A stretch of 64,000 bases of DNA from Podarcis melisellensis. Taxonomy: Eukaryota. The DNA lies in the NCBI GenBank assembly GCA_964234715.1, contig OZ174284.1; one strand, 5' to 3'. The notes under the pieces were generated by a model. It was given only the letters and a program-made list of their open reading frames with translations, was not told where the DNA came from and made no database searches. The stretch's first letter is position 1. The number at the start of each line of letters is the position of its first letter. Position numbers and translations under genes: made by a program. Positions 1-64,000 of the stretch are shown one piece after another.

Positions 1-17
1 TATTTGTAAATACCCAA

Positions 18-23
18 TTTATT
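18..23 (-). promoter_or_regulatory. Candidate distal polyadenylation signal AATAAA
   Basis: Plus-strand tttatt. Upstream (minus sense) is AU-rich with a UGUA motif. Cleavage would fall at about the window edge. Confidence 0.45.
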
Positions 24-221
24 CATCAGCAAATACTATGTAATTGTGTACAAGGCAAGATTATGCAAAACAATTTGCATAATGTATATAAATGATAGCA
101 TCTGTCAATTTACCAGTTAATGTAAACTCTTAACATAAACACATTTAAGGTTAATGTCTAGATAGTCAGTGAATCAAAGGAGCGGTCTTAATCTTCACAC
201 CTGTCTAGAAACCATTTAGAT

Positions 222-357
222 CAGGCATAGGCAAACTTGGCCCTCCAGATGTTTTGGGAATACAACTCCCATCATCCCTAGCTAATAGGACCAGTGGTCA
301 GGGATGATGGCAGTTGTAGTCCCAAAACATTTGGAGGGCAGATTTTGCCTATGCCTG
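222..357. mobile_element. Palindromic non-autonomous hAT-type MITE, 136 bp
   Basis: TIRs CAGGCATAGGCAAA / TTTGCCTATGCCTG. The element is nearly a full fold-back. 8-bp TSD atttagat at 214-221 and 358-365. Confidence 0.9.
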
Positions 358-631
358 ATTTAGATAGTGTGCAAATCCATGATAAAACATGACACTCAGA
401 AGTAGGTATCAATGGTGAGGTGTTTCAAGACTTACTTCAAAATGGCCTGATATAGTCTTCACTGCAGGCTCCATGAGATTTTAGTCTGCATATGGAGCTG
501 AGAGGGGAACCTCTGGCCCAGAAGCTGAATGCGACCCTTCAGATCTCTCTATACAGTTCTCAGGACTTTTCCAAGGTAATTTCCTTCTCCGCAGGCCTCA
601 CCCCTCACTACCTCTATAACACACCCTCCTT

Positions 632-671
632 GAGATGGGCGGGGTATAAATTATAAATTATTATTATTATT
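632..671 (+). mobile_element. Very short 3' tail of an L2 LINE
   Basis: gagatgggcggggtataaat...(tta)n matches the 3' end of the L2 copy near 41210-41245. Confidence 0.6.
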
Positions 672-1042
672 AGCTTGGCTGGAATGTGTCCTTGCAGAGG
701 CAGACTCTGGGTTTTCAAATTTCAGTGGTGCCCTGTGCAACGCCAAAATTCGGCACCCTCTGGTGAATTATTTCAAATGTGTTTTCAAATAAATTGTAGT
801 TTTCAAAATGGTCTCTGACAAACAAACAAACAAAATCTATTGGAGTGGCTAGAGTGCATGATTGTCCCAAATGCCCCTGGGGGAGTGATGGCATGTGGTG
901 AGGTGACATTCCTCACAGGGAAATGGTACAGAAAAAAAAGATGGCTGCCTAAATGGGGGCAGCCATTTTCTTCCCATACTGTAGCCCTGTGAGGGACTTG
1001 CAGCCACATACTGTATAGCATGCAGCAGATATTGCCTGTTAA

Positions 1043-1171
1043 NNNNNNNNNNNNNNNNNNNNNNNNNNNNNNNNNNNNNNNNNNNNNNNNNNNNNNNNNN
1101 NNNNNNNNNNNNNNNNNNNNNNNNNNNNNNNNNNNNNNNNNNNNNNNNNNNNNNNNNNNNNNNNNNNNNNN
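1043..1171. other. N run, 129 nt (gap or masked sequence)
   Basis: Seen directly in the sequence. Confidence 0.99.
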
Positions 1172-4100
1172 GTGGAAGCCTGGATTCTGTAGAGTGCTAT
1201 GTTCTAATCCACACATCAGTCCCGGAGACAAAGTCCACTTCAGATTTCAGCCTGCCAAATTCCTCGAGCATCCTCCCTTTGAGATCCCCCTTTTCAGCTG
1301 TCTGACTTTATGAGATTAGAAAGGATTGAATTGTTTTAAATTTGCCACATTATTTAAATGTGTCCCTATCAATTGAATTATGACTTAATCTAATGAAATC
1401 TAGCACTGCTTTTCTTTCTCATGGTTGAAAGCTGCTTGATACTTCCCTGTTTAGGAATAATTTGTTTTTACCACCATAGAAACTGAAAAATGCACGTTTG
1501 CTATGAGAGAAAGGTTTGCCTTTGGGCCACAACTTTGTAGACACAAAGATAAATCAAAATAATTTAGAAAACTACCTACTTATAGACAGGGTCTGTCACT
1601 ACATGTTGGCCCTTAATACTCAATGGGCATATCTGTGCCAAACATGGTCATTCCTTCCTTCCCCAGGGAAATATAGTTGAGCGGGGTTAGGAATCTCTTA
1701 CAGAGAATGCTCACAAATCTGTGGGAGAAATCATGGCAGTGAAAGTAACACAAACTAGTGTAGACAGAGCAATGATGACCCGCCCACCCCATACTCTAAG
1801 CCATCTGTGTGCTGTATACCAATAACCTCGCCTCTGCCCCTCAGTGGCTGTCAGACAGTTGTTCTCCCTCATTCAAACCACACCGTTAGATATTTGCAAA
1901 CGTGTTGTCATGACCCCCATTAACCTGCTTTTATGACATGCATCAGTCTTCCCTCTCCTGGGCTGCCTATATGGGCATCAGTGACAGACATTACAGAAAA
2001 ATTGACACAACATCCCAAACCATCATGTTGGATTTGGCCGTGGGTAGGAGATGCATTAGAGCACCCAAAATGGCAACCTCATTGTTTGCACTGTGTAGGG
2101 AAGGTTTTGCTTGAATTTTAAGGGGAATTTCTCCTTGAAAAAAAGTACTGAAACTATCCACAGTCCCTCTGCATGCAGGCACACGTACACAATCTCCCAC
2201 ATTACTTATCTTCAGAGAGTTCCACTCACACAGAGAAACTCACTTAACATTCTGCAGTGTCCACCACAGCTAATAGAAAGAGAGCAAGCTGCTGAAGGGC
2301 AATTGCATAGCCCGTACTTAACCTTGAGCAAGAGGATTTGATGTCCAGGCCTCAGTTTCGCACCTCCTTGGCAAAGGCTGGCTAATCGGAGAGAACAGCA
2401 GAAAATGCTTCATGGCATTCAGCTTAACAGTTCAGATAAGGAAGCAGCCCAGGAAGCCATTCTTTTCTGGATACAGGAGGGATATATAGCTAGTGGTTAA
2501 GATAGGGCAGAGAAAGTCACAAAATGCCTGGAATTTCTGCTTGTGTGATGGAAGGTGATTTTCCACACAGCGGCTCAGAGGTGATAATATCTGTTCCTCT
2601 TTGGTCTAAGATCTTACCGACCCAGAAGAATAAGGGAAGGGAAGAAGTGAACTCAGTAGAGGCTACCTGGAACAACATTCAAACCCTTATTGTGTGCTGG
2701 CATTCTAGGGAAAAGAGCCCGGTTTACTTAACCACCGCAAGAGCGCACTTATGCATGATCAAAAAAGAGGAGAAAAGGGTATTTATCTGCATAAAATTGG
2801 CCTATGCTAATTTATATGTAGAGATACAAATTTAGAAACAATTTCCATAATTTATGCAAAAATGCAGTACATCTCATTTGGGAAAGACTGTGACGAGATT
2901 GGCTTGTGTGCCAGCTGATTCTACCACCCACTGTTGTTGATGGGCAACTTCCAACCTCCTTTTCTCCCTCCTTCAAGGCCTTTGCTGTGCTCCCTTCTTA
3001 GGTTCCTTTCTCTTTAAAATGGACATGGGCCAGACAGACGTTCAAACAAAAGATACCTTCATATAGAAGGCTGTGCTCTGTAAAGTAGAACCTATCATCT
3101 GCCCTGCACCTGATTAAAGAATGGATGGAAGGGGGAAGTTTTACCACATTTCCAGATTTACTTTGAAGTAATAAGACAACCTGTTTCAGTAAACTACCAA
3201 CCAATTTTTGCTGTACCACTAAAGCCTAATAGAAACTGGGCAGTATATGCAGAGTGGATGAATAGATTTGCTTCCTGTGATTCAATATTAAGATCTTGGC
3301 CAGTGGTCCATTTGGATATGAAGATCAAAATTATTTCTGGAATCAGACAGATCAGGAGGGACGCCAGAAATTATGGGATTACTTTGAGGGCTAGGTTTAA
3401 AGAGGGCAAGGGAACATATGTACACAGAAAAACCTCAGGGATGCACAATACAAAAGCCACACAAGAAGTGCTAGTTGGTGCTTCAAAATATGCTTCTGCT
3501 AATGGAATGCTTGCAAGATGGTAAACACCAAAACAGGTGCAACTAAAAGTCTAGTTGTACATCAAAAACAGAACTGGGGCACAACACTCCAGTAAAGTTC
3601 TCCTGCACAAACTCCACTGAAGTGAATGGGAGACGTGTAAGCAGCTCTCCCAGATTGTTCCTCAGATGTTTATTTGTTTTTAAAGGGAAAAATGGAATGG
3701 TTACAGGGTTGTAGAATTTTAATGTTAATGTTTTCACAACCCAATACTGTATAGCCTTGATGGTGTCTGTATTATGTATTGTGTTACAAGCTGTGGTCAT
3801 GTTAAGGACTCTGGGAGTATATATATTTAATAAATAACAAAAAAAAACAAAATTTAAACCACAGAAGATAAGTGCAGCATTTGAATTTGCAAAATATCTA
3901 ATGAGAGTTCACATGTTTAAGGAGTTGAAGAGAACAGTGAGTCTTTTTATGCATTACATGCAAAGAAAACAGACCCTTTGCCTTTTACACATTTCACCAG
4001 TCAGGCGTGTCATTTTAGTGGTGAAACTTAATTTCAGCAAATTTCTTCAGTGAAGAGCGGTGAAAATAAGTTTTGGGGTGTGAGGAATTCAAATCTGCTA

Positions 4101-5572
4101 TTATTTTTGTGATTGGACAACATTTAGCTTGGCAAATCTATGTTTGATTAGAAAACACATAAAATGCTTTTGGAAAACCAAAGAATTTTAATTTTACCTT
4201 CTGGTCAGGTAATGCTAAATAATAATAATAATAATACAAGTCTCCTGCCAGTCACCAAGCAATACAATGATATCAGGCCCACACAGATCAACAATCCAGA
4301 GAAAACCTGGGAACCCCATGTGCAGAACAAATTCCTCAAGAAACTGAGCCAAACCACAAGCCACAAGTCAAGTCACACATGAGATTGATTATATGATCAA
4401 GATACTGAGGGTGGAGAAAACTTTCTGGAACACATATTCAGGTAAGGGAAACAGGATGCAAAGCGTAAGAAATGAACAGACAATGCCATTACCTTCATGC
4501 CCTGCTTATAAATTTTGCAGAGGCATTTGGGAGGCCACTGCTGTAAACAGTGCTGGACCAGTTGGAGACAATCAATTTGTTCAAGGCCACACACCCAATA
4601 CAAGGCAGAAGTGGGATTTGAGCCCTTAAGTACAATTTCTTTGACACTACATACTGCTGCATCACAACAGCAACTTTACACAAGGCCAACCAGTTAACTT
4701 ACTATACAGATCCCAACCCATATTGTTCCCCTTGAAGAGATCTACTCCCTAAAAGAATTTCACCTGCATTTCCATATATTTACCCCCTCTCCTTCCTCCC
4801 ACCCAACCCTGAAGAAAATATCTTCTCCCTTTTACCCATCTCCATGGCAGGGTCAGGCAGACAAACTATGAGCTTCCTATCCCCTTAAATCTCTCAACTC
4901 TTTTTGACAGGGAAAAGAGGTGGTTGACAGGGAGCTCCTGGGGTAGGAAAATTACGGTACAATAATTTGGAGAAATCAGTGGACCAATCAAGCAGCCAAC
5001 CTCCAAGGAATGCCACCAATGAGGAGCCAGCCTTCTCACATCACCCATTGGCCCCAAACCACAGGAAGCAGACATGCACAACTGCCAGCAACCCACAGGG
5101 GCAGGCAGGGAGCAAGTTCTCTGAACTACATTTGCATTCCCTCAGGAAATTTCCCCTCGAGGTGGCAACATGATATGCTGTGCATTGGCCAAATCCCAGC
5201 CTATTATTTCCCCAAATTGTAGACAATTTTTGCCCCAAAGTGCCTCAAAATGGTGTACAGTATTCATGCACCCAGTTTGGCAGAGGCCATCGTTGTACAC
5301 ATATTGTCGAGTGCCAGTCTGGGAAGCCACCCCCTGGGATGTCCTACAAGTACCACAATTGCCTTCCCTAGTAAGAGATGACCTTTACTTCAAGGTGCTT
5401 CATGTTTCAACAACACATAAACATTCATGGCTGCCATTAACCCCACCCCACTCCCCATCATGCATTGCAACTTCCCTCCCTTCCACACAAACGTTTTCCC
5501 CACAACCTCCCCTTTTCCCATCACCGCCCTCAATCAACAAAACTTCTCGCCACAACTTCTGTTCTTGATCAT

Positions 5573-5578
5573 TTTATT
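5573..5578 (-). promoter_or_regulatory. Candidate intermediate polyadenylation signal AATAAA
   Basis: Preceded by U-rich sequence and UGUA, followed by GUUGUG...GUUUUGUUG on the minus strand. Confidence 0.35.
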
Positions 5579-8500
5579 TTGGTGACTTTCATGCTACATA
5601 AAAATTAGCTTTTCTATAAAAAAGTATTCACAATTTTCCCCCAAAATATTTCAAGGTTATTTTTTTTAATATTTGTAAGTTTTCTTTTTGCAGCGAGGGT
5701 TACCAGTCATCCCATATCCTCCTGCTGCCATCATCTTCGTTCTCTTTACATTAAAAATAAATATATGAGATGACAAGATTCAACACAGGAGGGATTTATT
5801 GACTCTAACCAAAAGACTGGGAAAATCCAGGTTTTCCCCAGTGGATGGAGATACCCACAAGAACATGGCACAGAGTGCCAATGAAATTTCACTGGGGAGG
5901 AACATTTATTTCTCTCCTGATTTCTGAGTCGCCCTTCTCTGTGAATGGGTGTGATTTCATAATGCAAAATAGCTGGAACAATTGGAGGAAGCTCCAAGAA
6001 TTGTGGACAAAGGTATCTGGGCAAATGTGAATTATTTTAAAACTTCAAACACAATTTCCCATCTCTCATACTAGAATTTCATAGAAATTTCTCAACTCTA
6101 CCAGATTTAAATCTAAAACCTGAAAACAGACTATCTATACTATAACCAACAGATCAACTAACTAGGACTTCTAACCAGAAGTCTTGACTGTCAATTCTCT
6201 TTGACAGACATATTTTGGAACTGTTTATGGCACTTTGGAGGTTGTTGATTGTGATAAATGCATTGTTTGATCCAAAGTTTACAATTACCCACCTAAATTG
6301 GAGTGAATTGGTTTCCAGTGGGTCTTGTTCACCCAAACACCACTTGCATGCATCTGGTTACATACATGGGAGATTAAGGAATAATATATTGTTTTCATCT
6401 GTCTCTTCATCTTGTTCTGTATGAATTCCATACTCCCTATAAGTGACTACAGATGTTCATGGACCAATTGGTAACTTACCAGGTACATATTTATTGCTTG
6501 GTATGCCAGTCAACTGAAACATCCTGCCAAGTGATGAATTTTATTACTACAGTTTCTAAATATTTCTGAGCAGATTAAGAAGTGTGGTAAATGTCTCATC
6601 ACTTGACAATCTGTTTCAGATGACCAACATTCCAAGTGTTGGAATGTATATGATGTGCTTGGTAACTTGCATAGGCTTCAGAAAACTGTCTTCCCCCTCT
6701 TCCCCAGTAATGTTAGCTCCAGAAAACACTGGAAGAAAGACCAATGGAGGTGAAGAGAAGGGCAAGACTGAGCTGCAATATATGTTACAATGCATTCAAA
6801 GAGAATGTGGCTCTGATTTACACAAGTCACTATGTGAATACCTATATGCATAGCTCCTGCTTCCTCCAATCCTTTCAACTATCACTCCATTCCCTATTAT
6901 GAGATGACACCCACCCACATAAAAAGATGACTAAGAAATACTGTATATAAGTAAATAGCACAATATAATATTCAGGACCCTCAGCAATCCATGTTTGATT
7001 AACAGTACTCTATATAATCAATCATAGTGATTCTATGTATCAATCAATCAATCAGTCAAGCACACACAAACACACACACACACACCGTAAGGAAGCACTA
7101 GCTGAAGTAAATGTACAGAAATCAGATTTTGAATGAGACAACCTGGTGGATTTAGCCATTCATTATGGATAAGGATAGGGAAGTTGTAAAAACCCATAAA
7201 AGAGAAAAGATGAAGAGCATTGGGTCTTTGAACAGCAGCAAGCCTAGAATCATACAGTAATGCGGTTCATGCTGACGTTCCTTGCTGTTTTGGGAAATGC
7301 TGCTTGAAATTGTTATTTCTGTCAATTGTAAATTGTGTTCTCTCTCTATAATACAGACAAAAGAATGAAATCTACATTTTTAGTTACATTCATTTTCAGA
7401 ATCTCTTTTGTTTCAGATGAATCATTCTAACTTGGTCTCACCATTCATTCCACATACACAAAACATTCATTTTAGTCAGTTTAAATTATCAATTAAGCTC
7501 CATTTCAGTCTGGAGATTTTTCTTTTCTTTTACTAGTGGCCAAATGTTGGCAAAGTGCTTTTTTCCCACTAGGAAAGTTTTGTTAGAAACTTCCTAGTTA
7601 GTTTTTAAAAGGGAGGGGGCTTTCCAGATGATCAGTTTGTTAAAGCACATTCACAGTCCAGTCCTACACCAAGTTTGACATGCTTAATCCTACAAAATTC
7701 AGTGGCTTTAGGGGCCTAACTACACATTACATTAATGATGTGATTAGCAAACACATTGTGTGTTGTTAAAAATTAAATATCAAGTGCAGCGGAAACAACT
7801 GTTATCAGGATCCTTCCTCCTCTTGGCACAATCTCCATAAAATGCCCCCCACAGCACAGAAATTACCATTGGGGAGGGAGAATCTCCACTGATGCCAATG
7901 GGAGCTTGGTATGTAATGCGAGTAGCTGTGCTGGGCAGGGAGGGGAATTTCATGCAAATTGCATCTGAGTAGAGCTTAACCCTTCTCATCCTGTGCACTC
8001 TGATCTTATTGACACTCACATCCCTGCACCTGTATTCTTTTTCAAAAAATAGCATGCAATGCGATTGTAAATCATACTGTTAATATTATATGTAGTTAGG
8101 CTTCTGGATGCACAGAGTGCTGCGCAGAACTGGAGTGTAAGTGTGTTGCCATTACTCATTTGTGATATGGGATCTACATTTCTAGCAGTGTCTCTATTGC
8201 AGCATTTCCACAAGCAGTGAAGGCAATGACTGCACATTACCTGCAATACCACCAGTGAGAAATGTGCTCACTTACTACCACAGCTTGTGACATTCTTGCA
8301 TTTACAGTTTTCAACTATTTATTTTATAGAATGCCCTTGTTTACTGTGCACTGTATCAGCTGTCTACTGCAGTGATGGTGGAGCCATTCTGTACTAGTTC
8401 TAAACAAAACTTCAGTAAGCAAGGCAAACACATGTTGCCAATGAGGATGTTTTACGTGATTTCCCTTAAAAACGTCTTTGCTGGCTGCACCCTTTCCAGC

Positions 8501-11500
8501 TGTGCTTTTCGAAAGCTGTGAACGACAGAACTGCTGTCTCCCACAATATGGTGATTTTGGAAGAAGATGCTTCTGGAATCAGGGCTAGCATCGCTATATA
8601 ACTAGAATAGGATGCAGGGTTTTTTGCCCCCTAATCATTGGAAAAGCCCCCACCCCACCCCAAATGAGAGAGCATGAGACAGAACAGCAACTTCCTGTTG
8701 CACAAAAGACCAGAGAGGTATATTGCAAAGCTCTGCTCTCTAACAATGACATCTCAGAACTGTCCTACCATCAAACACATTACAAACACAGATTACACGG
8801 CCTCCCATCTGAACAACACAGACTGGAAACTATCTTAACGTTGTATTGTAGGCTACGCCTCCTTTACCCCCCACCCGAGCTCCCCTGACTTACCTAAAAG
8901 TATGCATACAACATGCACACACATTTCACAGTGGTTTGTGTGCGCCTGCCTGCCTGTTTGAATAAACACAGTAATTGAGTCAGGCTTCCAAAGCCAATGA
9001 TTTTTCTAGGAACTAAATATTTGACTGTGAAATGTTATGGACTATAAGGAGACTTTGCTCCTGTCATTCCCATGCCTCTTATACCTCCTTTATGCTTTCC
9101 TTTTCCCAACTCTCATCTGTATCTCTAGGCTAAGGTGCATCTTAATACCAAAGACCTATGATTGAACCTCTCAAGTGTTTCTTGCTTAGGCTTAAAGCAG
9201 CCATGGGAAGGAGGAATTTTATCATGGCTGCAGAAGGGTGGAGGTTCAACCCTTTCCTGGTGCTTCCTTCCCAATATGTGTATTCCCACCGAAAGCTTCT
9301 TTTTAGGCATAAAGGGGGAAAATTGGTCCCTGCAGTGCTTCATGCTGAAGACTGACCTCCACCCATACAGCTCTCCTATCAATCCACAAACTGGCTTTGG
9401 GAAATGAGAGGATTGCAGTAAATGCACCTTCCCACTTTCCCCAAATGACCCTGCCAGAGTCTTGCAACAAGACAGGATGTCAGGTACTGGCTGTAATATG
9501 CCTTTTAGCAATTGCATTATTCAGCAAAGAAACACATTAGCCTAAATCCAAATCAGTTATCTGCTAGCTAACAAGACTTAGCTTATGGCTCAAAGTCTAA
9601 ATTTCATCCTGTTAAAGAGTAAAGGTGGCCATGATAATAGTGCAAATTGAACCAACAGAGTATGAACAATTAATTAAAGGGTGTTGATGGGTTTGCCATA
9701 GTCTCAGGAGTCACCCAAAGGGCATTCCAAGCAGAGATGTATGAGAGGTTACTCAGTGATGTATGCACCACAGCAGTTGGTAGCAAGGCAGAAAGAAGCT
9801 TGGCACCAAGTGAAAGACGCCTGGCACCCGGCTGTGAATAAGGAGGACATGGCAGAAAAGCAAGGCGCTGTGCTGCAGACAGTGCAGCCCTTGGCTGTGA
9901 AGCAAAAGAGGCTGGCACACTAACAAGGATGATGATGCAGTCGATAGCTGAAACAGAAGCAGCACGGAGGAGAAATGTTGCACATAAGAGCAATAGGCAG
10001 TCACCAGTGACAGTCAGAGGCATCTGTGACATACTGTCCACATACTGAATAACACATTGCCCTACATCTGACAGCACCATCCACTAAGAACATAAGGGAG
10101 TTGGTGGGTTATGGGAATAACAGAATCCAAGTTGCAGAGGGGCAAATTCTCCCACTTCTATGGAATGATGTTTGGCTAGCAAGGAATCCTTCAAATCTGT
10201 TCTTAATCTCTTCTGCCTATCATGAATTGCACAGAAAAATAGGCCACACATTAGTCCTTCCTGTCTACAAATCTAGCTATATGTACACTGTGAAGCTACT
10301 CTCAGTCCACTTTATTCAGGTGGCAAATGTGCACCACGTGCACACAGGACTTTTGAGCTGTAAAATCAACCTTTCAGAGGGAGCCAAAGTCCTTTGCCAC
10401 ACCCATTGAGCCCCCAACCAAGAGCTTTAAACAGTTTTATACTTGGCAAAATAATAACTCATTCCACAAGGCTTTACTTTTGCTCTCTGCTTACAGCAAA
10501 TCACAAAAACTAACACCTGCCTTTAAGATAAAACTATATATACTCTCAGCTTCCCTCTCACAAACTACTATGCAAGTGGAGCTTATATCTTAGTAGAGAG
10601 AAACATCAGCATCCTCTCTGGCTTTAGTCATGGCTCTTCATGATATTCTACACATTCTTTATCCAGAACAGAACTCCCCATGTCCAGTTCTTGCACATTT
10701 GCTCATATGGTTAGATGGAAGGGTCACAGAGACAGTAGAAGGGCATGGCTTGTTCCACAACCCTGTATATATTCTGGGATGTGATCTCTATAAAGGCAAT
10801 TGCCCCTGCCTTTGTTGTAGAACAGTTAGGTCACACAAGAGTAGTTCTATGGTCCAGAGAGAGGGAGGGGCGCAAGATTCCCCCTGCCCCTAGGCAGCAC
10901 CCTGCGATTGGGGCTTGTACAAAGGGAGAATTGAACTTGAGCTAGGGAGATTGCAAATCATTGTTTCAGATGCTGCTACTAAAACAAACAGATTGGATTG
11001 ACCTGCAAATTGCTACATAAATGAAAAGCACACAATAAGCATTACATAACATTATGGTAAAAATCAGTACAAATAAAGCTAGTTAACTGGCCAACCAATA
11101 GATTTCAATTACCAGTTTTCCATGGGAAGATATTATTAAGCAAAGTTATTTCCAAATCAGTAAGAATAATACAAAGGCACAATGCAAATCCAGGTGCTTT
11201 TAACTGAAAAGGCAAATTGTTGGGCTGAAAGGCTACCCTGAACCCCACTTTACTTTAAAAGATGGTCAGGCTGGCATGCGCTCATATCCCCACCCCAATA
11301 CACAGTTCAGAAAGCCAAACAAAACATTAATATCCTTATTCTGCATGTGACAGAAGGGTGAGGGCAGTTCCTTGGGTAACCTGCAGCTGCTGAAGAAAAC
11401 ATCAACTACCACAAGCCCTTTCTTTCTATTTTGTTTTCTCAGAGAAAACATTCTAAGGCCATTGTTTTCCACACCACTACTGGTAGCCTAAAACACATGA

Positions 11501-11864
11501 ACTTGATGCTAAGAACATTTGAAAATGACCAAAATAAAAGGAGCAGGTGAGGATTATGTAATGCAGGAACATCCCTTAATGCAGTGAAGGGGGGTGAGGA
11601 GGCACCTCTCTACAAACAATGGGCGGAATCCAGCACAAGGAGTGCTCAATGGAGCTTGTGCAAGAGAATATTCTGGTAGGTTGTACTCCTCCCAAATGGA
11701 AATCATACCCTCAGACACTGAGCCTTTGGAAATAAAAGAAGGCCTGTTTCCTTCACCAGGGATAAGGAGATATGAGTCAGGCTGGCTCAGTGAAGAGGGG
11801 AGTGAACATTGGCCACTTTGTGGGAGGAGCTCATTATTCTGCCTCCACTGTTGAAGGCAGTAGG

Positions 11865-12010
11865 TGTCTGAATACCAACCACTGGGAATCAAGGGTGGGG
11901 AGAGGGCTGCTGTGGTCAAGTCCTGCTTTCAGGCTTCCCATAGGCATCCCATTGGCCACTGTGAGATGCTGGACTAGCTGGGCCACTGGCCTGATCCAGC
12001 AGGCTACCTT
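11865..12010 (+). mobile_element. Old squamate CR1-type retroposon 3' fragment
   Basis: ggcttcccataggcatc...gctggactagctgggccactggcctgatccagcaggct. Related copies near 42050-42120 and 61580-61685. Confidence 0.5.
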
Positions 12011-13616
12011 GTGTTTTTGGATAACAAGATCAGGGTGTCAAAAGGGCTGATGTTAGACAACAAGGGCAGTAGCAAGAGGGAACAGGGGAGGGTAAGCGTA
12101 CTAGATATACTTTTGATTTTATTTTGCACTTTTACAAAAGGGTGTTGAGAAAATAACGATGAGCAACCATCCATATAAAGACTTATGAACAAGATTTCTT
12201 GTAATAAGAAGGCAATTTTAAGGTAATACAATGTTAGATGGTTGATATGAAGGCTGACAAAGTGCATTTGATGGGATTTATGAGGACCCTCATGAAAGAA
12301 AGCATGGTGAAAAGGCTTTGTGTCCATGCCTCAATTGTCAAATCATGCCAACTGTTTATTAGAGTCAAAAGAACTTTTCCAAGGAGATCACAGATGGTAC
12401 ACTGCTCTGCCGCTACCTGACTAGCTGAAGAGCAATACCAGGTGATTTCAGAAATGTACCTATTAGCATGTGGGTGGCTGGGTAACAACATCTTTCAATT
12501 ATTTACATTTTAATCATATTAAATAATTAAAATCCTGCCCTTCCTTCAAATAGTGCAGGGTGGCATATCTAGGATAATCCCAATTTCATCTCTCCAAGAG
12601 TAGGCCATCTAGCAAGCTTCATGGCTGAGTAAGGATGTGAAGTACAAATCTAACACTCAGTCTACCACACTAGTTTTACTACCCACAATGAAAGGGTTCT
12701 GCTTGGAAAAGAGATGCCATCTTTAGATGCCCAAAATCACACATGCACAGCAAGAGAGCAGGAGGGAGTGAGGTGACAGCCAAAGAAGCAGAGTAGTCTG
12801 AACAAAAAAATGAGGTACAAAACCTCAGAAGAGATCTGAACACAGTTCAGTAAGGTGGGGTTATGGTCAGATTTGAACAGGGGGAGTGAGGCTCTGACAT
12901 GGGTTTTACGTAGAAGATCCAGAATAACAACCTGCTGTGTAGGAGGGATGTTAGAAAATGGCTTTTCCTTGCAGAAGAAGTGGGTGAAGAATACTCTTGA
13001 ACAATGTCAGAGAAAGACACACATATCAAAATGGTGGGTGTTACTAACATCCCAGGAAAAGGAAGGGAGAAAAACATGGGACAGTTTTCAGAGGAGAGAG
13101 AGGGGGGAAAATAAAGACAGACAATCTAAGGAAAGGGGTAGCCTGGTGTTTCAAACATATAATCTCAAACATGTAATCTCTAGCTATCAATACATGTTCT
13201 AATTAAGGAAACTATTAACACCCTTTTCCTCCCCACCCGCCACCAGCCCCCAAACCTCCCCCAACATGAGTCCCTTTCTTAGCACACACATAGAACATCC
13301 AGATAAACTTCCCAAACTGGCAAAAGCAACCACTGAAACAACTTCAAACACCACAGACCAAGGAAAACCACAACTCATAAGTCATTTCCCCCTTCCCCAT
13401 GCCTTTGCTTAATATGGAAATACTGTACATATAAAAAAATTACCCTCTTCCCCCAACCTGAATATAGCTGCTGTAATTAGCTCCTGTACATATGTACACT
13501 TATATTTACATATAACCGCAATCAAATAAGCGGATGATATATATGGCACAACATGAATACATAACATTAAAAACAATGTCAGGAAATGTTGCATTGTTTC
13601 TGCTTTGATAAAATGT

Positions 13617-13622
13617 TTTATT
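13617..13622 (-). promoter_or_regulatory. Candidate proximal polyadenylation signal AATAAA (~5.6 kb UTR)
   Basis: Followed ~40 nt later on the minus strand by a U/GU-rich element, UGUUUUUAAUGUUAUGUAUUCAUGUUGUG. Confidence 0.45.
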
Positions 13623-16600
13623 GTGACTAAAAAGAGTCAAAAATGTTTGCTGAAATATATTGATTTTGATGTTTGAGATGTGTCCATACATACTCAGGCT
13701 TTTTGCTGAAGTTATGTGAGACCTACATATATATTATTCAGCTTTTTAGTATGTGGTGTGTGTGTGTACACACAAACACCAGTGTTTATGAAAGAAATGC
13801 AGTTAACTCAGTATGGAATAGGTCGGACCTTCCAAGAACTTAACTGTGGTATTCATTACAACCACTTGTGATAGGTTAAATAAATTAAATTATGAATAAC
13901 TGATAACACAGATTTTATCTTGAGCCCAGTTCAGATGATTGAATTGGCATGATGGGCTTGCTGACCAAATGGATCCAGCTCAGTCTGACATGTGGTCAAA
14001 TCATTGCATACCCCACAGCTTCGCAGATGGCATGCCATGTGAGCTGGGTATGGTATTAAGCTTTACCACGGGCAGACCTGAACCTGGATCCACTCACTCC
14101 ACCAACTCATCATGGAGGAGGGCGATTTAATTTGAAGCTTATGGGGGTGCCCTTTGTCTATGCCCCTCCTTGGCTCACTGGTCTATCACCAAGCTGGTCT
14201 GGTTGTGTGAAGTGATCTTCAATTTTCATAGCACTGCTTTGTTGTTTTTAACTGGACTTTACTAATAGAGAATATTCTAATTTTGTCAAGATGTACTCTA
14301 CACTAATTCACATTATTGTCAACAATAAAGGGAATTTGGTAACATTCAGAGGCTGGAAAGGGCGGGCCTTCAAAGTATTTAAAATAAAAGTTTTTAAAAT
14401 GTGGTGGTTTAGTTTGAAGTTTGTCTGGATGGGTGCCAGAAATGGAAACCCATCCATAATGAAAATGATGCTATATGTCTGGATCTATAACTGGCGGTTA
14501 TAACCCTAACCAACTTTTCCAGTGGTGAGGGTGTAGGGAATATTAAGAACAGAATTATGGCTTGGAAGCCTATTTGGCTACAAACTGGAAATAAGCCCTT
14601 GGGGGACAAAGCTAGTGTCCCACTAATTACTTTCTTCATATTCGAGCAGCGTCCAGAAGTAGAGTGGACGTTTTCCACTTGGACAGACCTGGTATGTTCA
14701 ATATGTAATTGTAGGGAAGCACTTATGGGAGAGGATGCAAAATGCAAGCTTGAGGGGTTGAGGTCCTCTTCTATTGTTGCCAGGAACTTCAGGGCCCGAT
14801 CTTTCAGGTAGCTTCATGCGCATATATCTGATGGATGTGATGGAATGAAACCAACACAAGCCCCATTTGGGAGCAGGTGGGCAATATGGAGTACAATCAT
14901 GAATATAGGCTGCCAGCTCTTTTGGACAAGAAGGGATACGGCCATGCTTGATCTAAGCAAACTCATGAGGCATACATGTTTGTTTTGACAACATCCTGGA
15001 ACAAAATAGTTCCTCTGTGCAACTAGCCTCTGATTATCCTAACGATGACTGTATTTAGGAATGATGTAGATTTTTATTAAAGGAATTTGAAGAAGAATTC
15101 CCAGTGGCAGGAAGTAGGTTGTAAGAAACTGCCGGAATACCTGTGCCCAAATTGGGATTGTGTTGGATTTTGGCAAGTATGAGAGATACTAGTTGATTTA
15201 CATGTGCAAGGGAGTATGGGGTGGGGATGGAGAGGGGCAGTATACCTTTAAAAACCTGTAGATTAGTGCTGATGCAGGGACAACCCATTTTCTTTGATAT
15301 GTTTGTGTCATGCATAGTACCCCACTCACCAAATTAATGGAGCACCACACATTATGGCAGGATATAACATAACATAACATGGTGTATTGCTACATTGGCA
15401 GACATACCACCTCCATTAAAGAATGCCAGAATAAGTGGTCCGGCAGCATGCCATACTAATGTCTAACAGCATGGGAAGTCTGCCATTCCCCCACCCCACC
15501 CCATCTTTTCCTCCTTTATACCATAACATTTATTACATACATATTGCCATGGCTCCAGAAGTATGAGCATTTAGAAAGTATTTCAATATATCCTCCCAAA
15601 AGACATTAATGGCAAGATATGCCAGACTGGAAAAAACACCATACCAGTTACATTATGTATGTTCAGGTACAGAACCACTCACCCATGCAAAACAAACACC
15701 CTTAGTTCATGGTAGGGGGGATCAATGTTATGAAATGACAGAAATATTAGGAACACACCTCATTTTTCTAAGAGGAAGAAGAAACTGGGTTTCTGAGCTG
15801 ATAAACATTCACTTTTGTTGGCCTCTCGTACAAAGTCTCATGTATTTTTTTGGCAAGTTAAGTAACCAACATCACAGCCTCCATTCTAGCATAAACAGCA
15901 CCTGCTGCTAAAATTTCCTGTTATGTTCACTCGATTATTTTTAGTGAAATAACACTCGGAATTTTAAATTATAAAATTGTAATCAGTGTTCCAAGAAGTA
16001 AGTGTGTGTGTGTGTGTGTGTGATATCCAACCAACCCTTTCCCTCTTGGTCAAATTTCAAGAGAAAGAAAAATGTATGTTTCAAATGAAAGAGAAGGGGA
16101 AAGAAAGCCAGAGGCTCATTTCATGTGTCAAGGCAATACACAAGACACCTGCAAATGGATTGTTGTTGAAAGTCCTCCAACATTTCCTGTTATCCTTAAG
16201 CAGACAATTTTCACACTCTGTGCACACAAATTAAAATTTGTAAAGCACTTTAATATTATCAAACCTAAACACTATAAATGTAAACATGTCATTCAACGTT
16301 TAAATTGAGCTAGGGTCAGAGAAAAAGGTTATAAGAAAATGTGAACCATAGTGAACCGTCATCCAAAACAAAGATCTGGAATCATTCTGAGAGTTCAGTT
16401 AGCATCTTTTTGGTTTGTTTTTCAGTTTAATTTTCTCCGAAGTAGCATTCTCAACTGTATTTGGTTTCAGCTGAGGGATGGGAATACTGACATAGCTGCC
16501 AAAGGCAAGCTTAATCAGTAGGATCAAACCCAGCTGCTTAATAAACCTTAAGAAGTACTAGTAAACTGATTTCCCAGTCCCAAGGTTTCCAAGCCAACAT

Positions 16601-19231
16601 TAACTTTGGAGAAGTCCCTGTAGTGTTGGGTGATGATCTAAACTGAACATTCAAAATGATGGTTTGCTTCATCACCAAGGGAAAACAGCACAATGCCCAG
16701 GACCCAGATTCCAGAGAAGGGTTATGGTATGGAGTTTAGAATCAAGCAAGGGAGATATAGTGTGCTTCCATTAGAACATGAAAGCCCTGCTAGCAAGGCT
16801 AGAGGTGATCTAATATATTTTCGAACCATGAAGAAAAAAGGTGGCAGGTGTGTAGATAGAGGTATTCAATGCATGCAGTTTTCTCTCCTTCTCCCCCATT
16901 TTTAACAGCCTGGGCCCACATCAAACAACTTCCAGACACATCGCCTGAAAGTTGCAGGGGTGGGAGGACAACCTAAAATCCCTCTTCTCTCCAAACCTGA
17001 ATATTCACAAGAAGAGAAGCACTAGTTTGTACAAAATGTAATAGAAAAGAAAACCATATTTACAAATGAAATGAATGCCTTCTCAACTGCTCTTGTCAGA
17101 GGGTTCACTCCATGTTCTGCAGACTGCTAAGCAAGCATTATTTTCTTTACAGGAGAAAGAAGAGAGGAACCAAAAGGCGTTCTACTCCTTCAACCATAGA
17201 GAGGGCGTCCCTCCTTCCATAACTTGCTTAGTAAATCCAGAGGAGGTGGGGGAATCCGATTTCACAAAATGTTCAGGCCCTTCCTCCTGGCCTCTGCCTA
17301 CCAAAAAAACAAGGCCTTCAGTTGGCTTAAATGCAAGAAAGGTATTAAGATAAAGCCAAGTAGGGTATGGTTGGAAAGATACACGAGAAGAGAATCAGCT
17401 GCAGGAAATGTGGCTCGAAAAGAATGGCTGCTTCCAAAGCTCAGGGCCTGTGCCTGTCCATGCATTCAGTTCTACTGCAATGTGCCCAAGATAGCCGAAG
17501 AGCACTTTTCACAGTCCTTTCCAGTTAGGAAAGCAGAACAACAGACCCATGAAAAAGTGAGGTGCTTTGCCACATTTTTGGGAAGCAACAATGGACCTGT
17601 TGCCCTTACCTGAGGGTTCCTGCTGTAAACGAAACAATATCGCTTCTAACAAGTGTCTCATTTTAACTTGCATTTACAGTTATTCCTCCTTGGTAGCCAA
17701 ACTGCTGTTATCAGTACCATATGCACTGGGGACAGGGCCAGAACAACTCTCAAGATGCTAAGTGATACCGCTTTTGCACTTTTGAACCTGCCGGTCCCCT
17801 TCACAACAATATTCCCCACATCTTTCCAACTCTGCTCTCCAGTCGTCACCATAGCATCTGTAGGATCTGATGATTCATCTCCTCATGCCCTGTGGAAGAC
17901 AAGCCGTGTATTTCCACAACACTATAATTATCAAATATAAGAATATATTCAATAAATACACATATACATATGTCTGCGTTGTGCTGGCCCTATTCCCACC
18001 ACCACCACCGCCGCCTTCTTCCACTTTCTACTCAGAGGAAATACACCATCAGCAGAGAAAGCCTTTCCATTATTCATCTTGCTCGTGTTGCATGATATGC
18101 TAGAGGGGGAGCAATGGCTGAGCCTTCTCCCTGCCAGATTAAATTCATCAGAACAACAGTGAAGCTTGAGTTGCCAACCCTGCTCTTCTTTTCATTCACT
18201 GCCCTTTATGTTCCCTTGCATTGGAAAGGTTTGCTCTGCTGGGTTCGTCTACTAAATCTCATAGCGATAAAAAACTCATGTTGTTATGATGGTTCGTGTC
18301 AATTAATTTTCACATTTAAGCTTGTGCATAAACCAACCCATATTTGATATTTCACCATTTCAAAATTAACAAGTTGTTCATGAGTAGCACAAAACCTGCA
18401 ACAAAACCTCCCCTGGGACCCCAACATTTGAATTTTCCCAAGACTTTTGCTGAAAGTTTCACTGGCATTCGCTTTTATCATTCCAATTCATCTCTCAGAA
18501 GTGACCTCACTGGGTTACTGTTGACTGGACCACTGGCTAGATCTGCATACATATCAAACCTCCCCTCCCCCTGGTAAATATACCAAGATTTCAATACATT
18601 TTTATCTTCAGTATATATATATATGTATATGTATATATGCAACTCCATATTTCAGCCTTTAACCCACAGAGTCTTCACAAAAGAACTGAATGATTTTTTG
18701 CATGTAATCAACATAAAATGCATTAAGTTGATCCCACACTATTCACGTCCCATCAATTTTGCTTAAAAGTACATATGTAAGAAGACCTGTATCTTCTTCA
18801 TGCCCATTCTATCTCTTCCATTCTCCGCCTCAGGCCACCTTCTCGTATCTGTACTAACCATCACAGTTTGGTGCCGAGAAAACCCCAAACTCTGTGGCTA
18901 TTGCTCCCACTCGTATGCTGGCCTCTCCTCAACCATGCCTTTGCCTTTCCCAACTGTGAAAACACAAGCTAAGCTACTAAGCTCTGACATGTGATGGCCA
19001 GGAATGGAACTGTGAGTGGAGAAATGAAAAGAGATCATCGGGGATGGGGGATCTGGGGAAAGAAAGAGGTGGCACTTCGCACCAGCGCTGCCTAAGCAGA
19101 ACTCCAATACTCCACAAAGAAAAAAAGAGTAGCAGAAGAGTAGCAAATGGGAACTAGGTCTGAACCCACCACCTGCCCCTCCCACATGTTGCATTTCCAG
19201 CACCATCCCCTCCCATGCTTTTCCCCATCAC

Positions 19232-21130
19232 TCAGACATCAGACTCAATACTGGAAAGTTTCTCATAAACNNNNNNNNNNNNNNNNNNNNNNNNNNNNNN
19301 NNNNNNNNNNNNNNNNNNNNNNNNNNNNNNNNNNNNNNNNNNNNNNNNNNNNNNNNNNNNNNNNNNNNNNNNNNNNNNNNNNNNNNNNNNNNNNNNNNNN
19401 NNNNNNNNNNNNNNNNNNNNNNNNNNGAAGTCTGGCCTGGCCTTGGGCCCTCCTGCCACCACAGGCTGCCTGAAGAAATAGGATTTGCTGCCGTGGAGCA
19501 AGCACTGGTCATCCCCAAAAGTGGGGATGAAAGGGTTTTGAGTGACCCGGTCGGGGTAGAGCGACTTGCTGAGCATATAACCACCACTAATGCCAGGATT
19601 GTTGTGGTGGTGGTGGCTGGTGGCGGGCACTGAGGACTTGTTGTTGGCAAAAGTGGACTCGCTGGCTGGCATCTCAAACATGTGGGCATAGGGGCTTCCC
19701 TCCAAAAAGCGGCCCTTGTCCTTCAGGCTGACGCTGCGGGGGGCCAGGGCGGCGTCTTCCTTCTGCAGATCCACAAAGGTGTCGTAGGAGTGCTGCCGGC
19801 GTAGCTTGTTGCGATTCTTCTTCTGCACCTTGGAGGCAGAGTTGGAAGGGCTCTGAGGATACTTGGTAGTGGAGGTGCTGGTTGCCACGGGCACAGGAGC
19901 AGATGGCTGATCCAGCTCTTGGAGGGAGTTGTCCTCACTGATGTCGTAGAGGTTTCCGGCCTTCTTGCAGGCTTCACACCGGATGCATGGCTGGCGGGTG
20001 GAATTCTGACCCACCACGGTCGGAGTGTAGTTATGCAGCTTTGATGGGCAACTGCGGCAATAGTTAGCGCCAGGGCGTTCCTCCCAATCGAGATTGGTGA
20101 GGTTTTTCTCCCATGGCGCTGGTACCCCACTCACAACACTGTGCTTGTGCTCATTGTTTGCTCCAAACTCCCCCGACCCGTGTTTGTGGTGGGTCCTGTT
20201 AGTACATGTCCCTGCTCCCCCTATAGTGTCACGCTTGAAGTCATCTCCCCGCTCTTTATAAATATCCGTCAGATCCACATGTTCCCAGTGCGGTGAGTTC
20301 TCCTTAGCCCGGAACTGGTCCAAATAGAAATCCCGTAGCCCTTCCTTGTCCCTAAAGTAGCGCTTGTGGTCAGGGGAACGGGGACGCCGGCGATAGGCCA
20401 GTTCAATCTCATCAAACTCTCTCCGTGACTTGGCCGAGGCTGGCCGCTTCTTTAGACTATCTTTATACTGCTGTTTTCGCCGCTTTGCAGCGTTGCCCTC
20501 AATGTTGCCATAAGTCACGGTATGAGTCGATATGTCCGAGACATCTGAACGAATCAAATCGTCGTGTGCCCCTCCACCGCTGTATCGGTCACTCTTGAAA
20601 GACAACTTGCCATAAAGGTCACCTAACTGGCCATGTTTGGCCGGCGGCAAACCGATATCTAATGGCTTCTTACTGAGAGATCGAGGCTGTGCGGAGAAGG
20701 GTGGATTATCACAGTCATACAGTCCATCGATGGAGCTGGCGCTCCCTATGCTATGGGGGCGATGGTGATGATGATAATGGTCTTGGTAAACATTGCTTTC
20801 TTTCAGCTGCAGATTACCAAAGGTCCTTTCCACCTCACTAATATAATCACTGAAGAGGTTTTCCTCGCAGGGGGGGTTGTTATAAGACTTGCAGTCGGAA
20901 TGAGTGAAGCTACGGCGGTGCTCAGAGATATCGTAGACAGAGGATTCGCGACGGATAAAATCCAGGGCACTTTGTGGTGAGCCATTGACACCTGAAAGGT
21001 TTGCCATGTTCTTTGCTGTTCGGAGCAGGCGCAAAATGTTGGAATGGGTATTGTTCATGGTGGCAGTGGGGGAGTTCATGGAAGAATGGCGGTCCTCGAT
21101 AGCCACTCCGTGGATGCAGCTGTAAATACC
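19232..21130 (-). CDS. GRIN2B: GRIN2B last coding exon (cytoplasmic C-terminal domain) through the TGA stop
   Basis: [12 protein letters not shown]...[11 protein letters not shown] (CaMKII site)...[12 protein letters not shown], with the AP-2 YEKL motif and PDZ ligand typical of GluN2B. Acceptor ttgcag|GGT. Contains an in-frame 156-nt N run. Confidence 0.98.
19271..19426. other. N run, 156 nt, inside the last GRIN2B coding exon
   Basis: Seen directly. Exactly 52 codons, frame preserved. Confidence 0.99.
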
Positions 21131-22568
21131 CTGCAATGGGGGAAAGCAAAGGGAGGTTAGCAGAGGAGCATTCCAGCAGGGGAGATACAGAGCTTGGAGG
21201 ACTGAGACAAAGAACCTTGTCCTTTGCTAAATAGGATCCTCAGTGGGATATCATTGGGAGATGAGACAATCTAGACACTATCATAATGGTTCCACTTTTA
21301 ATCTTCCTCCACCTTTGCCCCTCTATCCCTTGCCCTTTCGTTATTAAATTGAAATAAATCTAGAAATTTATTCAGACCTTTATTGAAGTGGTTTGGTTTT
21401 TTTAGACATGGTTGCAGATGTTTCTTACAGATCAGATGCTCAGAGTGCTGTGGTCAGGAGTACTGTTTAAGGGTTACACCTTAAGCACTAGCTGCAGGAT
21501 TGGATCACAGTTTTCCAATGCCCTGGTAAGCACTTCAGACAGTTTGTAATCATGCACATGAGATTATTCTGAATCTCCAACTACTGCAGATAGGCCATTA
21601 GACAAGCCTTTGATCCACAGCACTTGTTTACATTTAGTTTCTAGGCATGATTCAAGGAGGTACTTCGTACTTAGAATACCTAAAAGAGTCCAACTCCTTC
21701 CTTTGCAAATATTCTTTAGCTTACAGATTTTGGAAACGGGTCTGAGGAAACATATAACCAGTCAGAAATTTGAGGCTGTCAGGACATGACTTTTAGAGGT
21801 ACAACATATTGGTTCACTTGGCACAGTTTCCTGACCCTCTGCATAGCCTCTAGTCATTGTTATTCATCTTGATTACAGACTCTGACCCACAATTGCTGTA
21901 TGAGTTCCAACTCTTTCTCCCTAGTCCTGATAAAGAATTGTATAAATTAGGAAGTTGTACAAAATAGATTTTCCCAACCAGAATTATGCTGTCTTAATAC
22001 TTTGTCTGAGATTGACTCTTTTGGTCAAAGAATTCCGCATTTTAAAAGCATCCTAAAAATGGATCAGAGTTTTACAATTAAGAGCCTAGTCTGTTAAGCA
22101 AAGAAAGTAATGATGAAAAAATCCACATTTTAACAATGAACATTTACACTGTCAACTCCAAATCATCTTTAATCCTAGGAACTCAAACTGATTAGTTTAT
22201 TAAGTAAAAGGCAGCTTATGCAGGAGCATCTGATTCCTTAGTGCAGCATCACACAATGTAATAATATTAGCTGGGATCTGTCAATGCAGCCTTGTGCAGT
22301 TCATAATCTCTAACTGGACAGAGAAATGAACTTGTATATTTTTCACAGCTCACGAATTGGAGTGATAAGCAGGGCCTTCTTACTGGTGGTGCCCTGGCTA
22401 TGGAATGCCACCCCTCAGGAAGTTCTGCTTGTGCTTTAATTGTTTAGTTTTTGCTACTTTGAAAACTCATCTCTTTCTGCAAGCATTTGGAAATAATTGG
22501 ATTTTTCAGGCTCTGATCTAATGATAGCTGCTGTTTTAATGTTTTTAATGTAGTAATATAATTGTGTG

Positions 22569-22571
<3 letters not shown>

Positions 22572-22624
<53 letters not shown>
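22572..22624. repeat. (GA)n microsatellite
   Basis: Seen directly. Confidence 0.98.
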
Positions 22625-22625
<1 letters not shown>

Positions 22626-23324
22626 CAGACAGACAATTTGTTGTGTAGCTATTGTATGCTGCCATGAGATTGTTACTGCTGAAGGGAGATTTTAAAAATC
22701 TACTAAATAAATGATAATATTTGAAATAATGAAAGGGAAAGAATTTTGGAATTCAAGGAAATTCATACAGAAATTATTTGCTAGAGAGAAAGTTTCTGAT
22801 CTAAGAGTCCTTTGTTTCTGTCAGTAAAATCTACTCAGAAACATGGGAGGGGGGAGTTACCTAAAAGTCAGAGTTCTACACAATGTTCTGCTCCAAAGAA
22901 ACCCCCCTTCTTGTTTTGAGTCTTTCATTATGCTTCTCCAAGACATTTACTCTGAAGCAAAGCTGAAATAGTGGCCACTCTCCAACCCCTGAACCAACAC
23001 TTGAGAAAGTATTGCTGTACCATTCAGAGACCAGGTCCTGCTTCATCCAAGGACCTCTTATAGTGCTGCTTGAAACAGGTGGCTTCCACCTGCTGCCTGG
23101 CAAGGATGCTCTTGTTCTTTCAGATAAATTACCAAGAATTACAGAAAACCTTTTCACACCTTGTTGAAGAAGTGGCTGAGGCCACTGTCCCAAGAATTTA
23201 GATTCTCCCAACCTTTCAAAGTTCCATTTTCTTTTCCTAGAGGCCAAATGCCTCTTACATAGAGGCCAGAAATGACAGCCATAGGCACAAGGGGAAGTAA
23301 TGAGAAAGGCTAGTTTGAGGTCTA

Positions 23325-23750
<426 letters not shown>

Positions 23751-24211
23751 CTATTTAGAAAGGAAAGATGCTCCCCAGGGCTTGTTTTTCAGCTGGAACT
23801 CGCTGGAGCTCAGTTCCAGCACCTCTCTGGTGGGCGCCATTGCCATTCTAAGAGAACAAGGGAGGCATTCATGGTGAGTTCCAGCACCTCTTTTTCTAGA
23901 AAAATAGTACTGATCCTCCCTAACCCTCCAGTCCTCGAATTTCATTTCCACTTATGTTGGATTTACCTAGCCGGAAAACTATACTGGGGCAGTGGGGTGG
24001 TGGGTCCACATATAAATTTATTTTTAATAAATAAATAATAGCTACAAAGTAGAATAGCCACAATACACCAGAAGTTCATAGTACGGGTGAGTAACAAAAA
24101 AATGATAGCATTGCTGCTGACTAGTTGTTCTTGTTGTCTTAGCATTAGTGGTAAGTAGGGGATAATAGCTTCACTCAATGGAGACGCACTCCTAGTTCCT
24201 CATCCAGATCA

Positions 24212-24460
<249 letters not shown>

Positions 24461-26581
24461 CTAAATCATGTGATGGTGAAGGAAGTTGAGAACTCCCATG
24501 TGACCTCAGGTAACCAAACACAGAGGAAGCCAGGCTGAACAATTGCTTGGGCACAATCAACATTGAGATGAAGGAAGGTTGTAGCATCACCACACAAATC
24601 TGCAGCATCTTCCAATGGATCTAAACAGACAGTATGGCCAATGGTCAGAGATGATGGGAGTCTAGCAACATTTGGAGGGCCACAATTTAGTTAACTTTGA
24701 TTTAAAGATGCCTATGCAGCCCATGTAAACCATTTCATTTATGACTGAACAACGCTTTCTTCTTCAGCTTGTGAATTCAGCAGCATTTCTACCGTAACTT
24801 TGTTGTGAATTAAGAAAGCAAAGCAGACCATTTCCCCAACCAAGCAGCTGGAAAAATAGCATTAACCAAAATGTAATTACTCAAATTAGCTTCAGCCAGG
24901 ACCCCTGCTTATGGGAAGAATCCCATAGGCATCTTTAAAGATGACAAGTGGTTAGAAGATCAAGTTATGTCTCCCTATGAGGGCAGTAACGTTAGCTTTA
25001 TGGTGTCCCACTAACCTCAAATGAAAGAAAGAAGAAAAAGAATTGGTGCCCAATTGGAAAAATAAATTACTAATCCCAGCAATAAGGGTGTGTTTGCACC
25101 AGCTACATTTTGAAGCATTCAAAGATAGAATTGCTGCCTTGTTCTGTTGCACCATGAAGCATTTCCTGTCTTCATTGCTCAAATATTTCCACATGGATTT
25201 ACATAATGTGTAGTTTGTCTTTATATGAGTAGAAAGGGTGGCATAGTGATATTCCCTTCCCCTCCCCCTCAAACAAGAAAAATAGACCCAAAGCTACCCT
25301 GTCTGGTCACCTGGAAATTATCCTTATTTGTTCCAGGTTATCAGGTGAGTAGCAGCCTAGCATGACAAATAAAAACTTTAATTTGCATTCTCCAGGGAAT
25401 AAACTGTGTATAAGCAGTCCTCCCTCCACCAGTAGAATAATCTGATTTCTGGGCAATGTAGAGGAGGAAGAGGAGAGATAGGAATTAATAACATCAAATG
25501 TAATGGAAAAATCATAGCTTGTCAGGTGGGTCAGAAGGTTTCTGGGACAGCAGCAGCTGCCCCCAAAAAGAAATGTGTTGAGAAATAACTTAAGTCACAT
25601 GGCAAGCCAGTTACATAGGTGCAGAAGTTGTATGGAGCCTTTGCAAAATGATTCAGTCATAGTTCCCTGGCACCCAAGAATTTAAAAGTTCTATTCAGGC
25701 AACCTGAATCATGCCTTGCAGCAAAGCATAAGTGGAGCCTTTACCCTCTCCCATTATAAAATGTGCACCGACTAGCTGTACCCTAGTATCCCCATCTGCA
25801 GGGAGGAAGCCTTTGAGGCCCAGCGTGACATGTGAAGGCCTCTTCCTTGCAGACATTTGTGCTTTATGTGCAGATGCCAAAGGCATAATGGAAATATATT
25901 CGTTGTATGCAAAAATGACAGCTACTGAACATAGAAGACCCCAAAGAGGTGCTGTGATTCTCCACAAATGGTTTTTACTCATAAAATTGCTATTCTGTCA
26001 CTGATGATCTAGACTCCTTCATAAAACACCTGTGTCATCAAGAGCAGGGTTAGTCAGTGTAGTCCTGCTCCCAGTTCATATGCGGATACAGAACACGAGC
26101 TGAATCAATGGAATAGGGCTACCTGTGAGTTTACACAAGTATAGTATGTGTGTGGAAAAGATGCAGCCCTCATATAAAAGTAGTTAGGATCCCCAACTTA
26201 CTAATATTTTTATATAGCAATTAACATTAGGGATTAAGATAATATCATAGTTATTTCAATAATAAAGAATTTTAGGTGATGTCTGGCCACAACTATTGCA
26301 TTGCAGCTTAAGGCAGTATTTCCACCAGCTAATCTGATTTTCAGAAAGTCTGCATTGATGCAAGAAGGGGAAGAATCATTGTTATATTACTTGCACATAT
26401 CTAACCAAAAAGAACAAAAAATAATACTAATTGATGAGATAAATTGTTCTTGACAACGTTGTGGTGCATGGATTATATGCAATGTTTTAGCAGTAGGAAT
26501 ATTAGGGAGAAGGTTCTTCAAAATCCCAAGAGAATTACACACACAGGTTTACATTAGCAACCTTAGAAAAGGCAATCTCAC

Positions 26582-26742
26582 CCTGTCTTTAATGAGGATA
26601 GCGCATCTCCCACCGATCTTTGGTTGAACTTCACCATGTAGGCGTGCATCAGTTCATAATTGTTGCGAATGTTCCTCTCTGTACTGCCATTAGGAACTGT
26701 CCCAAAGCGGAAAGGTGGTGAGAAAGCATTTGGGTTTTGGAA
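26582..26742 (-). CDS. GRIN2B: GRIN2B coding exon (start of S2), 161 nt; not in the ORF track
   Basis: Manual translation [54 protein letters not shown]. Acceptor ctccag|TTC, donor GG|gtgaga. Confidence 0.97.
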
Positions 26743-27334
26743 CTGGAGAAAAAGAGAGAAAGAAAAGCTCTCAAGTTGTTTTCTCAGTGGTTATTTGAGA
26801 AAGAACCAGATTTTCTGGGATATCAAGTTGGTAGTTATTTCAGAGCTTTAATGGCATGTTGGCAACCAGGCCACAGCATGCCATGCATAAGGACTGTAAT
26901 CCAAGAAAGCTATACATGTTCATGAAGGAGAGCCATGCACGATGCAGTAGCTTTATTTGATATTTTCACTGTAACACTTTCTACTGCCAAAGAGACAAGA
27001 GGCTGAATTAAAAAGTGGTACAGCGATTCCACTATCAAAACCAAAGCAGGGGAAACAGTGAAATCACCTGCTGCATTTGCAACCACATACAATGTATTTC
27101 AACTGTAATATTTGTTTTAAAGCTGACACAGAGCAAAATTTTTCCCTAAATAGAAAAATATTTTCTACTACACTGTTGAAATTATCTTCAAATGTGATTG
27201 CCAATCCTGAGATGGCAGACGGAATGACTAGCCATTTTAAAAAAATCTACACACAAAAGAACATTCTAACTTATAATAGTGGTATGCAGATGAAGAAATG
27301 CAGCTATGCAAGTATAAGTAGGCTTAGACATCCT

Positions 27335-27482
27335 GGATAGCTCAGTTGCTTAGAGAATATGATAATGCCAAGGTTGCAGGTTTGGTCCCCATATGGAACA
27401 GCTATATATTCCCGCATTGCCGAGAGTTGGACTGAAATAATCCTCAGGGTCCTTTCCAACTCCACAATTCTATGATTCTATG
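27335..27482 (+). mobile_element. SINE with tRNA-derived head and CR1-like tail
   Basis: A-box-like tagctcagttg, degenerate B box, 3' end ccaactccacaattctatgattctatg (CR1 ATTCTATG repeat). Confidence 0.75.
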
Positions 27483-28016
27483 TAGAATGCTCACGATTCC
27501 CATTGGCTGAGTCCACTGGCGTTACCAGTCTCAGGAAGCAAGTTTAGACATGCACAACAATATCCATTAGTTCACCTTTTTACTTTCTCCTATATAAATT
27601 GATTGCTGCCATTTTTTTCCTAGGGAGGAAAGTAAACTGCTGCATTTGAGGATATTGGTACAGTAAGGGGGCAAAACTCTTCCCCAAAACTGAATGGCCT
27701 ATCTCATACTTGTTGGGGTCTCATTGTGTGTGCAGTGGGGGGTGCAATGAATGTTTGTAAACAGAAGTACAATATATTACATACAACCTCATGAGTCTTT
27801 AGTATATACAAACTCCCTTCCACTCATGATCATGACCGAGATTTTACTTGCCGTTCTCTTCTGGGACCCAAAGGTAATAATAAATAAAGAATATAGAAAA
27901 ATACAGCTGATACAGAAGGGACACCATAATTACACTGGAACTAAAACTAACAACATCATCTGAAAGCCTACTTGGTCCTAATGATTCTCTGAACATTCAG
28001 CTGGCATGGTCTGAAA

Positions 28017-28147
28017 CAGGTGTTGGAAACTCCCCCCCCCCCCCCAATGTTGCTGAACTTCAACTCCCAACAATAAGAGCTGGTTACCAGGAATGATTGG
28101 AGTTGAACTTCAGCAACCTCTGGAACTCCAGAGGTTGTCTACATCTG
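28017..28147. mobile_element. Degraded palindromic hAT-type MITE; similar relics near 24600-24690, 37170-37305 and 43039-43166
   Basis: Fold-back gttgctgaacttcaactcc...ggagttgaacttcagcaac with cagg...ctg ends. Confidence 0.6.
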
Positions 28148-29794
28148 GTCTACAATCTAAATCAGTGAGATCCACATGTATCATCCATTTTAATTTATGT
28201 AAATTTAAAATTGCCTGCCATTGAAGTGGAATTGAAAAAATACAGTGACTCGTCTTCCTACTAAACATTATAGCATTTTATGGAAATAATTTCTCAAAGA
28301 AATAGTATGATCTATTGCAAGAGCTTCAAGTTATAAGTTCATGAATCAAAAATGTTAATGCAAGATAATGATTTCTTAAGAATGTTTTGCACATTTTCCT
28401 AAAGGGGAAGACAGAAGTTTACAAATACTTCTGGGAAGTATTTTCCATATCCACAAGCCCCCTGCAGAATAAGTATGTCTGCGTTAATTCCCTCTGCTGC
28501 CTTCACTTTCTTCACATAATGGATTTTGAGTAAAGGGGATTCTAATCCCCGTCTTAATTTGATATGTTGAACAGTTTCCATACATCATCCAGTCAAAAGC
28601 ACTGCTGTGAGTATTCACATTGTTTAATAATATGCTCTGTGGCTGATTCAGAACAACACTTCTTCAAGCTTCTGTACCCTCCTCTTCATTGAGGACATCA
28701 TTATCTAGACCCACAGTCAGAAGACCCTTGAGAAATTCCACTTCAATAAGTTTTGACCCCACCATCGAGATCAGACAAGAGCATTCCATGCACCAGGTTC
28801 ACTTTGGGCAAATACTGTGTCCGGTAATGGTCATATACATAATCACCACTGTATACTGAAAAAATGCTGAACACCTCTCATATCTCTACATTGTCCTAGT
28901 TCCTACCCAGAACATACCACAAGGCCCATCGTCTATGTGAAATTTAATCTGTTTTAGTATTTCAAATTATTGTATGTTCTAATGTAATGCATTTTTTTCC
29001 TGATCTTATGGAAGAACTGGAAGAAAGAACAAGATCTTCAGGGTCCTTGCTTACTGTGGGCATTCTTAAGCAGATGATTACAGAGCAAACAAAAGTCATT
29101 CAATAAAAATAGAAGTATTAGAGGAAAAATAGATACAAAATTGACAAGATTAGAAGGAGCTGACAATGAAATGAGGAATGAAACTAAACCAGAGAGGATT
29201 GAAATGGAAAATGGGAACAGAAATTACCTAGAGGATCATTTCTCAGATATCCCAACAATACTTGTATGGAATTTAATCATTTTCATTGGGACGGCAAAGT
29301 TTTAATCCTTCCCCACCCATGAGTCTGACAAAAATGGCCCTCCACCACAATTAGTATTACAAAAAGTTTCCCATTGGCACTAATGGAGCTTGCTTCCAAT
29401 GCTGATTGCAGTTTAATGTTGGTGTTCTGTGATTGGGGAGGAAATAGTTAATTGTCCCCTCTTTGTGCATTGTGGTTCCAATAAAACACACACCCTCCTT
29501 CCATGCTGGGTGGCAATTTTTCAAAAATTTGTAATCCATGCAATTATTGTCTGTTTTGGCTATGAGACAGTAATTTCTACCTTCCAGGCTTACAACAGGT
29601 GTTAATTAACATAGCAAAGCTAGGGTGATTGTGTTATCCCCAATTACTTGTGTTATGAATGGTCACTTAGCTTATCTTAAGCTTCACACAGAATTTTTAC
29701 AGACCGCACTTTTTGCAACTCATGGGAATATGGCTCCATCTATAACCTCCACCCACATGTGCATGTGTGGCCACACAACTGAATATAACACTTC

Positions 29795-29890
29795 ATGCAT
29801 CTGACAAAGTGAATTCTAGTCCATTAAGACTTATGCCATAATACACCTTTTAATCTTTCAGGTACCGCAAGACACTAGGTTACTTTTTTC
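29795..29890 (+). mobile_element. Heavily decayed Penelope-like terminal repeat fragment
   Basis: atgcatctgacaaagtg...ttatgccataata...aggtaccgcaagac resembles the PLE terminal unit, but the hammerhead core is destroyed. Confidence 0.5.
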
Positions 29891-31242
29891 TGTAGCAGAT
29901 TCACAAAGCTATTTGTTTCGAAGATGCTTCCAGATCTTTTCTAGGACCGCTGGCATCTCCCTTCATTTGAAGTGATGCTCCTCATTCCACAATGTATTGA
30001 ACAGACCATATCTAAAGGCAGCAAAGTTTAACTGATGGCTACAGTACAGAGAACATCTCACTCTCACTCCTCTTATTTTATTTTGGCAGAAAGGGGTAGA
30101 AAATGGGATGGCAGCCATCTTGCAGGCCCCTTGCTGCTCCTGGTAAATTCATCCCTCATAAAACTCTTTTCAGGCTGAACTGCTGTAAGATTTTATATGC
30201 TACTTGGTTTACCCAAGTCACAATCAATGCTTTCTGGGGTTTTATGAGCAGTAAACTTTAGCACTGACAATTACGAAAACTCCTTAAAATCCATACACAG
30301 AGAAATAGTGGTGGGAAAAGTGAGCCGAGATGTAAGCCAAGGGCCCAAAATCAGAATTAAGAGGTGGAAATTATGCCAGGGGCTTTCAAGTAAATGGAAA
30401 ATTCCCACCTCTCTGCTGCAGAGGGCATTTTGTGTGGCTTAGTAGCTACTTTTGCCAATCTAATAACGGGCACAATGAAGGAGACAGTGAAAGTTGCTTA
30501 ACAGTCAAACCTGATATTGATATTGTAGCAAAAATATCACACCACATCTCTGAGCAGTGTGAGATTCCAGGGGTCAGGCACTTACCCGGGGTTTGTGTTT
30601 CCTTTAGCAATGAGGCATTGTGGAGAATGTGGTGTCTTTATGATAATATGGTTTATTGACAAATATATACCACCTGAGCTATGATGGAGGGGCTTTCAGC
30701 ATTACACACTGAGAGGGTCAGACAGTCAGCCCACATTGCTCTGACACCCGCTTTTTCCAGCTCACAAAATGCAACTATCTTTCCTCTTGCTTACATCAGG
30801 CAAAAACTCTTGTCCTGAATACAACTGCTCTCCTTCCAACTCTAAAACTCTACTTCAGAAACGGTTTGTCTTCATAAATAATTCTGAGTTGAGAAAGAGG
30901 CCCCTCCCATTTGCTCTCTGGCACTGAGCCACTCCCTTTGTCCCAGCTAATGACTCATCATTAGTATGCTATCACCAGGCTGGCCCCTGGCTTGTATTTC
31001 AACATGCTAAATTCAATCAGCGCTGGATTCAGGGAGGTGCAGGTGGTTCCCCCATAAAGGGTGCCAAGACGAAACAGCACAAAATTGAGAAGATCCATAA
31101 TTGAGAAGATCCATTTTGGGTCACCAAATTTTGGCTTTGTACAGAGCACCATATGATGAAAGATGACCAAAGTCTGTCTCTCATTCAGTGTCTGGCATCC
31201 CAAAGTTAGGAGGGGAGTCCAGGAACCCCACAAACTTGTAAC

Positions 31243-31516
31243 CATTGGCGTAGCAAGGTCAGGTGTTACCAGGTGTGGAAAATATCTTGTAACCTCTCCC
31301 CCATTTATAACCAGCCTGCAATAATGGTCTGACTCTTTTGGGGAGAGCCAGATTTGTTGAGCTTTTCTGGGGAACGTTTTGGCAGTGGGAAGCCTGTGCA
31401 CGCAAAAGCCACGCTGTCTCTCACAGACGCTGAGTGCCGCACAGCATTTTGTCACCCCCTCAGAGATGGCAGCCGGGGCGGACCACACCCAACACACCCA
31501 CCTTGCGACGCCTTTG
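31243..31516. mobile_element. Non-autonomous hAT element, 274 bp
   Basis: Imperfect TIRs CATTGGCGTAGCAAGGT / ACCTTGCGACGCCTTTG. 8-bp TSD cttgtaac at 31235-31242 and 31517-31524. Confidence 0.85.
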
Positions 31517-32294
31517 CTTGTAACCATCTAAACTATGGGCCTATGCGGTGCACACACAGTAAACTTATCTTACATGGAAACAGCAGTTACATGAAAACTA
31601 TACTAGGGTTGCCATATTTCAAACAGTGAAAATCTGGACAGAAAAGTATTCCATATATGTCTGGGGAAATCCAGATGTATGGCATCCCTAAGTATACAAC
31701 ATCACTTCCTACTGTAAAAAACATCAGACTGCCAATGTGTACATATAGTTCAAAACCTAGAGCTCATTGAAAATAGCTGTGATCCTTACCAACAGGGGTG
31801 GTACATTTTTCTGTGGTAATACCAATACCTTCTGCTGGCAGAACAGGTAAAATCCCCACCAGTACTGTGCAGAAATGTGCATTAAGGAATACTGAGGATG
31901 GCACGAGCGTTTCTGTGCTGCTAATAGGTGGATGGGGGGGAAAAACATTTACTGGAATACAGGACATTAAAAAAACTTAGACATGATAAGCCTGATAAGG
32001 TACATTGCACAGAACACAAGAATACATTGCAAAGGGACAAAATAAAAACCTTTTAGAAAGGCAAAGAAGGCTTTGTACCTGTAAGTCATTCCAAATCAAT
32101 AGTACTTAGATGTGCTTTACTCTGCACAGTAGTGGGTAGGTAGGTGTGGGAAGGGGTGTGGGATCACATGTGTTGCAAAGTATCATGCCACATTTTATTG
32201 CCATATATAAAGTGCAGGCTAAATCCATGATCCCAGCACTCAGCCCAAGCTACCCTAGGAATAACCAACAATGGGCTACATGTATGTTTGCCAA

Positions 32295-33076
32295 GGTTAT
32301 GCAGATGACACAACCTTGATGGCAGAAAGTGAAGAGGAATTAAATAACCTTTTAATGAGGGTGAAAGAGGAGAGCGCAAAATATGGTCTGAAGCTCAACA
32401 TCAAAAAAACGAAGATCATGGCCACTGGGCCCATCACCTCCTGGCAAATAGAAGGGGAAGAAATGGAGGCAGTGAGAGATTTTACTTTCTTGGGCTCCAT
32501 GATCACTGCAGATGGTGACAGCAGTCATGAAATTAAAAGACGCCTGCTCCTTGGGAGAAAGGCAATGGCAAACCTAGACAGCATCTTAAAAAGCAGAGAC
32601 GTCACCTTGCCCACAAAGGTCCGTATAGTTAAAGCCATGGTTTTCCCAGTAGTGATGTATGGAAGTGAGAGCTGGACCATAAAGAAGGCTGATCGCCGAA
32701 GAATTGATGCTTTTGAATTATGGTGCTGGAGGAGACTCTTGAGAGTCCCATGGACTGCAAGAAGATCAAACACATTCATTCTTAAAGAAATCAGCCCTGA
32801 GTGCTCACTGGAAGGACAGATCATGAAGCTGAGGCTCCAATACTTTGGCCACCTCATGAGAAGAGAAGACTCCTTGGAAAAGACCCTGATGTTGGGAAAG
32901 ATTGAGGGCACAAGGAGAAGGGGACGACAGAGGACGAGATGGTTGGACAGTGTTCTCGAAGCTACAAACATGAGTCTGACCAAACTGCGTGAGGAAGTGG
33001 AAAACTGGAGCGCCTGGTGTGCTCTAGTCCATGGGGTCACGAAGAGTCGGACACGACTAAACGACTAAACAACAAC
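32295..33076 (+). mobile_element. BovB (RTE-clade LINE), 5'-truncated, 782 bp, covering the RT C-terminal part
   Basis: Open frame YADDTTLMAESEEEL...KRRLLLGRKAM...VFPVVMYGSESWTIKKA...FELWCWRRLLRVPWTARRSN. (CAA)n tail. 11-bp TSD atgtttgccaa at 32284-32294 and 33077-33087. Confidence 0.95.
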
Positions 33077-35077
33077 ATGTTTGCCAATACACTGAGCCAG
33101 CTCGTGTTCCTAGGGCTGTAGAATCCAAATCTTGAAGATATGAGCTCCAGCATCTTTTTAAAGAATTGCTAATTGTTCAATCAATGGCAATTGTACCTCT
33201 GCAACTTGCAACCACTCCTATCCTCCAGGCACCGTATCCAGCTCTGCAGTCCAGTGCAGAGAAATCTTAAAAATTAAATGCAAAGATCCATAGGATACAC
33301 AAACCCTGAGATCTTTGGCTGCAGACTTGACAGGAACACACATAAATATTCATCCCTGGTCTGCAGGTTTTGTGTTTGTAACACTGAAGGGAACTAGCTG
33401 CCACTCACGTACCCATGGGGCCTAGAGGAGTGAAGGAAGAGACTGAAGAATATGCCTTATTTTTTCACAGAAATTATTCTATCAGAAAACACCCCCCCCC
33501 TGAAGAATAGCCTCATTTCTGCCCCTAATAACTAGTGATTTGGACCAATTCATTTTGAGCCTGTAATACCTGCAAATGCAATAAGCCTTAAAGGGCCAGG
33601 AAAAGGGCGGGCTGTGAAAAGAATTTGTGACTCTGCTGCTGCAGAACTGGGAAAATTAGTGAAAGAGCAGGAAAGTGGCTTCCTTCCCCTCCCCCAGAAA
33701 GCCTTAGCTGCCTATCAGGGCCTGGTGCATACCAGGTCATCATAGTACTTTTGCCAGGCCAGGGAGCTAGAGGCTGGAGGGAAGTCTGGGCATGGTGAGG
33801 CAGAAACAATTCAATGGCAGAAACAGCAGGAAGACCCCAAATACGGAAGCTTTTAGGGGATGGGCAGGGCCAGTGCGGGGTGTGGCCTGTGAAGAGGGTA
33901 TGTGACCAGGGAGTGGGTGTGGCTTAGGGAGAGTCCTGTGAATCTGATAGGCCTGGAAGACCACATATTGCTCCTAGGCCTGAGGTTCTTCACCTCTGAC
34001 ACATAGGGTGAATGCCTCAGGACCCATTGCAGGTTTGAGTACCTTAACACTTTCAAATGGAAAGCAAGTATGTCCTCTTGCTAATAGGAAATACGTAGAA
34101 GGTGGGTTTTTAGGAACTCTCGGATGTTCTGAACTAGGAATGCTTAAGAATTCTGTTTCATTTGCATTTTTTAAGCAAAGCAACCAGATGTACAAATTGA
34201 AACAAAGTTATCCTTTGGTTGTCACACTCCTCCAAACATTCTGGTCCTGTTCTCAGCTCAAAGAACTACCAAAAAGCCTATTAAATTGTGTACTTTAGGC
34301 CAAAGTGCACACAAAATCATATATTTTAGGATAAAAAGTATATTTTATCTAAAGATATGTAAAAAGATGTGTGTCCTGTGAGGAAATAAGTAACAAAGAA
34401 TGCAGATTTCCATGCAGATTTATGAAGAACAAGAGAGAAGGCACTTACGAATGAACACCACCCAACCATTCCTTCTCAACACCCTTCTCTCTCCTCTGTT
34501 GGAAGACAGAACTGGGTGTGTCATGTGGCTTGTCATGCAACCCCTGCACTTAGGCCTGTTATCCTCAGGTGCAGTGGAGGATGCCAATATTGAAGTAGAA
34601 TTCCACTGCTAGTCCAGTCCGCTTCTGAACACGGAATCAGGAACAGTTCATAATTCTATGCATTTACCTGACAGGGTGATGCTGCAGTGATAGCTTCCAA
34701 ATAGGAGCATCACTGCTGCTTACAGGGATGGGAAGGGGCAAGATGGCAGCAAGGTTGGTGCTGTGCAGCCACACTGGTAGAGCCAATCCAGTGTTCCCAC
34801 CTATGCATCCACACAGCCCCAGCCTTGCTGGTGCCTCACCCCTACCAGTGTGTGGCAAGTGATACTGCTATCCAGAAGCTATTGTGGCAGCTCTGCTCCA
34901 CTGGGCAAGCCACACCTGCATGCAGTTGGTGTGTGTGGATCATCTTTTTTGCCTCAGGCAGCAAAATGTCTTGGGCCAACTTAACCATCAATCATTATTC
35001 TGAACTCACTTTAAAAAGGAAGAACAAATGTGTTCTAAAGAAACATCAAAGTGTAACATTGCAAAGAATAAACATAT

Positions 35078-35165
35078 AAAAAAATTGTCCAGTAGCACCT
35101 TAGACACCAACTAAGTTTGTTCTTGGTATAGGCTTTCATGTGCTTGCTCACTTCTTCAGATACAC
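35078..35165 (-). mobile_element. Penelope-like element terminal fragment with a minimal hammerhead ribozyme remnant
   Basis: Minus strand GTATCTGAAGAAGTGAGCAAGCACATGAAAGCCTATACC...TTAGTTGGTGTCTAAGGTGCTACTGGAC, containing the CUGANGA...GAAA core. Confidence 0.75.
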
Positions 35166-38017
35166 AAAGGATACTTTTGCGGTTCATATAATTGAAGCCA
35201 ATGTCTTGGAAAAAACAGAATCAGTTTACATTCTTTGGCAAGTTATTCGTGAGGCAAAAAAGAATAGATGCAGCATTATTTAGCTATAGCTGCTCTTCTA
35301 GACACACAGGGGAAGCAGCTTTTTAAAATGAAAGTGTCGCTTTTTAAAGTTTGTCTTTAAACAGTGAACAGAATTTTACATGGCAATTTAACAAGGAAGT
35401 TTGCATCTGGGGGATATTCAGCAGGGGTAAATGTTTGGTGCAGGAGGTGTTTATCTTGCAGTTTTGTCTAGTTTTATCATATCTGCTGTGGACTAAATTA
35501 GTGCTGACTTAAGCTTAACCACAAGGCTGTGGTTTTGAGTTTCCATAAAGCAGTACTCCTGTTTTGCTAGGTGAAGATAACCTCGGGGCTTATTCAAACT
35601 CCTGGAAGGAACATGATAGGCAATATTTGATTTCAACAGCTAAATATAATATTATTGATTTCTGATGTTCATAGTGCTATCAGCAATATCTAAATAAAAC
35701 AACAAAATTGGCAACAATATGATTGCAGGGAAGGAATGTGGCTATGATAAGTTTTGAAAATACAGCTTTTCAAAATACAAAAAACAAACAAACCCAGGCT
35801 TTGTGCAATTATCAGAGTGCCAGAGCTCCCAATTCAATTGTTTTCCAAACACCCTAGAAATTTGAAGTTTGGTTATCCCCCAGACCTATGAAAAAACAGT
35901 TGGTTAATATTTCATCAACCATTTTGGTTATTATTATTAAGTCTCTATAAATCCCTCACTAAAGTCCTGTTTAATGTGAGTTAATGAAAGTCATTCTGGA
36001 TAAGATATCTGGAGTTATTTTCTTTTGCTCACTCACCTGCCTGATAGATGCCACTCCTGCCCAACTGTAGCATGTTACTTACATCTCAATCAATCCTACA
36101 ACCCAACCCCAAATACATTCATGCAGGAGAAGGTCCCAATGTGTTCTGTAAAATGTACTCTCTGGTAAATAAATAAGTTTAGGGGTTCAATCGAAAGGCT
36201 ACTGTCTTTGTGAGAAGAAAAGAAGCTTTCTTTTACTTTTGTTTGTTTGCCACTTGATCTGCCCCTCATTTTTTTCATTATTGTCTTCTAATGAGAAGTT
36301 TGTTGTTATTAGGAATTTACAAAGCTGCCTTATACGAGTCAGACCAATGGTCCATCTAGCTCAGTATTATCTACGATGGTTGTAGCTCCCCAGGGTTTCA
36401 GAGTCTTTCCCAGCCCTACCTGAGGGAGCTGAGGAGCAAACCTGGCACTGTCTGCACACAAAACAGATGCAGGCACCAAGAAATCCAGTGAGGGATGTTT
36501 TCCTTCTATACTGATGCATCACACACTCAAATGCTGCACCTGTTGCTTCTCTACCTATCACAAAGCTCTGAAACACACAAGAGCCAGTAAACAAAACAGG
36601 CAGAAACTCCCTTCATCTGTAATTTAGCTTAGTAAGTTCTCATACATTTTTGCCCTTTTGTGAGCTTAAATGGGAATTGCTGTAGCTACGGGTGGCACTA
36701 AATGGCCAAGGGGAAGGGGACCCACCAATTTCCTTGCAGCCAAGGGCCCAAAAAAACTTGGAGTCGAGCCTGTCTATACAAAAGTCTATATGAAGGAGGA
36801 ATATTTCATCTTCCAAATGTTGACATGCGTAACTCATGTTGCCTCCAGTGTGCTGAATGTCCCAAGATATGCAACCACATTGCTCAGTGAACTAGAAGCC
36901 ATCGTGTGTCCACAATACCCCCTTTTGATATATTCCTTCTGACAGGAATTTGAGATGGATAGGATCCACCATGTCCTCATCATGAATCTCTGACAACGAA
37001 TTTCAACTAAACTGTCACTCCACTTTTTATGTTCTACATAATGATGTTGATAGTGTGCTATCTATTATCACTGATGCTTGTTTCCTGTCTGGATTAGAAA
37101 ACACTTCCCAAATTCAGTGTTCATTTATCTTGTAGGAGTTTTAAACTAGTTTCATGATGTAATGCATTGCAGGGGTGGAGAACCTGTGCTACTTCAGGCC
37201 TTGTTGACTCTTAACTTTCATTAGCCCCAGCCAGGATCTTGGATTGTCAGAGACAATGGGAATTGTAGTCCAACAGCATCTGGAGTGTCATAGGTTCCCA
37301 TGCCTGCTATAGCACCTCAAGGCTGTAAGAAAACACTGCATTTTTTAAAAAAAATCAAACCTGGTTTCCCTTATTTCCCCTGACCTTGCATAACCCCTGC
37401 AGTTTCAAAGTGTTACCCCCTGTATTGTTTTCAACACACATTAACTATGTAGTATGGATTACTGCAGAGGGTGCCAACCTTGGGGGGGCAGTGGCCATAT
37501 CTAGAATTTTGAGGATGTTCCGTGGGTGTGTCCCAAAAAGGCTGCCATGGAGTGTGGCACAATAAAAAAATGGCTGCCACATCTAAAAGAGCAGAAAAAG
37601 CGAAAGGACCACAAAATTACTTAGGCATCTCCCCCCCCCCCCCCGGGGCCTCCAGTCAAGAGGTAGAAGGGCACCTGCATTAGTCACCACCACATTCAGT
37701 CACAGAGGAAAGCTCTTTGCACCTCTCCTCTGTTCAGATTTTTCTATTATTGTCTCTTGCAGTTATTACTGTTGTGAATTGCTTTGGTATTCACTGAATG
37801 AAAAGTGGCATGATGATGATGGTGATGCCTGGACCTCCATTGTAACCTATCAAGGAAGCTAGACTGGATTACCTTTGAAGTCCCTTCCTGTTCTATGATT
37901 CTATAATTCAGGAGGGAGGAAGCTTTCTGACTCCAAGGTCCACACTCCCTCATTGCTAACCATCCAGAGTCCATGCGTCAGCAGCGGGAAGGGCCATACC
38001 CTCATACATAACCCACA

Positions 38018-38024
<7 letters not shown>

Positions 38025-38098
<74 letters not shown>
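38025..38098. repeat. Compound (TC)n(AC)n microsatellite
   Basis: Seen directly. Confidence 0.98.
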
Positions 38099-38099
<1 letters not shown>

Positions 38100-38790
38100 A
38101 TTTTCCCAGAATTAAAAGTAAAAATTGGTCAGAAGGTATCCAAATTGGAAATTGAATCTGCAAGAATGCCACACAATCCCTAATCAAGATATATGTGGGT
38201 GACTGTCTAAATCTGATCCCTGGAAGAAACCCCATGCAGAGGTGTATTCTAAGAAATTTTCCAGACGATTTCCTCAAGAAGCCAATGTTAGGCAGAATCC
38301 TGATTTGAGACCTCATGAGTCCCAAGCTGGCTGAGTTTACTTAGGGCATCTCCACACAATACATTTAAAGCACATCTAAAGTGCATGGCTTCCCTGGAAA
38401 CTATAGTTTACCTCTCACAGAGCTATCATTCCCAGCACCCACAAAACTACAGTTTCCATGAGTCTTTGAGGGAAGCCATGTGCTTTAAATATAGCATCAA
38501 CTTTTGTCACTATTTCCCTCAGAAATGCAGATTCTGAATCATCCTCTCAGATATACCTTTACCAGATCCTAAGTAAGAAATCAAAGCCAGGAACTCAAAG
38601 CAAACTCTGAGACTTTCACTTCTTCCCTGTTAACGGTGAAACATATTACCAAAGTGCTTCCTGAGTAAGCCACTTCCGATCCTGGGGAGGAGATGGGGTG
38701 GCGGGCTTCACGCCCATCCCACATGCGCGGGGGCTGGCTTCAGCCCCCGCGAGACTGAGGGAATCCTGGCTGCATCGCCCACCCAGCCAG

Positions 38791-38860
38791 CCAATCGGGT
38801 GGCTGGGGGGCGTGGCCTGCCCTATTTAGGGCCGGCGCGGCCGGGGCTCGCCCTCTTTTC
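38791..38860 (+). promoter_or_regulatory. Pol II core-promoter-like array within the element
   Basis: CCAAT 38791-38795, GC box ggggcgtggc ~38807-38816, TATTTA 38823-38828, pyrimidine initiator ccctcttttc 38851-38860 about 30 nt after TATA. Confidence 0.55.
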
Positions 38861-38952
38861 GCCGCGCCAGCCAGCTGATTTTCCCACCCTCCCTCCCTTT
38901 AGGTAGGCTCCTGACATTGCTATGGGCTTCGGTCGGTTGCCACAAGGGGCCT

Positions 38953-39006
38953 GGTAGGAATTTTTTTTCCAATTGGCGATTTCAACCAATCGGTTTTTCA
39001 CCTACC
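38953..39006 (+). ncRNA. ENE-like cis RNA structure (U-rich internal loop between two helices)
   Basis: GGUAGG-AA-U8-CCAAUUGG-loop-CCAAUCGG-U5-CA-CCUACC. Confidence 0.55.
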
Positions 39007-39929
39007 TCATAGCAACTCATCACAACTCCTCGGCATTGGCGGTTAGGCATTGGTAAGAAGGGTTTAAGAGGATGGGGGGGGGGAACGCCATCACCTCCCC
39101 CCAAAAGCTAAGGGTAGTCCGTTAAAGGATTCCGGGGTGTGTGTGGCCCTGTCCGAAACCTATGGGGGTGTGGGCCTAAGGCACGCCCCCGAGCGGTGAC
39201 CCGGGGGGAGCTCCTAGTTGACGTGCCTCAGCAGACTCCCCCTTCTGGTGTTAACCCATGCCGGTCTTCATGCAGTCGTGCTGGGGCCGGTTAGTCGATA
39301 GGACCAATGCCTAAGCCAATACCTCTCATTCCTGAAATCAATATAGTTGTGGCCTAATTTGCCCATTTAACCTTAATACTTGGTGTCCTATGTCATTATT
39401 TCTCCTTCCTGTGGGGGGCGGAAACTTGCCACGCAAATGTTGGTGCACTGGTGTTCTCAAATATGACTTGTGCTTGGCACCAATATTTTAATAGTTGTCA
39501 CTGTAAATTGTAGTCAGTGATATCACTGAGTTGGGAATAAGAAAAGAAATAATTAGCAAGGAACTCTGAGATTAAAAGAACATAAAAAGAAGCTAAAAAT
39601 AGCAAGTTTAAAGAAGGTTGTTCTTCTAAAATGGCTAAAATCATAGCAGGGATCTAATTAGCAAAGAAATCTTCCATCACATTTTGTCACATGCAGTAAA
39701 GTGCACATAGTAGGTTCAGTAGCTTGACTGAACCTCCATGCAGAATTCAAATTTATGCAATCTCTGCGTTAACTAGACTGTTTAGTGATTCAGAACTACA
39801 CAACCTCTTCTCTGACTGTATTGAATCTCTGATCAGAGCAGCTTCCTGCAACCAAGTTACTACATAGGCTCTGCATTGACCTTGTTGCTAGGCTACATCA
39901 TCCCTTCACTGCATAAAAATTGAAGACTT

Positions 39930-39990
39930 ATAGAATCATAGAATTGTAGAGTTTGAAGGGATCCTGAGGATCATCTAGTCTAACCCAATG
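39930..39990 (-). mobile_element. CR1/SINE 3' tail fragment; similar tails at ~37860-37905 and ~61858-61890 on +
   Basis: tagaatcatagaattgtagagtttgaagggatcctgaggatcatctagtc is the reverse complement of a CR1-type 3' end. Confidence 0.7.
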
Positions 39991-40477
39991 CAAAGCAGGA
40001 AGCTCAACTAAAGCATCCAAACTCCAAAGTTCTCCATGCTGGCAGAGATAAGGGATCACATAAGCCCTCATTGTTACATCTGAAGCAGCACCCCAATTCT
40101 ACAAGTTGTATCCTGAATTGAAGAGTTCACTTTGAGTGATGTTTTCCATGTAACTTCATTGTAATAATTCAAAGGCAGGTATCTGGGTGTCTGCCATTCA
40201 ATAAATTTTCTGTTGGTGATAAATTCTGGCAAGAGGTTTTTTATACAGATGTATTTATGGGAATAATGTCAGGAGATAAAATACGGATGCAAAATGTTAG
40301 TGCTAAATTTGGTCACCAGTCTTCTCAGCACAAATATGCACACCAGAAATATACATCATTTTACCAAATGCTACCAATATCTGAAGCACGTAAATCTCTC
40401 TGTGGAGGAAACATGTGAAGCCACTCTTAGTGCACCAATGTGAAAAGAGGATAAGCAAAGCAGTCAGTCACACTCCC

Positions 40478-41245
40478 TGGACTGCCTGGTCCTGAATAGG
40501 GTAACTGAGCTTGTGAAGGACCAGGTGCGCAGCCTGGGAGTCATTTTGGACTCACAGCTGTCCATGGAGGCGCAGGTCAATTCTGTATCCAGGGCAGCTG
40601 TCTACCAGCTCCATCTGGTACGCAGGCTGAGACCCTACTGCCCGCGGACTGTCTCGCCAGAGTGGTGCATGCTCTAGTTATCTCCCGCTTGGACTACTGC
40701 AATGCGCTCTACGTGGGGCTACCTTTGAAGGTGACTCAGAAACTACAACTAATCCAGAATGCAGCAGCTAGACTGGTGACTGGGGGCGGCCGCCGAGACC
40801 ACATAACACCGGTCTTGAAAGACCTACATTGGCTCCCAGTACGTTTCCGAGCACAATTCAAAGTGCTGGTGTTGACCTTTAAAGCCCTAAACGGCCTCGG
40901 CTCAGTATACCTGAAGGAGCATCTCCACCCCCATCGTTCTGCCCGGACACTGAGGTCCAGCACCGAGGGCCTTCTGGCGGTTCCCTCATTGCGAGAAGCA
41001 AAGTTACAGGTAACCAGGCAGAGGGCCTTCTCGGTAGTGGCGCCCGCCCTGTGGAATGCCCTCCCATCAGATGTCAAAGCGATAAATAACTACCTGACAT
41101 TCAGAAGACATCTTAAGGCAGCCCCATTCCGGGAAGTTTTTAATCTGTGATATTTTAGTGTATTTTTGGTTTCTATGGAAGCCGCCCAGAGTGGCTGGGG
41201 AAACCCAGCCAGATGGGCGGGGTACAAATAATAAATTATTATTAT
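40478..41245 (+). mobile_element. L2-clade LINE, 5'-truncated
   Basis: ORF VHALVISRLDYCNALYVGLP...LQLIQNAAARLV...HITPVLKDLHWLPVRFRAQFK is typical of the L2 ORF2 C-terminus. 3' end gggcggggtacaaataataaattattatt. Confidence 0.9.
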
Positions 41246-41248
41246 AAT

Positions 41249-41249
41249 T

Positions 41250-41283
<34 letters not shown>
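41249..41283. repeat. (ATC)n microsatellite at the L2 tail
   Basis: Seen directly. Confidence 0.95.
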
Positions 41284-44200
41284 CACATTTCTTCTTTCCA
41301 ACTGATCCAATTAATGTAAATGACCAATTTGCTGCATCTCCAATGGATTAAAATACTAGGGATAAAATACCTAGTGTGAGTGAGCTCACAAAGTATTGAG
41401 GAGAAAATAAGGGGGCAGGTATGTTAAACACTTGTGCAATCATGGCAACAGGGTGAGGAGGTCAGGGCAGTGAAGTCTTAATGCAACTGCCTACCTGGTA
41501 CACAGGCTGTGGATGTCATGTGCCATGTAGATCATGTGAGAGAGGAATGAATGGTTTTTGCATATCAGCACCAGAGATACTGGGAAATATAGTTCTGAGG
41601 TCCCTGAGCAAAAATATATGTTACAATGATTCTCCAGTGCACAAAATTCTATGCACAGAGCCTGCTACACAGAGTGTCAGAGTCTCAATGCATTGACATC
41701 TGTATGTTAGCCCAGCAGAGAAAATAGCAGCTTTGAGGGGATTTTAAATGGACAAACAACATGGTAGAAAATAATTAACATCCCTCCTCCCTGGCCGTGG
41801 TCCTGATCAAATTTGCACATGCTTGGCTGCTTTTAAAAGAGACAGGACATCTGATTTTGGGCCACCAATGTCTCGTTTAATCCGGCCCTTAGGGAAGGGG
41901 GTTAAACAAATGCATGGAAGATAGGTCTATCAACAGCTGTTAACTACGACAGTTAAATGGAATCTCCAGGCTCAGAGACAGAGACAGTGTGCCTCTGAAT
42001 ATCAGGTATGAGCAAAAGAAAATAACGCATGTTGACTGTTCTAGTTACACAGGCTTCTTGGAAGCATCTGGCTAGCTGAACTAGGTGGACTCTTGGTCTG
42101 ACTTAGAAGGGCTCCTCTTATTTAACTCAGTAGTCGAGCACAGTCCCTGAAATCTCTAGGCAGAAAACCCCTTAGCTAAAACCCTGGAGAGCCACGGCTA
42201 GTCAACATAAACAATACTGAGCTAAATGGACCAATAATCTGACTCAGGATAATGGAGCTTCACATTTTCCTATTTTCTTATGGGCAGCTTCAAAGGGAAC
42301 AAGAGCAGAAATATAATGTCCAAAACCCATCATGTAATATTGCAGCGAGATAAGAGGGAAAGACAGCACAGAATTACTGTTAGCCGCACCTTGAAACTGT
42401 AATCTTTTAAATCATGTGCTGATTATTACTTTCCATCTTGCCTCAAGTGTAGCCTATTGGGAGATTTTCACACATGCCCCTCTTCCAGCATGAGTGAAAT
42501 CCAAGTCCAAAAGTCAGCATGCCTATTCTCTGCATGTCTTTAGGCTTTATCTGCTTAAGGTACTGAGAAAAAACACATTTGTACTCCCATTAATCCTGAA
42601 GAGTCCCATTACAAGTTTTTACCACCATTAATCCCTGCAGCGTTGAGGAAGAGAGAGGATCCTATGAGGAATGAGTCAAAGCTAAAGCACATCACAGTCA
42701 TACCAGTGTTTTAAGCCATTCCACTTTGAGCTGAGATTTAAAGGGGGGGCAGGAAAGACAAAAAATATATCACATGTTGGTGTATTTAAACATTCATAAC
42801 TTTATAACTAACCAGTCTATTTTCTTCCAACAAAGAAGCTTCTATTGAAGGGCACAAGCAACTTAAAAATGCCAAATCTGAAAACTCAATGGTACATCGT
42901 GATTTGCAACTCTTTGTCCACAGACCTCATAAATCACTTTTATTCTTCCTACTTCCTAATGGTAGCAGCAGCCCTTAAACAGTGTGTAAAATTGAAGCAT
43001 CCAGCTAATGTGAAAAGTATTCAATGAAGAATTCAGATCAGGAGTAGGAAACCTGTTGCTCTCCAGATGTTGTTAGACTCCAGTCCCCCACCCAGTCCCA
43101 TCTATCATGGTTAATGGTCAGTGATGATGGCAGAGCCCTCCGAAGAGTCACAGGTTCCCCACCCATGTGCTAGGTGAGATCTCTTCCTGTAACAAGTGTT
43201 CCATAGCTTAAGAACTGGAAAGTGCTGCCTGGCACCTCAATCCTGAATATATTTACTCAAAAGCAAGCCTAATTGATTTGAAAGGAGCTTAGTTTCACAG
43301 AAAGTATGCTTAGGATCCCAGTTTATAACAATGAGGATGTACTTATCTTTAAGTAAAATCCTACTGATTTTTAAACTAGGCTGTTCAAGTGTTTAAAGGT
43401 AAGGATGTGTTTTGCTAGATTATGTTTCATATCCAGGGGCCTAGCCGAATAATAAGATTTATGTGCCTTGGATTTTAAGATTAAAATGTTGAAAAGAATA
43501 ACACTAAAAACCAGTAACATGGACAAATCAACTGCACCAAAAAGCACAGAATCATAGAAATAAACTGCAATCCTATTTATATTGAGAAAAATAACCACTT
43601 TATTTCAAATAAGTTCAGCATCTTCTATGAATGTATACATTCAGAGATATGAACACCTGCCTGTTACACTATCACCAATTTGTCCTTTAACCATTGGCCC
43701 TTTCCTTTGATCTTAAAGAATAAGGAACTGGGAAATGAATATTTAAGGGAACAATTATCTGAAGGGGGAAATAATTGGAGGCATATCTACATGGAAATTT
43801 GTTTGGAAGGATCTGCTAGAGAAAGAAAATAGGTTCAGCAAAATTGAGCCATGAGAATGACGAAACTGGGTTTAGCTATGGCATCAGAACATAGGAAGAT
43901 CCCTGCTAGACTCACAGAAAATCCCAACTAATTCTACATTCTGTTTCAACATAAGCAAGATGTGAAAGTGAGACCAACACTGCCTTTTTCGTTTATTAAG
44001 AGTGAGGGGAACAGGGATCTCCTAACAACTCCCAGCACCTTTCACAAGCTATAGGTCTCAGACTTGCCTGGAGAAAGCCATGACTGTTTATAGTGTTATC
44101 ATAGCGCTGTAAATATATAGTGTGAATGTGGCCACAGAGAAACAATACCAGTTGGCCTTACCATTAGGAAGAGTGAGGCAGCCACCTGAGTCAATCTATT

Positions 44201-44460
44201 TTTGGTATCGTTAAATGGTGCCAAATAATTCAATAGCTATTACCATTGTACTTCTCTAGTAGTTAGAGAAGGGGAGAGATGCATGTGTTTGCATCCGATG
44301 CCAAAATAATTTAACTGGCCTTAGGTACTATGGATCCTAACTGGGTGTGGGGCAGGGAGAGCAACACCTTTTTCTGCTCCGCTACAGGCAGCAAAATGTC
44401 TTGGACTGGTACACACACAAGCATACAGAGAATACTGTCACTAAGCTGGACACTCAAGTA

Positions 44461-44600
44461 GCAGTTAGCTCAGTTGGTTAGAGTGTGGTGCTGATAATGC
44501 CAAGGATGTGGGTTGGATTCCCATACAAGCCACATGCATTGCAGAGGATTTGCCTTGATGACCCTTGAGGTCCCTTCCAACTCTACTGTTCTATGATTCT
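44461..44600 (+). mobile_element. SINE with tRNA-derived head and CR1-like tail (second copy)
   Basis: tagctcagttggttagag...gataatgccaagg...ggtcccttccaactctactgttctatgattct. Confidence 0.75.
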
Positions 44601-44613
44601 AAGCAAGATACTA

Positions 44614-44855
44614 CAGTGGTACCTCGGGTTAAGTACTTAATTTGTTCCGGAGGTCCGTTCTTAACCTGAAACTGTTCTTAACCTGAAGCACCACTTTAGC
44701 TAATGGGGCCTCCTGCTGCTGCCACGCCGCTGGAGCCCAATTTCTGTTCTTATCCTGAAGCAAAGTTCTTAACCCGAGGCACTATTTCTGGGTTAGCGGA
44801 GTCTGTAACCTGAAGCGTATGTAATCTGAAGCGTCTGTAACCCAGGGAACCACTG
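44614..44855. mobile_element. Tc1/mariner-superfamily (pogo/Tigger-like) MITE, 242 bp
   Basis: TIRs CAGTGGTACCTCGGGTTA / TAACCCAGGGAACCACTG, TA on both flanks, internal taacctgaa repeats. Confidence 0.9.
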
Positions 44856-45957
44856 TATACTGTAACTCAAGAGACCCAGAGGTCTTCAAGTATTTAACAC
44901 TGGATTTAAATCAATCACACCAAAGGCCAGAATTTAGGGGCTGGGGGTGAAGGGACAAGACTTAGCTCATAACTAACACTCAAGACAGACACAAACAACA
45001 GCAAGAGAAATCAAAATTAGGATGCAAGGGATTTTAGGAAAGTAATGTTCTAGATTGGAATAAGAAGGCCACACCTGCAGACTACAAGCCCCAACAGCTC
45101 TAACAATGTCAGTGTTGCTGCTCCCAGCAGGAAAGGATTTATAGGTGTGTGTGGCATTAGGGCCACATGGGTCTGAGGGGCCTCCAAGCCATTAGTGTGC
45201 CTTGTTATCTGAGAGGATAGCTTTGAAATGTGACTACAAGCAATGAATTGAGATGGTTGAATTCTAGCATTTTAGTTGTTTTGTTTCTACTGTTTGCGTC
45301 TCCTTCTTTCCAATTAAAATCAGTGGAGGCTGGGCCGTTAGGGCAGAGGTCACCAACCTGGTGCTCATGAAGGCCTTCATTGGCATCCCTGAAGGAGGTA
45401 CCAGACTCAGAGCTTTCATTAAAAAAGAAGAAGTTTCTAGCCCTTCTAATAAGAAATTTATCAATCATAACATGCAGGTACCTTTCTGAATAATTTCTTT
45501 CAAATGAGCCAGCCTGGCTGTTACTGCCTCTCAATGTTTTTAGCCAATAAGTGAGGTCAGAGCTGTGACTGATATAGTAAGTTGTTTGGACCCCAGGCAA
45601 TAGGAATCCATGCAGTGCTAACAGAGATGGATTTATAATGGTGCAATTGCAGCAATTGCACCAGGGCTCATGGCAGCAGAAGACCCAAACACTGAGTTTT
45701 AATTTTTTTAAACAGTATGTCTTCAGCCCTTCTAGAAATAAAGCTACAAAGTGTAATGTGCAGGCAGCCTTCAAAGCTGTCGGTTGCCAACCTGATGCAA
45801 GCAGAGGGACGACTATAATCTATCCTCAAGCTCTGCAGCGTGAAGCATTTGCTGGAGTTGGAAGGACCCACCAACTTCCAACTCCCATTGGCTATGATAC
45901 TAACTTCTCCCCTACTTTCTTGAAGGATTTGCCTGGGCGGCTGCTGTGGGACAAAAT

Positions 45958-46033
45958 GAGAGGAGAGGAGAGGAGAGGAGAGGAGAGGAGAGGAGAGGAG
46001 AGGAGAGGAGAGGAGAGGAGAGGAGAGGAGAGA
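45958..46033. repeat. (GAGGA)n pentanucleotide pure-purine repeat
   Basis: Seen directly, about 15 units. Confidence 0.98.
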
Positions 46034-47814
46034 TAGCTGCTACACCTCTGGTGTTGGGGATGGGGGAAAGTGCCAAGACCATTTCACCTCCTCTTCTTTG
46101 GCTGCCCAGGGAAGGACTTTCTGAAAAGATGGGGAGCTAAGAAGTGTGGAGGCAACACACATATAAAAAAATGATTAAACTCCCTCATCCAAATCAGGCA
46201 GATCTTTTTGTAATGGGAAAAGACAACAGGAATTCCAGCCACAGAACCCTTACATTACATGAAGTTTGGCCATCTATCCAAGAACCTGAAATCCAGAATA
46301 CACCTTAAGGTAAAGAATAGCCCATGGTTTGGTACAAATTGCATTTAATATCTCAAAAGGGAGGGGGGGACATAGGAAGAAAAGCCTTTCCCCCAAGGAT
46401 TTGAATCTACCAACAATAATCCTGTGCTTCTTATATATGCTAATTCATCCATCAGCAACCACCGAAGATTCATCATCTTTGATGGTTTGTGAGGTTAAAA
46501 TGGGACAGAATGAAAAATAAAAAAGGCACCGAGAAGGTCACAAATATTACAGACATCCTTCTTGAGGACATCTAATCTAGGAGACTGTAGTGCCACCCTT
46601 GCAGCATATCAGACAAGCCTGGTTTGAACAAAGTATGATAAGATAATATTGTACTAATAAATATTATTATTGTTAAAAAATAAACCAATGCACTAATGAT
46701 AAACTAGAGCTTACAACACTATATTCATCAATAGCTATGACCCATAAGCACAAGGAGTCCACCTCTGTGACCACAAGCCAGTGACCTCTGTCTAATGCTG
46801 CTGCACAGCCCAGCCTACCATAAAACATCTGCATCTATAATTCACACAATTAAAAAAAAATCAGGAAATGAGAGCAAGGAAGAAAATAAATTAAGAAAAT
46901 GGGTGAGGGAAGATTTCCTTTCAGGGTTGCATCCCCATCCCTCATTCACCGATAACAGCAGAGCCCCAAATTATCAACTACATTGTAACTACATTAACTT
47001 GAATGAGGGTATTTTTCTCTCTCCAGCTTAAGTACTTCCAAATATAGCTATTTAGCTGATATTCTTCCATTTTCTGAAGCTTCATGCTAAAATATATAAC
47101 CTATCGCTGCAATCCTGTGCACACTTATTTGGGAGTAAAGCCAATTGAATATAGCGGGATTTCCATATAACTATGCATAGGAGTGGGCTATTGTGTATGG
47201 GGTGTGTGTGCTTAAATCCTATTTCTGCCATGGACTTAAGCATATCAGTGTCTGTTCCTCCTCTTTACAGGGAAGATAATCATAACCTCTCAGAGCATTG
47301 CTGTGCAGCACTTCTCAGCTTGTGAGAAATTCCTACAGAAACTGGAAAGCAGGAGAACAAAATCAGCCAAAGACAAAATGTTGTATTTGTCATACTTGCC
47401 CCAAGCAGAGTTCAAGTGGATTAAAGGGTAGCAGAAGGAATGGGAGGCAGAGCACTAGTTTATTAGTTCACAGTTGCTAAGAAGAGAGCAGGCACACTCT
47501 ATTTCTTTGCCCAGTCAAGATATATACAAAATCTGGTTTTATCAGGGAGGTTGTTTCAGTTCTCCTGGCAACTGTTCATACAGTTATAGGATGCCAACAC
47601 ATAGGGATGCTCACTTTATACTTTGAGAAACTTGGGTTTAGATATTCACAAATCAATTAAAAACACACACACAAAATAAAATTAAAAAGTTTTCTTATTA
47701 TTTGAATTATCATGTTATTTATTACTGACATCATAAATTAAATTATGGCTGCATTATTGCTAACCAAGCTCAGGGTGCACTCAATTAAAATAAAGAAGAA
47801 GCAAAAGGATTTCA

Positions 47815-48117
<303 letters not shown>

Positions 48118-51100
48118 TCAGACTGGCAAAGTCCGTCATTCCAAGTAGTTAGTACAAAATCCTGACACTTTACTCTTATACATCACTTTGTCTAATTGCG
48201 CAAACATAGGTTGGTATACTGGAAGAATCCCATAAATTTGCACACTTTTCTTCCTCTCTTTCTCTGTTCTTCCTGGTTAATATCAACTAATTTACAGCAG
48301 AATTCTAACTATGTCTGCTCAGAAGTAAGCCCCAACAGGACCTACTCCCAGGTAAGCGTCCATAGAATTGCAGTGTTAAATCTGAAGAGGTAAAATAGCA
48401 GTTGGCTTCTAAAACAGAGACTGAAACCAGGATTAGAAGTTTACCTCAATCTCTGGTTTAGAAGCTAACTATGGTCAGCGGTAACTGTTCTTATGCCAGG
48501 TCAGGTGTAGCAATGAAACCTTGCAGTTAACACTAACCAGAGAAAGATGGGGAAATTCATGCAGCTAGAGGAAGTTGGGAGATGGCACAACCTTGTTGGA
48601 TGTTCCCAGTTATCAAAGCATGGTTTGGCAGTGTGATGGGTCAGTGGTAGGCTTCAGGTTTCATGGCAGAGCCAATCAGTTATCAGCCAATAGGCTTCCC
48701 AGTTCCCCATGTAACTGAAGAAAGAAGTCATGTTTGGGGAGAGCCTGACTAGTGTTCTGGGAGGGGGAACTCCTTTTTACTACTCTAAAACAAAACAAAA
48801 CAAAAAGGATGTGCTCTCCAACCCTAGAAAGGGAAAGCACATCAAAAATAATAAAAACTATTGAAAAACACTTGGCACTGCTGATGTTCACCTGTTGTCT
48901 TTTGAGGGCTAATGAGTGTTCTTGGGATTGAATGATCCTCTAACAAAAAGTAAAAACAGTCCCCAAGAAAGCACAACTCTAAAAGCTGAACTTTAAAAAG
49001 TACAGAAAATTGTGTTATGAGTGTAAATGAGTGAGGGTGGGGTGTTTTGCTCATCTCTATTTGTTGTGACACTGACATTTAGGTGGGTACAGTGGAATTC
49101 CGGTGGCCACATTCTGCACAAAGGACAACAATTTGCATTTCCCATCCATAAAATGCTGTAGGTGGAACGCAGGGGAAATGTGACAGTCCTGTAGCAGAAA
49201 AGTGTCTTAAATAAATATGCCTGGATCCCACAAAATAAATGAGTAAAAGGACCCTAACGTTCTGTGGGAAACCCGGAAACAAATCTGTCCTTGGCTGCTC
49301 AGCTCAGTGGGTGACCTTGGGCAACTCACCTAGTCATCATCTTCTGGTTGCTGTGAAGCTAAAAGGTCATTTTGAGTACCTCAGATGAAGGGTGAGGTAT
49401 AACAAAATGTCATCTGCCTTAACAATACATGCATGCATTTTTGTTTATCCAAACGTTATCGTAAATACAGTCACTGAAGCGACTAACTCCGCAAGCCACT
49501 CCTGCAACCTAAACTGCAACAGGGAGGAAGTGATACACGTGCCTCCCCGTAAGATGAAAGTATGCAGTGCTGCTCTCTGAGTCTTGGCATACTTATGTAT
49601 GACTTGCAAACAGAGGCACACATAAATCTTTTTCACATCACGAGTTTTAGACATTCAGGAGCACTCCCATGAGTAGGACAGAAATTTCATGACGCCTCTA
49701 GCTCTATAACAAATTGTGGCATTTGGTATCATAGCTATTGCTGTTCTGTTAAGTAAGTGTGAGCACAGGTTTTCAAAAGTTCTTTAAGTCCTACAAGGTC
49801 ACTGTGATCTAAACAACTAGAAACATCCATGCAATGAAGTACAAGGCCAAGAGAGTTCCTTCACACAGCTGCTCTTTTTCCGTCTGCATTTTAATGGAAC
49901 TAACCCAAACCAAGTTCACAGAGTCTATTAGTTATGCTTATTAATGCAGGCTTATGTGCCACAACTCCAGCTGACTTTCAATAAGAATTGAATGAATGTA
50001 TCTGATGGCAAATCTGGCTCCCACATATGCAATGCAGATGAGATAAGTTATTATGAGAAACATTCATTTTGCATTTTTTGGCTTTTTGAATACTTAACAG
50101 TGAAGCATTTCATCAACATTTATTTTTGCATGCAAATTAATTTATCTCTGTATTGATGTTTATAATTTGCATTTTAAAAATTTGAGGAAGTGAGTAAGAA
50201 ACTTTTAAAGGAAACTTTTAAAGGGAAAATGGATAAATAAAATAAAACTTTAAACTAGCTCCACTGCATAATTGCAAAGAAACATTGTTGAACATTGCAT
50301 ATTTTCAGTTTTGCATGGTTTATATTTGCTGCTTCTTCATCCAGAATCACCATAGATTTATAAAGCAAGAGTACCTTTTCAGGATACCTTAACAGTTAAG
50401 ATATGACTATCATCCTCAATGACTACACAGAAGTAAGTCCCATTGAGTTGCATAGGCTAACATCATGTGGACTATGCAAACAGCTGCAAACACACAGTGA
50501 ACTCTGTGTAGCATTTGGTATCCAGAAAAAAACACACATGAACATATCCATATTGGCCTTGTGCAATGCATGTTTCTCATAACAATGTATGTCATCATTT
50601 CACATATAGAATCCAGTTTTACCCCAAATAATTCATTCAAGCTATTCACCATTCGCATCTGTTCTGCTACCTGTACAAAAAATATGTGCATGGTGTGTAT
50701 ACAGAAATTTCAGCATGAGCATCTTCATGAATATTCACAACTCTGCATACATCTCCTTAGATATGTGCATTGGTCCATGTATGCTGTCCACAGCTTGTGG
50801 ACAACAGCTCCCTTTGGCATGACTATACATAAAGCTCTGACTAAATTTCCATTTCAAAATATCTTTTCTTCAGGGCTCAAAAACTTGGTGGCATAGATAC
50901 GTTCAGGGCAAATTTGAGAAGCGGGTAAAACGATTTTCACACAAATATCTCAGTTCAAGCATCTTCATATTTTCAGCCTGTGGGTAAACCAGAAGGTCTT
51001 ACGTAGGGGGCCATTTCACAGCTCAACGAAGCCAAGGGAATATACCAGTATCTTACCAGCATCCAAGTGCTTTCACTTATTTTCTGTATTCTGCCTTTGC

Positions 51101-51845
51101 CCTTCACTCATAAATCAACTCTCTAATCAGACAGCTTTGCACCTTTTGCTCCCCGTCCCTCTGCAACTACTCCATCTACATCCCCCACCCACCCGAGGAT
51201 ATTAAATTAATAGTTAATATGTCTCAAATTTATGGAGACAGTAGAGTATGACACTGGAGATGGTTTGTCGTTTCTGCTGCTTCAAGCACCCCTAGATTGC
51301 TGTAACTTCCTTATCCCTGTCCTTCTTCTGACACACAATCTAGATGTGAATTAATTTGCAAGGGGTTAATGTGCAGAGGTTCTCCATTAGGCACTTTGGG
51401 TGAATCTCTGGAAGGAAATAATTCCATTAATGCAATTAGTGTAATGAGAGATAGATGAATGTAACATTACATAGCTTTGTAATATCATCATCATCATTGT
51501 CGTCATGTAAATTTCCAGTTATACAGCCAAGGCAAGCAGAACCAAAGTAGGAAAAGCAATCAAGGGTTGCAAATTTATTACGTTAAAATTCATATGCATG
51601 ACAAAATTTGCAAAATTTTGCACATTTGCTGGGTACCAATTCAAATGTGAACAGTTGTCCAAGGGAATATATATTTCAGTTTAACAAAGTAGCATGTTTA
51701 CTTTGGAGAAATTATGAGCAAACACACATAGGGTCAGGAAGATAATTTCAGGTCAGCTGAAAATTAGTGGCTCTGTATTGTGAGCCACGCAAATGCCCAA
51801 TCATCCAAAGAGATCCATTTAAATTTTCTGCTGTTTGTGAACCTA

Positions 51846-52208
<363 letters not shown>

Positions 52209-52612
52209 CTACTTATGGAAAGGGCCTTTCCCCCTCGTCTCCTCATACTGCCCCCTAGGGAGGAGAGCTGGTATTGTTCCAACTGGCAAGCAGAATTGCT
52301 TATGTGGGTGGAAAGATTGGAAGAGACCATCATTAAATTCCACCCCGAACTGATTTGTTTACTTCTTTACAGTTACTGTTACTCTAAATGGCAGTTGCTT
52401 TCAGGTACAGAACTTACACAGGAGTGAGTTTTTGCCAGCACCTTACAGTATATAATGAAGGGGTCAGGTGAGCTTCCCTGGAGAGAGCATTCCACAAGCG
52501 AGAAACTACTGCAGAAAAGGCCAGTTCTTGTATTGCCACCCTCCAGAACTCACACAAAGAAGGGCCTCGGGCCCTTCTTGCAGGCTCTGGGTGGGTTAGT
52601 ATGGGGAGAGGT

Positions 52613-52958
52613 AAAGGTAAAGGGACCCCTGACCATTAGGTCCAGTCGTGGCCGACTCTGGGGTTGCGGCGCTCATCTCGCTTTATTGGCCGAGGGAGCC
52701 AGCATACAGCTTCCGGGTGATGTGGCCGGTGTACAGCTTCCGGGTCATGTGGCCAGCATGACTAAGACGCTTCTGGCGAACCAGAGCAGCGCACGGAAAC
52801 ACCATTTACCTTTCCGCCGGAGAGGTACCTATTTATCTACTTGCACTTTGAGGGACCAAGCAACGGCAGCTCACCCCGTCGTGGGGATTCGAACCGCCGA
52901 CCTTGTGATTGGCAAGTCCTAGGCTCTGTGGTTTAACCCACAGCACCACCCGCGTCCC
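52613..52958 (-). mobile_element. Sauria SINE (Squam1, lacertid type), both ends present
   Basis: Minus strand starts gggacgcgggtggtgctgtgggttaaacc, has B box ggttcgaatccc and a (ttacct)n tail. 12-bp TSD atggggagaggt at 52601-52612 and 52959-52970. Confidence 0.92.
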
Positions 52959-53681
52959 ATGGGGAGAGGTGGTAATATGCAATTGCAGTACTTTGCAATA
53001 TGTTCTAGTGGTCCTGCCTTTGAAATGTGTTTAAAATACTGCTTTCAGGCTGATGTTGGGATCCTGTTCTCTGGAGCACGTGACTCCATTGTTAGTCACT
53101 CTGCTTTGACTCTCAGCCTGGTTTAACCCAAGCTCTGGAACTCTCTGCCCCAGAAAGCCAGCCTAGTCCTTTCCCTTTCTGTAGACTGGCACAGAGTGCC
53201 ATATTGATGTAGATCCTCAGAATGGAAATGCACTAGCCAGTTAAGAATTAGTATTTAGTTTTTTTGTCAGTATATTTTCTCTGCTGCTATTGTGATTTCA
53301 TTTGATTTTTTAAAGTTTTATGGTGCTTTGAGGGCTTTGCACACAAAAAAAGGCTTACAAACTTCAAAAAAGAAAGCAAGAAAGAGACTCTGCCTTCACT
53401 TTTTTGGATATAAGGCAAAGTGATAGGAAAAGCTTCTTCTGAACGTCTGCATGTCATACTGCTGGGATGCCAAATGATTGTCATAGGTCAACTCCGGGCT
53501 TTGGGAAGCAAAGATCAGGGGAAAGCTGAAGAAATGTATTTGAACATAATTAAACTTCTAGTTCTGGAACCTGGGACCAATATTTCTGAAGTTATTTGTT
53601 AGTATTCTCATTTTCACATCTAGAACCTGGTTCTGAAATCTAGTTCAGGATTGAACTTCAGGGTGTATGAAGTTTCTTTCA

Positions 53682-54032
<351 letters not shown>

Positions 54033-54361
54033 TCAAGAATAAAGGATGATTTCGGGTAAGTTAAAACAAGGACAGGATGCCACACATTCATAAGGTTTTG
54101 TATATATGAGGCAGGAAGGGAAAAAGCAAGGGCAAATGGTGTTGACATCACATTTGGAAATGGGAACTGGGAAAGATAAAGGAAAAAGAAAATAGGAGGA
54201 AGGTGGCACATTGTGCAATAAGCGAGGAGAAAAAGAGTGGCAAGCTAGCTAAGGATTATTTCACATCATATTTGAACATTCAGAATGGAAGGTCAGATCA
54301 GTGAAAGGAAAAAAATAATTCCTGGGAAGGACCATCCTTGTTTTCCATTTCCCTGGAAAAT

Positions 54362-54430
<69 letters not shown>

Positions 54431-54558
54431 TTATTATTTGTACCCCGCCCATCTGGCTGGGTTTCCCCAGCCACTCTGGGCGGCTTCCAACAAAGATGAA
54501 AGATACACTAAAATGTCACATATTAAAAACTTCCCTGAACAGGGCTGCCTTCAGATGT
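54362..54558 (-). mobile_element. Short L2 3' fragment with a (TTG)n tail, i.e. (CAA)n on + at 54362-54429
   Basis: Reverse complement matches 41108-41237; 62 nt are identical. Confidence 0.9.
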
Positions 54559-55305
54559 GTTTTCCCACAAGTGTGCCCTTTTAAGGCAACCAATTGGTTG
54601 TGGGTTGGTTTCAGTATTTGTGTACACACATATGTACACATACCTGCAAAACACTTTGGGTGTTGGGATCAGAGACGATGTACATTTAGGAACACCATAG
54701 GAGGCTGCTTTATGCTGAATTAGATCACTGATCCATCTAGCTCAGCACTGTGTACACTGACTGGCAGCAGCTCTCCAGGGTTTCAGGCAGGGATGTCTCC
54801 CAGTGCTACCTGCAGATGTCAAGGGTTGTCCCTGTGACTGAGCTGTTGCCCACAGATTTAGAGACTTGGAGAAAGGTGGCAAAAATCCTTTAAACTTTAC
54901 AGTTGTATATACTGGTGTTTCCCTTTGTGTTATTGCAAGGCATACCTCGCATCACCTCCTCCATCAAACACATGCTGAGAAATACTCTGGCAGTAAATGG
55001 ACCACAAGCAGCAGAAAACAACATTATTTCTATTGCTCTTCATTTCCTGCTTGTTCCAGAAAATATTTTTTCTTACATTTGCTTTTATATTAAAAAAAAA
55101 CCCATGTAAATATCATATAACTTCACAAATTTGCTTGGTGATAATTCCAAGATGATAATTTTTCCCAATGGCAAAATTCAAATTGCTACACAGATTTGGA
55201 AAGCATGACTCAATTTCTGCCGTATTATCCGGCCATAGGGGGGAAATAATTCATTCAGTCTGTTGGTGAGCCTGTAAGTAAAAGCAGGTACCTTTCATGG
55301 CTTAC

Positions 55306-55477
55306 CTCGCCTATCATTCCATTCCAAGTTCCATTGATCTTCTTCCCATGTTTACCATTGGTTACCAAGTAAAGGTCATAGGTGAACTTGACAAACTTGG
55401 AGATTTTCTTGAGAATATCAATACAAAACCCTTTGCAACATTTCTTGGTGTACGCAGTCTCCTCATCCGTCTTGTTG
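55306..55477 (-). CDS. GRIN2B: GRIN2B coding exon (S1), 172 nt
   Basis: [57 protein letters not shown]. Acceptor tttag|C, donor GAG|gtaagc. Frame joins the previous exon (GA+C = Asp). Confidence 0.97.
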
Positions 55478-56064
55478 CTAAACAGCCACAACAAAAAGTG
55501 ATTAAGTGTAACTGATAAATGATATTTTAAAACTAAAAACAAAAACATATGGCCCATTTTTTCCATCATGCTGCACTCAGAAAGTGGATTTAATCTTGAG
55601 AAATTCCATATGATCCTTGAAAAACACAGAACTACCATGTTTAGTTCCAAATTCAAACTTTGTGTGGCATTCTCAGCAGAAACTGAATGTTATAAGCAGA
55701 AATTTTGAAAATATATTCTTGTCATTTTTCTATTTTCATCTTCTTCCTTTTTTTAGACAAAGGTGCTAATTTCCAACAAAAATGTGATTTGGACAATTTT
55801 GATCTGTGCTAGAATTTAGAATTGTTGAAAATTGCCTACTGTTATCCCCTACTTCTTTCCTTGGCTACTCTCTCTTTCATTCTCCATTACATCCCTAGCT
55901 GAAAACTCTGCTTGATGTTTTGCTGAATGAGCCAAGCTGATTGGAACGTTGAGTTAGTGGCAAGTGGCAACAAAGCCAGCCTGAGACAGTCCAGCTGGCT
56001 TTGCTGCTGTGGAGAGAAACATGCTAGGAGGAATCAGCTGGAGAAAGATCCTGTTGGCACTTAC

Positions 56065-56273
56065 TCTGTCACATTTCTTTTTTGGCATGGGACAGTGTTT
56101 CTCATACAGGTACCGCTTAGGGGGTCCACATTTTCCACAATGACAAACGGTGCTTCTTCTAGGGTCACTATGCTGAGATGGTCGTCCGCACGCTCCTCAC
56201 TGTCAGGGTAAAGCTCAGAACGTGGCCACACATAATATTTCATCTTGAGACGCTTGTCCTTCCACCATCCCAC
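56065..56273 (-). CDS. GRIN2B: GRIN2B coding exon (ATD-LBD linker and start of S1), 209 nt; first GRIN2B exon in the window
   Basis: Translates [18 protein letters not shown]...[40 protein letters not shown]. Acceptor cttcag|GTG, donor GA|gtaagt (phase 2). Confidence 0.97.
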
Positions 56274-56639
56274 CTGAAGCAATGGAAAAACAGAAAGAGA
56301 TCATTGCTAAAACCATCACCCCCAAATTACAGTCCACATGGTCAACTGAACTTTGTAGAAATACATGAAAACTGAAGGTCTGGATTAATTAATTTTAAAA
56401 CTACTCACGAATCCCTGATCCAAAAATGAAGCCGGTCTTAATGAAGCAGCAAAAGCATCCCATTAAAACCCACAGAAACAAAAAGCCTCAGCTGTTTCCC
56501 AAAAGACAAGCAGCGATGGGGCCAAACACATATGCACAACCCTCAGGAAGGTGTCACACAAAAATAGCTCTGTCTCTTATGCCCATTTCCAACAACAAGA
56601 AGGCTTGGAACAGGGCTCAGAAGTAGATCTCAGTGCTTT

Positions 56640-56900
56640 GATCAGGTTCATATGGGAGTAGGTGATTATTGAGATTCCCTGGTCTTAGACCATTCAGGGC
56701 CTGAAACGTCAAAGTCAGCACCTTGAATTTAGAAACAAACTGGTAACCAGTGGAACATCAGAATAATAGGATCTAACTTGCAAACTCCGTTTAGAACTCT
56801 GGAAGCTGCTTTCTCAACCATCTTCAAAGGTAGTGTACATTACAATAATCTAACCTGGGTGCAACTAGGGAAAATGGATAAATGGCCATGCCCAGTTTCT
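56640..56900 (-). mobile_element. Old L2 LINE fragment
   Basis: gcaccttgaatt...ggtaaccagtgg...acaataatctaacctgg is a degraded reverse complement of the L2 SRLDY/HWLP/FK-coding segments. Confidence 0.5.
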
Positions 56901-58034
56901 CCAGAAAAGGGAACAGCTGCAGATTAGCTTGAAGTTTTTAAGAAGATTCCTGATCATGATGGCACTGTTCCCTGGACATCCAAGAGCAAAGCTGAATGCT
57001 GACTTTAAGAGGAATGTAACCTCTGCTTCTATGTGAAGTACTTGAATGGGATGTTACCACAGCTAACACCACATTGCAAAGATAAAGGTTTTCCATGTTC
57101 CCTGGCTGAATTATTATTATTATACCTATTATACCTTTAATAAACACCCATTTAAGATTTTGCTACAAAAAAGTAAAAAAAGAAAAGAAAAAAGAATATA
57201 TTGTTCAGTTTTCTGCAACACATGACAAGGAAGCTTAAATAAGCTTAGTTTTATGCTACTATGTATGACATTATGAACCTTCATCTTCCATTAATACCCA
57301 AAGTAAGTTCCTGGGAACTTGACATTACTGTGTTTTCTACATTGAGTACAAGATATAGGAAAAAAAATTCTTTGAAATTGGTTCTGATCCATTCACAAGT
57401 TGACATTTTTAGGACTAATGCTCCTTGAGGTGCAATATTCCCCACAGAAAGTCCAGAATACCTATCAATGATGCTTTCAGACATGAAAAATCCTGCCTTT
57501 GTGCCCATTATTTCCATCACCATTGACACTAATTACTGCCTTGGTTAGCAGATATGAGACAAGAGGGCACAGGCTGAACAAACTCCCCTATATTTTGTGG
57601 CTGTGGCTGTGGCTCCCTCAACCTCCACCCACTGGGTTTTGGTCAAGGCAAGGTGAATAGGGGAGCAGTGTGGGTGGAAGACTAAAGTGAACTTTGGTTG
57701 CTCACTCTTTACCTGCTTTGTGGGCTTTAGTTCCTCATGCCTGTCAGTTCACCCTCTTCTACTATTGCATCTGATGTTTTAGAATCACTGGACAAAAGCA
57801 CTTGTTATAGCCTCTTTGGATGTCAAAGGTTACGTCAGTATAATCAAGGATTTTTGGGTATTCTGAATTTAACAGCACCCAGATCATTAAATATTTATTG
57901 CTCCTTTTGAAAAAAATAATATCAAATTAAGGTTTTAAAAAGAGAGAGAGAATCCAATGTGGGCTTAGTAAACAAGTTATTTCAAGAAAGGAATAAAAGT
58001 CATTTACAGGCATAGGTGACCTGCTTACTCAGGA

Positions 58035-58158
58035 CAGTGGCGTAGCGTGGGTTGTCAGCACCCGGGGCAAGGCAAGTAATTTGCGCCCCCTAACCCTAAC
58101 CCCCAGATGTTGTGCCCGGTGCAGCCGGCCCCCCTGCACGCCCCACGCTACGCCACTG
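58035..58158. mobile_element. Non-autonomous hAT MITE, 124 bp
   Basis: Perfect 17-bp TIRs CAGTGGCGTAGCGTGGG / CCCACGCTACGCCACTG. 8-bp TSD actcagga at 58027-58034 and 58159-58166. Confidence 0.92.
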
Positions 58159-61100
58159 ACTCAGGATCCCAAAGGGTTTACAGAGGACTTGAACAGTCAA
58201 ATCCATAGGTATTACAAGAATTATGATAGGTGGGTCCGACATTCTCCTGAGTAGGCAATAAAATACATTGTAGTGTTATGAATTTTGGGTTTGTTTAGAA
58301 GCCTAGAAACTCATCTTGGCATATGTGTGCAGTGCGGAATGTGTTGCACAATGTATGGAGGTGATACTAAGTAAAACACTGCTAAAACCTTCAGTTGCTG
58401 GTGGAAAGTTTAAACACTTTGATGGATTTCCATGTGCACAAACCTCCATTACAGAATCCCACATGGGTGGTAGGTGCATCTAAACATTTAACCACAGGGG
58501 CAACAGGAAGCCCCTATCGGTCTCTTTCACAACAACAGCACCAAGTTTTAGGTGATGGGGCTGGTAAGACTCCCTTAGCCCTGACCATATAGTTGGGTCA
58601 TATAGATGTTCTACAAAACATAGAACAACAACAAGCAAACATATAGTGGAAAACCGCAACTGTTAAATGCTTCACAAGACAGGGGATGCTCCAATCTGCA
58701 GTACAAAGGGTGGTCAGAGTCTGTGCTAGCAGCTTTTGGCAAATATGGCAGTGTGAGCAAGCTGACACACTACAGACAAGGAACTTTGTGTGGCTACAAT
58801 CCCTTCAAGACATCAGGCAAGTACCTCCAGATGGCTGAGTGAACATTTAAAGAGCATTTCTGTGTCTTAATGAGGTCTCAGAGTTTAAATGATTAAGGCA
58901 ACATCCAGTCACCTGTCAACAGCAAACTATCAACTGAAGGAACCCAGAAATAAGTATTATTAGGCAAAGAGGTTCTGACTGCATGGTTACAATCCTATGT
59001 ATGCTTACGTAGAAATGAGTGACTCGGAACTGAGTAGGGCTCACTACTGAGGATCTTGGTGTGAGAGACATTCCTTTCCTTTCTTTTTAGGGTATATCAG
59101 ACATCACATCATTTTAGATGAGAAAAGCATAGCAAGGACATGAGTGCAGCAAACACAGCATTCTACAACCTGACAATCTGTTTGCATGCCTATGAGAGGA
59201 GCAATGAAATATGAAAAAATCATTCCATTCCAATAAGCCTCATATCAATTGCCCAAAGTAGAGGGAAAGGGAAAGTTGTATGTGTGTGTTGGACCAGGTA
59301 AATACCACTGACACAACATTTTGTATTTAAAATAACACTTTAGCACTTCTAACAGGCAGATTTGAGTCTCTAAGTGTAGGCTACAGATATCATGTTAAAA
59401 ACTCCTTCCTCAGAGAACTGGATCGGAAGAGAGGATCCCCTTTCGTTTTTGAGGTGGATAATGCATTTGCATGGATGTGAACATGCATGACTGACTCTTA
59501 TAAAAACAGGGGAAAGATCTGAGGAGGGAGGCACTGTGGAAGGGGGGAAATATCCAAAGTAGCATTTAATACTATATGCAATTTGGAGGGTGCAATGTGT
59601 TACAAAGATGGCACTATTACTAACAGAATTAAAAGTCACATTTTTCAAGGCAAAGTAATTAAAAGCTAAGGCTTCCAATTAAAATAATAATGATAATTCT
59701 GAAAGGCTGTACAAACAAAAGGAAAGCATTCTGGAATTCCTGCAGATTTTGAGCTAGCAGTAAGTACATTGTTACAGCCATGGCTTTCGCACTGCACCAG
59801 CTCACCTTCTAATTGGTAACTACCTGTGCAGTTCTTAGAAGTCACACTTGTAAACCTGTAAACCTCCTGTTTAGTACAGGGAAGTACAGCTGGGAATGCC
59901 CCCTGTCTGAAACCCTTGAGAGCCCCTGCATTTCAGTGTACAGACAATAGTGAGCTACATGGACCAACGTTCTGACTTGGCGTAATACAGCATAAGATTC
60001 CTATGGACCTGGAACTTCGGGGCCTTCGCAAAGAAAGCAGGTTCCCACAACATTTTTATATATGCGTGACTCATTTCATGCACTTGAACACACTGAATTG
60101 GTCTTCTAATTGTTCAGTCTGCCTAATCCAATCGTTATCACCCACTGGAAATCTCTAGATGAGCTGACTGAACTGGAACGAACGACAACTGGGCATGTGC
60201 TAAATCACTCACCAGGCTGGTTCAGTTTGCAAAAATCCATTTGTGTTGATCTTAATATGTGCAAAAGGAATAACGAGAAGCACCCCCAAGTAACTTTATT
60301 CATTGCCTGACTCATCCTGAGTACCCTATTCAGTCAGTCAAGCTATGTTTTATGCAACCCAGTGGATGCTCTGCTTTTAGTTGGAAGCCCCTGTTGGCAG
60401 CAGCTCTGCTATTCTTTATGTCTCCACTATTAGAGCCACACATCATCAAAGAGGTCAGCATGCGACAGTTGGAGAAGGAGTATGTAGAAAATCTGTTTAC
60501 AAACACTTAGGGTAATTAATTAACCATGTTGGTCAAAGGAGATTAATATTGGTGGAAGCTTCGCGTGCAGAATTAATTAAAATGAAACGTGCTCCTTCAC
60601 AAGCTTCAAGTTCACCTTTCAGCAGCATCTGGCAAAATCTCTCTTTTTCACTACACCTGCAAAACAGGTGATGGTTATTAATGGGCTTTAAATTTTGCAG
60701 AACAGGACAGCTACAGAGCTAAAGAGATCGCTGCTTCTTCACATTCGTATAGCACCTAACAAAGTGGATGTGCAGGAAATAAATGTCCTTAAGAGGAAAT
60801 GTCATTATTTAGTTCTCATCTCTCACTTCTTTCAATAAAATAATCACTTCCCAAAAATGCATTCTCCATATCACCCCCGATTGACATTTATGCAACTCTT
60901 GCCAATTTGTTTAAAAGACATTAATTATGGGTTTCCTTATTTATTGCTCCATTTGCATGCTTTCTGCAGCTGCTGAAATCATGCCCTCTGACCTAATTAG
61001 CTGAGGAGTTTAACAAGGTAAACTTTAAAAGCTTCTATGTTTAGCACAATGGATCAAATATAGTGGCACAAAAGTGATAAGGACTACAAGAGTCATGTGT

Positions 61101-63269
61101 GGTGCACCCTTAAATAATTATTGATGTCTTTTGGTACCTTATGGCAAGCAAGCTCACAAATATTCCTGAAGACGGGCCATGTGGTTTCCTGTTCAGGATG
61201 GTAGAATCCTTACAAGTACTGAAAACTAATAGAGTTTAATCTATAATAAAGGCTTTGTTGACAGCATTCTTATACTGCGCTATATGCCCTCATGTAGATG
61301 TTCAAAGAGAATTAATGCTATCATTACTGCTTCACCCTGTGTAAAGTGAGGGTCTTCTGGTGATATATTGGAACTCACAACTGGGCTGCATCAGTATCCC
61401 TACTAACATATACATACATAGTAAGTAATTTAAAAAGTAGATTTCATGTGGTATGCTTAAGCAAGGGTTGGTCTTCGATCTACAAGCTGAAGGCCTTTAT
61501 GTGGAGTTTTCTCCTCCTCTCATAATTCTAGAATTTGGCATCATACAATGAAATTTATTGCAATAGTGCCATTGCACTTGGAGTCCTGCTTGAAGGCTCC
61601 TCATGAACTTCTCGTTGGCTACCATGAGTAAAGGGTGCTGGACTAGAAGGATACTTTGAATGATTCCAGCAGAGCATTTCTTATATACTTAAATAGATTT
61701 GGGACAGGCAGAAGCAAAGGCTTCTTCGTACCACATAGAATCATTGTATGCAATTCACTGCTACAAGATGAAATAGTGTCCCCTAACCTCTGATTCCTTT
61801 AGACGAGGCTCAGGGCTCAGCCACACTTCTGACTGACCTGATGCTTTTCTGCAGTTTGGTCCCTTCCAACTCTACAATTCTATGAATCTCACCATCCCAC
61901 AATGTCACAAGAGACTTGGCAGGAGTTGCAGCCTTGCCAGCTGAGAATTCACCCCCCACCCACACACACACAACATTCAGGAATCCCTCATATTTCATAA
62001 GTGCAGGCCATCTCAATAGCTCTCCCTATCCTGCAGCATTAAATAATTCAGCCCAAACCTCAAAGTACATATATTAGGGGAAGTGTTTCTAAAAATGCAT
62101 GTATCAGTGAAAAAAACAAACAAAAATGCATTGTATTAGTGGAAATTGCCCACAAAAATGTGTACAGTAGATTAGTCAAAAGTGCAAACAAAAATGAGCG
62201 CATTTGAAAAATCTGCACAAAAATGCTGCTGGATTTTCATGAATAAATTTTATTTTAAAATTTGCATATTGCTGCAGAAATGCAGAGAACTGAATATAAG
62301 AAATGAGGGGAAATGATGAACCAAGAGAAAACGAAATTCACAACTTTGTTGATTCCTATCAGTGATATTTATACTATATCTTGGCTATGCAAAGCATGCC
62401 AGAAAGTCTGGGGTTCATGTTTTACAACAGCAGAGAGTTTCTACTGCCGTATGAAACTATCCAATCTCCAAAAGCACAAAAATCTGCATTATACAGGTTT
62501 GTCTCTGCACATAGTACGTGTCCAGGCATGTAATTCCTTTCCTAACGATTTTTTTCCCCTTGGATTTTCTTCTTGAGCAATATTTTTTGCTGAGCTTTCT
62601 TTCCTTTCACTCAAGTTTTTTCAAGCATGTTTTCAGCAGGAGGGGATCTTGCCAATCTACATCATGGCCTGAGAGACAGTTTAGCGCTATTACTGATTAG
62701 AAAAGTAATGAATTTGCTTGCTATACAGGAGAACTATCTAAGATCCACTGACCACTCTGTAAGGCAAAGGCACAGGTTATTTAACTAACAAGCAACCTGG
62801 GCAGTTCTGGGATCAGTCACTGCCTTAAAACTGCAGACCAAAGAGAATGGATGTTGAAGGCAGACTGTGGGCAAGGAAGAAAGAAGCATACAGGGTTACA
62901 AAAGAAAGCAGATTGTCTTTTTCAAAGTTGTTGTTTTTTTTCTGAATAGAGCAAGGCCAGTAGAAAGATCCACTGTGGGGGGGGGGCAGGTCCTGTGGGA
63001 ATAAGGAATATCTCCCCTCCCCCCAAAAATTACTTGCTACAGTGCCACGTTTAGGGAGTGCATTCTTGCTTCTGTCAAGTTTTCAGACAGAAAACACAGA
63101 CTTGTTCCAAAAGCACTGCACAGACGGCCTGGGCACCTGACCGTTTTTTTCAGAGTTCTGCAACAGACTGCTCAAAATCCAGTAAAAAAAAAAAGCAGCA
63201 TTTTTAAAGTGTCACTTATTTATATATTTATATATGAAAAGAACATGCAGCTGGATTGTGCCTACTATT

Positions 63270-63342
63270 TCTGTGACCTTGGATAAGCTGTTTAACCTCT
63301 CTGTCACTCATTTTCCTCATCTGTAAATTGGGAATAGCAATT
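63270..63342 (+). mobile_element. MIR/CORE-SINE core fragment
   Basis: tgtgaccttggataag...aacctctctgt...ttttcctcatctgtaaattgggaata matches the CORE consensus. Confidence 0.75.
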
Positions 63343-64000
63343 CTCAGTGCATCAAAGATAATCTAATCAATGTAAATGCATCAAAACAGATGTCTCGGGT
63401 GACAATATCCTAATTAACAGATTCCTTGACTTAAGAAGGTAGTGCTGTGCATTTAAAGCAAAATTACCAAAAAGAAAAAGAAAGCAGCATTAATCCTGTA
63501 AATGGGCACCCTTCCCAAGTAACTTTGTGTAAATCTGTAGATTCCTATTAGTGGCAAGAAGTTCTCAGCATTAATTTTTAAAAATACATTTCTAGCTTCT
63601 TGCTTTTTTCAGATAATATATTGAAACAGTGGTGGCAGTGTGTCTTAATCGATCAGAATCAGGAAGGCAACTAGTATGCATTGGAAGTATATTTTCTTTG
63701 ATTTCAGATTTCACATCATCTAAGCCTATTTCATGGTTTTGAGAGACTTAGCACACTCTTTAAGCATTTTCTACCAGAAGAGTTCTGGGTCTCATGCTCA
63801 CTCGAGGGAAGAGGAAAACTCGGGAATCATTTCACAAAGCCGACTTCTTTGTTTGGCACTACGTGCCTGAGTGAGCAAGCTTTTTACAGTTGCAGTTAAG
63901 TGTATGCCTGTGTCACAGAACTGCTCCCTCTCATACATTTTCTTGGAGGCTTGACTTAAATCATTCCTCTGGGTCTGCCTCAAAGATAAATAGCTGCTAC

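Follow-up and report, generated by a model that had tools for sequence, protein, structure and literature searches.

[quoted passage not shown] ENEs borne by transposable elements (TEs) have been reported chiefly from plants and fungi (PMC12501189), where they are also known within TE terminal repeats (PMC13541005), and in the ENE of Arabidopsis Evade the G-C pairs right beside the U-rich domains are essential (PMC12501189). As to lizards, dozens of MALAT1-like triple-helix loci are known in anoles (Zhang et al. 2017, as cited in PMC10869381). In the window analyzed here (the whole stretch of squamate DNA, 64 kb in length), a preliminary description proposed a PAN-type ENE at 38917-39015 on the plus strand, which would lie in a mobile element and capture this element's own poly(A) tail. 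The only animal case of a TE-borne ENE is reportedly that of one fish species, said to have been described by Tycowski and colleagues in 2016. If the hairpin did bind poly(A), the protection of RNA by ENEs, described so far in viruses, in a few lncRNAs, and in transposons mostly of plants and fungi, would also occur in a retroelement active in an amniote. No other transposon family of amniotes would have been known to bear an ENE before (although the genome might contain several), and the evasion of deadenylation by mobile elements could be studied in a vertebrate that offers it naturally. What the evidence supports at present is mainly a lizard repeat, unclassified and high in copy number, whose insertion is clearly delimited and lineage-specific and which has a hairpin of ENE shape; this makes it a useful candidate for a genome-wide covariation test and not yet a result on RNA stability.

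Sequence and predicted fold of the hairpin

On re-reading the sequence base by base, all coordinates and letters given in the preliminary description over 38917-39015 were found to be correct, and the minimum free energy (MFE) fold of this segment returned every element that had been named, showing that the helix/U-loop/helix layout is real. On the plus strand, a lower helix formed by GGUAGG (38953-38958) and CCUACC (39001-39006) is followed by an internal loop with AA and U8 on the 5' side (38959-38968, the U's at 38961-38968) and U5 (38994-38998) and CA on the 3' side (38994-39000), and then by an upper stem-loop (38969-38993) in which CCAAUUGG (38969-38976) pairs across a 9-nt loop with CCAAUCGG (38986-38993). 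The upper helix has eight positions with a single A38971·C38991 mismatch in the studied copy. Above the loop, both U tracts directly adjoin two C-G pairs, whereas below it they are set apart from the first G-C pair by a 2x2 mismatch (AA/CA).

The MFE of 38917-39015 is -29.9 kcal/mol (z -2.36), and 4 of 200 shuffled sequences were equally stable. Partition-function folds were run in four contexts (99, 351, 769, and 1501 nt), in all of which the upper helix had a pair probability of 0.59-0.71 and the lower helix one of 0.62-0.75, while most loop U's were unpaired (0.63-0.99, mostly >0.9; 0.68-1.0 for the 3' side of the loop). The stem, U-rich loop, and stem-loop were present in both MFE and centroid folds. 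Considering that the probabilities of both helices are steady over the four contexts, the hairpin with its U/U loop is robust. The preliminary description had further placed it in a three-way junction, together with an outer helix of UUGCUAUG (38917-38924) and CAUAGCAA (39008-39015) and a side hairpin (38925-38951) of GGCUUC (38925-38930) and GGGGCC (38946-38951). Both were recovered in the MFE fold of the 99-nt segment, but their pairing depended on the context, with probabilities of 0.17-1.0 for the outer helix and 0.18-0.70 for the side hairpin, and the junction thus appears to be the weak part of the predicted structure.

The hairpin resembles the ENEs of KSHV PAN and of plant and fungal TEs in its stem, its loop with at least five U's on each side, and its upper stem-loop (Tycowski et al. 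2012/2016; Evade, PMC12501189). It also shares with them the G-C pairs directly above the loop and a maximum of five U·A-U triples, and, like the TE-borne ones, it resides within a mobile element, perhaps within a module resembling a terminal repeat. On the other hand, it differs from them in the lower helix being offset by the AA/CA mismatch, in the U8 of its 5' tract in the studied copy, in having no poly(A) signal nearby, in its squamate host, and in being known here from sequence and a predicted fold. Similar to MALAT1, NEAT1, and the MALAT1-like loci, it is a stem with a U-rich internal loop, in this case in a lizard genome; however, its U tracts have no C+·G-C / C-G interruption, and the insertion in which it lies contains neither the genomic A-rich tract nor the downstream tRNA-like (mascRNA) unit, cleaved by RNase P, of those loci. 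This last point had already been noticed and was borne out, as the only A run of the insertion is A4 and no tRNA or tRNA-like match was found in or beside it.

In a genuine PAN-type ENE, the U5-8/U5 loop would bind the poly(A) tail of the element itself through at most five U·A-U triples, so that deadenylation or 3' decay would be slowed. The layout is correct and robust enough for such a role, the number of possible triples and the G-C pairs directly above the U tracts are as expected, there is no A-rich competitor inside the insertion, and plant and fungal TE ENEs, including that of Arabidopsis Evade, offer a precedent. However, the U tracts are parted from the lower helix by the 2x2 mismatch exactly where Evade has its essential adjoining G-C pairs (PMC12501189), and searches of Rfam 15 with the window, a 2-kb segment, and a 131-nt segment (at the gathering threshold and at E<=10) returned no relevant family, which bears on an ENE as far as Rfam 15 models ENEs.

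Occurrence of the motif by chance

The descriptor that we wrote for the motif asks for five or more U's on either side of the loop, for an upper helix of at least seven pairs (at most one mismatch) directly next to the U runs, and for a lower helix of at least six pairs within 2 nt. With this strict descriptor, the hairpin at 38917-39015 was the one site in the 64-kb window, and dinucleotide-shuffled windows yielded 0.01 sites per window on both strands (0.16 and 0.38 with looser settings). It is therefore unlikely that the motif arose by chance within a single window. At the same rate, however, a genome in the gigabase range should contain hundreds of such sites by chance, and the hairpin was found by a reader searching for such a shape, so that the look-elsewhere effect is large and weighs against a genuine ENE. 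Moreover, a chance motif in the founder of a repeat family is multiplied together with the family. A pattern of the form GG(A/T)...TTTT..CCT(T/A)CC, which the preliminary description had ascribed to some CR1 3' UTRs, occurs once in the window.

The hairpin lies in a recently mobile, high-copy insertion

The region 38300-39700 was compared with contigs of low-coverage DNA runs from three species (organisms A, B, and E) and with raw RNA reads from organism E. In the unique flanks, depth was flat at approximately 36-38, 10-12, and 13.9 in the three DNA runs, whereas from 38668 to approximately 39385 it rose 100-1000-fold in all three species to 10^3-6x10^4, contig read depth here not being equal to copy number. 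A 1150-nt contig from organism E (run X9, record 17) joins 38666 directly to 39436 and thus represents the empty site, with a divergence of approximately 2.7% from the flanks. In organism B, a contig from the left flank extends 26 nt into the insertion. The DNA run of organism A showed zero differences from the flanks, which suggests that organism A is probably the source species. The empty orthologous site in a close relative, combined with the high depth, reveals that 38667-39435 (plus strand) is a recently mobile, high-copy element, and the earlier claim that the hairpin lies inside a mobile element is thereby confirmed. Such recent activity, seen in the empty orthologous site of a species only approximately 2.7% diverged, also counts in favor of a genuine ENE. 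The insertion comprises 769 bp, is non-coding (no ORF longer than 59 aa was found in it), and has a GC content of 58% and a CpG observed/expected ratio of 0.60, compared with 0.23 in the flanks.

We also looked for further copies elsewhere. Within the window, blastn with a word size of 7 and a repeat finder gave none that could be accepted; the segment at 29171-29230 (60 nt, 72% identity, E 0.23) consists of T-rich DNA and was rejected as a chance match. A word search with the insertion ORFs at 38822-39001 (minus strand) and 39139-39294 (plus strand) gave no candidate copy, and pattern scans of metagenome, viral, and prokaryote collections revealed no copy of the element. An exact 21-mer match to 39303-39323 in metagenome contig L001 (Ga0065722_104328, 11442-11462) is not a copy, as it was accompanied by no further similarity and is best regarded as chance. 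The last ~50 nt of the insertion (39386-39435) have a depth near the unique level, although the empty site shows that they arrived with the element; the 3' terminal part of the family seems to be subfamily-specific or variable.

Class of the element

The junctions read GAGT/AAGCC... and ...CGCA/AATG (the slash marking the joint), and the empty site reads GAGTAATG. Comparison of the junctions with the empty site gave no target-site duplication (TSD) beyond a shared AA, and neither terminal inverted repeats (TIRs), TG...CA ends, Helitron ends, nor a tail were found at the insertion ends. Elements of the DIRS order, Ngaro among them, integrate without TSD (PMC3266345), and an insertion with nothing beyond AA therefore fits a DIRS-order (Ngaro-type) tyrosine-recombinase (YR) retroelement. 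Besides TSD-less insertion, in which a 2-nt AA is shared between target and ends, the high copy number is a further likeness to Ngaro/DIRS elements. In contrast, split direct repeats (A1...B1A2B2), ITR/ICR, and an RT or YR ORF, by which those elements are recognized, were all looked for in the studied copy and not found. The first ~207 nt of the insertion (38667-38873) continue into a different sequence in a 1484-nt contig of organism E with approximately 9-fold depth (X9, record 18), which is what one would expect of an 'A' repeat with an internal region behind it. By analogy with these elements, it is probable that the insertion is a module derived from a YR retroelement or a non-autonomous relative of one, and the studied copy could be a partial module.

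Several other classes were considered and rejected. A solo LTR does not agree with the AAGCC...CGCA ends, which are not TG...CA, or with junctions that share AA alone instead of a TSD of 4-6 bp. A TIR transposon would need a TIR; a Helitron would be possible in its A/T register but not without TC...CTRR ends. A SINE or other Pol III unit is contradicted by T4 directly after the implied transcription start and by the lack of an A/B box and of a tRNA match. When the 150 nt at each end of the insertion were aligned locally with the remainder, no direct repeat scored above shuffled sequences, on which ground a mini-Ngaro with split direct repeats was also dismissed.

The hairpin in other copies of the family

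Other copies are known here from a per-site read-out of contigs and reads, and the effects of variants were argued base by base. At 38991, T is found in 91%, 63%, and 76% of the depth in the three DNA runs and in 20 of 20 RNA reads, which turns the A·C mismatch of the upper helix into an A-U pair. Many copies have G at 38985, opposite C38977, where it would add a ninth pair. A U5/U5 loop results where three T's are absent at 38966, as is the case for 13 of 21 RNA reads and 10-17% of the DNA depth. In the apical part of the side hairpin, the studied copy departs from the majority at 38934, 38938, and 38942. Among the variants listed at a share of at least 10%, a list shortened by 217 variants, none lies in the lower helix or the U5 tract, and we attach no weight to this. 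Because most copies have A-U at the mismatch, the hairpin is ancestral to the family, and because the majority variants pair better, the founder hairpin was better formed than the studied copy, which has decayed. The pair restored at 38991 and the one that G would add at 38985 thus reflect decay of the studied copy and not covariation, and they show ancestry rather than selection. A genuine ENE is nonetheless favored by the perfect upper stem of most copies and by the U5/U5 form that some have and the RNA reads carry.

The depth profile was further compared along the hairpin. In run X1, depth reaches 28,000-37,000 over GGGGCCUGGUAGGAAUUUUU (38934-38942), drops to approximately 5,000 where the 5' strand of the upper helix lies and further to approximately 900-1,100 over 38976-38992, and is back up by approximately 38995-39019 (an estimate from bin means; 16,758 at 39019). 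Many contigs stop at the T run or continue in related, shifted sequence (loose ends at 38965). Judged by depth, more copies seem to have the lower helix and the U tracts than the apical part of the upper stem-loop. A shared loop and lower helix with a variable apex is the pattern expected of an ENE, but fragmentation of contigs at a variable T run could also produce it. The low depth over 38976-38992 relative to 38934-38942 and the breaks and divergence at the T run would also be expected if the motif were pure chance in one decayed copy, with the family as a whole lacking it. This explanation is very improbable, since the helix is better paired in the alignable copies than in the studied one and the lower helix and T runs fall in high-depth blocks; in addition, a CCAAA..TTTGG-type hairpin with T's after it can still be made out in the loose-end consensus of organism E (weak, from five contigs).

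Over its full length, the insertion shows an unusual degree of predicted structure, whichever strand is folded (z -3.0 and -4.7). Its sole significant internal repeat is an inverted one (score 30, reached by 0 of 200 shuffles), whose CCAAT/ATTGG-rich arms lie at 39033-39055 (left) and 39303-39323 (right) and flank a strongly folded domain of approximately 250 nt. Such an extent of structure might point to a role of the hairpin in retroelement replication that involves no poly(A) binding, either in dimerization or packaging via the palindromic CCAAUUGG or as a strand-transfer or priming signal of a terminal-repeat module, and it would agree with this that most copies have an upper stem that is fully palindromic and that the hairpin persists in every context. 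However, the palindrome is placed in the stem and not in the loop, and both strands fold equally well, as inverted DNA repeats give anyway. We know of no precedent for such a structure in YR retroelements and consider the explanation distinctly unlikely.

A promoter-like module and the CCAAT boxes

Upstream of the hairpin, a promoter-like module can be read from the sequence at 38788-38830 (plus strand). It consists of a CCAAT box (38791-38795), a GC/GT box (38805-38817), and a TATA-like CTATTTAGG (38822-38830), in textbook order and spacing. If this module were a promoter, transcription would start near 38853, and the hairpin would lie at approximately +65 to +160 relative to that start; its distance from the insertion end is 420 nt. 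The pentamers CCAAT/ATTGG occur eight times in the 769 bp (10.4 per kb), a 4.5-fold enrichment compared with 2.3 per kb in the window, and three of the eight make up the upper helix. Moreover, 38983-38993 (CAACCAATCGG) agrees at 10 of 11 positions, in direct orientation, with the promoter-like CCAAT box at 38788-38798. Since CCAAT and ATTGG are mutually reverse complementary, RNA copied from a cluster of such boxes will fold regardless of any importance of the fold. Clusters of NF-Y CCAAT boxes in retroelement promoters and LTRs are similar to what is found here, with eight pentamers in the insertion and one of them in the canonical CCAAT-GC-TATA order, but they leave the flanking T runs and the GGTAGG/CCTACC helix unexplained.

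These observations point to the reading that we prefer, to which we would nevertheless give only an even chance, namely that the hairpin is an ENE look-alike made of inverted CCAAT boxes and T runs in a regulatory, terminal-repeat-like module of a mobile element. On this reading, the hairpin is genuine and was inherited from the founder of a recently mobile squamate repeat that is non-coding and high in copy number, and its upper helix consists of inverted CCAAT boxes that may act on the DNA as NF-Y-type promoter elements, sitting just downstream of the CCAAT/GC/TATA module and flanked by two T runs. As RNA, the boxes and T runs would fold into the helix/U-loop/helix with no poly(A) tail or A-tract placed for clamping, and we infer that the hairpin may have no role in poly(A) binding. 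The facing U runs are the one feature that such a DNA-level reading leaves unexplained, because a simple DNA palindrome would put T opposite A, and the CCAAT boxes therefore do not account for the U/U loop. Further points stand against the look-alike: the U's are predicted to be unpaired, without an A-rich partner anywhere in the insertion, and the majority hairpin is better paired, with U5/U5 in part of the copies as in canonical ENEs. The same promoter-bearing module can also be turned in favor of an ENE, since in a terminal repeat it would put the hairpin near the 3' end of the full-length RNA, as for LTR-embedded ENEs (PMC13541005).

Around the promoter-like module, approximately 80 RNA reads of organism E hold just the 54-nt CCAAT-GC-TATA segment (38782-38835) between two constant unrelated flanks (agreement 0.94-0.96), and in its DNA run the depth over 38770-38863 exceeds that of the two other species several-fold. 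Apparently, the module has been copied into another, expressed context in organism E.

Transcripts and the 3' end

The RNA data come from one run of one tissue of organism E, of which approximately 12% was read. In total, 360 RNA reads touch the 1.4-kb stretch, and 349 of them lie partly outside it. First mates are split about evenly between the strands, no preferred start or end of molecules stands out in these reads, and no poly(A)-like end is present among the loose ends listed. This is a picture of scattered read-through of many diverged copies and not of a dedicated stabilized transcript, although such a transcript may exist, as the RNA was sampled from one tissue of one species. Regarding the sequence itself, AATAAA, ATTAAA, and common variants were searched on both strands of the insertion, with AATATA at 39340 as the only match. 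On the present evidence, the hairpin is not found near a poly(A) tail or a 3' A-rich tract.

Of the PAN-type ENE in a mobile element that had been proposed, the layout and the mobile element have thus held, but a position near the 3' end finds no support on the present evidence: a poly(A) signal is missing and 420 nt separate the hairpin from the insertion end. The RNA run of organism E likewise contains no strand-specific or abundant transcript, and the offset lower helix and the Rfam result point the same way. Taking both sides together, we regard a genuine PAN-type ENE as a hypothesis that is rather unlikely; that the locus represents a recently active, TSD-less, probably tyrosine-recombinase squamate family with a working single-domain ENE clamping its own poly(A) tail is unlikely.

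Surroundings in the window

On the minus strand, 19232-21136 and 23322-23744 were identified as the last coding exons of a gene for an NMDA receptor subunit of GRIN2 type (NMDAR2_C, E 2e-174; end of Lig_chan). On the strand of this gene, the insertion lies upstream of the exons and is therefore presumably intronic.

Several other repeats were observed in the window. Just upstream of the insertion, 38347-38534 is a separate high-copy repeat with a depth of up to ~32,000 (run X1); nearly all its copies differ from the local one at 38459 and 38462, internal skip and 'goes back 140' joints are numerous in it, and Rfam gives a weak hairpin-type match (mir-3140, E 0.67). In appearance, this repeat resembles a MITE/SINE-like element or a short foldback. 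An ORF of 265 aa at 32271-33068 (plus strand) encodes a retroelement fragment, namely a reverse transcriptase in its C-terminal portion (RVT_1, E 2e-9); this ORF lies outside the insertion, has no YR or RNase H signal, and was rejected as part of the studied element. At 44464-44526 (plus strand), an Rfam tRNA match (39.7 bits, above the gathering threshold) that was not called by ARAGORN is probably the tRNA-derived head of a SINE. Inverted copies of another repeat are located at 41105-41243 and 54422-54561, 13 kb apart, with arms 87-97% complementary. Finally, 38025-38098 is a compound microsatellite, (TC)19(CA)18, which was paired by the repeat finder with a similar tract at 22563-22640.
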